Origin: Candidatus Bathyarchaeia archaeon
GTDB taxonomy: Archaea; Thermoproteota; Bathyarchaeia; Bathyarchaeales; Bathycorpusculaceae
Length of the DNA: 64,000 bases
Direction of reading: 5' to 3'
NCBI GenBank assembly: GCA_049516875.1
Contig: JBEKSS010000005.1
Location: 1 to 64,000 of the forward strand
Made by a program: the position numbers and the translations under genes
Shown: piece by piece, positions 1 to 64,000 of the stretch
How positions within the stretch are numbered: position 1 is the stretch's first letter
How the letters are laid out: every line of letters starts with the position of its first letter
Notes under the pieces: generated by a model
Databases searched by the model: none
What the model was told of the DNA's origin: nothing
What the model saw: the letters and a program-made list of their open reading frames with translations, nothing else

Positions 1-767
1 AGTCTGTGGATTTCAGTGGAGTGGAAAAATGGGAAGGAAGAGCTCAAGAAAAGAAAGAACAAGATACTGAGAGAAGATTAGATGCTTCTGAGTGTTATTG
101 CTCTACCTAACCTGATAAGCCTTATAGTGAGCCTCTGTATCCTTTGACTTCCTTCTCCTTGTTCTTTGGACTAATGTTAAAGCTTTTGGAGAATCATAAA
201 AGGAGCGATTGAGCAAAAGCGTATTAAATGGGAAACTATCACATTCCAGAATCAATGAGGGAAATAAATGAGAGATAGGAAAATGAACAAAGAAAAATCA
301 AGAAGCATGTTGATAGAGCAATGGAATCTAGTAGACAAGAACCTTTCGTTCAGAAATATCTGGCTAACGAACCAAAATGTCTGAAGTGTGGAAAGAGCGT
401 TTTTAAGGTTGAAAGAATGTCTCCAGAACAAGTTATGCTAACATGTCAAATACGTTGCACGTCGTCATTCTGAGACTTTTTGCCAAGGATCCGAAGGCTT
501 CTTTGAGTTCAACGGTAATAGCAGTTTAAGCACTCTGTGGCGTCAAGCATACAATTCGTCACTGCCCAATCCTTTTGTTCTAACGTTCGTGAACTGGGAC
601 CTTAACGGCATCCAGAATGTCGCTTATCTTGACAACATCACTGTAACCACGGTACCTACTCGATGATTCGCGTGTAAGGACAAAATCAGTACAAGACTAA
701 TTCATCGAATTCCTTTTGCCAAACCCGTGAAAACATTGTTACTGTGATGCCTGCCGAACGCACGATC

Positions 768-1076
768 TTATTGTTCCTTGTTCGTCATTTCGTTTATCTG
801 CTGTTCCATCGTGTGTCCGTGACAGTAAATTCGGGCTTTTTTTACGCCCGCAACTTTCAACGCAGCGTTTTTTATGTCTGTAGCCAGTTTGAAGGCTATT
901 GGACAGAAGGGGCTGGAAGGGATGAATTCAACCTTGAAAACGCCCGGTTGTTCTTCCTTGACATTAGTAATCATCTGCATCTCAGCAAAGCTCATTCCTG
1001 TTTCAGGATCAACCACTTGGCCCACGGCTTCTCGGACTTTATCTTCCAACTCTGTCAAGTTCAAGCACTTCCACAA
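768..1076 (-). CDS. DUF59 / Fe-S cluster assembly (MIP18/PaaD-like) protein
   Basis: V.DPE motif (VVDPETG) and SPFCP motif typical of DUF59; the true start may be a few codons downstream. Confidence 0.85.
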   Translation of the reverse strand: MWKCLNLTELEDKVREAVGQVVDPETGMSFAEMQMITNVKEEQPGVFKVEFIPSSPFCPIAFKLATDIKNAALKVAGVKKARIYCHGHTMEQQINEMTNKEQ

Positions 1077-1127
1077 GCACTATTTTGGATTAAAGCATGT
1101 TCACCGTATATAATTGTTGCGTGGATT

Positions 1128-2654
1128 TTAGGATGTTTCTTCCTTTTTTAGGTGCATGCGCCAGCTCAATGTCATCGTCCTGGGATGCGAGGCTTTGACC
1201 TCGTCCAGTCGTGAAACAGCGGTGTTGTGCGGCGCCGTCAAAACATTCTGCGGGTTTGTATACGCTTCTTCACAGGTTCTTCTCAGCGCCTCAACGAATC
1301 GGTCAAGTTCTTCCTTCTCGAACGTTTCCGTAGGCTCGATCATCAATGCTTCGTCGACAATGAGCGGAAAATAGATTGTAGGTGCGTGCAGGCCAAAGTC
1401 GAGCAAACGTTTTGCAATGTGCAAGGCTGAGACACCTGTGTCGTCTTTGAGTGTTTTTGCGCTGATGACGCACTCGTGTTTTCGTGGTTTCCTACTGTCG
1501 TACGGAAGCGTCAAACCCTTAACGTTCCCGAGCTTCTTCATCACATAGTTCGCATTCAGAACTGAAACTTCTGCCGCTTCTTTCAACCCTTCAAAACCCA
1601 TGCTCAACATGTAGACGTAAGCTCTCAACAGAACTGCAACATTTCCTTGGAAGCTTCGAATTTTTCCAATGCTGTGCGGCTTGTCATAGTCTAGGCGGTA
1701 GCGTTTTCCATCGAAGGCTACGCGCGGCACGGGTAGGAACTGAGCCAACTCTCTTGAAACGCCGACGGGACCTGCGCCAGGTCCACCTCCACCGTGAGGG
1801 GTGCCAAAAGTCTTGTGAATGTTTATGTGAACGATGTCAAAACCCATGTCGCCGGGCCTCGCCTTGCCCAAAAGAGGGTTAAGGTTTGCTCCGTCATAGT
1901 AGAGCAGGCCGCCAACTTCATGGATGACTTTGGCTATTTCTTCGATGTCCTTTTCGAAAATTCCAACAGTGTTGGGGTTGGTGAGCATTAGACCAGCCGT
2001 TTTTTCGGAGGCAACTGTCTTTAAGGCTTCTAAGTCGATGCAGCCGTCTGCTGCGGACGGGACAAAGATAACTTTGAAGCCGGCCATGGCCGCGCTCGCG
2101 GGGTTTGTGCCGTGGGCGGAGTCAGGAACGATTACTTCTGTTCTTTTGTCGCATTCTCCGGTTTTTTTGAGGCACGCGTGCATCAGCAAGGTGCCCAGAA
2201 ACTCGCCGTGGGCACCTGCAGCCGGATGCAAACACACTTCGAAAGTGCCTGTTATCTCGCCGAGCCAACGTTCGAGCTTGTAGAGGATTTCAAGTATCCC
2301 CTGTACTGTGCTTTCATCTTGGTATGGATGGACCAAGTTAAGCGTTGGCAGGCTTGCGAGGAATTCGTTTATCTTGGGGTTGTACTTCATGGTGCAGCTT
2401 CCGAGCGGATAGAGCCCTGAATCAGTCCCGTAATTCATCTCCGATAATCGTGTGAAGTGGCGTGTGACCTCTACCTCAGAGAGTTCGGGCAGATTGGGTT
2501 TTTGCATGCGCCGCATGTTCTCGGGAAGGAGTTTGTAAACGTTGCCAACGGCCCGTCGGACTTCATCTTCAGCATCTGGCAGAGAATGTCCTCTTCGTCC
2601 CTTGTTTCCAAGCTTGAAGATTACCGGTTCATCCCAGGCTGCCTGTCTGTACAT
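1128..2654 (-). CDS. gcvPB: Glycine dehydrogenase (decarboxylating) subunit 2
   Basis: YPLGSCTMKYNP, SAHGTNPASA, PLP lysine motif HINIHKTFGTPHGGGGPG; adjacent to gcvPA. Confidence 0.97.
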   Translation of the reverse strand: MYRQAAWDEPVIFKLGNKGRRGHSLPDAEDEVRRAVGNVYKLLPENMRRMQKPNLPELSEVEVTRHFTRLSEMNYGTDSGLYPLGSCTMKYNPKINEFLASLPTLNLVHPYQDESTVQGILEILYKLERWLGEITGTFEVCLHPAAGAHGEFLGTLLMHACLKKTGECDKRTEVIVPDSAHGTNPASAAMAGFKVIFVPSAADGCIDLEALKTVASEKTAGLMLTNPNTVGIFEKDIEEIAKVIHEVGGLLYYDGANLNPLLGKARPGDMGFDIVHINIHKTFGTPHGGGGPGAGPVGVSRELAQFLPVPRVAFDGKRYRLDYDKPHSIGKIRSFQGNVAVLLRAYVYMLSMGFEGLKEAAEVSVLNANYVMKKLGNVKGLTLPYDSRKPRKHECVISAKTLKDDTGVSALHIAKRLLDFGLHAPTIYFPLIVDEALMIEPTETFEKEELDRFVEALRRTCEEAYTNPQNVLTAPHNTAVSRLDEVKASHPRTMTLSWRMHLKKEETS

Positions 2655-2661
2655 TGTGTTT

Positions 2662-4071
2662 TCACCTTTCGCACAGAACCTCTTCCAGAGCTTCTCTCAA
2701 CCGTTCAATCTCTTGTTTGGAATGAATCTCCGTGACGCAGTAGAGGGCGGTCTGACCTAGCTCTGGTAACTCTTTTGAAATGTCTTTGCCCCCGTGAACC
2801 TGATGGCGCAAGAGTTTCCTGTTGACCTCTTCTGCCGTTAGGCCAGTTTTATCAAAGTTCACTGTAAATTCCTTGAAGTGGGCAGACTTGAAAATGGGGG
2901 TCTTGACCCCTTTTACGTTTGAGAGCAATTGCATTGCGTAGTTTGCCTTGTACATTATCGTTTCTCCAAGCTGGCGGAACCCTTCGGGTCCGAGCAGGGA
3001 CATGTAGACGGCTGAGGCTACGGCGCACAGGGCCTCGTTCGTGCAGATGTTTGATGTTGCTTTTTCGCGTCTGATGTGCTGTTCGCGAGTCTGCAGAGCC
3101 ATGCAGAATCCCTGTCTGCTGCTGTCCTGGGTTGATGTCAACCCGATTATTCTGCCGGGCATTTGTCGAATCAGGCTCATGTCGTCGCGGCAGGCCATGA
3201 TTCCCAACAATGGGCCGCCGAAGTTCATCCCGTTTCCAAGAGGCTGGGCTTCGCCGATGACGATGTCTGCGTCGTACTCGCCCGGTGGCTTGATGATTCC
3301 AAGCGATGTCGGGTCAACTCCAACGATGAGAAGTGAATCGTGAGAGTGAGCTTCTTCGCCTATTTCGTCCACCTGAGATTCAATGAAGCCCAGATAAGAC
3401 GGGTTTTCAACGTAAACTGCTGCCGTTTTATCGGATATCTTGTTTTTCAACTCGTCAAGGTCTAGTTGCCCATTTTCGGGGTTGTATCCGACCTGTTTGA
3501 CCGTGATTCCAGCGGGTTCAGCGTAGACTTGTAGCGTTGCAGCTCTTTCGGGATGGATGATTCTGGGAACCAGTATCTCATTCCGTCCTTTGACACGAGC
3601 TGCCATGCGGGCGGCTTCGCCCAGTGCGGAGGCCCAGTCGTACATCGAACAGTTCGAAACTTCCATGCTTATCAGTTCGCACATCATGCTCTGATATTCA
3701 AAAAGGGCTTGCAGCATGCCTTGGGAGACTTCAGGCTGGTAGGGGGTGTAGGAGGTGAGGAATTCGCTGCGGCCCACGATTTCCTGCACGACTGCGGGCA
3801 CGTAGTGGGGCCAGCATCCTGCCCCCAGGAATGTGGGCATGTCGTTGCACGACTTGTTTTTCGAAAGCAACGCTTCAACATGCCTTTTGACTTCAAACTC
3901 TGACAGGGCTCTTTCCGGCAGATTCAACGTTTTTTCCAAGCGGTATTTTTCTGGTACGTCCGCGTAGAGCTCATCCACGCTTTCTATGCCTAATTCCTGC
4001 ATCATTTCCCGTTTGGTGTCAGCCACCGAATTGGGAATGTATGGGTGACCACGCTTGTCCAAGAGTTTCAC
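2662..4071 (-). CDS. gcvPA: Glycine dehydrogenase (decarboxylating) subunit 1
   Basis: FLGAG, EFLTSYTPYQPEVSQG, LQTREQHIRREKATSNICTN motifs. Confidence 0.97.
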   Translation of the reverse strand: MKLLDKRGHPYIPNSVADTKREMMQELGIESVDELYADVPEKYRLEKTLNLPERALSEFEVKRHVEALLSKNKSCNDMPTFLGAGCWPHYVPAVVQEIVGRSEFLTSYTPYQPEVSQGMLQALFEYQSMMCELISMEVSNCSMYDWASALGEAARMAARVKGRNEILVPRIIHPERAATLQVYAEPAGITVKQVGYNPENGQLDLDELKNKISDKTAAVYVENPSYLGFIESQVDEIGEEAHSHDSLLIVGVDPTSLGIIKPPGEYDADIVIGEAQPLGNGMNFGGPLLGIMACRDDMSLIRQMPGRIIGLTSTQDSSRQGFCMALQTREQHIRREKATSNICTNEALCAVASAVYMSLLGPEGFRQLGETIMYKANYAMQLLSNVKGVKTPIFKSAHFKEFTVNFDKTGLTAEEVNRKLLRHQVHGGKDISKELPELGQTALYCVTEIHSKQEIERLREALEEVLCER

Positions 4072-4341
4072 CGCTAAGAATGTACACTAAATAACGTGGC
4101 TTCTTTAAGCTTTTTCAACCAGCGTCAATTCTCGCTACGTGAATACTGGTCACTCTTTCGAACTGTTATATGGGTTAATGCTATGGGTTAATACTGGATA
4201 CCTTTGGTTGTTACCATTCTCTTGAATGGTTGAGTCCTTTCACTAACAGATAGAACTGTGGAAGACCAGTTCATCGTGGGCTTGCCGTTCAAAAGAGAAT
4301 TCTGCTGTTCATTCCAGTTTTTGAAATCACAGAATGGTTCA

Positions 4342-4794
4342 TTATCCTGCGGCTGTTTTCTCATCAACAACCTTGCCGTCAAGCTCGAGCGTTGCAAGGT
4401 AGCTGAAAGTTTTCCCAACCGTGTCGTTCTTGTTCAAATCTATTACAGGCTTCTCTGTCCGCTCTTGTCCGCTGGGAATGCTCAGTAGGACAGTGGTAGT
4501 CCCCAGCTCGTTGCCATTGCCAAGAACCTTGACTACTAATGTCAAACCGCTTACATCGTTGTGACCTTGATTCGTAATATTCACAGTAAACGAATAGATC
4601 ATGTCATCAGGTGTCTCCCCGCCGCCTGTTTTGGCGAAATATGTTATTCTTACGATATTGGTTGTGGATTGCCAGTAGTAGACAATGAAGGCAACAGCGA
4701 CGATAGCGATTACAATGATGGCAACTGCCCTGTAGAGTCTCTTTCTGTTGATTGTCGCTTTGTGGTTCTGCTTTTCCTCTTCCACGCACTCCAC
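4342..4794 (-). CDS. Membrane-anchored protein with Ig/CARDB-like domain
   Basis: N-terminal TM helix (AVAIIVIAIVAVAFIVYYW) followed by a beta-rich domain (FTVNITNQG...IPSGQE). Confidence 0.65.
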   Translation of the reverse strand: MECVEEEKQNHKATINRKRLYRAVAIIVIAIVAVAFIVYYWQSTTNIVRITYFAKTGGGETPDDMIYSFTVNITNQGHNDVSGLTLVVKVLGNGNELGTTTVLLSIPSGQERTEKPVIDLNKNDTVGKTFSYLATLELDGKVVDEKTAAG

Positions 4795-5020
4795 AGAGTC
4801 ATACTTAGCCCCTCTAATTCTTATAGATTATGGAGAAGCCAACTACGCGCGCTATTATGTAGCCGTCTTTCGTGACACCGTGTTCACTTTGCCGTAACAC
4901 GTTATCCATTAACGTATTATAACGCATCATGACGTGGTGTCATGAGTTGTAACGTCCTCATAGAAAGAAAACAGAACTTATTTGATTCTCAAGGATTTGA
5001 TTTTATAAGTCTTAAATAGG

Positions 5021-5464
5021 ATGGTGCGCCATGTTTCTGTTGGTGAGTTGCTCTTGGGATATGACTATGAGGAGCTACTGAAGAGGGCGCGTTCCCAGTT
5101 TCCTGAGATAGGTGTCAAGAGCGAACGGTTGGAGATTCCCAGGTTGCACTATGCGAGGATAGGAATGCGCACAGTCATCTATAATTTCAAAGAAGTTGCT
5201 GATGCCTTGGATCGTGACCCGCAGCATATGCTGAAGTTTCTAACCGGTGAAATGGCGACGGCGGCGACCGTGCAGGGGTCAAGGGTTATTTTTCAGGGCA
5301 AGTTTTCAGAAGACACTTTTGGAAGGCTCATACAGAGGTACTTGGAGAGTTTCGTCGTGTGTCCGGTGTGCAAGCGTCCCGACACGAAGATAGTCAAAGA
5401 GAAGCGCCTGTCCTTTCTGGTATGTCAAGCGTGTGGAGCAAGATCGTCTATCAAGCAGCTTTAA
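5021..5464 (+). CDS. eif2b: Translation initiation factor 2 beta subunit
   Basis: YEELLKRA, NFKEVADALDRDPQH, zinc ribbon CPVCKRPDT...CQACGA; start may be TTG near 5054. Confidence 0.95.
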   Translation: MVRHVSVGELLLGYDYEELLKRARSQFPEIGVKSERLEIPRLHYARIGMRTVIYNFKEVADALDRDPQHMLKFLTGEMATAATVQGSRVIFQGKFSEDTFGRLIQRYLESFVVCPVCKRPDTKIVKEKRLSFLVCQACGARSSIKQL

Positions 5465-5477
5465 GAGAGTTTGAATA

Positions 5478-5774
5478 TTGGAAGCGTATATGAACCTCAA
5501 AAAAATCGGCGGAAACGTGTTGTTAGCTATATGCGACGTTGAAATCCTTGGGAGGACGTTGCGGGAGGGAAAGATAGTTTTCTGCGTCAAAGAAGACTTC
5601 TACAAGGGCGCAAGAGTCAACATCGAAGAAGCAGTGTCCATGATAGAAAACTCTACCATAGTGAACCTCGTGGGCAAGAACGTTGTTAAGAAGGCCATTG
5701 AGAAGGGCTACGTTCACCCAGAAGCAGTACTCAACATAGAAGGCATCCCCCACGCGCAAGTCGTGAAACTGTAG
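5478..5774 (+). CDS. DUF424 family protein
   Basis: LAICD.EILG, FYKG, NLVG, IPHAQ motifs; usual neighbour of aIF2-beta. Confidence 0.9.
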   Translation: MEAYMNLKKIGGNVLLAICDVEILGRTLREGKIVFCVKEDFYKGARVNIEEAVSMIENSTIVNLVGKNVVKKAIEKGYVHPEAVLNIEGIPHAQVVKL

Positions 5775-5986
5775 GATAAATGGTGATACTTCCACTTCTG
5801 TCTCCTGAAGATTATGCATCTCCAAAGTCGCAAACGTAGTGCACGCCCAGGCTTTTCTAAGAAGATTGTCTTAATGATCTGTCCATCGAGTTTTGACATT
5901 AGGGGAATAATGCAAAACATAATGAGCCTGAAACGGTGCGTTTAACCAATGCCAAAACACTGAAGTCCGAGCTGTGAAATGTTACC

Positions 5987-6037
5987 AGTTCAAATTATTT
6001 GTACAGGAAGTTCAAACTATTTGTACGCATGTACAAA
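5987..6037. promoter_or_regulatory. Putative operator: 18-bp direct repeat plus palindrome upstream of wHTH regulator
   Basis: AGTTCAAATTATTTGTAC (5987-6004) and AGTTCAAACTATTTGTAC (6009-6026); TTTGTAC-N4-GTACAAA (6020-6037). Confidence 0.5.
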
Positions 6038-6099
6038 AGCGTAGAATTATACTCTTCACTGACTTCTCATTTTCTTCGTGCTGAGAGAGGAGGCATAAC

Positions 6100-6441
6100 A
6101 TGAGTGTTCGGCGCAGGAAACGCGAAAGGGATAGAATAGCCATAGTTGCGGAAATTCTGGAAATGGCACGCGATGGAGTGTTGAAGAGCAATGTAATGTG
6201 GAGAGCAGGACTGAGTTACCTTATGCTGAATGAATACCTCGAGCTCATGATGAATACCAAATTGCTGGATAAAGTGTTGCTGAACAACAAAGTCGTGTTC
6301 AAGACAACCGATAGGGGCATGAAATTCTTGTACCACTCCCATGAAATCATGGAGTTACTGGAAACTGAAGATGATAAACGCAAGCCTTACAGAAGGATTC
6401 AACTTCTTCCAAATAGTCTGCCTTCGCAGTCTCTCCATTAA
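6100..6441 (+). CDS. Winged-helix transcriptional regulator (ArnR1-like/HTH_45)
   Basis: RDRIAIVAEILE...KSNVMWRAGLSY...YL..M....LL...FKTTDRG.KFL pattern. Confidence 0.85.
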   Translation: MSVRRRKRERDRIAIVAEILEMARDGVLKSNVMWRAGLSYLMLNEYLELMMNTKLLDKVLLNNKVVFKTTDRGMKFLYHSHEIMELLETEDDKRKPYRRIQLLPNSLPSQSLH

Positions 6442-6637
6442 GATCTAAAGTAAGGCCAAGCTTTCAATATGCACATATATGATGTGAGCATGGACTTTGT
6501 CTCAGTCTTGGCGTTGACCGCCACTGACTTCTTAGTGATAAGACAGATACTTCCCCTAACCTTACCTTGTCTTCGTAAACATAGTTTTAAAAGGAAGAAG
6601 TATACTTCTTTTACGCGACTGCGTCTGAGGTGCTTGA

Positions 6638-6943
6638 TTGGGTAAGAAAAAGGTGTTGAGCGAAGGAGAGCTGAACCAGTTAATGGTTCCCTCTGCAAAC
6701 GATATTTTGGGTGTAGCAATAAAGTTGCTTGGTTTTGACCGTGTTCTTGTCAAGTGTCAGGATGGTAAAGAGCGTTTGTGCCGCATTCGTGGCAAGATGA
6801 AGAGGCGGGTTTGGATACGTGAAGGAGACGTGGTTTTAGTGTCGCCATGGGATTTTCAGACTGACAAGCGTGGAGATATTTTCTGGCGTTACACAAGAGC
6901 GCAGGCAGAAATGCTTCGCAAGAAGGGTTACATCACAATATAG
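6638..6943 (+). CDS. eif1a: Translation initiation factor 1A (aIF-1A)
   Basis: CQDGKERLCRIRGKMKRRVWIREGDVVLVSPWDFQ...GDIFWRYT. Confidence 0.97.
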   Translation: MGKKKVLSEGELNQLMVPSANDILGVAIKLLGFDRVLVKCQDGKERLCRIRGKMKRRVWIREGDVVLVSPWDFQTDKRGDIFWRYTRAQAEMLRKKGYITI

Positions 6944-6974
6944 TCTTTCGCCGACAAAAAGTGAGGCGAGCTTG

Positions 6975-7112
6975 ATGAGTTTTCGTAAGCACGTGGATCA
7001 GAGGCTTTTAAAGAAGGAGAAGGGTTACGGGACTGACCAGTTGATGAAGGAGAAGAGAAGCGAGGAGTACGAGGTTCTTGAAGAGGTTTTCGACGTGAAT
7101 GAGCGGTTTTAG
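6975..7112 (+). pseudogene. Truncated 5' fragment of a RIO1 kinase gene
   Basis: MSFRKHVDQRLLKKEKGY...EVLEEVFD resembles the Rio1 N-terminus at 8244 (…RAVLEEVFD); 18 identical bp GGTTCTTGAAGAGGTTTT at 7073-7090 and 8354-8371; similarity stops right after. Confidence 0.75.
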
Positions 7113-8243
7113 CGTTGTCAAGCGTAAAAGTACGATTTTCAACGAGCCCGTTCTATGACGCATTTGCCATTTGGAGCGCGCGCTAATGTGGTAAAGACTG
7201 TACTAAAAGCAATTGGGAACTTTGATATTTTAGTTAAAGTTATTTCAAAGAAGTTTCAGACTGAAGGGAATTATCCGCATGAAAAATACCCAATGGCTAA
7301 TTATTGGGCCTGGATCCAAAGTATAAAAACTGTAACAGTCCTAAAGCCAGTAGTTAAGCAGGAAAACCTCCAAAGGCTCGGTGATAAAGAGAGGTTTGGC
7401 TTCCTCTTTGGCTACTTCCTTTCTTAATGACCCTTGATGTTGCTGGGCACCTGAATCTTAACTACTAACAAAGGTGAATAGTATGAAACTGTCTGAAATA
7501 CGTTGTCCCTTGCTAAATGCACCCCGAAACAGACCGAACCAAGGTAGTCCGTCCCTTTCTATGGTAGGTTTAGGTGGTGGATGTTACGTAGGGGCATCCA
7601 CACCTTGACGGTCAGAGTTGTTACTTGTTGACGTTTAAGCCCAAATTGAGATTTTTTATCTTAGGTCAGACTATGTTGAAGCCCTTTTTGGCAAAATCAA
7701 ACCTTACGGAATTAGCGTAATTGCTAACATTCTCGATAGCTCTTGGAGAAAGAACCATGTGCGCGCGTTCTTGGGGCCATCATCGCATCAGGAATCATAA
7801 CTTTTTACTTCCTAAAAATAAAGAAAAGCCCCTTGGAGTCTGAAGTAGTTTCGACTTTTTCTATTTAACCAATTAGTTAACTTAGAAGGCACTTTAAGAA
7901 ATGAAGGACAAAGAGCAAGGCAAAACTTTAGCTTGTCAAAATTATTGTTAGGATGAATTAACTAATCAGTGGTGGTGAAGGCGGTGTGGTCGGTAGCGCG
8001 CGCGAAAGGCAGTTTCGAGAAATTGTAGGCAACGGAATGGCTGTCTTCATCAGGAAGTTTACAAACGTAAAGTCTGTATACAGAAGCATCAACGAAACAC
8101 ACTAAAAATGGGGGATGCGCGGAAGACATCCCCATTCGAACGCAAGTACCTCACCCCGCCCACTATTTAATGACCTCATAGGCTTTTCCCATCAATATTA
8201 TATAAACCAAGAGCGGTAATATCAAAGAGAGAAAAAGGGGAAT

Positions 8244-9053
8244 TTGATGAGCAGGCAGCGAGCGCAGAGAGCTGAAGATAAGCTAACGAGGAAAGAGCAG
8301 GCCTACGAGCGCGATCAGAAGATGCTAACCAAAGATTTTTCATCCGATAGAGCGGTTCTTGAAGAGGTTTTTGATCGTTCGACGTTGATGGTAGTGTACG
8401 ACTTCATGAATAAGGGTGTGATCGACGAGATTCACGGCGTTGTGAGAGCTGGGAAAGAGTCTCGCGTCTACTGGGGAAGAAACAGAGAAGGCAAGGAGTT
8501 AGCGATCAAAATCTACTTGGTCGTTTCGGCAGAATTTCGCAAGGGCCTTGTGAAGTATATCGAGGGGGACCCGCGGTTCAAAGGCGTGAAGCATGACACC
8601 CGTTCGCTGATATTCGCGTGGGCCCAGAAGGAGTTCAAGAATCTGGAGCTTGCCGCTCGTGCTGGAGTGAGGGTGCCAAGAGCGATTGCCGTGAAGAACA
8701 ACGTGCTCATCATGGAGTTCATCGGCGAAAACGGGGAGGGCGCGCCTTCGCTGAAGGAAAAAACCCCGAAAAACCCGGAGAAAATCTACGAGACGCTTTT
8801 GGTTTACTTGCAGAGACTTTACCGCAAGGCTGAGCTCGTCCACGGGGACGTAAGCGAGTACAACATTATGGTGTGGAGGGGGCGGCCGGTTCTGTTTGAC
8901 GTGTCGCAGGCTGTTCTGCTCGTTCATCCCATGGCAGATTTTCTTTTGCGAAGAGACTTGACCAACCTGAACAGGTATTTCGGCCGCCTAGGCGTTAAGG
9001 TTCCTTCGGTTGACGAAAGCTACAAGAGGGTTACGGGCCGTGGCGAGAACTAA
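8244..9053 (+). CDS. rio1: RIO1 serine/threonine kinase
   Basis: GKESRVY, AIKIY, WAQKEFKNL, LVHGDVSEYNI, FDVSQAV motifs; context between aIF1A and KH protein. Confidence 0.96.
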   Translation: MMSRQRAQRAEDKLTRKEQAYERDQKMLTKDFSSDRAVLEEVFDRSTLMVVYDFMNKGVIDEIHGVVRAGKESRVYWGRNREGKELAIKIYLVVSAEFRKGLVKYIEGDPRFKGVKHDTRSLIFAWAQKEFKNLELAARAGVRVPRAIAVKNNVLIMEFIGENGEGAPSLKEKTPKNPEKIYETLLVYLQRLYRKAELVHGDVSEYNIMVWRGRPVLFDVSQAVLLVHPMADFLLRRDLTNLNRYFGRLGVKVPSVDESYKRVTGRGEN

Positions 9054-9621
9054 CACGTTTCTGAAGATTCCGAGGGAACGCGTGGGCGTACTAATCGGAC
9101 CAGAAGGGAAAACAAAGAAGCACGTTGAAGAGAAACTCAAGGTGGAACTTCAAATCGACAGCGAAGCCGGAGACGTCATAATCACGATGGCAGAGAACGC
9201 CGATGATCCTTCAACGCTTTTCAAGGCCAAGGATCTGGTGACAGCCATTGGAAGAGGTTTTTCCCCCGAGCATGCTTTCCGGTTAGTGCGCGACGAAGAG
9301 GCCGTGCTCGACGTGATAGACTTGCGCAGCGCCTTTGGCAAGTCTGAAGCTGACATCAAAAGAGTTCAGGGACGAATAATCGGAATGAACGGTAAGACTC
9401 GTCGAATAATCGAGGAACTGACGGACACGAACGTGTCAGTTTATGGTCACACGGTGAGCATCATTGGATCGGTCGAACAGGTTCAGATTGCTAGGGACGC
9501 AATAGAAATGCTGGTCAAAGGCAGCATGCACGGCACCGTTTACAGGTTCTTGCACAGAAAAAGGAGAGAACTCAAAAAGAAAAAGCTTGAACTCTGGGAG
9601 AAGCCGCCCAAAGAAAAGTAA
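9040..9621 (+). CDS. KH-domain rRNA processing protein (Dim2/Pno1/Krr1-like)
   Basis: RVGVLIGPEG and GRIIGMNGKTRRIIEELT KH motifs, AIGRGFSPE; GTG start at 9040 overlaps the rio1 end. Confidence 0.93.
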   Translation: MARTNTFLKIPRERVGVLIGPEGKTKKHVEEKLKVELQIDSEAGDVIITMAENADDPSTLFKAKDLVTAIGRGFSPEHAFRLVRDEEAVLDVIDLRSAFGKSEADIKRVQGRIIGMNGKTRRIIEELTDTNVSVYGHTVSIIGSVEQVQIARDAIEMLVKGSMHGTVYRFLHRKRRELKKKKLELWEKPPKEK

Positions 9622-9757
9622 CATTAACCAGCTCGTTTCGCCGTCGCAATGCGTAAGCCACACTGGATGAAGGTATAATCATACCTTCTGTTACCCCAAA
9701 AATGTTCTCGTATACAATAGCATCAACAGATTCGATATTGCCACCAGCTTTGAAAGG

Positions 9758-9823
9758 GCGGGCTCGCGCACTCAAGATCACAATCATTCTGGTTTCATGG
9801 GGGCCAGAGTCGTCATCGCCCGC
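9758..9823 (-). ncRNA. Candidate box C/D sRNA
   Basis: Minus strand: GCGGGC stem, ATGACGA (C), ATGA (D'), ATGATTG (C'), degenerate D (GCGA), GCCCGC stem; BRE/TATA-like AAACCTTTTAT about 25 nt upstream. Confidence 0.4.
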
Positions 9824-9890
9824 TATGCAAGAGTGGGAGGGGGCTCGGATAAAAGGTTTATACGTGCCATGATAGGTGTATTGAAACGTC

Positions 9891-10904
9891 ATGTTAAAGC
9901 GTATTCGCGTGTTTCCATTGGCTGCTGAAAGCCTTGGCGTGCGGTCGATGTGCACGTTTGTTGAAACCGTAGACATCAAAATTCTCTTGGACGGTGGAGT
10001 GTCTCTTTGTCCAAACCGTTTCGGTCTCCCGCCTCATCCTCTAGAGTTCGAGGCTATAATTGAAGCTCGCAGAAGAATCGCTGAAGCCGCTGCCAAAGCT
10101 GATATCGTGTCAATAAGTCATTATCATTATGACCATGTTACACCGTCTTTCGAAGATTGGCTCTGCAACTGGACTGAGCCTGAAAGAACCGCACGCCAAA
10201 TATACGAGGGAAAAACCGTTCTAGCGAAAAACCCCCGGGAACAAATCAATCCCAGCCAAAGAGAAAGAGGATGGTTGTTCCAGAAAACAACCGAAAGGTA
10301 CATAGGAAAGCTTGAAACTGCCGACGGAAAAACCTTCACATTCGGTAGCACAAGAATCAAATTCTCCGAACCCGTACCTCATGGGCCGGAAAACTCAGAC
10401 CTTGGATGGGTTCTGATGACCACAATAGAGCTTGAAAACGAGAGATTTCTTTACGCGCCAGACGTACAAGGACCAATGTCGACGCGCACCCTTGAAATGA
10501 TCCTGAACGAGAAACCTCAACTCATGATAATCGGCGGGCCTCCCCTTTATCTGGCCGGGTTCAAAGTCGGAGAAGAGCAGATTCGCAACGGTCTAAGAAG
10601 CTTGGAAAGAATCGCGGAAGCAGTGCCTTATGTCCTTCTCGAACATCACATTCTGAGAGACGAGAATTGGCGCGAAAAAACAACCAAGCTATATTACAGC
10701 GCGTACAAATCTGGGCATACCCTTCAAACTGCTGCTGAATTTGCAGGAAGGCAGAACGCCTTCTTGGAGGCAAGAAGGAAGAAGCTGTTCACAGAGTATC
10801 CGCCGTCAAGGGATTTTGAAGTCTGGATGCGTTTGAGTGAAGAGCAGAAAAAACACGTTAAGCCGCCAGTCTTAACTCATCAATACCACAAGGAAACATC
10901 TTGA
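9891..10904 (+). CDS. UPF0282 metallo-beta-lactamase-fold hydrolase
   Basis: LAAESLGVRSMCTFVET, ISHYHYDH, VPHG, DVQGP, EHHILRD motifs. Confidence 0.9.
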   Translation: MLKRIRVFPLAAESLGVRSMCTFVETVDIKILLDGGVSLCPNRFGLPPHPLEFEAIIEARRRIAEAAAKADIVSISHYHYDHVTPSFEDWLCNWTEPERTARQIYEGKTVLAKNPREQINPSQRERGWLFQKTTERYIGKLETADGKTFTFGSTRIKFSEPVPHGPENSDLGWVLMTTIELENERFLYAPDVQGPMSTRTLEMILNEKPQLMIIGGPPLYLAGFKVGEEQIRNGLRSLERIAEAVPYVLLEHHILRDENWREKTTKLYYSAYKSGHTLQTAAEFAGRQNAFLEARRKKLFTEYPPSRDFEVWMRLSEEQKKHVKPPVLTHQYHKETS

Positions 10905-11361
10905 AGTCGCACTTGATGGCAACTAGCACCTGTATACAAAAGCATCAGCCGTGTTTCTCAACCAAATCCCAGAAGCGCGTTCGATGTGTTAGGAATGGAC
11001 CGTTGTCGAATGCCAGAATATGAGTGTTTTCGCAAATGTGTTTTTATCGCAATTCGACAAAGCTAACGTGGGTATCTGAAAATGAGTGGTAGGCTTTCGC
11101 GGAGAAATTTCTAGAGTTGTTTCACGCTTTGTGGTAGGGTGGGCCAAAAATCGAGGATAAGAACGCAGACAGCTGGATCGCCATTTGGTTAAGAAGATTT
11201 AGGATTTTGCGGTTTGGAGAACGGGGTGAAGACATTTCTATGGTTTCGTGCGTTAGGTCATCAGTTCAGGCTACTGCTGTCTACAGAAATGGAAGGAAGT
11301 CCGATTGCAAGCAAGCAATCTAGATGGTTGCGGTTGTCCAACTGTCGGCCTTTGTTCACGC

Positions 11362-12246
11362 TTACAGAGAGCTTCTGTAATTCTGCACTATTAGAAGCCC
11401 GTCTTGCTTGTCCACGACTCCGTCTCCATTGATGTCTGCCTGTACATTCCAATTAGGATCGCCTGCCTTCGCGCCATAAGCTGCGTCCCAAGCTGTCAAG
11501 TCGTTGACGTCAACTTTGCCATCTCCGTTCACGTCTCCGATGAGCTTCAGCTTGACCGCACCATCCACATAGACGTTGTTCGTCGTATTCGTCTCGTAAG
11601 GCAGAACATCAGCCTGAGCCGCGATGACGTATGGAGTATTACTAGCTGGGAACCCTGAGGTGTTCCAGTCGTACAGTACGCTTCTCGTTTCGCTTGGCAA
11701 CAAGTTCAGAATCTCCAACGATGTAAGATTGTCTCCATTTGCAGAGATTGTTGTATTGAAGTTTTCAGGCACGTTGCCGTAGTTTTGCAGTGTCACGGTT
11801 ATCTCCACGATACTGCCCGCATATGTCTCGTTTGTTGAAGTGCTCACTCCTGTGACTGCTATTTCGTGCTTGATGATTGCTATGTAGCCGTCTTGGGTTT
11901 GGGTTGGAATAATCTGGCTGTTGCCGTCTTTGACGGTGACGTCGTGGAAGTGCAGTGTCGTGATTCCATAGTCCACCACTGCAAGGTTAAGGATTAAGAG
12001 TGTTGCATTGCCATTGACCGTGACGGGATTATTGTATGTGAGTCTCACGTACAAGTAACCTAGATGATCCTCAATTTCGCAGTAGACTGACGGAATTCGG
12101 CCTTGGATCGGCTGCTTCGCCACTTCCACGATGTAGAAGATGCTTGGAACGTAGCTCATGTTAAACTCGCAATACGCCATGTTCGTCATGAAAGCTGACA
12201 AGACCAAAACTGCCATGATTAGCACAGAGATTCTTCTCTTCAACAT
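11362..12246 (-). CDS. Secreted surface protein: partial cohesin-like + CARDB + dockerin domain
   Basis: Signal peptide; ITVTLQNYGNVPENF CARDB pattern; C-terminal GDVNGDGKVDVND...ADINGDGVVDKQD dockerin repeats. Confidence 0.85.
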   Translation of the reverse strand: MLKRRISVLIMAVLVLSAFMTNMAYCEFNMSYVPSIFYIVEVAKQPIQGRIPSVYCEIEDHLGYLYVRLTYNNPVTVNGNATLLILNLAVVDYGITTLHFHDVTVKDGNSQIIPTQTQDGYIAIIKHEIAVTGVSTSTNETYAGSIVEITVTLQNYGNVPENFNTTISANGDNLTSLEILNLLPSETRSVLYDWNTSGFPASNTPYVIAAQADVLPYETNTTNNVYVDGAVKLKLIGDVNGDGKVDVNDLTAWDAAYGAKAGDPNWNVQADINGDGVVDKQDGLLIVQNYRSSL

Positions 12247-12499
12247 ACCACCCCCTTTTCGTTTCTTTGGATCCAAAAGCGACTCTTCACTTGAATGGAG
12301 GAAATAACATCAAGAACGCCATTATGGCCTCTACTGGTATTCACCTTTCTCCCTTCTTCTAAGTACAACTAGTTCTCACTGAGGATAAAGCTTGCGGAAA
12401 AATGTTCTCCTCACATTCAATACAACAGACTGTCTGGAAAATCAACCAACAAATAAACTCCTAATCTCTTAGCCTCGGATTCCTTCTAAAAAAGTGGAG

Positions 12500-12573
12500 G
12501 GCCGGGGCCGGGATTTGAACCCGGGCGCTAGGCTCCACAGGCCTATAGGCTACCAAGCTACCTCACCCCGGCC
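12500..12573 (-). tRNA. tRNA-His(GUG) with genomically encoded G-1
   Basis: Acceptor GCCGGGG/CCCCGGC, discriminator C, D-loop AGCTTGGTA, anticodon arm TAGGC-CTGTGGA-GCCTA, T-loop GTTCAAATC; no intron. Confidence 0.97.
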
Positions 12574-12612
12574 ACGTTTTGGAAGGCTCCGTATACTTTT
12601 TGGTGTTCTAGC

Positions 12613-12791
12613 TCATTTGCGTTTCTTAAGAAGCCTCGGATTTCCTTCTGGCACATGTACCCAAACCTAGCTTCAAGCAATGTTCTCACTTCTTCAGGTT
12701 CTTTGGCAACTTCAACGATGAGCCTGTTACGGCTCCATTCAAAGATTGTGCGATCAATGCTGCGGATCTTTCCCTGTTGCTTGTCTCTCAA
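12613..12791 (-). pseudogene. Degraded C-terminal remnant of a tyrosine integrase
   Basis: IVEVAKEPEEVRTLLEARFGYMCQKE then frameshifted LKKRK* recalls the (V)AKT.EE...L.E.GFEYV...FRKRK tail of archaeal integrases; abuts tRNA-His. Confidence 0.55.
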
Positions 12792-12821
12792 TGCGGGCGC
12801 TTGGTGTCCTCACTGATTGAT

Positions 12822-13268
12822 TTAAAGTGGCCTGTCTGTCCTCTTCTCTATGAAGAGTTCGCCATTCACCACCCTCAAACCTATGTTATCTTCTTTCCAC
12901 TTGATGTATTCTGGGTGAGAAACGTAAGTCCTCACTCCCTTCTTGGTCTGGACTTGCTTCTTGATAGCCATGCTAAAATCTACTCCATTACGTTTAGCTA
13001 CTTGAGTGAGCGCTTTCTCAATGGAAGGATACGCACTCTTGGGTGTAAGGTCTTCCTTGATGGAGCCTAATAGTACTTTGTAGGTTCCCTTCTTCTCCTT
13101 GGCTATCGCATTGACCAGTTCTGAATACTTACTCTGCCTCTTGTGTCTCTTTGATTCTGGCACCCTCTTCACTTTTTCGTATAACTTGGATTTCTTGATC
13201 GTCGCTTTCCTTCTTTCTTTCACAAAGTCTTTCATTACCAATGGTTTTTCGAAGACGTCTTCACTCAT
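12822..13268 (-). CDS. Lysine-rich hypothetical protein
   Basis: 148-aa ORF with ATG and upstream TATA (TTTATATA); no family recognised. Confidence 0.6.
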   Translation of the reverse strand: MSEDVFEKPLVMKDFVKERRKATIKKSKLYEKVKRVPESKRHKRQSKYSELVNAIAKEKKGTYKVLLGSIKEDLTPKSAYPSIEKALTQVAKRNGVDFSMAIKKQVQTKKGVRTYVSHPEYIKWKEDNIGLRVVNGELFIEKRTDRPL

Positions 13269-13410
13269 AAAGACACATACATAACAGCATGTATTTCACT
13301 ATATAAATGGCACGTGCACATCTATTTTGCGAGCCTCTTGGGGTTTGGAGTTCAAAGCAATAAACATTTAACTATTCTCGAGCCTTCACAAACATTGAGG
13401 AAACGACTGC

Positions 13411-14478
13411 ATGAGTGTTGCGCTCAAGCCTCAGTTCACGAAGAGAATTCTCCTATTTGTCGGCATTGGATTAGCCACACTTGTCATTTACCTCTACTAT
13501 TTTATAGGCACCGTAAACGTTGCTGTGGTGATCAAGCAGACAAACCTCCTCTATTACGCGTCAGCTTTTGTCGCTTTCTTAGCAAGCGTTATCTTCTATT
13601 CACTAGCTTGGCACAGCCTGCTACGCAATCTCGACATAGAAGCCAAAATCAATAGAGTGTTGCTGTTTGCATGGGCTGGAATGTTCTTTGACGCCGTCGT
13701 TCCAGATCCAGGTTGGAGCGGAGACCTGTCAAAAGCTTACATGTTGTCCAAGGCTTCAGGTCAGGAAGCAGGAAGAATTGTAGCGTCCGTTGTTGGTCAA
13801 AAAATCATCGTAATGGCAGTCACAGTCGTCGACCTGATTCTAGGCCTGGCTCTCTTGGCATTGAACTACACTCTCCCAAGCGATGTCCTCATCTTTGTTA
13901 CCATCGTGCTGTTTTTAACTGTTTTTTCACTCATCGTGGTCTTGTACTTGAGCACAAACGCCCAAGCAACAAGGAGGATATTGGGTTGGCTTATACGTGT
14001 CGCATGCTTTGTGCGGAGAGGTCGCTGGAACCCCCAAGATTTTCGGGTTAAAGCAGAACGAATGTTAAACAGGTTTCATGAAGGAATGCGGACCTTAAGT
14101 GCCAGTCCAAGAGCTCTAGCTCGACCGATTTCATTTTCCCTTCTGGCATGGGGTTTCGACGTTTCGATAATTTTCTTAACCTTCGCTTCGCTGGGATATT
14201 CCGTGCCCGTGGACAAAGTCCTGATTGTATACGCCTTGACAGGAAGCTTGCAAGCCATGGGCGTGTCCTTCCTGGGCTTTACCGAAATCATCGTGAGCAG
14301 TTCCTACGCCATACTCGGCATCCCAGCCGTCATCAGCGTCTCTGCAACCCTGCTAGCAAGAGTCGTAACTCTTTGGTTCAAACTAGTCGTCTCCTACGTC
14401 GTTTTTCAATGGGCAGGCATTGGACTGTTGCTGGGAAAAAGCCAGCAAGTTAGGACAGCATTGCCGAACGTCAGCTGA
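13411..14478 (+). CDS. Lysylphosphatidylglycerol synthase TM / flippase-like (UPF0104) membrane protein
   Basis: About 8 TM helices; W..LL, F...VP...SGD..K and LL.R..T.W motifs. Confidence 0.85.
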   Translation: MSVALKPQFTKRILLFVGIGLATLVIYLYYFIGTVNVAVVIKQTNLLYYASAFVAFLASVIFYSLAWHSLLRNLDIEAKINRVLLFAWAGMFFDAVVPDPGWSGDLSKAYMLSKASGQEAGRIVASVVGQKIIVMAVTVVDLILGLALLALNYTLPSDVLIFVTIVLFLTVFSLIVVLYLSTNAQATRRILGWLIRVACFVRRGRWNPQDFRVKAERMLNRFHEGMRTLSASPRALARPISFSLLAWGFDVSIIFLTFASLGYSVPVDKVLIVYALTGSLQAMGVSFLGFTEIIVSSSYAILGIPAVISVSATLLARVVTLWFKLVVSYVVFQWAGIGLLLGKSQQVRTALPNVS

Positions 14479-14866
14479 GGCGCACTCCTGAGAACTCGAA
14501 CATTCCCGAAATATATAAGAGACTAGCGAGGCGACAACACAGTAGACTCCTAGCAGAAAAGCACAACTCTTCTTCCAGCATGTCCGCTCGCGTGTTTAAG
14601 GCAATTAGCCATGTCCTCAGTGCGGATCCTGACTGAAACAGTCTTGGAATATCAAGCTGTTAACGGCTTTCTGTTCGAAGGAATGTCGAACGTACAAAAT
14701 TTACAAAAAACAGCTAAACCATGATCCTAAGGTACAACGGAAATGCATTGAAGTCTTAAATTTGGCCATACTGTCGACGGTGCACCAAGAGCGAAATGCG
14801 AAGTAAATCTTTCGGTTGTACATTCGACAGAACCATCCCATCGAGACTTGGTTGAAGCTTCTAGGC

Positions 14867-15706
14867 TCAAGCGATGCCTCCGATCAGCAGTGAAGCAATG
14901 ACAGCGATCGTGACAATTACGGCAGTTTCGAGTAACGTTACCTTCCAATGTACCTCGGATTTTCTGGAGCGGTAGCGAACCAGAAACAAACCCGTCACTG
15001 TGGCACCTATGGCGAGGGATACGATAATGTTTAGGGGTTTTGGTAAGACAAAATAAACCATTATTGGTACTATACCCGCCATGAAAGAGGTTGTCCCGCA
15101 TAGCAAGGCTGCAAGAAGGTTTGAACGGTTTATGTCCTTGTGTAAGACTGTGAACAAGTGCTTGACGAGCATCAACGACTTCTCTCGCTCAAGTTTGCCA
15201 CGAATGTCGCTCAAGCTGTAGTTCATCAGCGTTTGAAGCGTTATCATGTCAGCCAAGTCCTCAGTTATTCCTCCAAGGAGAAAACTCAAAATTGGTTATG
15301 GCAACAGATGATAGCGCCAGAAACGCGGCAAAAGCAGCGGCCTTCACCGTCAAACCGGCAATGAAGGCTGAAAGAATAACCACAAGCCCGTGATTGAACC
15401 ATCAACCAACCCTGCTACAACCTCAATTATAGGCTCTTTCCTCAACAACAAGCTTCGCCATTCCTTGCCAAGCTTGGCACCTTGCTCAGTAAGTTGCACC
15501 ATTCCGCCCTCGTTGAGTATTAATCCTTCAGAAGCCATCTCGTCGAGGGTTCTGTCAAAGTCATCCATTTCAACACAAACGTAGTTCGCGCAGACCCTGT
15601 CCATCCTATGCTTGAGCAAAGCCTTCTGCAACCCAGCACCTCTGCTCAGGCTTATCAACACAATTACCCTGATAATATCCGGCAATTCCTGTATCTCAAA
15701 CGACAA
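14867..15706 (-). pseudogene. wHTH + VIT1/CCC1-like membrane protein, two frameshifts
   Basis: GLVDGSITG continues as LVVILSAFIAG...AITN in a shifted frame (near 15388), then shifts again near 15290 into SFLLGGITED. Confidence 0.7.
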
Positions 15707-16184
15707 GCGAACTTATCCCCAACAGCGAAATGAAGACAGAGCAAAACCAATAACCACTCTTCCCAGGTATTTTGGGGTGCAGGAAGAAAGGTATTCGAAA
15801 CTTGTCGAAGCTTATAGGTACATAGACCACCACTGACAGCACGGTCTCTTCTAACATGATAACAACACTGTTTCTGGCTCTTTCTGAGTGCAGATGCTTT
15901 GAAGAGATGCATTCAATGGTTGCATGCCCGCGATTTCGGTAAGCATTCTACAGAAGTAACATCCTCTGGCAGGAGCGAAATACAGTCGAATACGTGGAAA
16001 TCGGCAGAGATGATTCAACTTCCGGATTATGGCCTATGCAAAATGCGGCAAAATTGTAAATTTGACCATGGCCTGCAACGTTCAGAAAACGGAATTGGCG
16101 CGAACTGAAAGATTCATAGAAGAAGAGAGTGACGCGCCTAAAACACGCCCGCCATTGAAAATAGACGGCGCGCAGTGTTAGATC

Positions 16185-16956
16185 TTAATGAAAAAAATGG
16201 TTGACAATGCCTTGAGTGATTCGCTTGTGCACTTCTTTTTTCAGTTGCAGTTTGTGAGAGCCCGGTTTCCACGTTGGGAGCCCCTTAAGAGGAAGATCAC
16301 CTATTCTCACTGCACCTGCCACTTTCTTGCCGTAATGGTTTACCCTTACGTACAAAACTGAAAGCTCCATGTCAATCGACAATGCGCCTTGCTTCTGCAG
16401 GTTGACTAGAAGCAGTTTGTTTCTGCAAGGAAAAACTGAACCGTTGCGTGCAGGCCACTGTGCACTCTTACACCGAGATCCGCAACTGTTTTCTCGATTC
16501 CAACCCTTAGCTCTCGGGCAAGATTTTTGTCTGCCTTTGCTGGGACCTCAGCGGGAAAGAGCACCTCAGTCACTTTGTCAAGCCGAACGCGCGAAAGAGG
16601 CACGTTGATGTCAGCGTTTTCAACGCTTTTGCCTATGCCTCCCCCAGTCCCAATGAACACGATTTCCTTGGCGTTCTTGCAATGGCACAAAACGTAGCTT
16701 GAATCCGCGAAATTCGACGCACCCAGTCCACCCTCGCAGAACAGAACTCGTCGACTGTTGTTCCAAACCAAAAAGCCGTTGCCAGCTTTCTTAAACGTCA
16801 GCGCGTTACCATCCCAGATGGCTGGCAAATCCGGAAAAGTCTCTGCAATCTTAAGGGGGTTATGACGATGTTTGCAGGGATAGACGTCGGCTTAAGGCCA
16901 AAGGCACTCTGTGCCGGTCATTTCACGGCTTCTTCTTCCATCTCTCCGTAAGCCAT
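16185..16956 (-). pseudogene. Nucleoside phosphorylase (PNP/UDP-1 family) pseudogene
   Basis: FIGTGGGI and SIDMELS motifs split across frames; in-frame stop after MAYGEMEEEAVK; frameshifts near 16855 and 16415. Confidence 0.7.
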
Positions 16957-16957
16957 C

Positions 16958-17374
16958 CTACTGCTCACCCATGACCTGCACAATCACTGTTCTTCTTCTT
17001 GGGTGAACGTCCGTCTCTACGAACATGAGCGACTGCCACGTTCCGAACTCCACGTGGCCATCAACCAATGGCAGTGTTCTGTCAGGAGGCAGCAGAACAG
17101 ATCTCAGGTGCGCGTGCGCGTTAGAGGGGTGCGAATACTCCTTGTTTCTTGGGACCATCTTTTCCAGAAAGGCTCTAATGTCTTCTAGCAGGCCGTATTC
17201 GTTCTCCGTCAAAATAAGTACTCCCGTAGCATGGGGCGCGAAGACATGCACAACTCCGTTCCTGATTCGGGATTTGGCAACAGCCGCCTGAATCTGGTCA
17301 GTTAAGTCTATGAACTCTATCTCGCCCTTTGTGTCGAAACTGATGTTCGTGTTGAAGACCTTAAAGTCTGCCAT
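16958..17374 (-). CDS. yjbQ: YjbQ/UPF0047 family protein
   Basis: VFAPHATG, NAHAHLRS, FGTWQSLMFVE motifs. Confidence 0.93.
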   Translation of the reverse strand: MADFKVFNTNISFDTKGEIEFIDLTDQIQAAVAKSRIRNGVVHVFAPHATGVLILTENEYGLLEDIRAFLEKMVPRNKEYSHPSNAHAHLRSVLLPPDRTLPLVDGHVEFGTWQSLMFVETDVHPRRRTVIVQVMGEQ

Positions 17375-17381
17375 GACAGCC

Positions 17382-17930
17382 TCACTCCAACAATTTGGTC
17401 ATTATCACTTCGTCTGTGTATTTGCCTTCTTTCAAATGCTTCCTCGGTATGAAGCCAGTCTGCACGAACCCAACATTCTCGTAAACGTGGATCGCGCGCT
17501 TATTGCTCGCAAACGCGGAGAGAGTCAAGACCTTTAGACCCGTTTCCTGCGCCTGCTCGAGCAAGACACGCATCATCGCAGTTCCGATGCCTAAATCCCT
17601 GAAACCTCTTCTGACGATTATGCCAACAACGCCGACGTGTTTCTCGTACGCCCTCTGCCCATTGACATCAGAAGACGCAACGACTCCGCCATCGACCTCA
17701 GCAACCAAGAAAAAAGTCTTACCCTCCTCCAGCCGAGCAAGGACCCCTGACCGCCAATCAATCTCCTCATCTCTCGAAGCCTTCTCATCCCTGTATATCT
17801 CTGCTGCCTCGTCGACGAGTGAGTTAACGAGTTCGAGCAGATCATCCAAATCCTCCCATCGGGGGGTTCTCAAAACAACCTTGCGCCCGTCGTTGACAGA
17901 AAGCTCTTGAAAAACCTTCCCAGTCTTCAT
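17382..17930 (-). CDS. GNAT family N-acetyltransferase
   Basis: FRDLGIGTAMM acetyl-CoA motif; NKRAIHVYENVGF. Confidence 0.92.
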   Translation of the reverse strand: MKTGKVFQELSVNDGRKVVLRTPRWEDLDDLLELVNSLVDEAAEIYRDEKASRDEEIDWRSGVLARLEEGKTFFLVAEVDGGVVASSDVNGQRAYEKHVGVVGIIVRRGFRDLGIGTAMMRVLLEQAQETGLKVLTLSAFASNKRAIHVYENVGFVQTGFIPRKHLKEGKYTDEVIMTKLLE

Positions 17931-18973
17931 AATTCAGATTTGAGTCAAAACCACTTTAATACTTTTTAGCTTCCGCACAGTCGAAGAGCTCAGAGCTTGG
18001 AAGTCTCGTTGATGCTTTTGTATACGGCATCTCACCCTTTCTCTGAAAGAAAGTGCTGGTGACATGTAGAAGTTCTTGGTATTACTCATACAACCATAAT
18101 CACCAAACAGTAAAGTCTGCATCTGAAGACGACGAAAACATTGGCCATATAGCCTATACTAGACAGTACAACTTGCTGCGCTCATGGAAGACTGCCAAGG
18201 AAAAAGCCTATTCAGACTCGTATCATCACACAAAAAATCCTGGTGAAACCTCAAAGCTAGCTTCCCAAATCGTATACAGAAGCATCGCCGAAGATCCCAG
18301 TTGCATGTCGCCATTTCCGGTCACTCTCAAAGAGAAGGAACACGGCACCTGTGAAGCATCCAAAGCCGAGTTTAGTTCCTTCTCAAAACCCTGAACCACA
18401 AAGATGATGCTTCGGTTTTCTTTTGTTCAATACTAACCATTCCACAACGCACCTCCTCTAGACAGACGTCAGTCGCCGGACTAAGAGCGACACTGCTAAC
18501 GTGCGCCTCACTTTCCTAGGCAGAAAAGCTGGTCAGAAACTCGAAGCAGCCTCGAAGTGTGAGACGAAACTTTCGCATGGAGATTTTCGGGGGTTTTTCT
18601 ATAGGGTCACGGTCAACTCCATGCCCAAGACCAGAAGGCTTGACAAAACGGGCAAAAAAGGGTTCCTTTCATAAATCGGAACCCAATTCAAGCTTTGCGA
18701 TTTCGTCCTCGGCTTAGGAAACTTGCGCCTTTCTTGGTAGGCAGGCCTTCGAACAGCAACAGCTTCGAAGCACAGGACTTGTAGAGAAAAGGGCATGAAA
18801 AGCTGGCCAAACGGAAAAGGAGCCAAATCGGAAACTCGTTCAAGACACTGGTCAGAAGTCGCACTTCTGCATTTGTGCAGCAGTATGTTATCAGTTTCTT
18901 CATATTGCAGATTTTGAAATAAGCGCTTTAATTCTCCATCACGACGTGTTCTGATAGAGAAAGGTCACAGAGG

Positions 18974-21226
18974 GTGTCATGCTTGCCTCTCGACGGTTTC
19001 GGGAACGACGTTGAAACGCTCGAAAGGAACGTTAACGTGAGAAACGTAAGAGTACAATGGGACTGGGGGAACTTCAAGACTACCGAAGGCTTCCCAGTGG
19101 ATGACAATCTAATAAACTGGGCAATAGGACAGGAACAAGCGCTCAAGGAATGTTTCTTATGCTTGGACGAATGGGTGCACAAGCTCAAATGGCTAGATGA
19201 AAACAAGTGGTACGAAAGCTGGAGCACAGCGGACAAATCCAAACCTGAGGTCAAAAGCATCATCAGTCCGGGGCCATACCTGCTCCTGCTGGGAGACCCT
19301 GGAACCGGCAAATCGCTTATCGGCAAAGCACTAGCAGAAAAACTCACCCAAGTCTACAAAGAGAATGGCATAAAGCTTTTTGACGCTGTCTGTTGGAAAA
19401 ATCAGTTACTGCCGAGCCAACCCCGAGTGTCAATCCACAAAGCAGGAGAAGCAAAGAAAATCATCCAGAAAGAACAGCTTAGAGATCTTAAGAGAAAATT
19501 CCTTACAAAAGTGGGGTTCAAGGTTCTACAAATCTTCATGATTCTGCTGGGCCTATTCTTGATAGGCCTAGGATTCTACTTTATGTTTCAAGCTTGGCAG
19601 GCATGGCAAGGAGCAAGCGACGCCCTGCGTAGCACCTACGGCAGCTTCTCAGATTTCCTCGTACAAAAGTTCGTGGGCCTCGTACCCTTAACATTCATAC
19701 CCGGTGGGAGCCTAATCTTCTTCGGAGTCTTCCTTTGGTGGTTCTCGAAAATGGGGGGCATGGGAAACATGAAGGGCATCGGTGGGGCTCAACAGACGGA
19801 CGTCCCGAAACTCATCGTTGACAACAGCTCTGGCCACGCCCCGTTCATAGATGCAACTGGTCACAAAAGCGCGCAACTCTTCGGCTCAATCGCATGGGAT
19901 CCATACCAAACAGGGGGCTTGGGAACACCTGAACACCAAAGAGTCAGCGCCGGAGACGTGCACATCGCATCCCTCGGCATCTTATACATCGACGAGATAA
20001 AAAACCTCGACCCTGATGAAGCAGTGACGCTCTTAACGGTGCTTGAAGACGGAAAGCTCCCAATAACGTTGCGAGGTAGATTCGGCGGCAGCGACACGGC
20101 AGCCATGGCCGTCTCAACAGAACCTGTTCCCACAATAACATTCCTCGTTGGCGCGGGCAACTTCGACAGCATAGGCCAGCTTCACCCAGCATTGATGGAC
20201 AGAATCTACGGCTACGGCAAAGTCGTCAGAATGAACAACGATATGCCTAACACCATGGAAAATCGACGCAGATACGTGCAGTTCATAGCGCAAGAGGTGA
20301 AACGATTCAACCTCGTTCCATTCAGCCGAGAAGCATGCCTCGAAATAGTCGAAGAAGGCAGACGCAAAAGCGACAAAAAAGACGCGTTGACAACCCGTTT
20401 CAGAACTCTAATCTCCATAATAAAGACCGCCTCAACGCTCGCAACCAATGAGGGTTGTAAAAGCGTCGAAAGAAGACACGTGCTAGAAGCCGTCGGACAA
20501 CACTGCAAGACCATTCAGATGCAAATGCTGGAACACGACATGAACGAAAGGGGAAAACTCCTGGAAATAAAGCCGAAAGGAGTCAAACTCGGCCAGATTC
20601 ACGGGTTGGCAGTCGTTAAAGATCCTTACAGCGGCGAAATGACAGGCAGCGTCCTAAACGTAAAGGCCCAGATGGTCAAGAGAAGCGAACTTCCAAGAAA
20701 CTACTCCATCAAAGGCTACTACAAAGTCACTGGAGTAGCAAAAGGCCAAAGCTTCATTTCAGACAGCATCGCCAAGGTCAGAAGTGTGATACTGCAAAAA
20801 TACGGTGCCGACATAGCCCAGGACTATCTGACGCACATTGACTTCGCCCAGTCCTACGGTGTGGACGGACCGTCGGCAGGCGTGTCAATGACCATACTTC
20901 TGTGCTCGCTCATCGAAGGAAAGCCTGTGAGACAAGACGTAGCAGTCACAGGGGAAATCAACCTAGGCGTCGGAGACTCCATTCACGTAACAGCTGTAGG
21001 AGGTGTTTACGAGAAAATAAAGGCCGCAGAAGCTTGGGGATTCAAGAAGGTGGTCATTCCGCAGAAGAACTTTGAAAACTCCATCGACGTGAACGACTAC
21101 ACGATAGAAGTTGTTCCAGCAGCAACCCTCGACGACTACCTTAGAGAATGCTTAATCGACAAACCAATGCTCAGAGTCCCGGTTCAAACTTATAAGCACA
21201 AAAACCATAGGAACTCTCAGAACTGA
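18974..21226 (+). CDS. lonB: Membrane-anchored ATP-dependent Lon protease (LonB type)
   Basis: IGQEQA, Walker A GDPGTGKS, two TM helices inserted in the AAA+ domain, Walker B ILYIDE, catalytic DGPSAG and GGVYEKI. Confidence 0.92.
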   Translation: MSCLPLDGFGNDVETLERNVNVRNVRVQWDWGNFKTTEGFPVDDNLINWAIGQEQALKECFLCLDEWVHKLKWLDENKWYESWSTADKSKPEVKSIISPGPYLLLLGDPGTGKSLIGKALAEKLTQVYKENGIKLFDAVCWKNQLLPSQPRVSIHKAGEAKKIIQKEQLRDLKRKFLTKVGFKVLQIFMILLGLFLIGLGFYFMFQAWQAWQGASDALRSTYGSFSDFLVQKFVGLVPLTFIPGGSLIFFGVFLWWFSKMGGMGNMKGIGGAQQTDVPKLIVDNSSGHAPFIDATGHKSAQLFGSIAWDPYQTGGLGTPEHQRVSAGDVHIASLGILYIDEIKNLDPDEAVTLLTVLEDGKLPITLRGRFGGSDTAAMAVSTEPVPTITFLVGAGNFDSIGQLHPALMDRIYGYGKVVRMNNDMPNTMENRRRYVQFIAQEVKRFNLVPFSREACLEIVEEGRRKSDKKDALTTRFRTLISIIKTASTLATNEGCKSVERRHVLEAVGQHCKTIQMQMLEHDMNERGKLLEIKPKGVKLGQIHGLAVVKDPYSGEMTGSVLNVKAQMVKRSELPRNYSIKGYYKVTGVAKGQSFISDSIAKVRSVILQKYGADIAQDYLTHIDFAQSYGVDGPSAGVSMTILLCSLIEGKPVRQDVAVTGEINLGVGDSIHVTAVGGVYEKIKAAEAWGFKKVVIPQKNFENSIDVNDYTIEVVPAATLDDYLRECLIDKPMLRVPVQTYKHKNHRNSQN

Positions 21227-21284
21227 GGAGGCAGCAAGCAAAAATCAAAGCTGAAGCTCCTCCAGACTCGGAGAACAGTCACGA

Positions 21285-21770
21285 GTGAAGCAGGTTGACA
21301 AAGACGCCATTCGCAGATGGCGAAAGAGAGGCTTCTACACCGAAAACGCCCTCGTAAAACTTCTGCAAAAAAACGGGTATCACGCCGTACGTGTTCCGGT
21401 AAGCAATCCAAGCCTCAGCCCTCTGCCAGACATAATAGCCAGAAAAGACTCTGAGATATACGCCTTCGAAGTCAAAAACGCAAAGTATTACGCCTACTTT
21501 CCGAAACAGCAAATCGAAAAACTCTTCAGATTCCTGAATGAACTCGTTCCCGTCGCGAACGAACACAAACACGCCGTGCTCGGGGCGCACCTAGGCAAAA
21601 GATGGATCTTCAAAGAAGTAGGCTGGAGAGACTACGAAAAAAACAGGCTTCCAGAAAAAGCGAGAATCCTCAAAAGAGACAGGGGAAACCTCGATCTGAC
21701 CAACCGGCACCAGATACGAGAATCACAAGGTGGCGTCACTAACCCCGGATCAGCTGAAGCAAAGCGATAG
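21285..21770 (+). CDS. Hjc-like Holliday junction resolvase (PD-(D/E)XK)
   Basis: GFYTENALVKLL...GY.AVRVP.S...PDIIA...AFEVK. Confidence 0.85.
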   Translation: MKQVDKDAIRRWRKRGFYTENALVKLLQKNGYHAVRVPVSNPSLSPLPDIIARKDSEIYAFEVKNAKYYAYFPKQQIEKLFRFLNELVPVANEHKHAVLGAHLGKRWIFKEVGWRDYEKNRLPEKARILKRDRGNLDLTNRHQIRESQGGVTNPGSAEAKR

Positions 21771-21935
21771 AAGCCCGTGGACTGCATTGACCTTCTAAGG
21801 ACTTAACGCCTCTGGCGTACCATGACTGATTGATATGACTTGTGAGCAGCTCGGCCCATCCCAGAACGTAACTATCGCAACCTTCATTTTGATGCTCTTA
21901 CTTCTTTGCTTTAGGTAGAGAAGAGTGAACTCCAA

Positions 21936-22625
21936 ATGAAGGATATCAAAACTGTCGTATCGGCATCGTCATTGAGCAAGATTTACGGGAAAAATGAGGT
22001 TAGAGTCGAAGTTTTGAAGGACGTAGGACTTGACGTTGAAAAGGGTGAATTCACTGTAATCGGTGGTCCTTCGGGCTCAGGAAAGACAACCCTCTTGAAC
22101 ATCGTCGGAGGCATCGACAAACCCACGAGCGGGAGGATTATTGTTTTCGGGGAAGACTTGGAAACCAAGGATGAGGATTTCCTGGCAAGTTTCAGATGCA
22201 ATAACATCGGCTTTGTTTTCCAATCCTACAATCTCGTTTCCACGCTAACAGTCGCGGAAAACGTTGCCTTTCCGATGGAATGGGCTAGGAAAGCAGAAAA
22301 CCACGTGAGAAAACGGGTGGAAGAACTGTTGGGCCTCGTAGGCCTACAGCACAGAGCAGAACACTTCCCATTTCAACTGAGCGGCGGCGAACAACAACGC
22401 GTGGCATTTGCCCGGGCATTAGCAAACGATCCGCCGTTGCTTCTTGTCGATGAACCCACTGGAAACCTGGACGTCAAAACGAGCAAGAGAATCATTCAGA
22501 TACTGGCAGCATTGAAGAATGAGGGAAAGACCATCATTGTTGCAACTCATGACGAGCAGATATCTGAGTTAGCCCACCAAGAATTGTATTTGGAAGACGG
22601 CAGGCTGACAAGTGAAAATGAGTGA
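21936..22625 (+). CDS. ABC transporter ATP-binding protein (LolD/MacB type)
   Basis: [36 protein letters not shown]. Confidence 0.95.
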
Positions 22626-24489
22626 AACTTCATTCTCAATAAACGATCTGCTACGCAGAAAGTTACAAACAACTCTAGTCATCGTCAGCTTGATGCTGTG
22701 TGTTGCCTCAACGCTCTTTCTGCTTCTCTTTGCCCAAGAAATAGGATTTGGCATCTCGATGATTACCGAGGGTAAACTGACTGCCGGCTTCTCCGTGATA
22801 TTTTCTCCTTTCATGACACTGCTTACGATTCTGATTTTCCTCGCGGGAACAGTCATGATTTCGTTCACGGCCTTTATCATGACATCCCAGAGAATCAGGG
22901 ACATTGGACTTATGAAGGCGGTAGGATGCCCAACTGACCTGCTTTTCGGCTATTTCTTCACCGAACTCATAATCGTGACGGTCGTGGGCTGCTTGTTAGG
23001 CACTGTTCTAGGTGTCGTAATGAACATGGCCTCAACAAGTCTCCTGAACGGTCTTGGTTTCCAACTCTCACAACAACCGACCAATCTGTGGATGCCTGTC
23101 GCGATATTCAGCGTTTTCTTTGCACTTTCGCTTGTTCTTGGGGCCGCGCCGATTCTTTCGGCGACCAAGACTGAGACTGCAAAAATTTTTTCACCTGCCT
23201 ATTACCTCGGGCTGAGCAAAGAGCCAGGCTTTAAGGTTGTCTCAAAATCAGGCGTCACTCTGAAGATAGCAACAAGAACATTGGTTCGTCACAAATCAGC
23301 CACCATCAGAATCGTCCTTTGTCTAAGTACCGTTTTCTTTCTGGTCACTGTAGCTGTTGCAGGAGGACTTATCGCTGAAGGCACTACCAGAAGCTGGGTT
23401 GAAAGTGCCGTTGGCAGAAATACTGTGCTAATAGCGCATCAAGACATGGTTAACCAGTACAAACTGCTACTGTCAGAGTTTTATGAAGGAGGAAACGATA
23501 CTCAGTTCAACTACACAGATGACAGATACCTTATACCTGCCGACCTCCTCAACCAACTGCGCCTATTAAACGAAAACATGAGCATAGACGAACGCCTGGT
23601 TTTAGAGGCGCCAGTTAGAGAGATTCAAGGCATCATCCTAGGAAGCAGCACGGCGGAAACACAGTACGTCGGGGATAGCCGACAAGGAAACTCTCTCGTG
23701 GTAGGCGTCGACCCGGACAGCGTGCTGAACAACTGGTCTTTGAACGGCATATTCTTGGAGAAAAATCAAAGCGCAGAAGCCGTTATCGGTGATTCACTCG
23801 CACAGAAACTCTTCTCCTTGCCATTGTATCAGAAGATAAGAATCTCCGACGAGGATTTCAGCGTAGTTGGTGTTTGCCTCGACCCGCTTAACAATGGAAA
23901 CGTCACATATGTCCCTCTTAGTACGTTGCAGAGCATAACAGGCATATCAAGACCTAACGCGCTTATGATAAGGCTTGACCCTTCAGCAAATAGGGTGGAC
24001 GCCTTGAATGGGATAAGCGCGGCTGTCAAAGAAGCAAATGCAACGGATTTCCAAGTTTTCGAGCTTGATGCGGTGCTGAACAAAAACCTAGGTTTTCTGG
24101 ATTTCATCTGGTCTACGATAATGTCTCTGCCTCTACTTTCTTTGATTACTGCATCCTTGAGTCTACTAGGGTACGTGATGCTTACTATCAATGAACAACG
24201 GCAAGAGTTCGGCGTTCTGAGAGCCCTAGGAGCCAAGCCTGGAACCGTTTTGAGCATTGTCTCTGCACAGAGCTTGATAGTTTTGCTGGCCAGTTATGCA
24301 GTTGGAATAGCCTTTGGCACAATAACTACGTTGCTAATCTTGGTGCAAAATCCACTTATAACGCCCTACACGGTCATTCAAATAGCCGGTTGGCTTCTTC
24401 TAGCCTTAATCATCACATTTGCTTCGAGCATCTACCCTGCCATAAGGTTTGCAAAGAAGCCTGTGCTGGAGACTATGATCCAATCTTGA
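22612..24489 (+). CDS. FtsX-like ABC permease (two FtsX domains)
   Basis: RIRDIGLMKAVG and RQEFGVLRALGA motifs; multiple TM helices. Confidence 0.9.
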   Translation: MKMSETSFSINDLLRRKLQTTLVIVSLMLCVASTLFLLLFAQEIGFGISMITEGKLTAGFSVIFSPFMTLLTILIFLAGTVMISFTAFIMTSQRIRDIGLMKAVGCPTDLLFGYFFTELIIVTVVGCLLGTVLGVVMNMASTSLLNGLGFQLSQQPTNLWMPVAIFSVFFALSLVLGAAPILSATKTETAKIFSPAYYLGLSKEPGFKVVSKSGVTLKIATRTLVRHKSATIRIVLCLSTVFFLVTVAVAGGLIAEGTTRSWVESAVGRNTVLIAHQDMVNQYKLLLSEFYEGGNDTQFNYTDDRYLIPADLLNQLRLLNENMSIDERLVLEAPVREIQGIILGSSTAETQYVGDSRQGNSLVVGVDPDSVLNNWSLNGIFLEKNQSAEAVIGDSLAQKLFSLPLYQKIRISDEDFSVVGVCLDPLNNGNVTYVPLSTLQSITGISRPNALMIRLDPSANRVDALNGISAAVKEANATDFQVFELDAVLNKNLGFLDFIWSTIMSLPLLSLITASLSLLGYVMLTINEQRQEFGVLRALGAKPGTVLSIVSAQSLIVLLASYAVGIAFGTITTLLILVQNPLITPYTVIQIAGWLLLALIITFASSIYPAIRFAKKPVLETMIQS

Positions 24490-25180
24490 AGCGTGAGTGC
24501 GTTTTGCTGAAGTGTTTCAGCGAGTCCATGCACATTGGAAGCTGAGTCAAAAAGTCTTGCAATTGAAGGATCGGAACGATTGGTGTTCCATTGTGAAACT
24601 TGAACCTTACGGGCGTCAATGAGAGAATCATAGGAAAGAATTTTGCTTCGCTCCACGAAGCACAGTCAACTCTGACTGCAGGATTCGGCAAAGACTCAGA
24701 AAGCGCAAACGTCCGTCTCACCTGCTCTTCGGCAACTCTTTTCAGCGTCGAAGGGTACAAGCCGTGGCGCCAGTGTTTGCAATCCGCACAGACAACTAGC
24801 GGTTTTCTGCAGCCGACGATGTCTATTTCCCACCTGCGCCCGCCCTGCTTGAAACGCAAGTTTGTCCTAACTCTGTAATCATGTGACTCGAAGGCAACGG
24901 CGGCTATACTCTCGAACTCTTTCCACTCCAGAAAACCGGCCACTCGCTCATAATCAGCGCCCAGCTGCAATGCACGCACGGCCAGTTTGAGACGTTGCAG
25001 AGCATTAGTTTCGATGAATTCGTCATGCACATAAACCAGTTCATCATTTTGCAATCTTTGCAGCAATCCAACAACAACTGCGGACGGAAGTCTCAGGTCT
25101 TTCTTGACTAGTTCATGTAAAATAGGCTTGCCTTTCGAAAGTTTTAGAAGCGAAATTATCACTTCGCTCAAAACCTGCAT
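24473..25180 (-). CDS. Restriction-endonuclease-like (Mrr/NERD-type) protein with N-terminal wHTH
   Basis: WKEFE, EIDIVG...ADCKHW PD-(D/E)XK pattern. Confidence 0.8.
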   Translation of the reverse strand: MQVLSEVIISLLKLSKGKPILHELVKKDLRLPSAVVVGLLQRLQNDELVYVHDEFIETNALQRLKLAVRALQLGADYERVAGFLEWKEFESIAAVAFESHDYRVRTNLRFKQGGRRWEIDIVGCRKPLVVCADCKHWRHGLYPSTLKRVAEEQVRRTFALSESLPNPAVRVDCASWSEAKFFPMILSLTPVRFKFHNGTPIVPILQLQDFLTQLPMCMDSLKHFSKTHSRFKIGS

Positions 25181-25510
25181 TACTCAACCTCCTAGTCTTT
25201 ACACAAAAATGTCAAGAAAAACCCCTTAAGCTACTATTTATATTAATTGCGTTGCATAATGACCGGGCACCAACTTTTGCAGAGCCTGACAAGTCGGGTT
25301 CTTCTTCATTCTTTGCAGTGAACATCATTAAACCGGGCAGACTTTTAATATTTCCTAATCGAAGCTGTGGTTACGGAACGAAGGTCGCCTGATGAAGATA
25401 GAGGCGTTGTGCTTCATGTGCCTGTGATGCATGCCTCTGGAGCTGCTTGAGTCAGGCGATGGAAATCATAATAAGGCCGCGTACAAAATTGAAACCGTGG
25501 CGAGCTAAGA

Positions 25511-26809
25511 ATGCCCGATTATGTTTCAAGAACGCCCAATTCCCGAATCCTCTATGAGAGGGCAAAAAAGGTTCTTCCAGGAGGGGTTTCTTACGGCATA
25601 CGCTACTTTGAGCCGTACCCATTCTACACTGCCCGAGCCCAAGGAAGTAAACTTTATGATGTCGACGGCAATGAATACGTGGACTTTTGGTTAGGGCACA
25701 CTGCTCTCATCCTAGGCCATGGACACCCGGTTGTAATGAATGCTGTAAAGGAGCAGCTTCAAAGAGGCACACACTATGGAACCTGCCACGAGCTTGAGAT
25801 CAAGCTGGCTGAGCAGGTTGCGAAGATGGTTCCAAACGCGGAAATGACTCGCTTCACAAACTCTGGGACGGAGGCGAATATGTATGCAACACGTTTGGCA
25901 CGAGCATACACTGGAAAGGACAAGATTGCAAAGTTCGAAGGTGGATGGCACGGAGGCTACGACGCACTTCAAGTGAGCATAAAATACCCCTTTGATGTTC
26001 CAGAATCAGCTGGTCTGACAGCTGGAGCAACCCAGGACACCATCGTTCTACCTTATAACAATCTGGAAGGGGTAAGGGAAAAACTTAGAGGCAAAGAGAT
26101 CGCTTGTATCATAATCGAGCCCGTTCTAGGCGCTGGTGGAGGCGTTCCCGCCGAAAAGGAGTTCTTGCAAGGGCTTCGAGAGTACTGTGATGAGCGAAAC
26201 ACACTACTGATTTTTGATGAGGTGATTACCGGTTTTAGGCTGGCTCCTGGAGGAGCTCAGCAGTATTATGAGGTAGAAGCTGACGTGACAGTGCTAGGGA
26301 AAATTCTGGGAGGGGGCTTCCCAATAGGTGCATTTTGCGGAAGAAAAGAAATCATGGAGCGATTAAACACCCTCGTTTATCAACGTCCGAGTTATTCTTT
26401 CCACGGCGGAACTTTTGCCGCCAACCCGATAACGATGACGGCTGGCCTTGCGACATTGAAACTGTTAGAGGACGGCAAATTGCTAAACAAATTGAATAGG
26501 GCTGGAGCCAGAGTCAGGAACGAACTGTCGAGCATTTTTGGAGCATACAAGATTGACGTGCAACTAATCGGAGCAGGTTCCATTTTTAACACACATTTCA
26601 CAAAGGAAGGAGTAAGAGATGCAATTGCCGCCTACAAGGCAGACAGAAAGAGACTCATCAGCTACGATCTGGCGCTAATGGCCAATGGGCTCTTTTTCCT
26701 CCCAACGCACAACGGTGTTCTAAGCACCGAACACTCTAAAGTCGACATGGAAAAACTATTTGCAGAAACAGAAGAATACGCGAAACAAGAGCGCGCTGAC
26801 GGGCATTGA
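25511..26809 (+). CDS. hemL: Glutamate-1-semialdehyde 2,1-aminomutase-like class III aminotransferase
   Basis: DVDGNEYVD, NSGTEA, FEGGWHG, IFDEVITGFR, LGKILGGGFPIGA, HGGTF. Confidence 0.8.
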   Translation: MPDYVSRTPNSRILYERAKKVLPGGVSYGIRYFEPYPFYTARAQGSKLYDVDGNEYVDFWLGHTALILGHGHPVVMNAVKEQLQRGTHYGTCHELEIKLAEQVAKMVPNAEMTRFTNSGTEANMYATRLARAYTGKDKIAKFEGGWHGGYDALQVSIKYPFDVPESAGLTAGATQDTIVLPYNNLEGVREKLRGKEIACIIIEPVLGAGGGVPAEKEFLQGLREYCDERNTLLIFDEVITGFRLAPGGAQQYYEVEADVTVLGKILGGGFPIGAFCGRKEIMERLNTLVYQRPSYSFHGGTFAANPITMTAGLATLKLLEDGKLLNKLNRAGARVRNELSSIFGAYKIDVQLIGAGSIFNTHFTKEGVRDAIAAYKADRKRLISYDLALMANGLFFLPTHNGVLSTEHSKVDMEKLFAETEEYAKQERADGH

Positions 26810-26810
26810 A

Positions 26811-27455
26811 TTATCTGGAAAGTGCAGATGTGCGTGGACTTGAACGTCTCAACGTCTGCTCCGCCCTCTTCAGGTCTAGAGGGGTGTTAATGTTGAAGAA
26901 CGTTTTGAGCTCCGGGTCCAGTTGCTCCAAGACGAGGGTGGATACATAACGTATGTAGTGCAAATTGTCCAGCATGGCCTGCATGTTAAGCTTTCCAGCG
27001 CACAAAGCGACGTTTGAAGCTTCTAGGGCGGCTTCTGTGCAGTAAACTGCCTGCAGTGGCTCCACATAACCGTTGGGCCATCGAGGGACGCATGCATTTC
27101 TGCCTGTGCACAGTTCAAGGAGTAGGGAAAGAATGTCCCTTGAGGCGAAAGGGGTGTCACATGGAAGAAGAAGCGAATATTCTCCGTGTGCTTCTTCGAA
27201 ACCAGTCGATGCTCCACCAAGCGGACTATGTACGTTGACCTTGTCAGCTACAACGTTTGCGCATGCATCAGTCGCCTTCAAGTACTCGTCCATGTGTTCC
27301 TTGCAGCTGACTACCACTATCTTCTCATCTACGACATTGTCGACTGCGTTCAGAACATGTTTTACGAGCGGCTTTCCAGCCAATTGGAGCAGCCCCTTAT
27401 CCTGGCCAAACCTGCCAGAAAGGCCGCCTGCAAGGATTATCGCCGACCTGCTCAA
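26811..27455 (-). CDS. mobA: Molybdenum cofactor guanylyltransferase
   Basis: ILAGGLSGRFGQDK, LPCDTPF, EPLQAVY, FFNINTP.DL. Confidence 0.92.
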   Translation of the reverse strand: MSRSAIILAGGLSGRFGQDKGLLQLAGKPLVKHVLNAVDNVVDEKIVVVSCKEHMDEYLKATDACANVVADKVNVHSPLGGASTGFEEAHGEYSLLLPCDTPFASRDILSLLLELCTGRNACVPRWPNGYVEPLQAVYCTEAALEASNVALCAGKLNMQAMLDNLHYIRYVSTLVLEQLDPELKTFFNINTPLDLKRAEQTLRRSSPRTSALSR

Positions 27456-27599
27456 TAATGCGCTGTCTCCGTGACCACGTGAAGTCCTAACATTGTTTCT
27501 TCTGTTGTATAAGTTTTATGCGTGAAATATTACAAAGTCGGAATACAGTATATAGCCAAAGACTGAGACTAGCTATGAGCAAAGGGAGAAACGAAGCAA

Positions 27600-27719
27600 A
27601 TGAGTTCAGAGGTCAGGGAACTAAGCCGGATAATATGCAATCGGTGTGACCAGAAGGAATATGAGAAATGCAGAGCTTGTAGGATCTATCTGCTCATAAA
27701 TAGGATAGCCGCGAGATAG
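27600..27719 (+). CDS. 39-aa putative zinc-binding microprotein
   Basis: MSSEVRELSRIICNRCDQKEYEKCRACRIYLLINRIAAR: two CxxC pairs, fills the gap before the convergent MinD stop; below the ORF-track cutoff. Confidence 0.55.
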   Translation: MSSEVRELSRIICNRCDQKEYEKCRACRIYLLINRIAAR

Positions 27720-27727
27720 AAGCATTC

Positions 27728-28501
27728 CTAGCCCATTTTGTCTATCTTCGTCGCCATTTCGTCCAAGATTCTTGTGAAAGGATGATCCGGCTTCTCTTGG
27801 GCAAAGATGATTCCTCCTCTTGCCTTCAGAATGTCGCAGAAGCAAGGCACTATTCCTAACAGTGGAACCTGGTATACATCGTTTACTTTGGATTGTATCT
27901 CTTCTTTTCCCGCTTTCGAAGAAGCGTCAAGCACCTTGTTCAAGACAATCTCGGTCTTCTTTTCAAACAAGTCGTAAAGTTCGCGTAGCATACGTCTAGT
28001 CCCGTCTACGTCTGACCGGTCGAAGGTCGTTGCTACAAGCACTAGGTCAGCGCTCACGATTGCGTTTATGGAAGAGTATTGCAGTCCTGGGCTCGTATCC
28101 AGGACCAAGTAGTCAAAACCCTTGTCGTTCAGCAACGAAGTTCTGAGGGCTAAGAGTCTTCCCAAGGCCCGCATTTCCCATTTTCTGTCCTTAGCCGACA
28201 TGTCTCTTATTGCTTCCGTTGCGGGATTGGCAAGTCCGACAAAGAGTTTGCCACTGTTGCGCACTTTGTCGTCTAGGTCCAATAACGCTTTGTCAATTTC
28301 GCATGCTCCATTCAAATAATCGTTGAGCCAACACTCTGCCTTTTCAATCTTTAGAAGCGTGGCGAGGCTTGGAGCTCGAAAGTCAAGGTCGAACAGACAA
28401 ACCTTTTTGCCGTGTTCAGCCAAGGCCACAGCCAGATTGATGGAAATGAGAGTTTTTCCCGTTCCGCCTTTGTAAGAGTGCACAGCCACTATCTTGCCCA
28501 T
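27728..28501 (-). CDS. MinD/ParA family ATPase
   Basis: Deviant Walker A SYKGGTGKT, DLDFRAPSL, LVLDTSPG, VLNK. Confidence 0.92.
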   Translation of the reverse strand: MGKIVAVHSYKGGTGKTLISINLAVALAEHGKKVCLFDLDFRAPSLATLLKIEKAECWLNDYLNGACEIDKALLDLDDKVRNSGKLFVGLANPATEAIRDMSAKDRKWEMRALGRLLALRTSLLNDKGFDYLVLDTSPGLQYSSINAIVSADLVLVATTFDRSDVDGTRRMLRELYDLFEKKTEIVLNKVLDASSKAGKEEIQSKVNDVYQVPLLGIVPCFCDILKARGGIIFAQEKPDHPFTRILDEMATKIDKMG

Positions 28502-28507
28502 TTTTCA

Positions 28508-28885
28508 TCACCCTTTATTCTCCCGGTCCACGAAAAAGTAGGCTTTCCTGCCGTTCCTCTCCTTCTTCAAGTAGCCCATAATAACAAGTTGGTTCAAATA
28601 CGCGCTTTCCACGGCCCTGGCTCTCTTTGTCTGTTGAGAAATCTCATCAGCCGTAGCGCGGCCCATTCTACAAAGCGTCATAGCAGTCTTTCTCAAATGA
28701 TCAGGAAAAGATAGCAGTGTCATCACATCCAACGGAGCATCAGAAAGAGGCTGCTGCACATCTTTCCTCCCATGCTTCTGCAATTCAATCATAACTTCCA
28801 TCTTGTCGTTCAGTCTCTCCAAGTTCTCCCGAATCTTCTCCAGAACCTGCAAAGGCTTCTTCCCCACAACTTCTTGATTGGACAC
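28508..28885 (-). CDS. Coiled-coil + wHTH DNA-binding protein
   Basis: ATADEISQQTKRARAVESAYLNQLVIMGYL..ERNGRKAYF; co-oriented with MinD. Confidence 0.8.
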   Translation of the reverse strand: MSNQEVVGKKPLQVLEKIRENLERLNDKMEVMIELQKHGRKDVQQPLSDAPLDVMTLLSFPDHLRKTAMTLCRMGRATADEISQQTKRARAVESAYLNQLVIMGYLKKERNGRKAYFFVDRENKG

Positions 28886-29227
28886 CGCGTTTTCCTCATC
28901 TTGTCTTACATGTCAACAGTAGGGTAGATGAGAAGGCGTTTATTAAATCTTACGACACCTGCATAATGATTCACAAAATAAATAGTCAAAACAAATGCAG
29001 ACTTTCTGAAAAGACGTGACAACCGTTGCTGATGTTGCGAATTCCGAGGATATGGGGCACCTCGTTGTAGGACTAAGAGAATAGATGACTCTGCGAAAGC
29101 GATTTCGGCCTATATGGATGTTGCTTGCTTGCCACCGGAGTGTATGACAACAAACCCTACGAAGGTCGATTTTTTTCATGCAGAAATGTATAAGAGGAAG
29201 CGTAGCCGTGCAAAAATGGAGGGTTGA

Positions 29228-29524
29228 CTAGTATGGTACTGGGACTCGGTTTCTTAGCTCTTCGACTATTGGCAGGACTTGTTTTAGTTCTCTGAAGTAT
29301 TTGAGTACTGTTATGCCTCTCTGGGTTACGGCGTAGACGACTCGTCTCTTACCTACAGTTCTCTCTTCGACCAGGTTCTGTTTTATGAGAAAGCCTAAGT
29401 ATTCCTTCAAGACGCTACAATTAACGTTAGCCTTATACATGATGTGTGTAAGCTTCAATGGCCCACGGTGCGCTAACACTTTGAGTATGTCGATATACAT
29501 CTCAAGTTTGGAACGTCTCATCAT
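29228..29524 (-). CDS. Winged-helix transcriptional regulator (ArnR1-like/HTH_45)
   Basis: RRSKLEMYIDIL...KLTHIMYKANVN...EYL.FL...YAVTQRG. Confidence 0.88.
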   Translation of the reverse strand: MMRRSKLEMYIDILKVLAHRGPLKLTHIMYKANVNCSVLKEYLGFLIKQNLVEERTVGKRRVVYAVTQRGITVLKYFRELKQVLPIVEELRNRVPVPY

Positions 29525-29609
29525 CCAAACCTCTTTTTGCCATATTACCGCCTTTTTTATATAAAGCTTTTACGGATTCAAACTACGTCTTTTTCCTAAT
29601 TACTCTACA

Positions 29610-29792
29610 TTAGTAGCTCCTTTTTTCCTGTGCTCGAATTAACACGTTTATTCTATTTTGGAAAGCCGTGACCAAGTCGTCTACCAATATTCTTTGCAAT
29701 TCTGCGGAAAGTCCCTTAATGTCTTGCTTGAAAACCTTGGACATCTTAGTGTTTAAGTCCCTTCGTTGCTTAAGTGTCAATGATTGCCTCAA
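29610..29792 (-). CDS. Small helical hypothetical protein
   Basis: 60 aa with GGAGG RBS and TATA (TTAAATAG) upstream. Confidence 0.65.
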   Translation of the reverse strand: MRQSLTLKQRRDLNTKMSKVFKQDIKGLSAELQRILVDDLVTAFQNRINVLIRAQEKRSY

Positions 29793-29836
29793 GGACTATC
29801 CTCCAAAGGTTATGGCGATAAATAGAGTGTACCTAT

Positions 29837-29852
29837 TTAACTCTCTTATGAA
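29837..29852 (+). repeat. Putative attL
   Basis: TTAACTCTCTTATGAA, 14/16 identical to 50512-50527. Confidence 0.6.
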
Positions 29853-29918
29853 TTCTAAGGAAATATTTAAAAACTAGATTCTGAATCTGTATTCAGGATT
29901 CATGTTGACCGTGAGGGG

Positions 29919-31184
29919 ATGGAGATAACAGATCAAAGGTTGGAAGACTGGCTTTCCCAAGTGTGTGAGAGCCCCAAGACAAGAGGAATGTACCTCTTCG
30001 TTTGGGGAAACTTCGAAAAGTTCTGCAGGAGAAGAGGAAAGGACCCTCTGACGCTTGTTGACGACTTCAGGGCTGTCAAGTACCAGGGTGAGCTGCAGAA
30101 GGAAAGGTTCCTTGAAGAGTGGCAGGATGTTCTCCGGGCCTTCAACACCTGGCTGAAGCCAAAGTTTGCTCCCTTAACCGTGAAAAACCACCTCACCGGC
30201 GTGAGGAGCTTCCTGAACTACTGGAAAATTCCTCTTGGCGTGGACCTTCCTAAGCATGCCTGTGTCATCTGGCACAACAGGGACATCAAAAAGGAAGAGG
30301 TAAAACAGATCCTGACTTTCGCAACCGCAAGAGACAGGGTGATCTGGCTGGTCATGGCCGAATCGGGAATGAGGTCTGATAATGCAGTGAACCTGAGATA
30401 CTCGCAGATCAAAGAAGACTTTGAAGCCAAAAGAGTTCCGATGAAGATTCTATTGCCGAGTAACACCTTGAAAGACCATGTTGGAGACCGCTTCACCTTC
30501 ATAGGCGAAGACGGCTTCAGAGAGCTGAGCGGCTATCTTCAGAGAAGGCTGCCACTCCAGGACAACAATTTCGTCTTCGTCACTGAGAAGCAGGGAAGAG
30601 TGAAGGGCGAACAATTCACTCCTGGAAGCCTTTCCATGAAGTTCAACAATATCGTGCAGAAACTCGGGATCGACAAGTCTGTCACAGGTAAATTAAACAA
30701 AGACAAAGGAGAACGTCCCAAGCCTAAACAGATAAGGCTGCATGGGCTGCGAAAGTATTTCAGGAACAACATGAAGGCTGATTCTGCTTTCATAAACTTC
30801 TGGATGGGCCACAGCCTAGGCGTTGACCAACACTACATCAGCCGGGATCCCGAAGGCCATCGGAAAGAGTATGCGAACGGATACCAGCACCTCAGGATTT
30901 TCGAGGCCTCAGAAGAAGTCTCAAAGCATTATGTGACGCTGGGCCAATTCGAGTCCATGCTGAAAATGAAGGATGCAGAAGTCGCCGCCTTAAGAGCCGA
31001 ACTCGAGCGGTACATGAAGGGAGCTGAAGGCTTCGAGAAGAGGCTTCAAGAGGTCAAAACAGAAATGCGCCGAGAGTTTGAGATGATGGTAGGCCCCAAA
31101 ACGTTGAACGAGTTGAAAGAACTGTTGGAAAGCAGAAAGAGACTGCTGAAAAAGCTGCCACCGAAATACGTCGCCAAAGAGTAA
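29919..31184 (+). CDS. Tyrosine recombinase/integrase
   Basis: SGMRSD (Arg), LHGLRKYF (HxxR), FWMGH and catalytic Tyr (VDQHY); C-terminal coiled coil. Confidence 0.95.
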   Translation: MEITDQRLEDWLSQVCESPKTRGMYLFVWGNFEKFCRRRGKDPLTLVDDFRAVKYQGELQKERFLEEWQDVLRAFNTWLKPKFAPLTVKNHLTGVRSFLNYWKIPLGVDLPKHACVIWHNRDIKKEEVKQILTFATARDRVIWLVMAESGMRSDNAVNLRYSQIKEDFEAKRVPMKILLPSNTLKDHVGDRFTFIGEDGFRELSGYLQRRLPLQDNNFVFVTEKQGRVKGEQFTPGSLSMKFNNIVQKLGIDKSVTGKLNKDKGERPKPKQIRLHGLRKYFRNNMKADSAFINFWMGHSLGVDQHYISRDPEGHRKEYANGYQHLRIFEASEEVSKHYVTLGQFESMLKMKDAEVAALRAELERYMKGAEGFEKRLQEVKTEMRREFEMMVGPKTLNELKELLESRKRLLKKLPPKYVAKE

Positions 31185-31195
31185 ACCTCAAAAAT

Positions 31196-31210
31196 CCCCT
31201 TTTTTCTGTT
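31196..31210 (+). terminator. Oligo-T terminator of integrase
   Basis: CCCCTTTTTTCTGTT 11 nt after the stop; same pyrimidine motif as the cassette repeats but without GGGGTG. Confidence 0.55.
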
Positions 31211-31256
31211 TGAACGGACCTTGGCTCTTGGGTTCTGAACTGTGCGTGTTGGTGTA

Positions 31257-32204
31257 TCATAGATACTTCAGCAATTTCCCTTGGGTTTCCATCCCGATGG
31301 ACCATCTTAGAGTCTCTTCAACTATGTTCTGCAACTTGGAAGTGTAGCTCGCTAGCAATCCCGGATCTATGTCTTCTCCATGAACAAGGCTGCTCCTGTA
31401 CCCAAACATTCTTCCAATCTCAAGTTTAGGTTCAACTGCAGAGATTGGGATGTTCATCATTTTTGCCAGGAATTGCTTTGCCAAACGGACGTCAGTTTTT
31501 CCTTGCATGGTGATCGCCTCCAAAGAAATCCACAATGCTAAAAACCTGTCCTCAACGACTTTTTCTCTTGCACCCTTGTAGAACCATCTGAGTGCGACAT
31601 TGACCCTTTTCCGGTCAAGTTCGTCCATCTTCATATACTTAACGAACGAGTCGATTAGTTCCTTGACCCCTTGAGGAAAAAGATTCACAATGGTAAATGC
31701 AGCCTCATTTCGAATGACAGGAGAGTTCATGCAACATCTGCTAGTATAGTTCAATTTGGTTTTCCCAACTCCCTCTTCTACCGCTGCTTTGTCAAACTTG
31801 AGTTCCAGTTCTTGCGTGTCTTCAACTATCTTGCTATCCAAAGCCCTTTCTCCCAAAATAAGATGGATCAGGGCAAGGATAGGTTGCGCCTTCATTGAAC
31901 CGTCTGAAAGTACTCTGTTTGTTGTCTCTTCAGTCGAAAATACGAACAGCTCGAGATAGTTGTCAGGTTGAAATTCTCTTCGACCTGCCTCAACCTTGAT
32001 TATCCTCTCCTCATCTGGAACACTGTAAAATCCACGGTCCTGACACTCAATTCCGCTTACGTGAATTGCGAAAGACGGAAGCGCCTTTCTGGTCACTCTC
32101 AGCAAGAAATTTCTCGCAAGAAACAATTCCTCTTCAAAATCTACTGTTTTGAGGGAACGAAAAACAATACGATAGGATTTTGCAATCTTTATGACTTCTT
32201 CCAT
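31257..32204 (-). CDS. HEPN-domain protein (ApeA-like), putative RNase/defence effector
   Basis: ALRWF...RFLALWISLEAI helix and R-x4-H motif YRSSLVHG. Confidence 0.8.
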   Translation of the reverse strand: MEEVIKIAKSYRIVFRSLKTVDFEEELFLARNFLLRVTRKALPSFAIHVSGIECQDRGFYSVPDEERIIKVEAGRREFQPDNYLELFVFSTEETTNRVLSDGSMKAQPILALIHLILGERALDSKIVEDTQELELKFDKAAVEEGVGKTKLNYTSRCCMNSPVIRNEAAFTIVNLFPQGVKELIDSFVKYMKMDELDRKRVNVALRWFYKGAREKVVEDRFLALWISLEAITMQGKTDVRLAKQFLAKMMNIPISAVEPKLEIGRMFGYRSSLVHGEDIDPGLLASYTSKLQNIVEETLRWSIGMETQGKLLKYL

Positions 32205-32360
32205 GACAGAGTATCCAGTTCAGTCGTTTAAAAGGCCTTTCCCGATTTGAGGCTTTCACTGGCGCAGGGTGTGGGATTCGCTTGATGTTCAAATCTCGCA
32301 CCCATCACTGTGCAAACATAGCTTTGGTTAGGCTCCATTTCGGTTAACAGCTCCAAAATA

Positions 32361-32396
32361 TGGCTAAAGTGGCGAAAGTGGCGAAAATGACGCACT
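32361..32396 (+). repeat. 9-bp tandem repeats next to a TATA box
   Basis: TGGCTAAAG-TGGCGAAAG-TGGCGAAAA-TGACGCACT directly before TTTATAAA at about 32400. Confidence 0.55.
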
Positions 32397-32486
32397 AAAT
32401 TTATAAACGAACAATACATACTTTTATCATGAGAATGGAAAGGGTGTGAAAAAACGGAAGAAACTATAAACCTTGATGACCGGCAT

Positions 32487-32699
32487 GTGCTGATTAAAGT
32501 TTATCGTGTACGCGCTACTGGCGCCGGGAACGCAACCCTGGAAACAAGTATTCCACGAGAAGTTTTTGAGCGAGAGGCCAGGCGGGCTGGCCTAACGGTT
32601 GAAGAGGCATTAGAAAAACTTGTGGCCGTATGGCGCTATAACAGCTTCCCTGGAATCCACCTGACTTTCGAGCCTAAAAAGGAGAGGTCGCAATTATGA
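32487..32699 (+). CDS. Small AbrB/SpoVT-like regulator
   Basis: YRVRATG.G.ATLETSIPREV swapped-hairpin-like pattern; first gene of the replication operon. Confidence 0.55.
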   Translation: MLIKVYRVRATGAGNATLETSIPREVFEREARRAGLTVEEALEKLVAVWRYNSFPGIHLTFEPKKERSQL

Positions 32700-32787
32700 C
32701 AAAGGAAAAACACCGGGTTTCTGGCCCGGTGACCCAAACGAAAACACCGATCAGGACCTAAGTTGAGCTTCGTGAGGGTAATTCTAA

Positions 32788-32994
32788 ATGAGTAACTCTG
32801 TGCTTTATAAGTTTTCAATCGGGTCGCCTGTCAAAGGGTCCACCGGCCTTGGCTGGCCCCGTTATGTCCGGTGCCCATTACTTGAGAGATGGGTTTCGAC
32901 GGATGTTTGTGCGCGTATGAAATGCCGATGTTCCGACATCGAAGAGAAAACCGCTACTGCTTACGCTGTCATGGCAAAGTCTTTTGGAGCGTGA
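32788..32994 (+). CDS. Cys-rich hypothetical protein
   Basis: 68 aa, RCPL...VCARMKCRC; fits the operon. Confidence 0.45.
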   Translation: MSNSVLYKFSIGSPVKGSTGLGWPRYVRCPLLERWVSTDVCARMKCRCSDIEEKTATAYAVMAKSFGA

Positions 32995-32999
32995 TTTGT

Positions 33000-33479
33000 A
33001 TGAGTCAACAACCTCAGCAGAGCTTGGACAGAACCATTGTACTGGGCCAAGTGGAAGAGCTCAGAAAAACGGTTGAAGATGTTAGAGCGGCCTTAGATGA
33101 GTTGAAGCAAAGAATCATCAAGTTAGAAGCTGACGCAGGCGTGACGGAAACAGGCCTCAGCGCGGTTGCCAGCGCATTAGAGCTTCGCGGGATCCTCAAG
33201 AATGGTGAACCTGTTCAGGAAAAAGAGCCCGCAGCAGCCGTGAAAGAGGAAACCTTCGCAATCCTGAAGTGGGAGTCTCAGCAGGGCGCCAAGATAGGGT
33301 CCTATGATGTTGCCTACGAGGCCAGCAACCTCGAGGACAAGTGGACGTCAGCCTTCAACATTCTGAGGCAAAATAACAGCACGATAAAGGACAGGTATCA
33401 CGGTCAAGGCTACGAATTTTCGTACTGGCTTTATGGCGAGGGCAAAATCTACAAGCAAAGATTGAAGGCGAAAACTTGA
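33000..33479 (+). CDS. Hypothetical protein with N-terminal coiled coil
   Basis: ATG at 33000 in frame with the ORF-track ORF; stop overlaps the next start. Confidence 0.7.
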   Translation: MSQQPQQSLDRTIVLGQVEELRKTVEDVRAALDELKQRIIKLEADAGVTETGLSAVASALELRGILKNGEPVQEKEPAAAVKEETFAILKWESQQGAKIGSYDVAYEASNLEDKWTSAFNILRQNNSTIKDRYHGQGYEFSYWLYGEGKIYKQRLKAKT

Positions 33480-33784
33480 GAGTACATTGTACGTACGGAT
33501 CTTCGGTTTTCATGGTTCGTATCCCAAAAGAGCAGGAAGACATGATCGTTCTAGTCTGTTTCGGATGTAAGAAGTCCTGGCCTGTGAAGGTTGACTGTTT
33601 GCCGAAACCTGAGTGTCCCAAATGCTCTTCTGTGACGTTCATTGTTCATACTCCACCGAAGAGCACAGCAACCCGCGACAAAATAGTATGGTTAATTTGC
33701 GATGAATGCCGGGCGCTTCAAAACATCAAGTTTGGCGAACTTACGGAAGTTGACTCTGGCGGCGTTTTGAAGAGGAAGGTGTAA
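33476..33784 (+). CDS. Zinc-finger protein
   Basis: CFGC, CPKC and CDEC motifs. Confidence 0.6.
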   Translation: MRVHCTYGSSVFMVRIPKEQEDMIVLVCFGCKKSWPVKVDCLPKPECPKCSSVTFIVHTPPKSTATRDKIVWLICDECRALQNIKFGELTEVDSGGVLKRKV

Positions 33785-33786
33785 CA

Positions 33787-35718
33787 TTGCCAGGCGTCAA
33801 ACTTGATGATGATTTTTACATCGAGAAAACAGCAGAGGGTTATGTTCTTCTTGATCCCGGCGGCAAGGCTGTCCTGGGTCCATTTACGCTGACAGACAAA
33901 TCAATAATGAAAAAGATTGAAGAGCGCACGGGGGCGTCAGAAAAGGCTGTGGAGAGTGCTCTGGCCGAGCTTGCAGTACTATCTGCTGAAGAAACTAAAA
34001 AGACAAAGGCGGACAAGGAGAAGAGAGTCAAGAAAAAACTGAAGGATTCAGGGCTCACGGTTGAGGGTTCCTTTGAAGCAATTTACTCAGACGATAAGCC
34101 CTGTTTTTTGTTGAAGAATGGTGAGAGCTTCAGTATTGTCGAGAGCCTTGACAGTGATGGAGAAAAGGTTTTCCCGAAAGAGGCGAGAAACGTCCCTTAC
34201 GAGCCCTATGGCTATTTTCAAGGTTCTGTTCCAAACAGGGAAGACTTGTTCTGGCGGGTCCGGCAGGAGTTTGACACATGGATAGATGTGGAGCCTATCT
34301 GGAAAGATGTCTTAACCGCGTTAGTAATCTTGACGTACCTTCAGGAGAAACTTCGAACGGTACCATACATTTTCCTCTTTGGCGACAACGAATCGGGCAA
34401 AAGCACGGTCCTGCAGCTGCTAAAGTTTCTGTGTTACAGACCCATGTACGGGGTGACCATTCCAGCCGCGGACCTCTACGGGTACTTGGAAGACAGCGAC
34501 AGCATAGGCTGCATCTTGGAAGACGAAGTTCAGGGTATCAACAAGGACACGGACAAGATCAAGATTTACAAGGCAGGCTACAAGGCGGGAGCTGTCGTGC
34601 CGAGGACCCTTATCACCCAGAACGACCGTATCATAAAGTATTACAAAACTTTCAGTTTCAAAGCATGCGCGAGTGAACAGATACCACAGGTAAAGGGTTT
34701 CGCTGAGAGATTTCTCTTCATTCCTATGGTCGAAGGTTTTCCCCTGAAGGAGTGGGCGGACGCGACAGAAGAGGACTTGCACCGTCTTCACACTCTGCGA
34801 GATATCCTTTTGAAGTGGCGCATGCTCAGCCGAGACTGGGACTTGCCTAGCCTGGAGCTGCAGATGAAGGGGCGGCTTAAGGAACTGTGGAAGCCCATTC
34901 TACAGGTCACGCATGGCCTGCCGGTCTATGAGGACCTCTTCAAGTTTGTGGAGACCCAGAAAAACGAGAGGCTAAGCAACAGGCAGAACACTCTCGAGGG
35001 GCACATCGTCAAGGTCGTCGTCGACCTTCACAACGAGATGAGAGAGGAGAAGTCGAATCTTCCTTTCACGCTAATCTGGGAGGAACTCGTTCACGATCTC
35101 AACGGCAAACTTGACGACCGGAAACCACACGTTATGGACACAAGCGAGTTCTTCGAGGTGACTAAGAACAAGGTTGGTTATCGGCTGCGAGAAGTGCTTA
35201 GTGGCAGAACAACAGTGATAAAAGACAGAGATAGCGATGGAAAGCGTGTTTCTGTTAAAGCATATGTTTTCGACTCTGAGAAGTTGAGGCGTGTAGCCAA
35301 AAAGTATGGTTATGAAGTGTCTACTAAGTTACCGAGTCTACTAAGTTCCGAGAGTGCGCTCACGCCTGAAAGTATGGATAAAACCACTCTTAACAATGTT
35401 GAAAAAGAGCCTTGTACACCTCAGGAACTCGGTAGACTTAGTAACTCAGTAGACAGCCAAAAAGAGCCCTCTGGACTAGCTGTAGAAGACTCTTCTATAT
35501 CGAAAAATCCATTAAAAGAAAGTGTCGTAGACGAAAGGCTGTCAAACTCGGTAACAACCGAGCATACTCCTGGCGAAGAGGAAAGGGTTTGCGGTAAGTG
35601 CGCATCATGGCATAAACCAGGCTGTTCCTATCCAGAAGGCGAGCCTTCTTGTGTCACTCCATTGAACCGGTATGCCGCTGATTGTAAGGACTTCATTGCC
35701 GAGGAGGCCAAGGCATGA
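33787..35718 (+). CDS. P-loop replication protein (helicase/primase-associated, DUF3631-like) with C-terminal wHTH and Cys cluster
   Basis: Walker A GDNESGKST, Walker B ILEDE, GYKAGA, GRLKELWKPI; C-terminal CGKC...C...C...C. Confidence 0.75.
   Translation: MPGVKLDDDFYIEKTAEGYVLLDPGGKAVLGPFTLTDKSIMKKIEERTGASEKAVESALAELAVLSAEETKKTKADKEKRVKKKLKDSGLTVEGSFEAIYSDDKPCFLLKNGESFSIVESLDSDGEKVFPKEARNVPYEPYGYFQGSVPNREDLFWRVRQEFDTWIDVEPIWKDVLTALVILTYLQEKLRTVPYIFLFGDNESGKSTVLQLLKFLCYRPMYGVTIPAADLYGYLEDSDSIGCILEDEVQGINKDTDKIKIYKAGYKAGAVVPRTLITQNDRIIKYYKTFSFKACASEQIPQVKGFAERFLFIPMVEGFPLKEWADATEEDLHRLHTLRDILLKWRMLSRDWDLPSLELQMKGRLKELWKPILQVTHGLPVYEDLFKFVETQKNERLSNRQNTLEGHIVKVVVDLHNEMREEKSNLPFTLIWEELVHDLNGKLDDRKPHVMDTSEFFEVTKNKVGYRLREVLSGRTTVIKDRDSDGKRVSVKAYVFDSEKLRRVAKKYGYEVSTKLPSLLSSESALTPESMDKTTLNNVEKEPCTPQELGRLSNSVDSQKEPSGLAVEDSSISKNPLKESVVDERLSNSVTTEHTPGEEERVCGKCASWHKPGCSYPEGEPSCVTPLNRYAADCKDFIAEEAKA
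35319..35555. repeat. Iteron-like direct and inverted repeats (putative origin) inside the replication gene
   Basis: GTCTACTAAGTT at 35319 and 35336; inverted variants AACTCGGTAGAC (35426), AACTCAGTAGAC (35443), AACTCGGTAAC (35545). Confidence 0.6.
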
Positions 35719-36122
35719 CAGCTGTCGAGAAGCAGAGAACTAGCATGAACGGCCATCTGTCTGTCCTGGTCCAGCGGGTTCACGATGACGAGACACGGCT
35801 TGGCTACGCGAGTAAAGAACACCTCATCGACGTTTGCGAGTTCATATTGTCTTGGCCAGGCAGGTATGGTCGCGTAGAATATTCCGAGGCCATAAAACTT
35901 CTTGCACATTACCGTCTTGCGAAACTCGCAAACGTTTACCATAGTTATCGTGGCACGTGCCGGCGTCTCATTGAGGCTGAACGTGCGAAGCCGTATTTTG
36001 GGCGGTGCAGACGCTGCGGCAAAACCATTTCAAATCCAATCAGCCTGGCCTTTGGACACGGTCCAATTTGTAGAAAAAAACTTGGAATTCATGAGAAAGC
36101 TGGAGATCCGCAAGAGGGATAG
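35715..36122 (+). CDS. DUF6011-like zinc-finger protein
   Basis: RCRRCGKTISNPISLAFGHGPICRKK. Confidence 0.75.
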   Translation: MTAVEKQRTSMNGHLSVLVQRVHDDETRLGYASKEHLIDVCEFILSWPGRYGRVEYSEAIKLLAHYRLAKLANVYHSYRGTCRRLIEAERAKPYFGRCRRCGKTISNPISLAFGHGPICRKKLGIHEKAGDPQEG

Positions 36123-36125
36123 AAA

Positions 36126-37028
36126 GTGACCCAGGACGTCGTTGAACCGAAAGCATCCATCGTTGAATCTTCACCGGAGCTCAGGGTGAACCCTGAGTAT
36201 GAGAGGTTGCTGCCAAGGCTGAGTGTGCGTGAGTTTGAGGCCCTGAAACTTTCAATCAAGACTGAAGGCCAGCACTTCCCGATAGCCGTAAACCCTCAAC
36301 ATGAAATCTTGGACGGACACACCAGGGCGAGGGCCTGCAAAGAGTTGGGCGTGGCACCGGAGTATGAAGTGAAATCCTTCTCAAACAAACTGCTGGAAAA
36401 GAAGTTCGTCGTGGAAGCGAACCTGAGACGGCGGCAGCTGAATCGATTTGAGAAGGCAGAGCTCGGCAAGGTCCTTCTCGAAGTTGAATCTAAACTTGCC
36501 AGACAAAGACAGTTGTCCAAGCTCAAACGGGGGACTGAAACCACGTCTGGACCAAATGGTCCGAACGGGGAAAAGGGTCGAGCTCGTGACCTTGTTGGCA
36601 AGCAAATCGGCCTGAGCTCCACAACCTTTCACAGAGCCCTAACAATCATGGACAAGGGCTCGGAAGACTTGAAAGCCGAAGTGAGAGAGGGAAAGACAAG
36701 CATAGCCCACGCCTACCAGACGGTTCGGCCAGAGGCGACCCACCAGAAGCCACGTGAAATCAGCCGGGTTGAAACTTCACCTGCACTGAAGAACCAGACC
36801 GACGTCCAGACGCATCACGAAAAGAATGCCTCTCCCAAAAATGAAAATGACCAGCGTGTACCTCGCACAATTCTCTTTTGGCCCTACGAACTGGCTATCA
36901 TCCAGCGGTTCACACCAGGGCCGCCGCCGACTACGTTTGAAGATCTCGTCCATAAGGCTGCCTACGACAAGTACGTCAAAGGACAACCAGTTCGAAGCCG
37001 GCTGAGCTCAGGGGAAGTGATTGGGTGA
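36126..37028 (+). CDS. ParB/Srx N-terminal domain protein
   Basis: LKLSIKTEGQHFPI.V, ILDGHTR, EANLRRRQL, HTH-like ARDLVGKQIGLSSTTF. Confidence 0.85.
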   Translation: MTQDVVEPKASIVESSPELRVNPEYERLLPRLSVREFEALKLSIKTEGQHFPIAVNPQHEILDGHTRARACKELGVAPEYEVKSFSNKLLEKKFVVEANLRRRQLNRFEKAELGKVLLEVESKLARQRQLSKLKRGTETTSGPNGPNGEKGRARDLVGKQIGLSSTTFHRALTIMDKGSEDLKAEVREGKTSIAHAYQTVRPEATHQKPREISRVETSPALKNQTDVQTHHEKNASPKNENDQRVPRTILFWPYELAIIQRFTPGPPPTTFEDLVHKAAYDKYVKGQPVRSRLSSGEVIG

Positions 37029-37372
37029 GCAAGGAAGTAGAATTTCTCGTCAAGTTACGCGATGCAGCTCAAATGATGGCCGACGCCTGCCAGGAGCTTC
37101 TAGAGTCAAAGTCACCCACGCAAGAGCCCAGCCAGCCGAGGATCCCTGTTCTGGACCTGGCTCAGGTCAACGCCCTGCCATGGAAACCATACGAGAAGCA
37201 ACCAGCAGGCGCATGGATATTCACGAATAACCGACGGCCCACGGGCTCTGATAAACTCATTGAAGCCGTCAAAGGCGCCAACGGGAAACTGGAGCTCGGC
37301 GAATACAAGTACAGCCTTTCAAGAGACCCGTCAAAACCCTTCCTCAGCCGCTGGCCAACGAAAAAGAAATAG
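37025..37372 (+). CDS. Hypothetical protein
   Basis: GTGA overlap with the ParB gene; LPWKPY...AWIF. Confidence 0.7.
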   Translation: MSKEVEFLVKLRDAAQMMADACQELLESKSPTQEPSQPRIPVLDLAQVNALPWKPYEKQPAGAWIFTNNRRPTGSDKLIEAVKGANGKLELGEYKYSLSRDPSKPFLSRWPTKKK

Positions 37373-37603
37373 GATGGAGAAAGGTCTTGCTCACGAACAG
37401 CGGACATAGCACCACCTTACGGCGGCGAACACTCTGGAGCAGGGCTTCAAGGACGCGCCCAGCCGCAGACCCTCTAAAACCAATAAGGAAGGGTGTTCGA
37501 AGGCAAATAGGCCTGATGTCCGAGCTGCAGAAAACCAAGTTGTATTCAAAAGACCATTGTAGGATGGGTTTGTATCTTCACAATAACACAGGAAGGACAT
37601 GAT

Positions 37604-37828
37604 ATGACCATTAAGAATCAAAGCCACTTTTCTGACAATTTGAGCGAATGGGAAAAGAGGGGCAACCTCAAAACGATGATGGTTCTGAACGTGACCTCGA
37701 GAGGCAGCAGCTTGGCTGTGATCATTCCTAGAGACGTTGTGGAAGTCAACGGCTTGGTTTCAGGCGACAGAGTTAGGGTTTGGCTCTTGGACCATTATCG
37801 GAGAAGAAGGCGTGGTGAAACAACTTGA
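37604..37828 (+). CDS. AbrB/MazE/SpoVT DNA-binding protein
   Basis: RGSSLAVIIPRDVVEVNGLVSGDRVRV. Confidence 0.85.
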   Translation: MTIKNQSHFSDNLSEWEKRGNLKTMMVLNVTSRGSSLAVIIPRDVVEVNGLVSGDRVRVWLLDHYRRRRRGETT

Positions 37829-37986
37829 AGGGAGACGAGGAATGCGAGGAACATCAATGCGAATATCTGAAGTGGTGTGTTTGGCATCCTGAGGACTGCC
37901 AAGGAAAGCCTTGGGACAAAAGAAGAGTCGTCGATACCATCAGAAACAATCGCTCCAGAGCCCTAACAAGGATTCCGCACCCTTAA
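37825..37986 (+). CDS. 53-aa Cys/His-rich microprotein
   Basis: TTG overlapping the AbrB stop (TTGA); CEEHQCEYLKWCVWHPEDC. Confidence 0.45.
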   Translation: MKGDEECEEHQCEYLKWCVWHPEDCQGKPWDKRRVVDTIRNNRSRALTRIPHP

Positions 37987-38162
37987 TGGATCAGAAAAGC
38001 ACTCAACCCCAGAGCCCAGACAGAAAACGACAGTGCTACATCTCATAGAATTAGTGCTCTGAAGCACTTCCTTCTCTTCTCAAGGCTTCAACGATTCGTT
38101 TCCTAGACGCTTGGGCTTCTTCGTCAAGCGGCGGTCCACATCTTGCAGACTGCTTCAACCCG

Positions 38163-39383
38163 TCACTCCGGAACACTGAATCCTTCTTTCTTCAAGGCAC
38201 CTAAGACTGTTTCCCGAGCTTCTGGCGGCACTTCCCTGGACCCTGCTGGCATCAATGCGGAAGCGATGTTTTGAGCTGCTTTCGACGCCGGCGCCTCTTT
38301 CAAAATCTCTCGTCCGAAATCCGTCAGCTTTTCAAGCCCCTGTCCAATTAACTTGAATTCATCAGTCCGCCATTCACCAAGATTCCCCCTGAGTCCTCGG
38401 ATCTCGTCTTTGAGTTCCCCAATCTGCCCACGCATTGCGTCTCGATCTTTTTGGTCTAACTCTTTCTCCTTGGTTTTCAACTCAGCCTCAAGTTTCTCTA
38501 TCTTTTCACCCAGCTTGCTCACTGAACCATCGTCTAGCAGCGTTTTCGGAGTCTCGAGTTTCTTGTTGATATTTTCCAGGCTATTATTGATGGTTCGAAG
38601 TCCATCGTCAACTTTTTCGATTCTGCCCTCCATATCTCTGAAACGCAGTTGCGTACGCATATCATCTTCTGAGTACATGCGTGGCGACTGGTCCATACCG
38701 CGGTCTGGGTACAACCCTCCACCACCCTTGCCGTAGCCGTAATCAGGATATCCTTGTGGACGCGGCTGCCCCACTCGATAGCCCTGAAAGGTTCCCCCCA
38801 TGCCTCGCATCCGGTCCAAATGAAAACTTTCAGCGACTCTTTGAACCCTTTGAACGATATCCATGACATCAGCATCGCTCAGCCTCGGGTTAAACCTGGC
38901 TATAAGAGCATGGAGCCTGTACGCGTCGAAAATCAACTCCTCATCTGAGGCAAAACGCTTGAGAATATAGGCAGACGCCTTCTCAGACGCTCCAGGAACG
39001 CTCATTAATTCCTCTTCTAAAGTCCGGGACATTTCGTCGCGCATGTCCTGGAGCGGATCCGGCTTCCCTTCTGTTCGTCTGGGGGGCTCCTCCTTGTGTG
39101 GTTCTTTCCCTTGAAGTTGTCCTGAACGGATGAGCCACCCTCGAAGGCCGTGGATAGTCTGAGTGCTGAGGCCTGTCACGTGCGATATCTCCTGCACATC
39201 AGTTTCACCCTGGAGAAGAGCCTGGATAGCCTGCTCACGAGGCCCTTCCTTCCCAGCCTCGTTCTCCATCCTGAGAGGTCCTTCTTCTCCTTCAAGGGTT
39301 TCTCCAGGTTTCTCCAAGGGTCCCTGAGCGTCACCTTGAGCCCGCTTGAGTTTCTCTTTTAAGCCACCCTCTTCTGCCATCAT
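38163..39383 (-). CDS. HTH + low-complexity + coiled-coil protein
   Basis: DVQEISHVTGLSTQTIHG HTH, G/Y/P-rich linker, long C-terminal coiled coil. Confidence 0.7.
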   Translation of the reverse strand: MMAEEGGLKEKLKRAQGDAQGPLEKPGETLEGEEGPLRMENEAGKEGPREQAIQALLQGETDVQEISHVTGLSTQTIHGLRGWLIRSGQLQGKEPHKEEPPRRTEGKPDPLQDMRDEMSRTLEEELMSVPGASEKASAYILKRFASDEELIFDAYRLHALIARFNPRLSDADVMDIVQRVQRVAESFHLDRMRGMGGTFQGYRVGQPRPQGYPDYGYGKGGGGLYPDRGMDQSPRMYSEDDMRTQLRFRDMEGRIEKVDDGLRTINNSLENINKKLETPKTLLDDGSVSKLGEKIEKLEAELKTKEKELDQKDRDAMRGQIGELKDEIRGLRGNLGEWRTDEFKLIGQGLEKLTDFGREILKEAPASKAAQNIASALMPAGSREVPPEARETVLGALKKEGFSVPE

Positions 39384-39445
39384 CTAAGCCTCATTTTAAA
39401 AGATTTAAAGGCAGTTCGTTAATAAACTTTGAAGAGGCGAACACT

Positions 39446-39889
39446 ATGACTCAGCAACCGGAAAAAACAAAAACGTCAACCCGAGGCGCCATTCTAGGCC
39501 AACTCATTACCGCTCAAAGGCTTCAGGCTCCGGGTCAAGGGCTCCCGAGCACTCAGGAACCGGGAGTTCCGCAGCAGGTTTTCGGGCTTCAGAACGTGCT
39601 GGACAAAATAGACCAGGTGCGAGCTCAGTTCCGTGGGCAAACGGGTTTCAAGCCTGGGTTGATCGCGGAAAGACGTGCCCTGCGAAGGTCTGAGGTGCTG
39701 ACGGCCGTCAGCTCTCCGAAGACGATCATCGTGAAAAATACGGAAACTGAAGATGCTCCTGCACCTGCTCCGCCTCCGAAAGCAGCCTTCAAATGCCCCT
39801 GGGAAAACTGTGGCTTCGAAACTGAAGATGCTGCGGCGTTTCAGTTTCATGTCACGGACCACAGTCGATTTCACCCAAAGAGCTATTGA
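39446..39889 (+). CDS. Protein with C-terminal C2H2 zinc finger
   Basis: FKCPWENCGF...FQFHVTDH. Confidence 0.7.
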   Translation: MTQQPEKTKTSTRGAILGQLITAQRLQAPGQGLPSTQEPGVPQQVFGLQNVLDKIDQVRAQFRGQTGFKPGLIAERRALRRSEVLTAVSSPKTIIVKNTETEDAPAPAPPPKAAFKCPWENCGFETEDAAAFQFHVTDHSRFHPKSY

Positions 39890-40311
39890 ATATGTCATCA
39901 AATCCTCTGGTTCTGCGACCTCTCGGCAGAAAATCGCAAGAACTAACTGCGCTTGATAGGAAACCCAACTGGCTTGGTTTTTTGCGCGTTCGATATTTCT
40001 GCAGGACTCACCATATCGAGGAAACCCTTAGGATGCCCGTTCTGCAAATTTCCCCCTCGAGCACAAGGTGGCGAAAGCTCAGAAAGCCGTGGTTTCATGT
40101 CTACTACAAAAAAATGCATAACTTTATGCTTTTTGAGAAGGTTCTCGTGGACTCGAGAGTTCAGGACATCGCCATCCGCGGAGCTGTTGACTGTATGTTT
40201 GAAGTTATCCGCAAAGAAACCACTTTGGATGGCTTCTTGGAGACGTGGTTCGAAAACAAACATGGCCGAGTAGAATATTCAGTGAAGAGAGAAGAAGTGG
40301 GGGACGATTGA
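39886..40311 (+). CDS. Hypothetical protein
   Basis: Overlaps the previous stop; YFCRTH. Confidence 0.55.
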   Translation: MNMSSNPLVLRPLGRKSQELTALDRKPNWLGFLRVRYFCRTHHIEETLRMPVLQISPSSTRWRKLRKPWFHVYYKKMHNFMLFEKVLVDSRVQDIAIRGAVDCMFEVIRKETTLDGFLETWFENKHGRVEYSVKREEVGDD

Positions 40312-40335
40312 ACCCTTTTGCAGTGTTTCGCGCGG

Positions 40336-40851
40336 TCAATAACCCATAGCCATGAAGTTTAGTGGGTAAGACCCTTGACCTATGGCGATATACGGGTTGT
40401 TAGCGAACGTTGGGCTTCCGACAGTGGCGAATGATCCTGGACGCGGCGCACATTTCAGACGAGGCTCATAGGTTCCGATGGTTCTGGCAACTGGGCTTCC
40501 TGTGGTAAGCATAACTATGGGAGTGGCAGAGTAGGGCGCATTAAAAGTAGTGTATCGGGGCGTGCCAATTCGGATAAATCCTGCCTGTTGCATGTAGGTC
40601 TGGATTCTGACAGTGTTGTTCGAGGACCCTGGGTTAACGACTCTTGCGTGGGCAATGATGGATAGGGGTGTTCCACCGGTGAGTATCATGTTGGTTACGG
40701 ATGTTAAGCCCAAGGTTCCGGCGGGAATCTCTCTTTCTGTCGACGGCCATCTCTGATTGATAATTCCTTCAGAAATCCTTCTCTGAGCGCCAATGACGCC
40801 TGAGGCGATCTCCTCCCTCGTGACTTGCACACGCCTTACGATTACCGGCAA
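40336..40851 (-). CDS. Beta-rich G(S/T)-repeat protein, possible virion/fibre protein
   Basis: TFNAPYSATPIVMLT...F.AMGY recalls H-type-lectin/gp53-like fibre domains. Confidence 0.55.
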   Translation of the reverse strand: MPVIVRRVQVTREEIASGVIGAQRRISEGIINQRWPSTEREIPAGTLGLTSVTNMILTGGTPLSIIAHARVVNPGSSNNTVRIQTYMQQAGFIRIGTPRYTTFNAPYSATPIVMLTTGSPVARTIGTYEPRLKCAPRPGSFATVGSPTFANNPYIAIGQGSYPLNFMAMGY

Positions 40852-40862
40852 GGTGTTTACAC

Positions 40863-41309
40863 CTACAACTCTACGCCTTCAAACGCGACGCCTGCCCACC
40901 GTGCGCTGCCAAGTTGCAACAGCCTTAGTTGGAATGTGCCTGGTCCCAGCGAGTGTACGGGCTCATCCACTTTTCCGCTGCGGTTTTCAACTCCTCTTCC
41001 CTGCAGATAGCCAATATCAACCGTTCCGTTGATTTGCCCCGGCGCGAGCGTTCCAGTCTTGGTTAGAGCCCACCAGAGCTCAGCTGAACCCGCTTGAATG
41101 CTCAGGTACGTCATTTGAAAAACACTGCCTGGAGCCACCCTGTGGCTTCCAGCCGTGACCGTGACGCCGGTTCCCCTTACACGGGAGGCCCTCATGAGCG
41201 TCAGAGTCGGAACTATCTGGTCTATGAACTGTCTCTTACGCGGGTCGAGTATCTCATGCCTTTCTACCCTAATTTCAGGCATTCGTTCACTTTCCATTAA
41301 TAACTTCAT
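40863..41309 (-). CDS. Beta-rich G(S/T)-repeat protein, possible structural protein
   Basis: Alternating beta strands with many GT/GS turns; co-oriented with the 40336 ORF. Confidence 0.55.
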   Translation of the reverse strand: MKLLMESERMPEIRVERHEILDPRKRQFIDQIVPTLTLMRASRVRGTGVTVTAGSHRVAPGSVFQMTYLSIQAGSAELWWALTKTGTLAPGQINGTVDIGYLQGRGVENRSGKVDEPVHSLGPGTFQLRLLQLGSARWAGVAFEGVEL

Positions 41310-41358
41310 CTTGAAATGCTTTTAAGCGTTTGAAGGCGATTCTTATTATGGTGAGCAC

Positions 41359-41766
41359 TTGAGTCTTGTAACTATGGCCGTCGACGGGTTTGTGCGACGC
41401 TGGCCGATTATCGGGCAGCCGCTGTTCTTTCCGTCGAGGAGCACGAGGAGTCCGGCTCCACATCAACGCTTTCCGAAGCCTGCGCCTATTCCAACGTATG
41501 AACGTCGGTTGTGGGGCGCTGACAACTTCGACCGCTTCGAGAACCAGCGATTTGAGCGAGGCCCAAGTCGACTGACCGGCCCAAAGCCCGGGGTCAAGAC
41601 TTATGGTGGATTCGGTGTCGTGAACCCCGTGTACGTCGAGCCGGAAACCCGCGTGAAAACTTTCAACGCGCCCGCATCATACGGGAACATTCTGCCACGG
41701 GCTCCTGTGAAGAGCTATGAACAGGGGTTTGGGCAGGCCGCTAGGACGCCCATCAAGACCTATTAG
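41359..41766 (+). CDS. Pro/Gly-rich protein with repeated (V/I)K(T/S)(Y/F) motif
   Basis: VKTY, VKTF, VKSY, IKTY; GGTGA RBS. Confidence 0.6.
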   Translation: MSLVTMAVDGFVRRWPIIGQPLFFPSRSTRSPAPHQRFPKPAPIPTYERRLWGADNFDRFENQRFERGPSRLTGPKPGVKTYGGFGVVNPVYVEPETRVKTFNAPASYGNILPRAPVKSYEQGFGQAARTPIKTY

Positions 41767-41869
41767 GGTTGAGAATGAGTCTGTAAATAACAATATTTTT
41801 TGTTTTCAAAAAAAATTTTAACTAGAACAATCATAGTTATTTTGTGCGGTTTTGTTAATCTGAATTAAC

Positions 41870-42426
41870 CGAAACGTTTTTAAATTTGTTGCGTTCAACA
41901 TGTTTTAGTACGTTGTGCTTAAAGCAACAACGTACAGCAACATCATAAGCAACTAATCAACCGACACGTAAAATCTACGGCTGTTCTATGGCTGTTCACA
42001 ATACCTAAGACGGATTAAGCCTTTGATCTTGAAACGCTTCTGTTGGGTGGAACAGAAACACAAATACCGCCACGATTAGAGGCTTGAAAGGTCTTTAAGA
42101 CGTGTGACGAAACACACACACGGATTTAGTACGGCTGTTCTGGAATATCTCGATTTTACTGAAGTTTACCATGTTGGGAAATTAGGCTTATGCCATCGCA
42201 GAAGGTTAAGGTGTTCTGTGGATGGGCGGAATAAGTTAAAACCGTTGAAACCTATTGTTTTAGGCTGTTCCACGTCACAAGACGTAAAACGTGACGCAAA
42301 CAAAGAATTAGGCTGAAAAACACCTTAAAAGATTAGACCTTTATTATCCTTATCCTAGAGGTAATAAAGACAATTCAGACAGACGCTTCTCTAAACCGTT
42401 GCCCACAACAAACACAGGTGTTTTCT
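41870..42426 (+). other. Structured non-coding segment A (hairpins, GGCTGTTC repeats, several TATA-like sites)
   Basis: Stems 41908-15/41928-35, 42017-28/42074-85, 42038-44/42051-57, 42193/42225, 42273-78/42291-96, 42339-46/42362-69; GGCTGTTC four times. Confidence 0.6.
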
Positions 42427-42738
42427 ATGCTGAATGTCGGAAAATGTCGAAGTTGCGGTTTCGTAGTTCACCATCTATCTACTCCAGACTTCAAGGCTCT
42501 TATGAACGGACACCTCAGCAGATCTCATCCCAGCGAAGCCTTTGATTTTCCCCTGCACGTCACTATGACAGACTTCAAGGCTCTTTTTATCATCGTAAGA
42601 GTCACGAAGGAAGAGGAGATAGAGGGCACACTACGAGTTCTGCAAAACCGTGGTTATTGGGTGGCAATTCGTAACCATCCACAACTACAAAACATCCTTG
42701 TTTCTGGCTTGGGCATCGGGGAGTTAAAGCCTTTCTGA
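42427..42738 (+). CDS. C2H2-type zinc-finger protein
   Basis: CRSCGF...MNGHLSRSH; AGGTG RBS before ATG 42427. Confidence 0.65.
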   Translation: MLNVGKCRSCGFVVHHLSTPDFKALMNGHLSRSHPSEAFDFPLHVTMTDFKALFIIVRVTKEEEIEGTLRVLQNRGYWVAIRNHPQLQNILVSGLGIGELKPF

Positions 42739-42790
42739 AATCCTCTACGGCAAAATAGCCTGCAGACTAGTTTCCTCACTTAAAGGGAGA

Positions 42791-43273
42791 ATGAATGTTT
42801 TGCCAAGAAGAAATGCTCAAACAGCCGAAACCCAAGTCGTGACTGAACCTTCTAGACTAGATTTGCTTGAGGCTTTCGCAGAGTTGGTGGCTGAGAGATG
42901 GGGCTATTTTATGGGCAGACGCCTCACTCAACAAGAGATGACTGAGAAGTGCAAGAACGAAATCAAAGCTGCCAGAGAGAAATCCAAGGCTCTCAACGGG
43001 AGCATAGAGAAACTCATCAAGGGCGAGGATCCAGAAGTCCGAGCCATGATTGAGACTCAGCGTGCCGACCTGAAGAACGCCAAAGAAATCGCGGGCGAAG
43101 CTAGAAAGCCGTTCCAACAAAAGATTGCCCCTCTAGCTCAAGCTCAGAAATACTGTGACAACGTGGCCATTCCCGACTCTTTGAAAGAGTTGGGGCACCC
43201 TGTCACGCCACGGTTCAGCCTCAGCGAGTGGGTGGGCAAGGCTGTCGAGCAGAACAAGAGAAAGAAGAAGTAA
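42791..43273 (+). CDS. Helical hypothetical protein directly upstream of the large ncRNA
   Basis: 160-aa ORF, coiled-coil core, basic tail KRKKK. Confidence 0.75.
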   Translation: MNVLPRRNAQTAETQVVTEPSRLDLLEAFAELVAERWGYFMGRRLTQQEMTEKCKNEIKAAREKSKALNGSIEKLIKGEDPEVRAMIETQRADLKNAKEIAGEARKPFQQKIAPLAQAQKYCDNVAIPDSLKELGHPVTPRFSLSEWVGKAVEQNKRKKK

Positions 43274-43320
43274 GTCAGCTTCTTCCACATCAACCTCAAC
43301 CCCCTTTTTTTCCTGCTAAA

Positions 43321-43850
43321 ACTGTTCGGCTCGTCCGACAGTGGCATGGAAAGGCAGTCTTGCGAGAGCTAGACGCACGAGAGGACAGAATAAAGGCTTG
43401 AGAAGACAAAGATAGAAGCGTTTGTGCGTTAAACCTCAAAGGACTGTGGAGAAGGAAGACCGCTGGCTGTAAGGGAACAGCCGAAACCCCAATGAAGTCT
43501 TTTTCACAGCTAACCGCTCAGGACCTCTTCGTCCATTATCCAGAAGGTTTAATGGACATGGAGAGGGCACTCTCCGAGCCGATCGGCGGTGTAAGCTGAA
43601 GGAGAGTTGGTAGCTCGTATAACACAAAGAAGAAGCCCCATTACTTCTAAGCCTGATCCATGTGGGAGACACCCCCAATCATACTACCCACGTGCTACTC
43701 ACATTGAACAAGCTACCTTCGGGTACGCATGTTTCAAGTCGAGTTGGGCGGAAGCGAGCAGCGTAGAAGGGCGACTTTCTACGCGAGGAAATGGAAGGCG
43801 CAGCAATGCGCTGGGCGAGGCAGCACAGACGCTTACCAACGCTGGGGTGT
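43321..43850 (+). ncRNA. Large structured non-coding RNA B (unassigned)
   Basis: At least 10 helices, three GNRA loops, one cUUCGg loop, 12-bp closing helix 43416-27/43823-34; no credible ORF. Confidence 0.75.
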
Positions 43851-43857
43851 TAGTGTC

Positions 43858-44082
43858 ATGAGCATTTTCTGCGAGAATGAAGGAAAGTTGGTCACTATCG
43901 TTATCCCAAACAGAATAGCCATCGGCAGCCAAGTGAAAGTCATCAAGTGCCACAAGAAACTGCGCGATCGTGATTGTAGGGGCTGCCTTGCCAAGCATGC
44001 GTGTGCTGTATTCTTAGACGAGCCGAGGTTTTCACTCAAAACTTTCTGTGGAGGTCGAAGACGTCGAAAACGGAAACCATAG
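43858..44082 (+). CDS. Cys-rich small cassette protein
   Basis: ATG after GGGGTG; CRGCLAKHAC; PRFSLKTF. Confidence 0.6.
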   Translation: MSIFCENEGKLVTIVIPNRIAIGSQVKVIKCHKKLRDRDCRGCLAKHACAVFLDEPRFSLKTFCGGRRRRKRKP

Positions 44083-44113
44083 TCCTCTTCCTTTTTCTGT
44101 TCGGGGTGCATGT

Positions 44114-44374
44114 ATGGCCAGAGTTTTGCCAGCAAATGCTATAGAGGTGTCACACAACAAGGAAGCATTCTGCTTAATCTTCAGGTTCCAAGCTGCTGAC
44201 GCACATCAAGAAGCCGTCTACATCTCCATATCGCCTGCAGGAGCAAAAACCACGTCTGCCCTAATCGGCAGGGAAATCCAAGAGTACGAAAGAGAAACAG
44301 GTCTGACAGTAGCACCTTGGGAAATGCCTCAGAGCACACTGACCCAGATGAGTAAAAACCACCTCTCAAGCTGA
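44114..44374 (+). CDS. DUF3467-like small protein
   Basis: ANAIEVSH.KEAF.L.F...ISPAGAK...L...I..YE..G pattern; ATG 5 nt after the repeat RBS. Confidence 0.65.
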   Translation: MARVLPANAIEVSHNKEAFCLIFRFQAADAHQEAVYISISPAGAKTTSALIGREIQEYERETGLTVAPWEMPQSTLTQMSKNHLSS

Positions 44375-44436
44375 TCGCTGAAACGTTTAAATACCTTCTT
44401 CCTTTTTTTGTACGAGGTACGAAGTGGGGTGGAACG

Positions 44437-44643
44437 ATGCCCAAAAAGAAAAGCAAGAGTAAAGAAACCGCACGGCTCAACCTGTACCTCGACCCGGACC
44501 TGGCGAAAAAGCTGAACGACTACTGCCTCGCATACATGGAAAAACACAAGAAAATAATTGAGTCCATAAGACAGATGGTTGGCAGGATGGCGCTGGCAGA
44601 ATGGCTTCAAAACCACGGCGACGACTTCACCGTCGAGCTCTAG
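44437..44643 (+). CDS. Ribbon-helix-helix-like DNA-binding protein
   Basis: RLNLYLDPDLAKKLNDYC...MALAEWL. Confidence 0.65.
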   Translation: MPKKKSKSKETARLNLYLDPDLAKKLNDYCLAYMEKHKKIIESIRQMVGRMALAEWLQNHGDDFTVEL

Positions 44644-44674
44644 CCTCCACTTTTTTCTCTTCGGGGTGATTCAA

Positions 44675-44806
44675 ATGGTAAGAAAAGATCCGGAGCATTG
44701 TAGCCACATACGGATAAACAGGGTCCTTGACACCTGGCTCTGCAACGAGTGCGGAGCTGAATTTGTTCCGAAGAATCCTAAGCACACGACAAAGTGGCAA
44801 AATTAA
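44675..44806 (+). CDS. 43-aa zinc-ribbon microprotein
   Basis: CSH...WLCNECGAEF; bounded by two repeat copies. Confidence 0.65.
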   Translation: MVRKDPEHCSHIRINRVLDTWLCNECGAEFVPKNPKHTTKWQN

Positions 44807-44827
44807 CCCCCTTTTTCTGCGGTGCAA

Positions 44828-44960
44828 ACACCTACTTCATCGACAGTCGAAAGGCTGCAACAGGCGGCGTGGCTCTAATCTCGCTGCGACAAGGGCACTT
44901 TTTGCGCGGAAAAGGTAGGGGGTTCTGTGCAGAAAACCCTAGTCGTGACCATTGGGGTGT
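44828..44960 (+). ncRNA. Structured non-coding segment C (multibranch, GAAA tetraloop)
   Basis: CAGTC-GAAA-GGCTG, GCGGCG/CGCTGC, TAGGG..TTCTG/CAGAA..CCCTA, ACACCT/GGGTGT closing helix. Confidence 0.5.
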
Positions 44961-44969
44961 GTATGAGCA

Positions 44970-45635
44970 ATGAGCAAGATACCGTTGCTTCTGCAGCGCA
45001 TTCAAAGATTTGAGGAGAGTCCCAGGGCTCCGCCGAAGACAAGCAAGAAACTGCTAGCCCTTCTCAATCGATTGAACACTCGCGAGTGGCTGCCCATCGT
45101 TGAAGGACAGCTGATGGAAGCCATTGTTCACTTGAAATGTGAAGTGAAGTTCATTGAACACCTGCCCCGCTGCCGGTTCTGTCAGCTGGAGCTCCAGCTA
45201 GATGTCGAGCGTTACAACGGAGTCCATTCAACCTGGTATCTCAGCCTGGAAAACAGTGAATATCTCGAAGAGGAATACCCTGACTGTCCCAAAGAGGAAG
45301 ATTACACGATAGATGATTATTGGAGTCAAGTGGAACGTTACAGGCAGACCGGCACAACAGAATCGAAAGACGTCAACACCCTGAAATTCATCTTGGACAG
45401 GGCAAAATGGGCTTACCAGATAGCTGGAAAACAGATAAAACTGGCCCGGCAGCTGCTCAGACTCGTTCGAAACTGGAACTTCAGCGAGAAGACCGAGGTA
45501 GAATTCAACAGGCTCTTCGAAGAACTTGAAATGTACGAGATAGCTAATCCTTCCCTTTTTTCTGCCTTGGGGTGTAAACACGAGCGACAAACTTCAGAAA
45601 CTGATACACACCATCAACACAAAACGGTATGCTAG
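44970..45635 (+). CDS. Hypothetical cassette protein
   Basis: 221 aa, CRFC; 3' end reads through a repeat copy. Confidence 0.65.
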   Translation: MSKIPLLLQRIQRFEESPRAPPKTSKKLLALLNRLNTREWLPIVEGQLMEAIVHLKCEVKFIEHLPRCRFCQLELQLDVERYNGVHSTWYLSLENSEYLEEEYPDCPKEEDYTIDDYWSQVERYRQTGTTESKDVNTLKFILDRAKWAYQIAGKQIKLARQLLRLVRNWNFSEKTEVEFNRLFEELEMYEIANPSLFSALGCKHERQTSETDTHHQHKTVC

Positions 45636-45681
45636 AGGAAACCCGAAGGATATACTATATCGGATTCTCGATGAAATCGAC

Positions 45682-46566
45682 ATGAGAGCCCACTTCGGTT
45701 ATAGAAGAAGCTGGGAGATACTCGTCGAACTGTTGGCCTATCACCTTGGCTTGCTGTCAAACCCCTGGCTCTACTCGAAACCAGCGATGGACTTACGGTA
45801 CGTTGAAGAGAAGACGAATCCGATGATAAGGCTCGGATTCCGCAGAAACCAGGGTCTGTGGGCTCCTAGAATGAGACTGCAGTGGAGACATCCAGCCTCC
45901 CAGCTTTCACGAGAAGCGAGAGAGGTTCTAGCCCGCGTTGAAGAGACGGACCTTCTGGAACAGTACGTCGTGGCAGCCAGGGCTAAGCCGTGGGACCATG
46001 TAGGCGACATATTCGTTGAACAGGAACTGGCAGGACGGAAGAACGCTCTTGGACAGAACCTGACACCCAAGCAGATCGTTGACTTCATGTTGAAAATGAC
46101 CCTGGATTTTGATAAGCCCACAAAGGAGCCAAGAACGTTGCTTGAACCATGTGTCGGAACAGGGCGATTTCTGATAGAAGCAAGTCTGATGAACCCTGAA
46201 AAACCTCTAATCCTATTCGGAATCGAGATAGACATCACACTGTACCGGGCATGCCTAGTCAACATGGCTCTCTTCAGCAGCAACCATCCCTACAGCATCA
46301 TCCGGGCTGACACGTTGATGCTTGATCTCGAGGCTTCAATGCCTGGCAGCCCGGTCTGGAACCAGGGTAACAGGTGGGATCCAGCGGACATGTCACCATA
46401 CTACATCAAGATACCTCTACCATTCAAGTTCTCCCTAGCGGAAATGGCAAAGGTTATGAAAGAGCAGTCAACCGACGTGCAGCAGCCCACCATCGTAATA
46501 CCGACGCCGCCGATGGCGTTCTCACTTGCAACACTGGCCAGAGCGAAGAAGAAACAACAGACATAA
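45682..46566 (+). CDS. N-6 DNA methylase-like (HsdM-like) protein lacking the NPPY/F motif
   Basis: LGQNLTP (motif X), LLEPCVGTGRFL (motif I), FGIEID, ADTL; frame open upstream to an ACG at 45580 behind the repeat RBS. Confidence 0.8.
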   Translation: MRAHFGYRRSWEILVELLAYHLGLLSNPWLYSKPAMDLRYVEEKTNPMIRLGFRRNQGLWAPRMRLQWRHPASQLSREAREVLARVEETDLLEQYVVAARAKPWDHVGDIFVEQELAGRKNALGQNLTPKQIVDFMLKMTLDFDKPTKEPRTLLEPCVGTGRFLIEASLMNPEKPLILFGIEIDITLYRACLVNMALFSSNHPYSIIRADTLMLDLEASMPGSPVWNQGNRWDPADMSPYYIKIPLPFKFSLAEMAKVMKEQSTDVQQPTIVIPTPPMAFSLATLARAKKKQQT

Positions 46567-46598
46567 TCCCTCTTTTTTTTCTGTCCGGGGTGCAAAAG

Positions 46599-46997
46599 TT
46601 GAATCCTTTGGAATTGTATCAGCTTAGGCGTTACTGCCGCAAATACGGATTGGATTTTCAGGAGGTCGACAGCACGTTAACATACGCAGAATGCAAAAAG
46701 CATCTTAAGTCCCTGGTGCACATGCTCTTCCAATCACTGGACACGTTTGAACTGGCTCGCATGGCATCGCTGCAGGTAGAGTACATAGAAAACCACGCTC
46801 TCACCTACTATGCATCATGTCGGGTGGGTGGAGAGACAAAATCGGAAGAAGTCGGGGATCCCGACACGAGTCCACAGCGGTTTTCGCTGAAGACCATGAC
46901 AAGTGTTGGATTCTCTCTTTCATCATACGCAAAGCGACAGCCTGCATTTCCGGACCCTAGCATGAACAAGACAAGGCAAACTCAACGAAAAACCTAG
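46599..46997 (+). CDS. Hypothetical cassette protein
   Basis: TTG 6 nt after the repeat RBS; two FSL motifs at the C-terminus. Confidence 0.65.
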   Translation: MNPLELYQLRRYCRKYGLDFQEVDSTLTYAECKKHLKSLVHMLFQSLDTFELARMASLQVEYIENHALTYYASCRVGGETKSEEVGDPDTSPQRFSLKTMTSVGFSLSSYAKRQPAFPDPSMNKTRQTQRKT

Positions 46998-47094
46998 GCT
47001 AAACCGCCCAGAAATAGTCTTCTTCCTCATACTATATTACAGAAATCTCAAACATTCGGTGAGAGCCCTCTTTTTTTCTCCCCGGGGTGCAAGA

Positions 47095-47364
47095 GTGAGA
47101 CTCCGACGAAGCGACGTGCAAATCGTGAGAGCGATTCTCGAGGCAGCCAAGAAACTGGTGCGGGAGCCCTACTCGCTGAGCGAGCTGGCCGCAGCGGCAA
47201 GCGTGACGAGGAAAACCGCGAGAAGATGGCTCAGCCTGCTCAGGACAGTGGCGGAACTGTTGGTTCTGCCCCTGGAAACCAGGGTTGCTTATTTTGAGGG
47301 TCCAGGAAGAGGCAGAAAGCGAAGACGGAAAAGACTGACCACCGTTTCTCTCGCGCTCAGGTAG
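47095..47364 (+). CDS. HTH DNA-binding protein
   Basis: YSLSELAAAASVTRKTARRWL; GTG after the repeat RBS. Confidence 0.7.
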   Translation: MRLRRSDVQIVRAILEAAKKLVREPYSLSELAAAASVTRKTARRWLSLLRTVAELLVLPLETRVAYFEGPGRGRKRRRKRLTTVSLALR

Positions 47365-47497
47365 GCTGCCATCCCCTTTTTTTCTATGTTCAACTGGGTT
47401 CACTTGGGGTCCAAGGTTTTTGTATTTTCTCCGCACGCTCGTTACGGTTGCCCTATGGGGTGAAAAAACCCTTAAACCTTAAAGGAGAAAGAGAAAA

Positions 47498-48046
47498 ATG
47501 AAAAGACTCAGTAGGCTTAGTACACGCGGCAAAACTCTGATCGTCATCTTGTGCGCTGCTACGCTGGTTGGGGTTGCCGTCGCTATCCCCATCCTCGAGC
47601 GAGTGCTAACAGTGACAGTTCAAACCGGGCCCAGGCTCTTCGAAATCTGGAACGCGGACAGGACAGCGCAGATAACGAGTGTGGATATTGGCGGAATCTT
47701 CCCGGACCAGGTCAACGCCGTAAACTTGACCACGATCTACTTGCACAACACCGACACTTCGGGACAGCGCGACCTGAACATCACGGTGCATCCGTCGGCA
47801 ACGTTCGACTCGACCATCTTCAACCTGCTCGTAAACGGCACAAACCTGGCGGATGGCGTCACAAGAGTGCTTTGGAACAACGGGCCGGGCACATGGGTCC
47901 TGGCCTGGGGCCACGACCAGACGTATCCGATAGAGTGGGTCAAGGTGGAAATCTACCTGTGGCTCAAGCCCGAAGCAAGCCCGCCAGCCGGCGCCTACGA
48001 CTTTCAGCTGCTCTGGGACGCGCCGCTAGGCTCTTGGGGACCGTAG
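47498..48046 (+). CDS. Secreted/membrane-anchored beta-rich protein
   Basis: Basic N-terminus + hydrophobic helix, N-x-T sequons; own BRE/TATA (AAAAAACCCTTAAA). Confidence 0.7.
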   Translation: MKRLSRLSTRGKTLIVILCAATLVGVAVAIPILERVLTVTVQTGPRLFEIWNADRTAQITSVDIGGIFPDQVNAVNLTTIYLHNTDTSGQRDLNITVHPSATFDSTIFNLLVNGTNLADGVTRVLWNNGPGTWVLAWGHDQTYPIEWVKVEIYLWLKPEASPPAGAYDFQLLWDAPLGSWGP

Positions 48047-48096
48047 TGAACGCTAAAGCGAACACTTCATAACCCTCTTTTTTCTGTTCGGGGTGA

Positions 48097-48396
48097 ATGA
48101 AAGCGTCTGAATCTCTTAAAACAAAAGTCAAATCCTACAACCCGTACACGAGAGCACGGAACAATCAACAGATTTACAAGACGTGTCCAGACTGTGGAAG
48201 AGAGCTTATGATGTATCGTGAATCGGGACATCAGCACTGGAGACCTACCGGCAGAGCATGTCCAGAACTTGTTGAATGGAACTATGTTGTGTACATACGA
48301 TGTGGAATCTGCGGTGGATTAGTTAAAACACGGTTGAAACCTATGTCGAAGTCTATGCCAAAGGACCTAGCGCGGCAATGGAAATTAATACCCTGA
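48097..48396 (+). CDS. Zinc-finger protein
   Basis: CPDCG and CGICG; follows a repeat. Confidence 0.7.
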   Translation: MKASESLKTKVKSYNPYTRARNNQQIYKTCPDCGRELMMYRESGHQHWRPTGRACPELVEWNYVVYIRCGICGGLVKTRLKPMSKSMPKDLARQWKLIP

Positions 48397-48435
48397 GTCT
48401 CCACTCCTCCCTTTTTCTGTTCTGGGGTGATTGAA

Positions 48436-48582
48436 TTGAGTTATTTGCGAAGAATCTTAGGAGTAGTCCTGAATGGCGCCGCGGAAGTCAGTCAGATCGC
48501 CAGCGACGCCGCCAAGGAAACAGCAGAAGTAGTCAAGGACGTCGCCAAGACCGTTACCGAGAAGAAACCAGCAACGGCATGA
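48436..48582 (+). CDS. 48-aa amphipathic microprotein
   Basis: MSYLRRILGVVLNGAAEVSQIASDAAKETAEVVKDVAKTVTEKKPATA between two repeats; below the ORF-track cutoff. Confidence 0.6.
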   Translation: MSYLRRILGVVLNGAAEVSQIASDAAKETAEVVKDVAKTVTEKKPATA

Positions 48583-48673
48583 AGCCTTTATTTACGAGGG
48601 GCTTCTGCCTCTTTTTTTTCTGTTCGGGGTGAAGGCCCGTTTAAGGTTGGAATGAAGGGCAAGCAGTGGTTAT

Positions 48674-49033
48674 CTAGGGAAGGAACGCTAACTTTTCCCA
48701 AGACCAAGTCGGATTTTTGAAGCCGCGCTTAACGTATGATTCAATTATTTCATCATCAGACATTTTCAAGATGGTATCTGCTGCCTCTAGCGTTTTTTTC
48801 GCGTACTCAAAGACAGGGTCAACGCCCGAAAACGCATAGCGTTTGTCGAGTTCGGCCTTAGTTATAAGGGTGCGGCGAGGCATATGTTTGCTTCGTTGAT
48901 GCCTCAAGATTTTGGCTATTTCTTCTTTGGATTTTGACCTCTTCATTTTCTCTATTGCGTTCAATCTCTTCATTTTTTCTTCATTCTCGCTGTTACGGTA
49001 CATTTTTTTCATCATCTCCTTTTCACATTCCAA
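48674..49033 (-). CDS. Hypothetical protein
   Basis: 119-aa ORF with upstream TATA (TTTAAATA). Confidence 0.55.
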   Translation of the reverse strand: MECEKEMMKKMYRNSENEEKMKRLNAIEKMKRSKSKEEIAKILRHQRSKHMPRRTLITKAELDKRYAFSGVDPVFEYAKKTLEAADTILKMSDDEIIESYVKRGFKNPTWSWEKLAFLP

Positions 49034-49164
49034 AAACCTCGGATATTTAAATGTAGAGCAGCCACGGCCTGCCGTGGATCCTGTTTCAGCGAGGGACGCT
49101 GCCAGCTGTTGGCTAGAGCCTGGCTGCCTGCTGCAGCAACATTCCTCATAATCAAGTTATTAAC

Positions 49165-49398
49165 AAAGATAGAGAGCGTAAGGCGGGTCAGTTCCTCGCA
49201 GACATGAAAGAACAGGACCAACTCAGCAAGGGCGGTGGAGACCAAAAATCAAAGTTACACGATGTTACTTTGAAAACTATAGGGATTGAAAAGATTGAGT
49301 CTCAGCGGTGGCAGCGCATCGCTGGAATACCTGAGGAACGATTCGAAGAATACCTGCTGAATGCTAAAAAGAGTCAACGGCTAGAAGTACGGGGTTGA
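49165..49398 (+). pseudogene. Remnant of a phage-type helical domain often fused to MT-A70-type methyltransferases
   Basis: RERKAGQFLADM...TLKTIGIEKIESQRWQRIAGIPEERFEEY pattern; no start or catalytic domain. Confidence 0.55.
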
Positions 49399-49427
49399 AC
49401 ATTTAGAGGTCGCAAATCCGTGCATTA

Positions 49428-50375
49428 TTACGCTCCTAGCAAGAGGAACGCTATATAAAGAACAAGGCATATAGCGGAGAATAGAACGTACCACTGATTT
49501 CTCTTCCACCATCTTGAGATTTCTGCATTATGTGCGTCGATCCAAGGTGAAAGTCTTTTGAACAGTCCGTACATGGAGCCGATAGTGAAAAGAACGGAAA
49601 GCAGCTGTGAAAGCCAAAGCCAGTTGGCTGCAGAGTTGACCGCTGGCGCCGTCTCCGGAGTGACGTTGAAAAACGCAGTCGTGTAGGTGATGGCGTTTTG
49701 AGACGACAGTGTACCGCCCGTGGAGGTTTGATACGTTTCATCAAGGAGAAAAACCCAGAGTTCCCATTGCCCGATCTGACTGGGATCCGTGGCTGTCTGC
49801 TTCTCAAGCCACACCTCGCTGTTTCCCTCATGGTTGCTGGCGTTCCAGTAGTCTCCTTGTCCGCTTATCATTGTCTGCCGCGAAATTTCAAGGTAGCTTC
49901 CATAAGTCCCCAGTTGCAGATAAGTGCCTTGAGCATTAAGTGGCCATGGCGATAGCTTGTAGCCCTGTGCGACATAGACGTCTTGTGGAAACACGGACGC
50001 AACAGCCCCTGTGGTGTTCACAAGGAAGGCGTAGAAGTATGGCTTGCTGAGCGGGGTTCCGGTGTTGTTGATTTCCACGTGAATCTTGACTGTCCCTCCT
50101 ATTGGGACGTCCGTGTTTTCGAATGAAATGTAGATTCTGGCCGAGTAGCCCGACACGCCCGACGACGCTGCAACGTCGCCTTGCAAAACACTACTCGTAA
50201 GGTAAGGGTATTGAGTCGGCACGAACTGTAGCTCTAATTTTCCAGGCTCAAAACGTGAAGCAGCCCAGGACGCAATGCCAGGGGAAAATAGAACGAGGAT
50301 AATTATCAAAACGATGATTCCGGACACCACGTTTCCAAGAGTCCATCTCGATTTCTTTTTCGATTCCTCAGCCAT
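49428..50375 (-). CDS. Membrane-anchored surface protein
   Basis: N-terminal TM, Ig-like beta domain with N-x-T/S sequons, two C-terminal TM helices. Confidence 0.7.
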   Translation of the reverse strand: MAEESKKKSRWTLGNVVSGIIVLIIILVLFSPGIASWAASRFEPGKLELQFVPTQYPYLTSSVLQGDVAASSGVSGYSARIYISFENTDVPIGGTVKIHVEINNTGTPLSKPYFYAFLVNTTGAVASVFPQDVYVAQGYKLSPWPLNAQGTYLQLGTYGSYLEISRQTMISGQGDYWNASNHEGNSEVWLEKQTATDPSQIGQWELWVFLLDETYQTSTGGTLSSQNAITYTTAFFNVTPETAPAVNSAANWLWLSQLLSVLFTIGSMYGLFKRLSPWIDAHNAEISRWWKRNQWYVLFSAICLVLYIAFLLLGA

Positions 50376-50511
50376 TTTTCTGCCTTCGACCATTGGTCGA
50401 CTGCCTATTAGTTGAATCGGCTGATATCGTTTGCGGTAGCTCCGCACTCAAAACTAATCCTTTAGCGGGCTCAGCACTCAAGTCATGCAACCATGAATCT
50501 TAAATAAATCG

Positions 50512-50527
50512 TTAGCTTTCTTATGAA
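50512..50527 (+). repeat. Putative attR
   Basis: TTAGCTTTCTTATGAA, direct repeat of 29837-29852. Confidence 0.6.
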
Positions 50528-50644
50528 CCTGAAATATGGATTCAGAATTCAGGTGCGATGTACCCACGTGGTCGACTTGAACCACAAACACGCGACCGTG
50601 CATGATGGCGAACCTTTTTATTTGCGGTCTTGTTATTTGAACTT

Positions 50645-50708
50645 TGCCGGATGATGAAAAGGCATTAAATTGACATCAGGATGAAATCTCAGAGTTACTC
50701 GGACGGCA
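50645..50708 (+). ncRNA. Box C/D sRNA with two guides to 23S rRNA H69-H71
   Basis: TGCCG/CGGCA stem, perfect C box ATGATGA, D' TTGA, C' ATGAAAT, D CGGA; guides AAGGCATT and TCAGAGTTACT; BRE-TATA AACCTTTTTAT about 25 nt upstream. Confidence 0.75.
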
Positions 50709-51229
50709 CTTGACGAGCAACTTGAATATCGTGCTGATTTCTCTAAGTGTCCTCCAGCGTGCTTGTAGAAACCATGATGCTACATGCAAAACTGCCATGA
50801 TACACGCTCGAAAAACGATTTCCGCCAACCAAGGGATCACGTACTATGTCTTTCCAGAAGAATGATGGGTACCTTCACCTATTCATACCGAAGCAAGTAT
50901 AGTGGTTCGCTTGCCCCTCTTTTTCCTTCTTCTCTGGAAACGCTGGAGGAGTCGGTTCTTCTAGGTTCTAACGTGGCACTTTTTTTCTTTTCGTTCACCG
51001 AGTTCTTTTTTTGAATATTCAATTTTCACACTCGTTCCTATGTTATCTTGACGTTACAAGTAGTTGATTTTGCAGTGACTACCAATATCTAGTTTCAGAA
51101 GCCAAAATCTGTATCATGAAAATTAACCCTGAATCAATAGACACTGTTCAGACAATATGCCGATTCACGACTTTCGCAGCTTGAGAGAAATGAAGTGAAC
51201 CTTCAAAATCATAGTCTGACGTTGACGGA

Positions 51230-52009
51230 TCAAGGCCTTATCGCTTTGCGAGCGAAGGTGATGTAGCCAGTGTGTCCAGTCATCAATGTGTGGGGCCGTG
51301 TTTTTCCCCTTTCAACTTGCATCCCGCGCATCAGGCACTCGATTGTCTCGATGCTCACGAAACCATTTTCTTTCAAGGCTTCAACTGTCTTCACAACCTG
51401 ATCTATTGTCGGACTAAAGGAAACTAGTGTTCCGCATGGCTTTAAAGCGGTGAACGCGTGCGGGACAACCATCCAAGGGATTGCCAAATCAAGTATTACT
51501 GAATCAACCTCCTCCTCGTCTATTCCGGTTGTAACGTCCTTGTTCTTCAATTCGACGTAGTCAATTATGCCAGCGCGTCTCAGATTCTTCTCAGCCGTTT
51601 TTTGAAATTCTTCTCTGATTTCGTAGCTGTAGACTCTGCCGTTAGGCTGGACGTAATGGGCTAACGCCGTGGTCAGAGCGCCTGTTCCAGTGCCAGACTC
51701 AACGACGCAGCTTCCTGGCCCTATTCCGCTGAACATTACAATGAGTGCTATGTCCTTCGGATAGGTTATCTGCGTTTGTCGGACAGATTTCATGATGTAA
51801 TCATGGAGCAACGGTTTCAGCGCTGTGAATTCGAAACCCAGACTGCTTTGAACCGTGGAACCGTATTCTTTTCCGACTAGGTCGTCGAATTTTATGAAGC
51901 CCTTGTGGGTATGGAAGCTTTTTCCGCTTTCAACTTTGATCAGGTAGGTCTTTCGTGCGCTCAGGCTGAGAAGTATGTGGTCGCCATCGAGTATTTTCTG
52001 TTCTGTCAA
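51230..52009 (-). CDS. trmI: tRNA (adenine-N1)-methyltransferase
   Basis: RQTQITYPKD, VVESGTGTGALT, ILDLAIPW, HTGYITFAR. Confidence 0.95.
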   Translation of the reverse strand: MTEQKILDGDHILLSLSARKTYLIKVESGKSFHTHKGFIKFDDLVGKEYGSTVQSSLGFEFTALKPLLHDYIMKSVRQTQITYPKDIALIVMFSGIGPGSCVVESGTGTGALTTALAHYVQPNGRVYSYEIREEFQKTAEKNLRRAGIIDYVELKNKDVTTGIDEEEVDSVILDLAIPWMVVPHAFTALKPCGTLVSFSPTIDQVVKTVEALKENGFVSIETIECLMRGMQVERGKTRPHTLMTGHTGYITFARKAIRP

Positions 52010-52018
52010 CTGTTTTCA

Positions 52019-53497
52019 CTATGGTGTGTATTTGAAAGGATGTTTTGATCGGTCCTTGTTTTCCATAAGCTCGTCCATGCCAGGTCTGCCTTCCATGGCC
52101 TTGCGCACGGCGTGACGTACAGCCTTGTAGTTGTTTATGTACACACGTTGTCGGTCAACGGCTGCGGGATGGACGAAAACGTTTGCTATGATTATGAGTT
52201 CTTCAACAGCTTCCTTCGGAATCGTGCCATCTGCGACGCTGTCTATGACAGCTTTGGCCACCGCCGTTTGGGCTGGCCCATAAACCATGCTTGCCTCCCG
52301 CATGCCCCTGATCGTGACTGTTGGAACGATTAGGGTTACCGGCTTGACCGCCAAGTTCGGCTCCAGAATGGCCAGTAACGGCTCATGCCCCGGAGTTGGT
52401 GTTGCCTTGGCCTTTGTGAAGGCTTCCGCCACTGGGCCGTCTTTCGTTCCGATAAGGAGGTCAACGTGAGCCACCTCTGCATCCTGCCCAGCTAGTGCTT
52501 CCCCAACGCGCAGTTTGAAGTTCTTGACTGTTTCTGGAGTAATGTCCACGGTCACGAAACGCTCTTCCAGAGGTTTCTCAGTTAGCTCAAAGCTTATTGG
52601 TTTTGGTTGTACTTTCCCTATTTTTTCCAGGTCGAGCCTCAGTTCCTCTTTTGACTCGTAGGTTAATTCTCCACCGACGCTTAATGGTTTCCTCACTGGG
52701 CCGACCTTGATTTTCATCATCTTCAGCGCCTCTTTTGTGCCTACGGCGCCGCTTCCCGCTATTATTCTAGCTATTTTCTGGACTTTGTATTGAAGTTCGC
52801 GGGCCTGTTGCAGCTCACCCTTCTTCACATGGTTATAGATTTGAATCCAAATGTCGGGTATGACGTTGGCACTAGCAAGGATTGCCCCTGAGCATCCGGC
52901 TGAGAGTCCTGCCACGACAACCTCGTCGTGCCCGCAAAGAACGTTTATCTTGTCCCTGACTTTTTCCAGAACGGCCAAGATGAAGCTTAGCTGTCCGCTG
53001 CTGTCCTTCAATGCGACGATGTTTGGGATTTGCGCTAGATCTTCCACCATCTGCCAGGGAAGAGGCAAGCCTGTGCACTGCGGAATGTTGTAGAGAATTA
53101 TGGGCAGGTCGACTTCATTCGCAATCGTGTAGTAGTGCTCGTATATTCCCCGATCTGCTGGTTTTAGGTAGAACGGTGTGACGATGAGGGCAGCGGTGGC
53201 GCCAACGTCCTTTGCGTACTTCGTCATTTCCACCGCTTGGTCTGTGCCGCTTGCTCCTGTCCCAGCAATCACTGGAACCCGGCCGTTCACTTCGTCAACC
53301 ACGATCTTGATTACGCCCTTTTTCTCCTCGTTCGTGAGGTTTACAAACTCGCCGGTCGTACCGCACGGGACGACTCCGTGAACGCCCAGTTCGATGCAAT
53401 GGTTAACTAAACTCCGCAGCCTTTCTTCGTCAATTGTTTTCCCGTCGTCGGTAAAGGGCGTCACCAGCGCGGGCATAATGCCTTCCGGCTTGTACAT
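52019..53497 (-). CDS. DapA-family class I aldolase fused to formaldehyde-activating enzyme (Fae) domain
   Basis: GTTGEF, LYNIP, ALKDSSG (Schiff-base Lys); C-terminal VGEAL...AHVDLLIG...GH.PLLA.LEPNL..KP.T...GPAQ.AVAKAV...NNY.A. Confidence 0.9.
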   Translation of the reverse strand: MYKPEGIMPALVTPFTDDGKTIDEERLRSLVNHCIELGVHGVVPCGTTGEFVNLTNEEKKGVIKIVVDEVNGRVPVIAGTGASGTDQAVEMTKYAKDVGATAALIVTPFYLKPADRGIYEHYYTIANEVDLPIILYNIPQCTGLPLPWQMVEDLAQIPNIVALKDSSGQLSFILAVLEKVRDKINVLCGHDEVVVAGLSAGCSGAILASANVIPDIWIQIYNHVKKGELQQARELQYKVQKIARIIAGSGAVGTKEALKMMKIKVGPVRKPLSVGGELTYESKEELRLDLEKIGKVQPKPISFELTEKPLEERFVTVDITPETVKNFKLRVGEALAGQDAEVAHVDLLIGTKDGPVAEAFTKAKATPTPGHEPLLAILEPNLAVKPVTLIVPTVTIRGMREASMVYGPAQTAVAKAVIDSVADGTIPKEAVEELIIIANVFVHPAAVDRQRVYINNYKAVRHAVRKAMEGRPGMDELMENKDRSKHPFKYTP

Positions 53498-53719
53498 GGA
53501 TAATCTCCACCTTTTTATTCCAACAACGCTTCTTATATCATTTGAGTCTTATAGTGCCAAAACCAATACGCCAGTGTAGGTCTCGTCGTTAACGACTATC
53601 ACCTCTGTGCGTTGATGAAATTGTCTTTCATTTTGCGCACGCGAAGCGAAATTTCATTGAGTGCGCAAACAGTCTGAAACGCTTAAATTGATTGAGGTCC
53701 AGAAGTTAGCAGGCGGAAG

Positions 53720-55012
53720 GTGGTGGCTTTGGCTGATCTTAGGGAGAGATTGAGGATCGACGAAGGAAATTTGAGAGAGATAAACGAGTTCCTGTTGCAG
53801 AAGAATAATCCCCTCGTGAACGCTGTCCTACAGATTGTTGAAAAGTATGGTGGTGTCGATGAGATTAACCGCAAAGCCAAGGAAGCTCGCAGAATTGAAA
53901 GCCTCATGGGCAGGCTTGAGAGGAAGAGATCTCCGTTTGTGAAAGATCTTGAATGGCTAGTAAAGATGCGAGATGAAGAGGCTTTCATAAGCATCCCCGA
54001 ATACCGAAAGAAAATCCTAGGAAAGAAAGCCGAATCAATAAAGTTTAACGAGGCTTTTGCTGTCACTTTGGAAATTAGTGCCTTCAACTTCTTTCCGTGG
54101 ATTGTTGAAGAAGCAAAGAGAGCTATTGCACAGAGGAGCCTGATGCCTGCCCGTTATATACGGGTTCGTTCGATGGAGGAGCAAGTTGAGGACGACGACA
54201 TTGTAGCTTTTGCGGCTGCGATGCAAGTTGTGGGAGCCTCTTACGTCCAAACCCTGGATACTAAAGGCACAATGCCCGGACCTGATGGCAAATCCATCAA
54301 TGTTCATCTTGGCGGCGCGGACACGATTGCAGGGTATTATGGAGGGATCGGTATTCCGAATGATTACACTCTAAAATGGGTTGACGAATTTCTCCATTAT
54401 TATACGGAGTACGGACTTCCGCAGGTTTTGAACACGAATTCGGGGACGGTTTTGCTGGGATATTGGCTGCGAAAACTTGGAATCGACATTGAATTTAAGA
54501 TTTCCGTGTTCCTAGGAACTGACAATCCCTACTCGATCCTGTGGACGCTGTTAACTACAAAGCTTTTCAGCAGGGATGATGGTTCCACTCCGCTTATCGG
54601 GTTTAATCTTTCAAACTCCGTCAGCAACGAGACGATTGAACTTTCTGCCTACGTGAGAAGGGCGTTCGGTTTTGAAGATATCGTTCGAATTGAACATCAC
54701 GTCACTGAAGCCTATAAGAGCATTGTGAGACAACCATACAATCGCACAGACGAACTTGTGCAACTTGCAAATCACGTAAAAAACATCAGCGCGAAACATG
54801 AAGGCGGAATACCTGAAACTGAAGAAAAAAGAGAACATCCGTCAGACATTCTGGAATACTTTCTGTCGAAGAAAGACATCGTTGAAAAGGGACTGATGCC
54901 GAAACTTCTGACCAACTATCTCGACAAACACGATGCGCTCAACATCACGGCGGAAGCTCTGACCCGACATGGGTTAACCTTCATGGCAGCACAGAAACTA
55001 CACAGACAGTAA
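53720..55012 (+). CDS. Conserved-looking hypothetical protein
   Basis: 430-aa globular ORF (LDTKGT, NVHLGG, IEHHVTE, SAKHEGG); family not recognised. Confidence 0.75.
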   Translation: MVALADLRERLRIDEGNLREINEFLLQKNNPLVNAVLQIVEKYGGVDEINRKAKEARRIESLMGRLERKRSPFVKDLEWLVKMRDEEAFISIPEYRKKILGKKAESIKFNEAFAVTLEISAFNFFPWIVEEAKRAIAQRSLMPARYIRVRSMEEQVEDDDIVAFAAAMQVVGASYVQTLDTKGTMPGPDGKSINVHLGGADTIAGYYGGIGIPNDYTLKWVDEFLHYYTEYGLPQVLNTNSGTVLLGYWLRKLGIDIEFKISVFLGTDNPYSILWTLLTTKLFSRDDGSTPLIGFNLSNSVSNETIELSAYVRRAFGFEDIVRIEHHVTEAYKSIVRQPYNRTDELVQLANHVKNISAKHEGGIPETEEKREHPSDILEYFLSKKDIVEKGLMPKLLTNYLDKHDALNITAEALTRHGLTFMAAQKLHRQ

Positions 55013-55101
55013 CAAACTTGCACGTTCCGAGAGTCGACCTAACCCAAGCTGAGGGTGTTTCCCGTTATGATGCAGGCGTCTGCTGTGGGTGACCTTTCTT
55101 T

Positions 55102-55923
55102 TCACCAACTTTCTTTGGGTCGACGCATGACCATGAAGACTGTCGTGGCCACGAAGAAGACGGTTGTCACGGCAAGGATGACTGCCACCCGTCTGGTGTT
55201 GTCCAGATCATCATTCATACTGCCTTGCAGCGCGGTGTAATTGCCCCACAGAGTAGTGTAATTCTGCTGAAGCTGCACGAAAGTCTGGTTAAGCTGCAGG
55301 TACTCACCTGCAAGGCTGGTGTAGTTATCGTTTAACTTGGCGTAATCATCGTTTAGCTTCGTGTAATCATCGTTTAGCTTCGTGTAGTTATCATTCACCG
55401 TCTTGAGTTGATTTTCAAGGTCTTTGAGGAGCGTGTTCTCAACATGAGTCATGTAGAAACCGCTGACAGCATCTGGGAACCTTAGCTCTAAGCCTCCCAG
55501 ACTGGCGGAATATGTCAGTTTGATCTGTCCAAAGGTCACACCCCACACGCCGCCTGGAATAAAGAACGTTCCGTTGTACTCCCTGTCCGCACCACTCAAG
55601 GAGAAGTTGTAGTCAGTCACGCTTCCGATTGAAACCTCGTCCGTTCCGTTCAGGAAACCATAAACCTCGAATCTCAACAGTTCCACGTAGACGCTCGTTT
55701 GCGGCGCGAGACGTAGCCACACCGTTAGATATTCAGCAGGCAGAGCTTCCGCGGTTGCATTGACCTGGATCTTTATTCCGGGCATTTCTGAGTCGAAAAA
55801 AGTCTTGACGTTCTCCCCTCCAACCTGCCCCCTTACCTTACACATCATTGCCAATGTCAAGATGCATACGATAAGAATGAAACTTGGCTTTACTAGTCTA
55901 CTCACCTTTTGCCCTCCGAACAT
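55102..55923 (-). CDS. Surface protein with heptad-repeat coiled-coil stalk and C-terminal TM anchor
   Basis: Signal peptide; NDNYTKL-NDDYTKL-NDDYAKL-NDNYTSL (21-bp repeats at about 55319-55395); TM + RRPK. Confidence 0.75.
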   Translation of the reverse strand: MFGGQKVSRLVKPSFILIVCILTLAMMCKVRGQVGGENVKTFFDSEMPGIKIQVNATAEALPAEYLTVWLRLAPQTSVYVELLRFEVYGFLNGTDEVSIGSVTDYNFSLSGADREYNGTFFIPGGVWGVTFGQIKLTYSASLGGLELRFPDAVSGFYMTHVENTLLKDLENQLKTVNDNYTKLNDDYTKLNDDYAKLNDNYTSLAGEYLQLNQTFVQLQQNYTTLWGNYTALQGSMNDDLDNTRRVAVILAVTTVFFVATTVFMVMRRPKESW

Positions 55924-56021
55924 AGCTTACTGGCGCTGTTTTGATCAGAAGTTATTTAACGTTTTCTATCTGCTTTTGAATCTCGGATCCAAAGGGCAGA
56001 AAACGCGCGTTGAGTTTTTCT

Positions 56022-56276
56022 TTATCTCATTGAACGAATGAAGCGTTGGTACATGTAAACGAAGTATATCGCAGAGAAAACAGTCAAGAGTATTTCAAAG
56101 GACAAAATGGCTGGGTTGTTTTCCACTGCCATGAAATACCCGTGTTGGAGTATGTCTGTGAACACCAAGAGCTGCAGGAATATGGCCCCCCCTAGGCAAC
56201 TTAAGCCCAACGTGTGAAAGAGTACCTGCATTCGATGGTTTGGTCGTGTAGCGTTCATCGTAATCGTGAATATCAA
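56022..56276 (-). CDS. Small two-TM membrane protein
   Basis: Two hydrophobic helices around QHGYFMAVENNP. Confidence 0.6.
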   Translation of the reverse strand: MIFTITMNATRPNHRMQVLFHTLGLSCLGGAIFLQLLVFTDILQHGYFMAVENNPAILSFEILLTVFSAIYFVYMYQRFIRSMR

Positions 56277-56756
56277 GAGTTGCTACGTTCACTTATACGT
56301 TGCGAATCCAAGCACAAAACAAGACCTAATGATTAAAGTTTAGGATTCCTGGTTCAAACCCTCAATCAAAAGCATAACGTGGAACCTTAATGACGGATTT
56401 CCAACTTTGAGCGAGAGACAAGTGCGTCCTTCGGTTAGAGATAGGGTTCGAGGCAGTTCTTCCGCTGGCGGATGTTTCAGGGTCCATCAGCATCTTCTCC
56501 AAATCCTCTGATACCCAACCGACAACAATGGGCTTTTCAAGATTCCTCCGGCTTCTGATCTGTGTGCTCTGACATACCCTACCCTCGGTCTACTATATGA
56601 TACAAATATGATTCAAGAAAAGAATCGGACGTGACGATGAGTCTTCTTTCGGCGCGCGTACGTGGCTGCGCCTGCTAGGGTAGCCTGTCCAGGAAGCCAA
56701 AGCCTCCAGAATGCTGCCTAGTTTGTGCGGGTCCTTGCAAAGCGTGCGTTCGTTTC

Positions 56757-58604
56757 TTAGTCATCAATTTCTCCCCCGGCAAGTCCAGATTGGCCTCGCT
56801 GATCTGTGAGAACAAGTGCTGTGTGTGGCTCAAGAGATAAGTGAATGTTGCATGCTTTGACTCGGTAATCTTTTGCAGTTAATAAATCGGTGAAAATGGG
56901 CTCTCGGTCTGGATTGATTCTTTTGCTTTCAATGGTAATGTTTTGTTTTCGCGATGAGTTGTTCATCGCAACCAATACTCTGTCTTCTTCATGCTTTCTA
57001 AGGTATGCATAAGTGTTCGTTTTCGAGTCCAAATGCAACGTAGCGAAGTCTCCGCCTGTCAGGGCCCTGTGATCTTTCCTTACATTAACCAGTTTTCTGC
57101 AAAACTCGAAAAGTCTTAGGTCTTGACTTGTCTCATCCCATATCATCCCTCGTCTGTTATCTTCCCATTCTTTGCTTCCCTTGAGGCCTATTTCATCGCC
57201 ATAATATATCGCCGGCATGCCAACATACGTCATTTGGAAAATGATGGCGAGCTTCATCCTTTCCACGTGCCCGTCGCAAAGCGACAGGAATCTCACAGTA
57301 TCGTGGCTTCCCAGTAGATTGTAGAGAACATCGTTCACCTGTTGATAGTATTGCATGCGCAGTTTGGCCAACCGAGCGTCAAATTCCTCAACCTTAATAC
57401 TTCCTTTTGCGAAGAAATCGGCAATGATTTCTCTCAGCGGATAGTTCATTACAGAATCAAGTTGGTCTCCTTCCAACCATGCTGAAGCGTTCTGAGAGAT
57501 TTCACCCATAATCAAGGCGTCCGGCTTTGCAACCTTGACCTCTCTGCGGAATTCCCTCCAGAATTCGTGATCAATTTCACTCGCTGTGTCAAGTCTCCAG
57601 CCGTCTATATCTGCCTCTTTGATCCAATAGACTGCAACATCAATCAAGTACTTTTTTACCTCAGGATTCGAGGTCATGAATCGTGGCATGCGCCAAACGT
57701 TCTTGCCCCATGTCTCATAGGTGGGAACAGGGTGAGTTTCTATTGGAAAATTGTATACTTTGAACCATTTCTTATATCTTGACAACTGCCCCTTCTGGAC
57801 AACATCTTGGAAGGCCCAAAACTCAAACCCACAATGGTCAAAAACGCCGTCGAGGACGATTTTTAAGCCCATTTCATGGCATTTTCTGACTAGTTTACAA
57901 AAAGTCTCCATATTCCCGAAGTGTGGGTCAATTCTGTAATAGTCCGTTGTGTCATACTTGTGTGAGGATGGTGAACTGAATATTGGGGTGAGGTAAATTG
58001 CATTCACTCCTAGATTGTTCAAGTAGGGTAGGCTATCTATTATGCCCTTCAGGTCGCCTCCATAGAAAGTCTCGCTGGTAGCAGGTAGTTTTCCCCATTC
58101 AACGACGTTCGGCGGGTCACTTGATTTGTCTCCGTTACGAAAGCGTTCCGGGAATATCTGATAGAATATTGCTCGTTTCGCCCAACCTGGTGTCAATACG
58201 GTGTCGCCCTCACGTATGTAGGGCATCTGAAAAAAAGGGAACCCCATCTCCCTTGGTTCTGGCTGGTTTGTATGGAAGCCAGCCTCCGTGTACCAGAATT
58301 GTTCAGAACCATCGTCCAAGAGAAAGGCGTAGCGAAGCCTTTTAGAGATTGGCACTTTCATGATGACGTTGAAATAGTCGAACAGATCATCAGTTGCAAC
58401 CTTGTTCATGCAAAGCTTTTTTAGAGGTTGGGTCGGCTCCCATGGATCTCCATAGAAAAGTTGGCAAATCTTTAGGTAACTCTTTTTTGCTTTCAGGCTG
58501 ATGCTTAGTCTGTACGGGTCTAGCAGATAGGCGTATGCTCCTTCTGACTTGTGGCAAACGGCTTCCCTCGGCATTCTGCTGGCCCCCACTGTGGAGTCTA
58601 TCAA
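56757..58604 (-). CDS. GH13 neopullulanase/cyclomaltodextrinase
   Basis: FYQIFPERF.NGD, GGDLKGI, HKYDT.DY, DGVFDH, DGWRLDTA, GEI, LGSHDT, YYGDEIG. Confidence 0.93.
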   Translation of the reverse strand: MIDSTVGASRMPREAVCHKSEGAYAYLLDPYRLSISLKAKKSYLKICQLFYGDPWEPTQPLKKLCMNKVATDDLFDYFNVIMKVPISKRLRYAFLLDDGSEQFWYTEAGFHTNQPEPREMGFPFFQMPYIREGDTVLTPGWAKRAIFYQIFPERFRNGDKSSDPPNVVEWGKLPATSETFYGGDLKGIIDSLPYLNNLGVNAIYLTPIFSSPSSHKYDTTDYYRIDPHFGNMETFCKLVRKCHEMGLKIVLDGVFDHCGFEFWAFQDVVQKGQLSRYKKWFKVYNFPIETHPVPTYETWGKNVWRMPRFMTSNPEVKKYLIDVAVYWIKEADIDGWRLDTASEIDHEFWREFRREVKVAKPDALIMGEISQNASAWLEGDQLDSVMNYPLREIIADFFAKGSIKVEEFDARLAKLRMQYYQQVNDVLYNLLGSHDTVRFLSLCDGHVERMKLAIIFQMTYVGMPAIYYGDEIGLKGSKEWEDNRRGMIWDETSQDLRLFEFCRKLVNVRKDHRALTGGDFATLHLDSKTNTYAYLRKHEEDRVLVAMNNSSRKQNITIESKRINPDREPIFTDLLTAKDYRVKACNIHLSLEPHTALVLTDQRGQSGLAGGEIDD

Positions 58605-58625
58605 ACTGTGTTCGATGGTTGAGTC

Positions 58626-59729
58626 TTAGGTAAAGTTTTCTCCTGAGTTTCTGTCGAAAACGTGTGCATTGCTGCTGGTTAGGTTGACCCACACCGTTTC
58701 TTCCATCTGATAAAGTCTTCGATCGGACGCAACGATCACGATCCTGTTCTTGCCGACTTCCACATGAACCACGTTTTCTGCCCCCAGAAGTTCAACGCCA
58801 TAGACCTCGCCTTTTAACCATCCTTCCTGCTCGCCTTCCATGCTGATTCTACAGTCTTGGGGTCGTATCCCGTACGTTACGTCTGTCGGAAGCTCGGCAC
58901 CTTTATTGACGAGGGTTTTCAGAAGCTGCGAATCAACTCTTATGTTGAATTCTTCTGCGTTTATTATTCCCGAGTTCTTCGTTATCTCAAGTTTCCCGTC
59001 GACAAAATTCATGGGTGGGGTTCCGATAAAGCCCGCCACAAACTTGTTGCTTGGGTGTGAATAGACTTCTGTGGGCGGAGCGTACTGTTGAAGCTCACCC
59101 TTGAATTGAACCGCGACTCGATCAGCAAGCGTCATAGCTTCAAGCTGGTCGTGCGTCACGTAGACTGTGGTTACGCCTAGTCTCTTCTGGAGCTTTTTCA
59201 GTTCGATTCTCATCAGCACTCTGAGTTTGGCATCCAGATTGCTAAGAGGCTCATCCATGAGGAAGACTTTTGGGTTTCGCACGATGGCTCTTGCCAAGGC
59301 GACTCTCTGCCTCTGCCCTCCGCTGAGTTGTTTGGGTTTGCGACCCAAGAGTTCTTTGATTTCCAGTGACTCGGCGGTCTTCTCCACTCTGTTCCTTATT
59401 TCCTCTTTCGGCACCTTATGCATCTTAAGTGGAAAAGCAATGTTTTGGAAAACTGTCATATTAGGATAGAGTGCGTAGCTCTGAAACACCATAGCCACAT
59501 CTCTGGCCCAAGGTTCAAGTCTGGTAACATCCATACCCCCAATGTATACAGTGCCTTCAGTAGGCGTTTCCAAGCCAGCTATCAAACGGAGAGTCGTAGT
59601 CTTTCCGCATCCGCTTGGCCCGAGCAAAACGACAAACTCTTTGTCTTTGACCTCGAGTTGAAGGTCTGCGACTGCTACAACTCCGCCTTCGAATAGTTTT
59701 GTTACATGCTTAAGCAATACGTCAGCCAA
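58626..59729 (-). CDS. malK: Sugar ABC transporter ATP-binding protein
   Basis: GPSGCGKTT, VFQSYALYP, LSGGQRQRVA, DEPLSNLDAKLR. Confidence 0.92.
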   Translation of the reverse strand: MADVLLKHVTKLFEGGVVAVADLQLEVKDKEFVVLLGPSGCGKTTTLRLIAGLETPTEGTVYIGGMDVTRLEPWARDVAMVFQSYALYPNMTVFQNIAFPLKMHKVPKEEIRNRVEKTAESLEIKELLGRKPKQLSGGQRQRVALARAIVRNPKVFLMDEPLSNLDAKLRVLMRIELKKLQKRLGVTTVYVTHDQLEAMTLADRVAVQFKGELQQYAPPTEVYSHPSNKFVAGFIGTPPMNFVDGKLEITKNSGIINAEEFNIRVDSQLLKTLVNKGAELPTDVTYGIRPQDCRISMEGEQEGWLKGEVYGVELLGAENVVHVEVGKNRIVIVASDRRLYQMEETVWVNLTSSNAHVFDRNSGENFT

Positions 59730-59816
59730 GAATGTTCACTCTTTTGGAAATCTCCGGAGTTTCTGTTGGTTCCAGAGTCTCTTATGCGTTTCTCTAACCA
59801 GCAAACTGCTTTCCTC

Positions 59817-60698
59817 CTAGCCTTTGACTGCTCCGATGGCAAGTCCGGCCCGGAGGTAACGCTGAATTATCATGAACACTATGACCAAAGGAATGGCGGA
59901 CAATACAGACATAGCAGCGAACTGAGGCCATGTTGTCGTTAGATTGCCACTTTGGGCCAAAGAAAACAGCGTCAATGGAAGCGTGTAATTAGACTGACTA
60001 GCAAGGACAATATTGGCAATAGCGTATTCGTTCCATGCAGTCAAGAAGCTGAAAAATGCAGTGACAGCCAACCCTGGCACGGTCAGCGGCAGAACAACAT
60101 GATACATTGCGCTAAAGTAGGATGCTCCATCAATGAGAGCAGCTTCATCAATGTCTCTTGGAAGCGTGTCAAAGAATGCCTTCATATTCCACATAGCGAA
60201 TGGCAGAACCAAAGAGACGTACACCAAAATAAGGCCGAAAAGACTGCCGTATAACCCGAAAGAGAGGAGGAGATAGAAGAAGGCGATGTACATCAGAAGT
60301 CCAGGAACAAACTGGATAAAAATGAGAACATACAGAATAGGCCTTTTACCCAAGAATCTGAACCTTGACATGGCATAGGCTGCAGGACAAGCGACTAGCA
60401 AACAGAGACCGGTAGTAGATAGAGACACTATCAGACTATTGACTAACCCTGACCAAAATGGCGAATTGGCCGCCAGCGCCCAACTGTAAGCTTGCAAGGT
60501 TGGATTAGGAGGAATGATCTGCAGTGTCGTCGTGAGAAGAGACCCGTAGCTTCTTAAAGAGGCAGAAAAAATCCAAACAATGGGGAAAATGACTGCTAAT
60601 TCCACGATTACGGCAAGCGCATTCTTGCTTATTCCGAAAAGAAGCCGCCTCCTGCCTATTCGTTGAATCCTTCTACGGAATTTCTTCCAGTAGGTCAT
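59817..60698 (-). CDS. malG: Maltose/maltodextrin ABC permease
   Basis: EAA loop DEAALIDGA; FLTAWNEY. Confidence 0.88.
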   Translation of the reverse strand: MTYWKKFRRRIQRIGRRRLLFGISKNALAVIVELAVIFPIVWIFSASLRSYGSLLTTTLQIIPPNPTLQAYSWALAANSPFWSGLVNSLIVSLSTTGLCLLVACPAAYAMSRFRFLGKRPILYVLIFIQFVPGLLMYIAFFYLLLSFGLYGSLFGLILVYVSLVLPFAMWNMKAFFDTLPRDIDEAALIDGASYFSAMYHVVLPLTVPGLAVTAFFSFLTAWNEYAIANIVLASQSNYTLPLTLFSLAQSGNLTTTWPQFAAMSVLSAIPLVIVFMIIQRYLRAGLAIGAVKG

Positions 60699-61634
60699 CT
60701 AGCTCGCCTCCTCGGCTATTCGGCTTACTCGCAGGCCAAAGAAGCCGATGACCAGCACCATTATCAGGACTATGCCCAAAAAAGCAGAGGCAAGTCCATA
60801 GAACCTGCCAGTGAGTATCGTCGTGTAACCCCAGACCATGACAGTTTCATTAAGTCCACCCGCTCCAGTAGAAGGTCCGCCCCGGTTGAGCAAGTATGGA
60901 ACGTTGAGGTTTTGAAAAGTTGTGTTCGCAGTCAACAATGTTGCCAGCAGAAGAGGTCTGCTTATCTGTGGTAGCGTAATGTGCCTAAGTTTGTGCCATG
61001 ATCTGGCACCATCGACTGTTGCTGCCTCGTACAGTTCAGGGGGGATACCCTGCAGCGCCCCTAGAATCACGGTCATCATGAACGGGTAAGCAAGCCAAGT
61101 GTTCGTTATGTTGTAAGCTGCGAAGGCAGGCCACTCGAGGTTCAGCCAGTTAGGACCTGGCAGACCGATCATGCGCAGAACTTGGTTTATAGATCCAGAA
61201 CCTGTTTGAAACATCCCTTGCCATATTAGAATTGATGTAAAGCCAGGCATCGCCCACGGCAAGATAACGATTGCCATCTGGACTTTCTTGCCGAACAAGT
61301 CCTTAGAATTGTAAAGAAGAGCAAAGGCCAGGCCGACTGCAACCTGAAGTCCCACATTGGTTACCGTCCACAGGACGGTCTTATACAACACAGATTGGAT
61401 GTGTGGACCATAAACACTAAGCAACCTTTGATAGTTCTGAAACCCTATGAACTGATAGCCGGTTCGTATATTGAACAGTGTCAGGTTTGTAAACCCCAGT
61501 CCTATGGAAAAGAAGATAGGATACGCGTTGAAGAAAATCAGCATGGCCAAAGAAGGCAGCATGAAAAAGTAGGCAACGGTGTTCTTTTGCCAAATATCTT
61601 TCAAAAAAGGGGAGTGTTTGGGCTCTTCGCTCAT
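60699..61634 (-). CDS. malF: Maltose/maltodextrin ABC permease
   Basis: ILPWAMP, WLAYPFMM, LYEAATVDGA. Confidence 0.88.
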   Translation of the reverse strand: MSEEPKHSPFLKDIWQKNTVAYFFMLPSLAMLIFFNAYPIFFSIGLGFTNLTLFNIRTGYQFIGFQNYQRLLSVYGPHIQSVLYKTVLWTVTNVGLQVAVGLAFALLYNSKDLFGKKVQMAIVILPWAMPGFTSILIWQGMFQTGSGSINQVLRMIGLPGPNWLNLEWPAFAAYNITNTWLAYPFMMTVILGALQGIPPELYEAATVDGARSWHKLRHITLPQISRPLLLATLLTANTTFQNLNVPYLLNRGGPSTGAGGLNETVMVWGYTTILTGRFYGLASAFLGIVLIMVLVIGFFGLRVSRIAEEAS

Positions 61635-61646
61635 TCCTGAGGCCCG

Positions 61647-63545
61647 CTAAGGATAATGCCCGTACTTCGTCTGAATGTTGGTTATCACTGAGTCTTCGGC
61701 TTGTTGGAAAGCTACCTGAGCAGTTTGGGTTCCTTGAACTACCGCGTTCCAAGCGTTTGTCGCTCCCGTCCAGACATCACCCATTTGCGCATTATTAGGT
61801 ATCGGGATGGTGTATTTGAGCTGGTTGCCGAAGCCTGAGATGACAGGGTCGTTCTGGATGGTTGTGTCTTTGTAGGCGTCATAGGTCACGGGTATATAGC
61901 CTAGCGTCTTGCCTAGAGCTATTTGATTGGTTGCGCCTGTAAACCATTTCATGAATGCGATGTCAGCATCTTTGTTGGCATCTTTCACGTTTGAGGTCAT
62001 CCAGATGCCTTTGACTCCTTCAAACGGCATCGGAGTTGCGTTGTTGTTCTGAGATATCATGGGAATCAATGACAAGCCGAAGCTGATGCCTGCATTCTTC
62101 ACGTTCGCAACCTCCCAGTCCCCATCGACAAGCATTGCTGACTTGTTCTGCTCGAAAAGCGCGTCTTGGCTGGCTCCGCCCAAGTCTGGAGCAAGGTAAG
62201 GCAGTATGGTGCTGTTGAACCACGATGCAGCCTGAATGGTGCCTGATGAGTTCAAGCCAACAAGACCCGTGGTGTCGTTGTAGTAGTATCCTCCCCAACC
62301 TGAAACCCACGGGAACAGGTGGTAGGGATCGTTTAGAGTGACGTAACTTAAGCCGTATTGGTAGGGAGCCGTTCCTCCTTTGGCAGACTCGTTGTGCATT
62401 AAAGCGACCATTTGATCGGTGGTAGTGGGAGGAGTGGTAATGTACGCCTTGTTGTAGAAGAGCGTCAAGCATTCGGCGGACAAGGGAAGCGCCCAAAGGT
62501 GTCCCTTGTATGTCATGGCAGACAGGGCGCTCGGATAATACGCTGCCAAGGTGGCGTTGTCAATGTAGGTGTCTATCGGGAGAATCAGGCTGGCGTTGAC
62601 AAACTCGCCCTGCCAATCTTCCGCGCCCCAAGTATACAGGTCGGGGCCTTGGCCTGCAGGTATCGCAGCCGTCAAAGCGTCGTGCATGCCAGCGCTTGTC
62701 TTTTGAACCATATTGACTGTGACTCCTGGGTATGCCGCCTCGAATAAGCTGATCTGTGTGTTCCAAGCAGTAAGCTCGTTGGGTAAGAGCGCGTGCCAAA
62801 TGGTCACAGTGCCTGTGATTATCCTCACCGTCAAAGTGTTGTTTGAAAACGCGTAGACTCCTGTTGTGCTGTTGAATACTTGCACGTTCCAAATGTACGT
62901 TCCTGCGCTTGTGAACGTGCAGTTAAAAGAGTTCAGTGCATTGTTCTGAACGGTCGTGTTCGACGCCACAGATTGCCATGTTCCAGTCACGTTCACCCAT
63001 AGGCTTGCATTCGCAATATTGTCTCCTACGCTCACCGGGGTGTAGGTGAACGTTACCGTGGTTGGGAGGGTTCCCACCGACTGATTTGCACCGTCAACAG
63101 GAGTGTTAAGAGCGACAGATACACCTGCACTTGCCACGATCAGGGTATAATTTGATGATGCTGAGACTCCGATCGTGCTGTTGAATACTTGTACGTTCCA
63201 TTTATACGTTCCTGAGGCCGTGAATGTGTAGCTAAAAGAGTTGACTGTGTTGTTCTGTACGTTTGTGGTATTCGACTCTACGGACAGCCCGTTCATCAAT
63301 AAGCTCGCGTTAAAGATATTGTCCCCTATGCAGACTGGGGTGTAGGTAAACGTTGCGGCGCGTGTGTATTGTGTTGCGCCGTTACTTGGACTGTTAAGAG
63401 AAACAGACAGAGTTGTCGCTGCTGCACCGGGCATATAATAGACGTAGGCCGCTGCGACGACAGCAATGATTATAATGATTACAATGATTGCTGCAACCAA
63501 CATTCTCGATATTGCTCGCTTTGATTGTCTTACTTTCACTAACAT
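61647..63545 (-). CDS. malE: Maltodextrin-binding protein with two N-terminal Ig-like repeats
   Basis: AGQGPDL, LFYNK, F...KSAMLVDGDW, PIPNNAQMGDVW; KRAIS + hydrophobic helix; start set at ATG 63545. Confidence 0.85.
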   Translation of the reverse strand: MLVKVRQSKRAISRMLVAAIIVIIIIIAVVAAAYVYYMPGAAATTLSVSLNSPSNGATQYTRAATFTYTPVCIGDNIFNASLLMNGLSVESNTTNVQNNTVNSFSYTFTASGTYKWNVQVFNSTIGVSASSNYTLIVASAGVSVALNTPVDGANQSVGTLPTTVTFTYTPVSVGDNIANASLWVNVTGTWQSVASNTTVQNNALNSFNCTFTSAGTYIWNVQVFNSTTGVYAFSNNTLTVRIITGTVTIWHALLPNELTAWNTQISLFEAAYPGVTVNMVQKTSAGMHDALTAAIPAGQGPDLYTWGAEDWQGEFVNASLILPIDTYIDNATLAAYYPSALSAMTYKGHLWALPLSAECLTLFYNKAYITTPPTTTDQMVALMHNESAKGGTAPYQYGLSYVTLNDPYHLFPWVSGWGGYYYNDTTGLVGLNSSGTIQAASWFNSTILPYLAPDLGGASQDALFEQNKSAMLVDGDWEVANVKNAGISFGLSLIPMISQNNNATPMPFEGVKGIWMTSNVKDANKDADIAFMKWFTGATNQIALGKTLGYIPVTYDAYKDTTIQNDPVISGFGNQLKYTIPIPNNAQMGDVWTGATNAWNAVVQGTQTAQVAFQQAEDSVITNIQTKYGHYP

Positions 63546-64000
63546 ACTCTCCGCTAGGCCCTTTAGGAGCATTCCAGATATAACTATTTCGAAGCCTCCA
63601 TTTTTGCACGCGCGAAAATGCCATAGCAAAAAGATCAATTTCTCATGGGTTTTGAACCTCTTCTCATGTTATGCGCAACGAAAATGTTTCTTCGGAGACT
63701 TCCAGCTGTGTAGGCAACAGCATCCAAACATAAAATATTTTAGCTAATTATCTGTAATTGTCTGCTATGCGCTTTCGTTTCAGCCAGAGAAGTTGAAATG
63801 GCATGTTGAGCAAGATTCTGGTTCTTCTGATAGGTCTATCCTTGGTTTCGAGTTCCACACTCCCCATCATTCAAGAAACCTCAACGGCCAATTCATTCAG
63901 AAGACTCGTTTCAAGCGTCAATGTGGCGCAGCGACAGCCGCAATTCAACTCTCTGGCTAGCGACATCGCGTTCGAGACGCCTGACTGGGTGAAAAACGCG

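Follow-up and report, generated by a model that had tools for sequence, protein, structure and literature searches.

Positions 43296-43857 of the stretch of Bathyarchaeia DNA analysed here (64,000 nt of contig JBEKSS010000005.1, hereafter the window) contain a structured RNA of about 560 nt, which belongs to a family carried by one kind of integrated element and found in Bathyarchaeia only. According to our own mapping of its strands and joiners, the core of this RNA looks like a circularly permuted relative of the catalytic domain of RNase P. The RNA precedes an array of short genes separated by a repeat, and the reading preferred here, to which a probability of about one half is given, is that a permuted RNase P-like RNA heads the array operon as a cis-acting processing or expression leader. 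The guide pairing with the cassette repeat that had been proposed in an initial annotation of this DNA is mostly not conserved.

The RNA family and its genomic context

Members of the family are 550-960 nt long, and no Rfam family of any kind matches the window or two relatives (L013 and L077) at E <= 10, nor ten further loci at E <= 1. In the integrated Bathyarchaeia elements the RNA is located immediately 3' of the p160 gene (42791-43273, + strand), which encodes a 160-aa all-helical protein and adjoins the RNA in every related locus. Homologues of p160 were detected in five of 331 other genomes of the host's family and in 126 metagenome stretches, 80 of which were kept; nhmmer found the RNA directly 3' of p160 in 83 of 85 sequences, and both misses are sequences that run out at a contig edge. 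A covariance model of positions 43565-43700 matched four of 151 genomes, with one copy in each and p160 present in all four. DNA similarity searches with the RNA gave only short, chance-level matches in the genomes of 60 relatives and no match in a phage collection. Short contigs of relatives from RNA library X1 span 43365-43836 of the RNA, weak evidence in that contigs give neither ends nor level; that they are missing from the RNA flanks is uninformative, because the flanks diverge past the likeness cut-off.

The p160 protein has no Pfam or PHROG match and no solved relative by sequence. Its predicted model (pLDDT 85) consists of helices only, and comparison of the fold with the PDB gave no counted match at E <= 0.001, the best being generic coiled coils. 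Neither p160 nor the first array protein, each used as a single query against viral contigs, gave a match. The only recombinase found among the neighbouring proteins is a tyrosine integrase, 12 kb from the RNA.

Consensus fold

The consensus fold comprises 86 pairs in 16 helices, with 95.0% of the cells paired, compared with 76.3% in shuffles and 42-46% when the partners are slid. Double-sided changes occur in 67 of the 86 pairs, and the observed values are reached by none of 500 shuffles, so that the large RNA of the initial annotation is real, even if such counts overstate the number of independent events since the sequences are related. It is extremely improbable that the stretch is no RNA gene at all and consists of short protein ORFs (43436-43678 on the - strand, 43607-43861 on the + strand) or a DNA-level site: ORFs of 80-117 aa do overlap it, but substitutions compensate base pairs and are not codon-patterned, loops bear insertions and deletions of any length, and the ORF lists of the four relatives examined contain no counterpart of any overlapping ORF at the corresponding position.

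All parts of the RNA lie on the + strand. Its 5' edge (43296-43317) is a C-run, a T-tract and CCUGCU, which together are a copy of the 5' half of the array repeat. The 3' part of this copy pairs with 43343-52: pairs of 43309-17/43343-52 are formed in 47-55 of 53-55 sequences, with double changes at 43316/43344 (CG in 30, UA in 17), 43317/43343 and 43313/43348. This helix bears on a simpler alternative raised in the initial annotation, namely pairing in cis with the adjacent T-tract, which exists, with 43343-52 as the partner and not the segment that had been named. Between the two strands lies the 5' hairpin (43321-43342), whose stem 43321-24/43339-42 is paired in 55 of 55 sequences by several pair types. 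The partner motif GGCAUGGAAAGGC (43343-43355) is 90-99% conserved, and it is followed by segment 1 (GGACAGAAUAAAGG, 43383-43396), which is conserved and unpaired in the alifold consensus.

A long-range helix (helix 1) between 43416-43425 and 43825-43834 closes the remainder of the structure, with ten pairs, 93% of them paired and five with double changes. Inside it, 43434-43442 contains a P5-like 3' strand, CCUC, and an AAAGG joiner; the strand pairs with 43817-20 (98.6% paired, double changes in 4/4 pairs). Next comes a domain with a 12-bp stem, a hairpin and the first C-run at 43486-89 (43444-43509; double changes in 10/12 pairs of helix 3 and 5/6 of helix 5), and then a hairpin with a conserved 22-nt loop (43569-43607; helix 7, double changes in 6/6 pairs), the loop of which forms a pseudoknot between 43585-89 and 43460-64 (helix 4, CG to UA in 13 sequences). 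The stretch 43613-43648 carries in succession a P2-like 3' strand (43613-17), an A-rich CR-V-like joiner, a P4-like 3' strand (43635-42), one A and a P1-like 3' strand (43644-48), which belong to helices 9-13.

Two hairpins follow. The one at 43659-43694 (helix 14) exposes segment 2 in its loop, with CACCCCC at 43670-76 and an invariant CCCCC. Its exposure as a hairpin loop, put forward in the initial annotation, is supported, the stem 43659-63/43690-94 showing double changes in 5/5 pairs and 90% of cells paired. The other (43697-43744) is variable and has double changes in 4/4 pairs of helix 15. Within 43750-43820 the RNA continues with P1-like (43750-54) and P2-like (43755-59) 5' strands, a P3-like hairpin (43761-84), GAGGAAA (43785-91), a P4-like 5' strand (43790-93 and 43813-16) and a P5-like 5' strand (43817-20), in helices 2, 9-13 and 16. 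The P4-like 5' strand of the window is split by an inserted hairpin at 43794-812.

A permuted RNase P-like core

Along the RNA, the order of elements is P5' strand, AAAGG, P15-like domain, P2' strand, ACAGAA-type joiner, P4' strand and P1' strand, followed by the two-hairpin cap, P1, P2, the P3 hairpin, GAGGAAA, P4 and P5. The two ends of the transcript would emerge where the specificity domain is expected, and both the strand order and the joiners match the Rfam RNaseP_arch consensus (RF00373) and the RNase P RNA of the host itself. On the CR-I side there are the P3 hairpin (double changes in 10/10 pairs), GAGGAAA, the P4-like strand and the pairing of GAGG with 43434-37; three bases of GAGGAAA are invariant and two more are at least 90% conserved among 55 sequences. 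On the CR-V side the family consensus reads ...AACACnAAACAGAAGCCUCAUUACUUCU, that is, the P2 3' strand, the A-rich joiner, the P4 3' strand ending in UU, an unpaired A and the P1 3' strand. The AAAGG joiner is at least 90% conserved, and the host RNase P RNA has GUGG-AAAG at the same junction. The long-range P4 pseudoknot is supported by double changes in helices 10-12, which are 89-99% paired; at P4 position 4, U-A, C-G, A-U and G-C are all found among the relatives.

The linear order of RNase P RNA, with CR-I 5' of CR-V and P1 formed from the termini, is not that of this RNA, in which the P1-like helix is capped by two hairpins. A signature scan (GAGGAAA and ACA[AG]AA within 450 nt, then complementary 9-mers) identified a single place in the 2.43-Mb genome, which is the host RNase P gene. 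The 495 kb of related loci contain 19 such places, each within one of these RNAs and each in inverted order. In these 19 of 19 matches the CR-V-like motif precedes the CR-I-like motif by 117-172 nt, compared with +239 nt in the host gene. The RF00373 covariance model gave no match at E <= 10 in the window, L013 and L077, nor at E <= 1 in ten second-subtype loci, which would be explained by the permuted order, since it would defeat the model. No specificity-domain motif (CR-II, CR-III) was recognised in the window, and the host retains its own normal RNase P RNA gene, which scores 196.6 bits against RF00373.

A second, sister core subtype is present in nine loci, four of which have canonical P4 strands with a bulged U. 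In two of the four, the P4 strands are identical to those of the host RNase P RNA at 16/16 and 18/21 positions, and the P4 of L081 and L069 differs from these host-like ones by two compensatory changes from C-G to U-A. The bulge is seen in AAC(U)CCGCC/GGCGGGUU and AAU(U)CUGCC/GGCAGAUU. Comparison of this subtype with the S-domain stretches of the host yielded weak local similarities only (E 0.13-1.2), and a third local similarity to the host RNase P (E 0.13) falls outside the cyclic order and was treated as chance.

The bulged U of P4 is described as universally conserved and metal-binding (PMC4919922). It is absent from the window's subtype, where AAUNGGGC pairs with GCCUN'AUU without a bulge. 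Because the bulged U is missing, the P4-like helix is split and the joiner is GAAGAA in the window instead of the ACAGAA of the family consensus, the window's RNA may have lost catalysis. With an RNase P-like core, a role in cutting RNA is conceivable.

The gene array and its repeat

Positions 43844-43860 hold the GGGGTG with which the array opens, together with the start codon, ATG, of its first short gene (43858-44082), and the array of short genes extends over 44078-48633 (+ strand). Its spacers consist of a stop codon, a C-run, T5-8, CTxTTy, GGGGTG, 3-8 nt and a start codon, with repeat copies at about 44090, 44650, 45557, 46574, 47071, 48077, 48410 and 48613. When up to two mismatches are allowed, the 17-mer TTTTTCTGTTCGGGGTG matches the 2.43-Mb genome seven times, and each of these matches is on the + strand within 44092-48615; with at most three mismatches there are 21 matches genome-wide, 14 of them outside the array. 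The repeat is real and element-specific: only 6 of the 2853 host ORFs have GGGGTG in front of them. GGGGUG pairs perfectly with CACCCC and only through G-U wobble with the 3' end of the host 16S rRNA (...CACCUCCU).

The array begins exactly at the 3' end of the RNA in all loci, with strict polarity and the genes on the same strand. The density of GGGGTG is 2.34/kb downstream of the RNA against 0.07/kb upstream, and at least four copies are found downstream in 42 of 42 loci with at least 1.5 kb of downstream sequence; a homologous RNA standing apart from a repeat array, which the initial annotation would have counted against its own proposal, was never found.

The RNA flanks are the two halves of one repeat unit. 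For this reason an intron-like excision through a bulge-helix-bulge was considered, and it was rejected, no such helix being seen by eye between the flanks. The T-tract was also considered as a TATA-like promoter of leaderless genes, for which its spacing is wrong, as the centre of the tract lies about 16-22 nt from the ATG. As a separate observation, the C-run of the repeat can form a local hairpin with GGGG in 256 of 351 cases, compared with 137 of 351 in shuffles, and these hairpins are no stabler than those of the shuffles (-5.64 and -5.59 kcal/mol).

Complementarity between the RNA and the repeat

Segments 1 (43383-96, GGACAGAATAAAGG) and 2 (43667-80, AGACACCCCCAATC), whose sequences are confirmed by direct reading, had been proposed to pair with the 5' half and the GGGGUG of the repeat, respectively. 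The complementarity of segment 1, given as 13 of 14 positions, is partly borne out. Among the 12 repeat copies (the stretches before GGGGTG on the + strand, 43844-48626), seven pair with it at 11-13 of 14 positions without gaps, three of them at 13/14, but the 14-mer consensus used for the proposal has no exact occurrence in the window. The best duplex of the repeat 5' half with the RNA has -14.7 kcal/mol, which is equalled by 58 of 1000 dinucleotide shuffles and by 19 of 472 natural windows of the same length (4 of 236 on the + strand). CACCCC is present in 65 of 1000 shuffles, and it occurs together with a match as good as that of segment 1 in 4 of 1000, a nominally unusual figure, yet for a pair chosen after looking, so that the statistical support is modest.

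Both segments are near-invariant and among the most conserved stretches of the 55 homologous RNAs, and segment 1 varies only at its mismatched base. Co-variation of segment 1 with the repeat, on which the proposal had staked itself, does not occur: of 48 loci, 44 retain ACAG, but just 77 of the 288 repeats of these loci have CTGT, and in ten ACAG-keeping loci CTGT is absent from all repeats. Of the 305 repeat 5' halves, only 26 find their best partner in segment 1; purine-rich tracts scattered elsewhere in the RNA offer pairing that is equally good or better. The pseudoknot 43394-405/43644-54, thought to bring both segments together, has three alignable pairs across the family, which never covary, and 43644-48 belongs instead to a covarying helix with 43750-54. 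Judging from these comparisons, the 13/14 match of segment 1 is a trait of this element and some relatives and not a maintained guide-target pairing, and both segments are best described as conserved single-stranded elements of the RNA.

Segment 2 and GGGGUG cannot show covariation because both sides are invariant. CACCCC is enriched in the RNA (1.62/kb, compared with 0.14 and 0.04/kb in the flanks), and the variant loops CGCCCC (L014) and UACCCC (L048, L061) retain pairing with GGGGUG by wobble. The second subtype also keeps CACCCC, 3' of the P1' strand, where in our reading the C-run could pair locally. Six of the 55 RNAs carry an inserted hairpin that ends in GGGG and can pair with the C-run in cis, and four have a similar insert at the other C-run; because of these inserts and of the local pairing in the second subtype, the exposed C-run is not always kept. 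The C-runs also have alternative partners in internal G-runs, at 43473-76 and 43589-92.

Possible roles of the RNA

In the preferred reading, the RNA would be a co-transcribed leader of the array operon that acts in cis on that transcript, its 5' T-tract being part of the fold. The core, of RNase P type, would either free the RNA from the p160 message or set the maturation or loading of the downstream message, possibly with the assistance of host RNase P proteins or of p160, and docking of the invariant C-runs on GGGGUG would be a plausible extra contact. A stronger form, in which the RNA is a permuted RNase P-derived ribozyme that bears its own substrate-recognition segments in place of the specificity domain and cleaves the polycistronic message to which it belongs, either at every repeat or initially at the RNA flanks, is distinctly unlikely; recognition would then consist of the purine tract aligned with the U-tract and the C-run loops docked on GGGGUG.

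RNase P RNA docks the 3' end of tRNA through its loop L15. A similar part may be played by the C-runs alone, the CACCCCC loop and perhaps the C-run at 43486 binding GGGGUG, whether that of the first RBS in cis or that of every RBS in trans, and serving as a substrate dock or as a mimic of the anti-Shine-Dalgarno sequence. This idea, which we consider rather unlikely, is consistent with the rarity of GGGGTG before host ORFs, its perfect match to CACCCC but wobble-only match to the 16S 3' end, the enrichment of CACCCC in the RNA, the three variant loops that still pair and the persistence of CACCCC in the second subtype; it is weakened by the lack of covariation between two invariant partners, by the C-runs that are not always exposed and by the competing internal G-runs. 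It is unlikely that RNA and repeat are functionally unrelated, the repeat serving as the ordinary punctuation of expression in this element family (a weak terminator or U-rich spacer, and a strong RBS for the internal genes of a long operon), the RNA for example acting as a decoy for host RNase P proteins or processing another substrate, and the complementarity being compositional, between a purine-rich RNA and a pyrimidine-rich spacer. The repeat does lie between stop and start codons, with GGGGTG 3-8 nt ahead of the start, its 5' halves pair best with scattered purine tracts, and each single match is equalled by about 6% of shuffles. An inactive virus-borne RNase P-like RNA also has a precedent in camelpox virus (PMC3001073). 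Nevertheless, the array begins exactly at the RNA 3' end in all loci, and flanks that are two repeat halves are hard to explain if the two were unrelated.

The bipartite guide acting in trans, with segment 1 on the U-tract/CUGUUC half and the segment 2 loop on GGGGUG of every repeat, so as to mask terminators, gate ribosomes or direct cutting and joining, is very unlikely. The complementarity to seven of 12 copies, the joint occurrence in only 4 of 1000 shuffles, the near-invariance of both segments with variation only at the mismatched base, the constant company and strict polarity of RNA and array, and the similar purine motif at 43343-52, for which pairing in cis with a U-tract unit resembling the repeat is demonstrated, all speak for it. 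Against it stand the repeats of ACAG-keeping loci that lack CTGT, the few 5' halves for which segment 1 is the best site, the joining pseudoknot that is not conserved, and the 58 of 1000 shuffles that reach the segment 1 match alone.

Comparison with known systems

Archaeal RNase P RNA (RF00373) shares with the element RNA P1-P2-P3, GAGGAAA, the P4 pseudoknot, P5, the AAAG joiner after P5' and the ACAGAA joiner before P4', and in both the most conserved bases lie in the joiners. Unlike RNase P RNA, the element RNA is permuted, its P1 is capped by hairpins and it would be embedded in the mRNA of a mobile element. RNase P RNAs have been engineered as circularly permuted forms tethered to their substrate, and M1 RNA has been fused to a guide sequence (M1GS); a permuted core can be active, and it becomes a self-cleaving enzyme when a substrate is covalently attached, or one that targets mRNAs when a guide is. 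These constructs are laboratory-made, and their arrangement is the one that the ribozyme proposal would give to the element RNA. Forms of RNase P reduced to the catalytic domain occur in nature, such as the 'type T' of Thermoproteaceae (PMC3579882). RNase MRP and the camelpox RNA are derivatives of RNase P RNA, of which the former took other substrates and the latter is virus-borne and without tRNA-processing activity; both belong to eukaryotic systems, and neither is described as permuted. Neither a naturally permuted RNase P RNA nor an RNase P-like RNA on an archaeal mobile element was found in the literature searched.

Circularly permuted genes for structured RNAs do have archaeal precedents. 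Permuted archaeal SRP RNA is one; others are tRNA genes (PMC3978253) and 23S rRNA (a preprint). Such RNAs are repaired by bulge-helix-bulge cutting and circularisation, in contrast to the element RNA, between whose flanks that motif is not apparent by eye.

The initial annotation had compared the RNA with IS110 bridge RNAs and the EBS loops of group II introns, in which two separate single-stranded elements could in principle read a bipartite target, as could those of the element RNA. The comparison goes no further, since the searches revealed neither an IS110-type recombinase nor a reverse transcriptase or domain V. An IS110-type bridge RNA or seekRNA is characterised by an adjacent IS110/IS1111 DEDD-serine recombinase and co-varying guide loops, but domains of this kind are absent from the neighbouring proteins, and co-variation with the target is lacking; as for group II introns, there is no Rfam intron match at E <= 10 and no reverse transcriptase among the proteins scanned. 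Processive antitermination RNAs (put, EAR) are short leaders that bind RNA polymerase and suppress downstream terminators. The leader position before a T-tract-rich operon fits them, but the size and fold of the element RNA are unlike the known examples, and there is no Rfam match.

Implications

Few ribozymes are universal, RNase P RNA being one of them, and we know of no natural derivative of it with another job established outside eukaryotes, where RNase MRP is found. The family described here is a large structured RNA absent from Rfam, in an abundant and uncultured archaeal class. It offers an evolutionary series from a subtype with canonical P4 to one without the bulged U, and it tests how far the catalytic domain tolerates rewiring. 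It may also represent a new route by which an archaeal element matures or controls a long operon with a U-tract in every intergenic spacer. If the ribozyme reading were true, the RNA would be the natural equivalent of the engineered M1GS and self-cleaving RNase P conjugates, and the divergence of RNase MRP from RNase P would have a parallel in prokaryotes.

Distribution and fold of the large RNA

The large RNA (43296-43857, about 560 nt) lies directly downstream of the gene for p160, a protein of 160 aa (42791..43273, plus strand). Since DNA searches with the RNA for relatives were unsuccessful, p160 was used as the query. Among 331 other genomes of this family, five contain homologs of the protein, and the species-representative collection yielded the same five genomes. 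In metagenomes, p160 has 126 matching stretches, and the best 80 were used. An nhmmer profile built on the intergenic region detected homologous RNA sequence immediately 3' of p160 in 83 of 85 sequences (58 matches of full length); the other two stop at a contig edge. After removal of L023 (identical to the window) and of L024 and L045 (near-identical to loci L012 and L013), 55 sequences were kept. A covariance model of 43565-43700, built from 51 of them (L014 and three with long inserts omitted), matched four of 151 family genomes once each, and all four carry p160.

The structure named from the alignment of the 55 cores comprises 16 helices with 86 pairs in total; three helices are pseudoknotted. 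Paired cells amount to 95.0%, versus 76.3% in shuffles and 42-46% when partners are slid by 1-3 columns; double-sided changes occur in 67 of 86 pairs, and none of 500 shuffles reached any of five fold measures. These covariation counts overstate independent events because the sequences are related; the slid-partner controls collapse although relatedness is retained. The large RNA is a real structured RNA. The T-tract at its 5' edge (43309-17) pairs with 43343-52, showing CG/UA/UG alternation at three pairs, and belongs to the fold. A weak hint of transcription comes from one sediment RNA library, in which contigs of relatives span the equivalents of 43365-43836 and carry no information on ends.

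The partner of the T-tract (43343-55, G[G/A]CAUGGAAAGG) and the similar stretch 43384-96 (GACAGAAUAAAGG) look like paralogous purine motifs. Directly after the two C-runs of the RNA, a hairpin (AAAG, stem, GGGG, then AAU) is inserted in 4/55 and 6/55 RNAs (alignment columns 121-242 and 514-600, window 43489/43490 and 43678), and at the first site four more RNAs carry a larger insert; the hairpin resembles a small module, mobile or duplicated, that targets CCCC^AAU. Besides, the RNA 3' half is near-identical in L012 (oriented 5860-6300) and L013 (6830-7235), two elements of different genera whose p160 proteins are only about 60% identical, which suggests recent recombination within the RNA.

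Relationship to RNase P RNA

In Rfam, no match to the RNA reached the gathering score; relaxing the cut-off to E <= 10 brought up nothing meaningful in the window or in two relatives, and ten other loci had no match at E <= 1. However, when the conserved joiners were compared with the RNase P RNA of the host in its alignment to RF00373, the two topologies matched one-to-one. RNase P RNA runs from the P1 and P2 5' strands through the P3 hairpin, GAGGAAA, the P4 5' strand and P5 to P5', a CAAG/AAAG joiner and P15, and ends with P2', an A-rich joiner ending ACAGAA, the P4 3' strand ending UU, an unpaired A and P1'. In the RNA described here, CCUC (43434-37) and AAAGG come first, followed by a 12-bp stem domain, GCUCG (43613-17), a 17-nt A-rich joiner (family consensus ...AAACAGAA), GCCCCAUU (43635-42), A and CUUCU (43644-48); after two capping hairpins come GGAAG (43750-54), CGAGC (43755-59), A, a 10-bp hairpin (43761-84), GAGGAAA (43785-91), AAUG...GGGC, and finally GAGG (43817-20). 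Every named core pairing is supported in the covariation counts (helices 2, 9, 10-13 and 16). The RNA core is thus very probably the RNase P catalytic-domain core in circularly permuted order. In contrast to RNase P, P1 is capped and the two ends exit via a 10-bp helix (43416-25/43825-34), at the place that the specificity domain would occupy.

A strict signature was defined as GAGGAAA and ACA[AG]AA within 450 nt, with the following 9-mers complementary from AA onward. In the host genome it occurs at one place, the RNase P gene, and in 495 kb of related loci at 19 places, each time within one of these RNAs and with the ACAGAA element on the upstream side. It is absent from the window's own RNA, where the P4-like 5' strand is split by an inserted hairpin (43794-812) and the joiner reads GAAGAA.

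Nine loci have a second core subtype, with the 5' leader of the window RNA and a different core: L068 (970-1310), L072 (3140-3480), L052, L081, L069, L074, L058, L046 and L094. Their order also places ACAGAA first. The P4 strands of L072 and L068 are identical to those of the host RNase P RNA at 16/16 and 18/21 positions, bulged U included; relative to these, L081 and L069 show two compensatory C-G to U-A changes in P4 with the bulge kept. On such sequence grounds this subtype would settle the relationship to RNase P, and it could either be ancestral or have recently captured host RNase P sequence. According to excerpts of a review (PMC4919922), the catalytic domain of RNase P contains CR-I, CR-IV and CR-V, and P4 is the most conserved region, with a universally conserved, metal-binding bulged U. 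The P4-like helix of the window's subtype is without this bulged U, and its catalysis may accordingly be changed or lost. In the literature searched, no RNase P RNA with a natural permutation and no archaeal mobile element with an RNase P-like RNA was found, and the words non-coding, noncoding, ncRNA and intergenic are absent from the text of the Bathyarchaeia virus paper.

The repeat array and its pairing with the RNA

Between stop and start codons of the short genes downstream, each repeat copy consists of a C-rich run, T5-8, CTxTTy, GGGGTG, 3-8 nt and ATG/GTG/TTG; family-wide (333 repeat instances) only C-run, T-run and GGGGTG are common. In the whole genome, TTTTTCTGTTCGGGGTG has seven matches at <=2 mismatches, all on the plus strand at 44092-48615, and 21 at <=3 mismatches, 14 of them outside that interval. 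As the host 16S rRNA ends in ...GGATCACCTCCT, GGGGUG is usable as a ribosome-binding site via a single G-U wobble. The host rarely uses it: GGGGTG precedes the start within 15 nt in six of 2853 host-genome ORFs of at least 100 aa (one of the six in the element), AGGTGA (53) and GGAGGA (40) being commoner.

Across the 55 loci, GGGGTG density is 0.07/kb upstream of the RNA versus 2.34/kb downstream, with at least four copies in all 42 loci having at least 1.5 kb downstream; CACCCC reaches 1.62/kb in the RNA versus 0.14 and 0.04/kb in the flanks. The RNA is flanked by two repeat-unit halves (5' C-run, T-tract, CUG; 3' U-run, GGGGUG) and therefore sits at the head of the array operon, inside its punctuation.

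The initial annotation proposed that two RNA segments, 43383-96 and 43667-80 (the CACCCCC loop), pair with the repeat halves as a bipartite guide, joined by a pseudoknot (43394-405/43644-54). Both were read correctly and are among the best-conserved stretches of the RNA in the family. The first, unpaired in the consensus fold, matches seven of the 12 stretches preceding GGGGTG at 11-13 of 14 ungapped positions, although the consensus 14-mer as typed has no exact occurrence. The best duplex of the consensus repeat 5' half with the RNA (-14.7 kcal/mol) does lie there, at an energy reached by 58/1000 dinucleotide shuffles and by 19/472 natural windows of equal length (4/236 on the plus strand). 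CACCCC appears in 65/1000 shuffles, and together with the duplex in 4/1000, a joint rarity that is suggestive, although the pair was chosen post hoc.

Among loci with at least three repeats, ACAG of the first segment is retained in 44 of 48, and CTGT is found in 77 of the 288 repeats of these 44 (55 CTAT, 141 CT[CT]T, 15 none); ten ACAG-keeping loci have no CTGT repeat. Of 305 repeat 5' halves, 26 pair best with this segment, and purine-rich stretches elsewhere in the RNA perform equally well. It thus does not co-vary with the repeat, an outcome that the annotation itself counted against its proposal, and the pseudoknot is not conserved and clashes with a covarying helix. Since the 43343-55 motif pairs a repeat-like unit in cis, the first segment could still pair with another U-tract. 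The second segment is in a hairpin loop, as annotated, whose closing stem covaries. Its CCCCC is invariant in the family, three variant loops keep complementarity to GGGGUG by wobble, and the second subtype retains CACCCC at the equivalent place; this pairing is not provable because both partners are invariant. In 6/55 RNAs the inserted hairpin ending GGGG can take the C-run in cis.

Genomic context

The window is contig 5 of 20 of a 2.43-Mb archaeal genome and encodes an archaeal LonB. From a tyrosine integrase gene (29919-31184), the likely left end, to about 50500, nearly all genes are without family match, except for a P-loop ATPase, DUF6011, a ParB-like nuclease and an N6 DNA methylase; this block is interpreted as a mobile element that has integrated. 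A near-copy of the repeat 5' half (CCTTTTTTCTGTTT) is found at 31198, just past the integrase stop codon, and the window's sole tRNA gene (His, 12499-12572, minus strand) does not border the integrase. The methylase gene (45682-46566) lies amid the short array genes. The array is partly syntenic with L012 and L013, with different genes between the repeats, which fits cassette-like turnover there. One 2.2-Mb metagenome contig has three separate p160-RNA-array modules (L071, L075, L080), so several such elements are possible per genome.

Outside the block, one ORF (52019-53497) fuses a dihydrodipicolinate-synthase-family (DHDPS) domain with a formaldehyde-activating enzyme (Fae) domain, and four tandem 21-nt units (55317-55400) lie inside a minus-strand ORF without family match (55102-55923). 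Direct repeats of about 300 nt (62826-63407), 75-77% identical, within a solute-binding protein gene (61647-63638) indicate an internal domain duplication.

Possible function

That the stretch is not an RNA has a negligible chance, given the covarying fold. The bipartite trans guide is improbable: the joint complementarity speaks for it, and the repeat variation and the lost pseudoknot speak against it. Docking of the C-runs on GGGGUG, as a translational gate or a substrate dock, draws on the retained loop complementarity, is weakened by the possible cis pairing of some C-runs, and seems unlikely; somewhat less likely still is that RNA and repeat are functionally unlinked, which would agree with the lack of co-variation and sits poorly with the array always following the RNA.

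The reading preferred here combines the very probable RNase P-like identity with cis processing (joint probability about 0.5), of which cis processing of its own transcript is the tentative, rather doubtful part. The comparisons themselves show the RNA and its fold, the RNase P-derived core and the fixed position. As the paired T-tract lies upstream of any promoter room, the RNA would be produced within the p160-to-array transcript, and it may then act in cis on that transcript, through cleavage of the RNase P type or through recruitment of p160 or of the host's RNase P proteins.

Follow-up and report, generated by a model that had tools for sequence, protein, structure and literature searches.

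The window analyzed here is a 64,000-nucleotide stretch of a Bathyarchaeia contig. An ORF-free gap in it (positions 43320–43850, plus strand), inside an integrated mobile element, holds a strongly conserved structured RNA carried by Bathyarchaeia mobile elements. The RNA is probably a diverged member of a family of permuted RNase P RNA derivatives that resides on integrative or plasmid-like elements of Bathyarchaeia. The RNase P origin and the permutation of the family as a whole are rated as likely, and those of the window copy as slightly less so. That the RNA still works as an endonuclease is a tentative proposal, judged a little short of an even chance. The element and the surroundings of the RNA contain the following features.

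29919–31184: integrase, which marks the integrated element
36126–37028: ParB-like nuclease, likewise a mark of the integrated element
42418–42738, plus strand: gene of a ~100-aa protein with invariant C..C..H..SH, first of a conserved module
42791–43273, plus strand: gene of a 160-aa candidate RNA partner, an all-helical coiled-coil protein whose tail is K-rich
43305–43311, plus strand: run of seven T 3′ of the 160-aa gene, the usual intergenic signal of the element, at which conservation of the RNA region begins
43844–43849, plus strand: GGGGUG, 8 nt upstream of the ATG at 43858
45682–46566: N6 DNA methylase, a further mark of the integrated element

A preliminary description, made from the letters of the window, had placed the RNA inside an integrative element, and the integrase, the ParB-like nuclease, and the N6 DNA methylase bear this out. 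A T-run accompanied by the motif CTGTTCGGGGTG was seen 7 times between 44085 and 48631. GGGGUG is most simply read as the putative ribosome-binding site of the next gene (43858–44082); it is kept just 3′ of the end helix even though the downstream genes differ, and 7 other genes of the element are also preceded by GGGGTG. By DNA search, the RNA region is a single copy in its own genome, and 200 genomes of the same family gave only short chance matches; it was not detected in 400 sampled genomes of the class. tRNA genes were found at 2 of 60 loci, in related contigs, which is no enrichment.

The preliminary description had also named the 160-aa protein encoded just upstream as a possible partner of the RNA, and this adjacency is constant: the RNA lies directly 3′ of a homologue of the 160-aa gene in 80/80 loci with enough downstream sequence. 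Of 328 candidate sequences, 220 are homologues of the 160-aa protein at E ≤ 0.001. Its AF2 model (pLDDT 80) is composed of long helices and retrieved only generic coiled-coil folds (best E 0.05). An ORF family of ~100 aa occupies the position of the preceding gene in 68 of 84 sources. With its invariant residues C7, C10, H29, S33, H34, and W78 (alignment A4), this protein is probably a zinc finger; the best fold match of its AF2 model (pLDDT 82) was weak, to the archaeal virus zinc finger AFV1p06 (E 0.25). Neither protein had a Pfam or PHROG hit, and in the fold searches neither model resembled an RNase P protein. The IMG/VR search yielded no relative of the 160-aa protein, and none of the 42 exact pattern matches was a real homologue.

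The RNA was analyzed comparatively in alignment A3, which comprises the window and 43 loci (44 sequences, mutually <97% identical) aligned with MAFFT E-INS-i. The structure model has 109 pairs in 20 helices, and 93.6% of its 4710 cells are paired, vs 77.9 ± 0.4% in the shuffled control and 40–47% when the partners are slid by 1–3 columns. Changes on both sides were found in 79 of the 109 pairs (51.8 in shuffles), and in none of the five measures did any of 500 shuffles attain the observed value. The contigs come from sediments and peat, and a few related metagenome projects supplied most of the 84 loci, so that these are not independent. G·U cells (386) exceed A·C cells (60), which assigns the RNA to the plus strand and agrees with the large, ornate plus-strand RNA of the preliminary description. 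The fold of the single sequence is also better than that of shuffles, though modestly (z −2.71 on the plus strand and −2.62 on the minus strand). Fold energy alone would prove little, and the evidence is therefore comparative. The RNA is divided as follows.

43322–43341, plus strand: CUGUUCGG/CCGACAG hairpin with a single bulged base, which opens the 5′ domain and shows compensatory changes
43343–43396, plus strand: rest of the 5′ domain, conserved in all clades
43406–43410, plus strand: deletion junction, where relatives carry a hairpin domain ‘X’ (P12 position)
43416–43427, plus strand: 5′ strand of H1, 12 bp, joining the two core ends (P7 position; partner 43823–43834)
43434–43441, plus strand: CCUC (P5-like 3′ strand, partner GAGG 43817–20), then AAAG, J5/15-like
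43444–43509, plus strand: H2 (43444–55/43498–509) around H3 (43465–70/43477–82)
43524–43607, plus strand: two hairpin domains, H5 (43524–38/43550–66) and H6 (43569–75/43601–07)
43613–43634, plus strand: P2-like 3′ strand GCUCG (partner CGAGC 43755–59), then a J2/4-like single strand
43635–43643, plus strand: P4-like 3′ strand GCCCCAUU plus A, in a pseudoknot with 43790–94 and 43814–16
43644–43754, plus strand: P1-like CUUCU/GGAAG (43644–48/43750–54), capped and with no free ends
43761–43794, plus strand: P3-like hairpin (43761–70/43775–84, GCGA loop), J3/4-like GAGGA (43785–89), and the P4 5′ start AAUGG
43795–43812, plus strand: clade-specific GCAA-type hairpin within the P4 5′ strand, in 10/44 sequences of A3
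43813–43834, plus strand: P4 5′ end (GGC 43814–16), P5 5′ strand GAGG (43817–20), and H1 3′ strand (43823–34)

Most of the stems that had been picked out by eye recur in the alignment. The 12-bp closing helix is H1, where 95.9% of cells are paired and 3 pairs have changes on both sides. Its CCTC/GAGG extension is the P5-like helix (100% paired, 4/4 pairs covarying). The first inner stem corresponds to H2 (98.6% paired, 10/12 pairs covarying), and the GCTCG/CGAGC stem to the P2-like helix (99.5% paired, 3/5 covarying). The GGCTGT/ACAGCC stem, CCTCTTC plus GTCCATTA with their partners, the ACTCTCC/GGAGAGT stem, and the CATGTGGG/CCCACGTG stem were likewise recovered in A3. In the hairpin domains, 12/15 pairs of H5 covary; H6 is 99.2% paired with 6/6 covarying, and its conserved loop is GAGCCGAUYGGCGG.GUAAGC. 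A long-range helix (43460–64/43585–89) is 100% paired, with one pair occurring as CG in 31, UA in 11, and UG in 2 sequences. Within H2, an invariant GGG/CCC (43473–75/43487–89) is a candidate loop contact.

The P4-like pseudoknot has 8 pairs, 95–98% paired, 5 of which are changed on both sides. The J2/4-like strand that precedes its 3′ strand ends in ACAGAA in 26/44 sequences (GAAGAA in the window), and UUAC terminates P4′ in 43/44. On the other side, GAGGAAA is present in 35/44 sequences and AGGAAA in 43/44. The P1-like helix is 100% paired, and 4/5 of its pairs covary. Its cap consists of hairpin H9 (43659–66/43687–94, 8/8 pairs covarying), whose loop CACCCCCAAU at 43670–79 is invariant, and a variable UUCG arm (43697–744); three loci (L042, L056, and L073) have a plain hairpin as the cap. 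The preliminary description had given a long arm with a UUCG cap, of which the base (43697–700/43741–44) stands with 4/4 pairs covarying. All 10 pairs of the hairpin that it had given as a 10-bp GCGA stem, the P3-like hairpin, covary. Three of its proposals were not sustained: the GCAA hairpin at 43803 is an insertion carried by those 10 sequences, the GAGA hairpin at 43364 is not retained in relatives, and in the supposed pseudoknot of 43394–405 with 43644–54, AAGCC lacks conservation and CUUCU (43644–48) instead forms the P1-like helix.

The first hairpin of the 5′ domain varies to CCGACUAG/CUAGCGG and UCGUGCAG/CUGCCGAC in relatives; the stack finder gave it as 4 + 3 bp that are 100% canonical and show 14 additional pair types. 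It is followed by a small hairpin with the loop AUGGAAAG (43346–53), by a variable stretch, and by ACAGAAUAAAGG at 43385–96, which is conserved in all clades. In relatives, the deletion junction is filled by domain ‘X’, which measures 110–345 nt in every relative except the identical contig L016 and is missing in the window. It is closed by helices of the GUAGGUUCU/AGAACCUAC type, and this closing helix (7 bp, 98% canonical) covaries; a T-run lies within the long versions of the domain. In the permuted order, the 5′ domain occupies the position of the RNase P specificity domain, in which CR-II and CR-III flank P12; here ACAGAAUAAAGG precedes the variable hairpin domain, and an A-rich strand follows it. 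The RNase P HMM had no significant match in the 5′ domain, no P10/11-like pairing was found there, and the stacks that could join it to the core over a long range were only G/U-rich and unconvincing. The specificity domain appears to have been replaced by another 5′ domain, whose equivalence to the S-domain would be positional.

The likeness to RNase P emerges from the order of the helices. Obtained from covariation alone, this order is P2′, single strand, P4′, A, P1′, cap, P1, P2, hairpin, GAGGA, P4, and P5, with AAAG after P5′. The host’s own RNase P RNA, which is intact elsewhere in the genome (196.6 bits), has the same order in its cmscan alignment if this is read as a circle. A long-range P4 after AGGAAA and ACAGAA, ending UU-A-C, is present in the window family; P1, P2, and P3 are present around P4 with P5 directly after it, and all of them covary. 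AAAGG follows P5′ in 39/44 sequences. Across 30 cellular RNase P RNAs of Bathyarchaeia, the consensus contains GAGGAAA-CUCCGCC, AACAgAA-GGCGGGUUAC, and GUGG-AAAG-G, and at J5/15 the sequence in cellular RNase P of the same family is GUGG-AAAG-GGC. The order is not collinear with that of RNase P and P1 has no free ends: the CR-V-like strand (43629–43) lies upstream of the CR-I-like strand (43785–816). In RNase P, the P4 5′ strand carries a bulged U, which the window subfamily lacks. The window copy is a diverged member, without the bulged U, without the P12-like domain, and with a hairpin inserted in P4; this insertion and GAAGAA in place of ACAGAA could abolish catalysis.

The Rfam scan of the window gave no match to RNase P at a cutoff as permissive as E ≤ 10 (gathering threshold 84 bits), and the RNase P segment HMMs scored the window subfamily no better than shuffles. 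In line with the preliminary description, Rfam was silent on the other known classes as well: no group I or group II intron, OLE, ROOL, GOLLD, or SRP RNA was hit at the gathering score in the whole window, nor at E ≤ 10 in 43000–44200. Because of the permutation, neither the eye nor a covariance model detects the RNase P likeness. The preliminary description had found no match to RNase P by eye and suggested a new class; that this class is unrelated to known RNAs is not supported, given the permuted RNase P topology and junction motifs of the core and a sister subfamily with recognizable CR-I and CR-V.

This sister subfamily (subfamily 2) comprises 12 loci that share the neighboring protein and whose 5′ domain is homologous (E 1e-9 to 1e-36); the part at 43343–96 matches that domain directly (E 5e-11 to 1e-3). 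Its core reads ACAGAA-GGCGGGUUAC and, ~80–160 nt on, a hairpin followed by GAGGAAA-CUCCGCCC. These CR-V and CR-I are almost letter for letter those of cellular Bathyarchaeia RNase P, bulged U included, in swapped order. P4 has 8/8 pairs plus the bulged U in 12/12 loci, in 5 covarying versions, a count that is flattered because the best-pairing AGGAA site was chosen per locus. The RNase P segment HMMs matched 5 of the loci with 14.4–14.9 bits (E 3e-4 to 5e-4) and, for the second segment, 4 loci with 16.6–20.1 bits (E 9e-6 to 1e-4), where the best of 240 shuffles reached 6.7 and 8.0 bits. With the full RNase P HMM, model positions 267–298 precede 26–61 in 6/12 loci. RNaseP_arch was the sole family among 4227 in Rfam with E ≤ 1 on 10 subfamily-2 loci. 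The highest Rfam RNase P score among the relatives is 17.3 bits (L015, E 0.55; threshold 84 bits); a permuted order is beyond what a covariance model can follow. An HMM of the window-type core matched two subfamily-2 loci, L068 and L082, over J2/4-P4′-P1-P2 (14 bits, E 1.4e-5; best shuffle 2.3 bits). The link between the window and subfamily 2 consists of the 5′ domain, the shared neighbor, and this 14-bit match in two closely related loci.

Along the RNA, the 5′ domain comes first and stands where RNase P has its specificity domain. The core's 3′ half (P5′, the hairpins in the P15 position, P2′, J2/4, and P4′) is next, then the capped P1, the core's 5′ half (P2, P3, J3/4, P4, and P5), and the helix linking the two core ends. 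We propose how such an RNA may work. It may be cotranscribed with the flanking genes, and an RNase P-like active site would form around P4. The particle would be an endoribonuclease RNP, probably with the element’s own 160-aa coiled-coil and ~100-aa zinc-finger proteins and/or the host RNase P proteins (Pop5/Rpp30, Rpp21/Rpp29, and L7Ae). Its target may differ from ordinary pre-tRNA, since the specificity domain is replaced, and could be a transcript of the element or the host. The new ends between the catalytic and recognition domains could let the tail or the 5′ domain choose the substrate; in engineered RNase P with a guide sequence, the substrate is chosen in a similar way. In its fullest form, the proposal is that the elements captured an RNase P RNA, rotated its gene order, swapped the specificity domain, and added two proteins of their own, yielding a ribozyme that is active on a new target, a mobile prokaryotic counterpart of RNase MRP and the first natural permuted RNase P. 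This fullest form is judged somewhat less likely than not.

Among known systems, the archaeal type A RNase P RNA (RF00373, clan CL00002) shares with the element RNA the P1–P5 core, the P4 pseudoknot, AGGAAA and ACAGAA, UUAC, and AAAG after P5′, and with subfamily 2 also CR-I and CR-V with the bulged U as in cellular Bathyarchaeia RNase P. The element RNA differs in that it is circularly permuted, has a capped P1, another 5′ domain, and three hairpin domains in the place of P15–17, and lies on a mobile element beside two unrelated small proteins; in the window, P4 is moreover altered, without the bulge, and gives no Rfam score. The nearest precedent is RNase MRP, described in the available part of PMC3001073 as an RNase P RNA that was duplicated, retained the P4 core, and has new substrates and some proteins of its own; it is eukaryotic, chromosomal, and collinear, whereas the element RNA is archaeal, mobile, and permuted. 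Known RNA folds with rotated segments, none of them RNase P in the portions of the sources at hand, are permuted group II introns in bacteria (PMC8637638), permuted tRNA genes (PMC3978253), and the permuted 23S rRNA of Pyrococcus (PMC7758197). In the tRNA and rRNA cases, as given in those portions, a precursor is cut and circularized, whereas the element RNA is permuted at the gene level, with a sequence that caps P1. OLE, ROOL, and GOLLD, ornate RNAs associated with mobile elements or phages according to the accessible text of 10.1101/2024.12.08.627333, are alike in their size, many conserved helices, and mobile-element or phage link; they differ in that no model of theirs in Rfam matched and the core here is RNase P-like. 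In a literature search whose reach ended at subscription journals and supplementary files, no natural permuted or mobile-element-borne RNase P RNA and no structured RNA of Bathyarchaeia was found. RNase P is among the few ribozymes common to all cellular life, and its RNA is usually seen as a fixed chromosomal housekeeping gene. If the proposal is true, the RNase P fold can withstand circular permutation in nature, mobile elements recruit and retool ribozymes, and annotation by covariance models misses such relatives. A natural minimal core plus a new recognition domain would also bear on the substrate choice of RNase P-type enzymes and on the origin of RNase MRP-like offshoots.

An RNase P look-alike that does not cut would share all of the structural evidence with the reading as a permuted RNase P derivative. 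It could be a decoy or scaffold for host RNase P proteins or tRNA-like RNAs that slows or redirects host tRNA maturation. The bulged U lost in the window subfamily and the hairpin tolerated in P4 in one clade fit a relaxed active-site constraint with the architecture kept. A scaffold would need less, however, than the nearly invariant P4 junction nucleotides (AGGAAA and UUAC, each in 43/44 sequences), and subfamily 2 retains a complete P4; we consider the decoy unlikely. A new class of large noncoding RNA without RNase P ancestry, in which the P4-like pseudoknot and the A-rich junctions are convergent, would agree with the absence of an Rfam hit for the window and with the nonsignificant segment HMMs on its subfamily. 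It would need a chance match of five helices in circular order and of four junction motifs, and the subfamily that shares the 5′ domain and the neighboring gene has CR-I and CR-V identical to those of RNase P, which makes this explanation quite improbable.

The RNA lies between genes on the same strand with no evident promoter of its own, and GGGGUG is conserved after its end helix despite the differing downstream genes. Both facts would suit a giant cis-acting leader in which the invariant loop CACCCCC (43670–76) masks GGGGUG (43844–49) on some signal. However, GGGGUG is conserved because it is an ordinary intergenic signal of the element, with 7 further copies; both strands of the supposed pairing are invariant, so no covariation stands behind it; and ~500–850 nt with a pseudoknotted core far exceeds the needs of a switch. 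Such a leader is very improbable. Scarcely any weight is given to three further readings, namely a coding region, an origin of replication, or a piece of the host RNase P gene that the element took up and that is decaying. ORFs of 80–117 aa do overlap the region, and an antisense ORF recurs in 44 loci, but no ORF is conserved in relatives across 43274–43857, and the longest open stretch falls to 37 aa among them. The variation in the 44 sequences has no 3-base periodicity, and the length differences are distributed 18/13/13 modulo 3. With no kept ORF and no periodicity, the coding reading was rejected, as was an origin with iterons, no iterons or repeats having been seen. Covariation that keeps G·U pairs on one strand is unlike a DNA-level function or decay. 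A further point against these readings is the intact RNase P that the host carries elsewhere.

The RNA lies in a gap of about 585 bases that contains no convincing ORF, between the stop codon of a 160-aa protein gene and the ATG of a 74-aa protein gene, and the region is single copy in its own genome. The surrounding integrase, ParB-like nuclease, and N6 DNA methylase genes place it inside an integrative element, as the preliminary description had proposed.

29919-31184, tyrosine integrase of the element
36126-37028, ParB-like nuclease of the element
42791-43273, + strand, 160-aa protein, upstream neighbor of the RNA
43858 (ATG), + strand, 74-aa protein, downstream neighbor of the RNA
45682-46566, N6 DNA methylase of the element

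The element holds many small genes without family, each behind a T-run and CTGTTCGGGGTG signal. This intergenic signal (a T5–T8 run and then CTGTTCGGGGTG) stands ahead of most small element genes, with seven copies within 44085-48631, and is also seen at 43291-43322 and 31193-31210. The RNA appears as if inserted into one such signal, with the T-run and CTGTTCGG on its 5′ side and GGGGTG on its 3′ side. Because it lies between same-strand genes and is flanked on its two sides by the parts of an ordinary terminator/RBS signal of the element, the RNA is probably made from the operon transcript. Host genes of ordinary kind resume near 51 kb; the host gene at 52019-53497 (− strand) encodes a fusion of two domains, one of the dihydrodipicolinate synthase family and one of formaldehyde-activating enzyme (Fae).

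An Rfam scan of the gap gave no match at gathering scores and only four chance-level matches at E ≤ 10, RNase P not among them, in agreement with the earlier description of the RNA as unassigned. The suggested folding check gave −181.9 kcal/mol on the + strand (z −2.71) and z −2.62 on the − strand; this is only slightly better than shuffles, and the single-sequence fold therefore decides nothing. A conserved ORF, named beforehand as evidence against an RNA, was not found among the relatives. The protein-coding reading was rejected because no common ORF and no three-base periodicity of variation were detected, length differences were not biased to in-frame indels (0, 1, and 2 modulo 3 in 13, 13, and 18 of 44 sequences), and the longest open stretch falls to 37 aa. 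The recurrence of an antisense ORF in 44 loci is explained by conservation of the DNA alone.

Homologues of the 160-aa protein numbered 220 at E ≤ 0.001 among 328 candidates; those few with a named record come from Bathyarchaeia MAGs. With an alignment of 38 homologues (A1), species-representative genomes gave 18 pattern matches, of which 4 were confirmed and fetched, and metagenomes gave 284, of which 194 were confirmed and the best 80 kept. One locus (L016) is identical to the window across 587 bases, and nearly all fetched loci conserve the DNA 3′ of the protein gene (67–94% identity to the window). An RNA HMM built on 18 loci matched directly 3′ of the 160-aa gene in all 80 loci with >100 bases downstream (E ≤ 1e-5), 18 by construction and 62 as real tests; the RNA thus accompanies this gene. 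The 80 loci comprise 52 full-length window-type copies, 9 cut by a contig end, 12 of a second (sister) subfamily, and 7 partial matches (L054, L062, L072, L080, L083, L088, and L089). DNA searches of samples of 200 genomes from the family and 400 from the class did not detect the element, searches of IMG/VR likewise gave no copy, and its distribution is sporadic.

The 52 full-length copies were reduced to 46 at <97% identity. Alignment A3 contains the window and 43 loci; it excludes L074 and L093, whose RNA core is interrupted by insertions of about 450 and 730 bases, respectively. Helices were first sought by a covariation stack search without an energy model and then counted on A3, giving 109 pairs in 20 helices. 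Paired cells make up 93.6% of 4710, versus 77.9 ± 0.4% in shuffles and 40–47% with slid partners. Both sides change in 79 pairs (51.8 in shuffles) and 795 cells (245 in shuffles), and the covariation score is 0.470 (0.183 in shuffles). None of 500 shuffles reached any of these measures, which bears out the claim of a structured RNA with covariation among homologues. The excess of G·U (386) over A·C (60) cells places the RNA on the + strand, again as described. Ten of the helices drawn earlier were recovered, but the pseudoknot was not: CUUCU at 43644-48 pairs with GGAAG at 43750-54 instead. Long-range contacts join 43635-42 with 43790-94 plus 43814-16, and 43460-64 with 43585-89. A 5′ domain (43322-43396) that precedes the core is conserved as well, and its first hairpin covaries. 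Optional hairpins occur at fixed core points (A3 columns 326-362 in L043, L044, L057, L058, and L059; columns 101-163 in L019, L025, L032, L034, L055, L058, and L081); the RNA therefore gains and loses entire hairpins.

With the exception of the identical L016, every relative has 110–345 additional bases at window ~43406-43410, a hairpin domain (P12-like domain) whose closing helix covaries. In the window copy this domain is missing in full, deleted between two short GACAA repeats, and all other helices and invariant bases are intact. Long versions hold a T5–T8 run (27/46 sequences); in these (L026, L046, L065, L047, L017, and others), the 3′ strand of the closing helix is present twice, the first copy being followed by the T-run. 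Such an arrangement might serve as an internal terminator or attenuator, or divide the RNA into two transcripts.

The core of the window RNA starts with strand a (43613-17), a 17-base single strand, pseudoknot strand 1 ending UU, an A, and strand b (43644-48). A closed two-hairpin cap follows, then b′ (43750-54), a′ (43755-59), a 10-bp hairpin, and GAGGA. Pseudoknot strand 2, starting AA, and a 4-bp helix complete the order, and the partner of this helix (43434-37) precedes AAAG. In cellular RNase P RNA, according to the cmscan alignment of the host's own RNase P (196.6 bits) and the consensus of 30 same-family RNAs, the 5′ end runs P1-P2-P3-AGGAAA-P4-P5 and the 3′ end P5′-AAAG-P15... P2′-AACAGAA-P4′(..UU)-AC-P1′. 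Read as circles, the two orders are identical, which suggests that a is P2, b is P1 (capped), the hairpin is P3, the pseudoknot is P4, and the 4-bp helix is P5. Among 44 sequences, the junction motifs AGGAAA, ACAGAA, UUAC, and AAAGG are found in 43, 26, 43, and 39, respectively; GAAGAA replaces ACAGAA in the window and in one other sequence. By itself, the apparent window-type match consists of topology plus short motifs, and RNase P segment HMMs gave no score above shuffles on this subfamily.

The sister subfamily (L015, L042, L048, L049, L053, L056, L067, L068, L071, L073, L082, and L083) has the same type of neighboring protein and 5′ domain (HMM E 1e-9 to 1e-36), and 9 of the 12 loci match the window's own bases directly (E 5e-11 to 1e-3). 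Its core differs from the window-type core: ACAGAA-GGCGGGUUAC comes first, and hairpin-GAGGAAA-CUCCGCCC follows about 80–160 bases downstream. The two correspond to CR-V and CR-I, respectively, as they read in the cellular RNase P consensus (30 RNAs). With the best-pairing site chosen per locus by script, P4 is 8/8 paired with the U bulged at its usual place in 12/12 loci, in five covarying versions. P1 (UUCAUCC/GGGUGAA; a plain hairpin instead in L042, L056, and L073) and P2 (CCAGCU/GGCUGG) can be recognized in the aligned sequences. Segment HMMs matched CR-IV/V in five loci (14.4–14.9 bits, E 3e-4 to 5e-4) and CR-I in four (16.6–20.1 bits, E 9e-6 to 1e-4); the best of 240 shuffles reached 6.7 and 8.0 bits, respectively. 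The full RNase P HMM placed model positions 267-298 before 26-61 in 6/12 loci and had one match at E < 10 in 240 shuffles. Among 4227 Rfam families, only RNaseP_arch gave E ≤ 1 on ten sister loci, its best match (17.3 bits, E 0.55) lying across CR-IV/V of L015. The window-type core HMM matched L068 and L082 over J2/4-P4′-P1-P2 (14 bits, E 1.4e-5; best shuffle 2.3 bits). This sequence evidence makes it likely that the family is RNase P-derived and permuted and, with marginally less confidence, that the window RNA belongs to it as a diverged member.

The RNase P topology of the core and the sister CR-I and CR-V speak against the earlier proposal of a new class unrelated to known RNAs. In the main text of openly accessible articles, we found no report of a natural circularly permuted RNase P RNA, of a mobile-element-borne RNase P RNA, or of the present RNA. 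The nearest precedents are RNase MRP, an offshoot of RNase P (PMC3001073), and permuted group II introns (PMC8637638), tRNA genes (PMC3978253), and Pyrococcus 23S rRNA (PMC7758197). A genome of the same family (G017) has, besides its normal gene, a weak full-length RNaseP_arch match (C1:259746-260032; 83.5 bits, cut-off 84), which may be another RNase P paralogue.

Here, we propose that the conserved P1–P5 core and junctions would form a metal-dependent active site of RNase P type at P4. The core and the 5′ domain would have the new ends between them. Since the 5′ domain would stand in for the specificity domain, ordinary pre-tRNA is probably not the substrate. A non-catalytic decoy or scaffold role is a serious rival to this catalytic role, as the window subfamily has lost the bulged U of P4 and the window's clade has a hairpin inside P4. 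Candidate cofactors, based on co-occurrence, are the 160-aa coiled-coil protein with its basic tail and a ~100-aa C..C..H..SH protein. The suggested partnership of the 160-aa protein agrees with its presence beside the RNA, but its predicted fold, like that of the ~100-aa protein, has nothing pointing to RNase P. tRNA genes are near the module in only 2 of 60 loci. These two related loci have a tRNA-Asp gene ~1.3–1.5 kb 3′ of the RNA (L066:4972-5046 and L076:3667-3741), possibly marking where those elements integrated.
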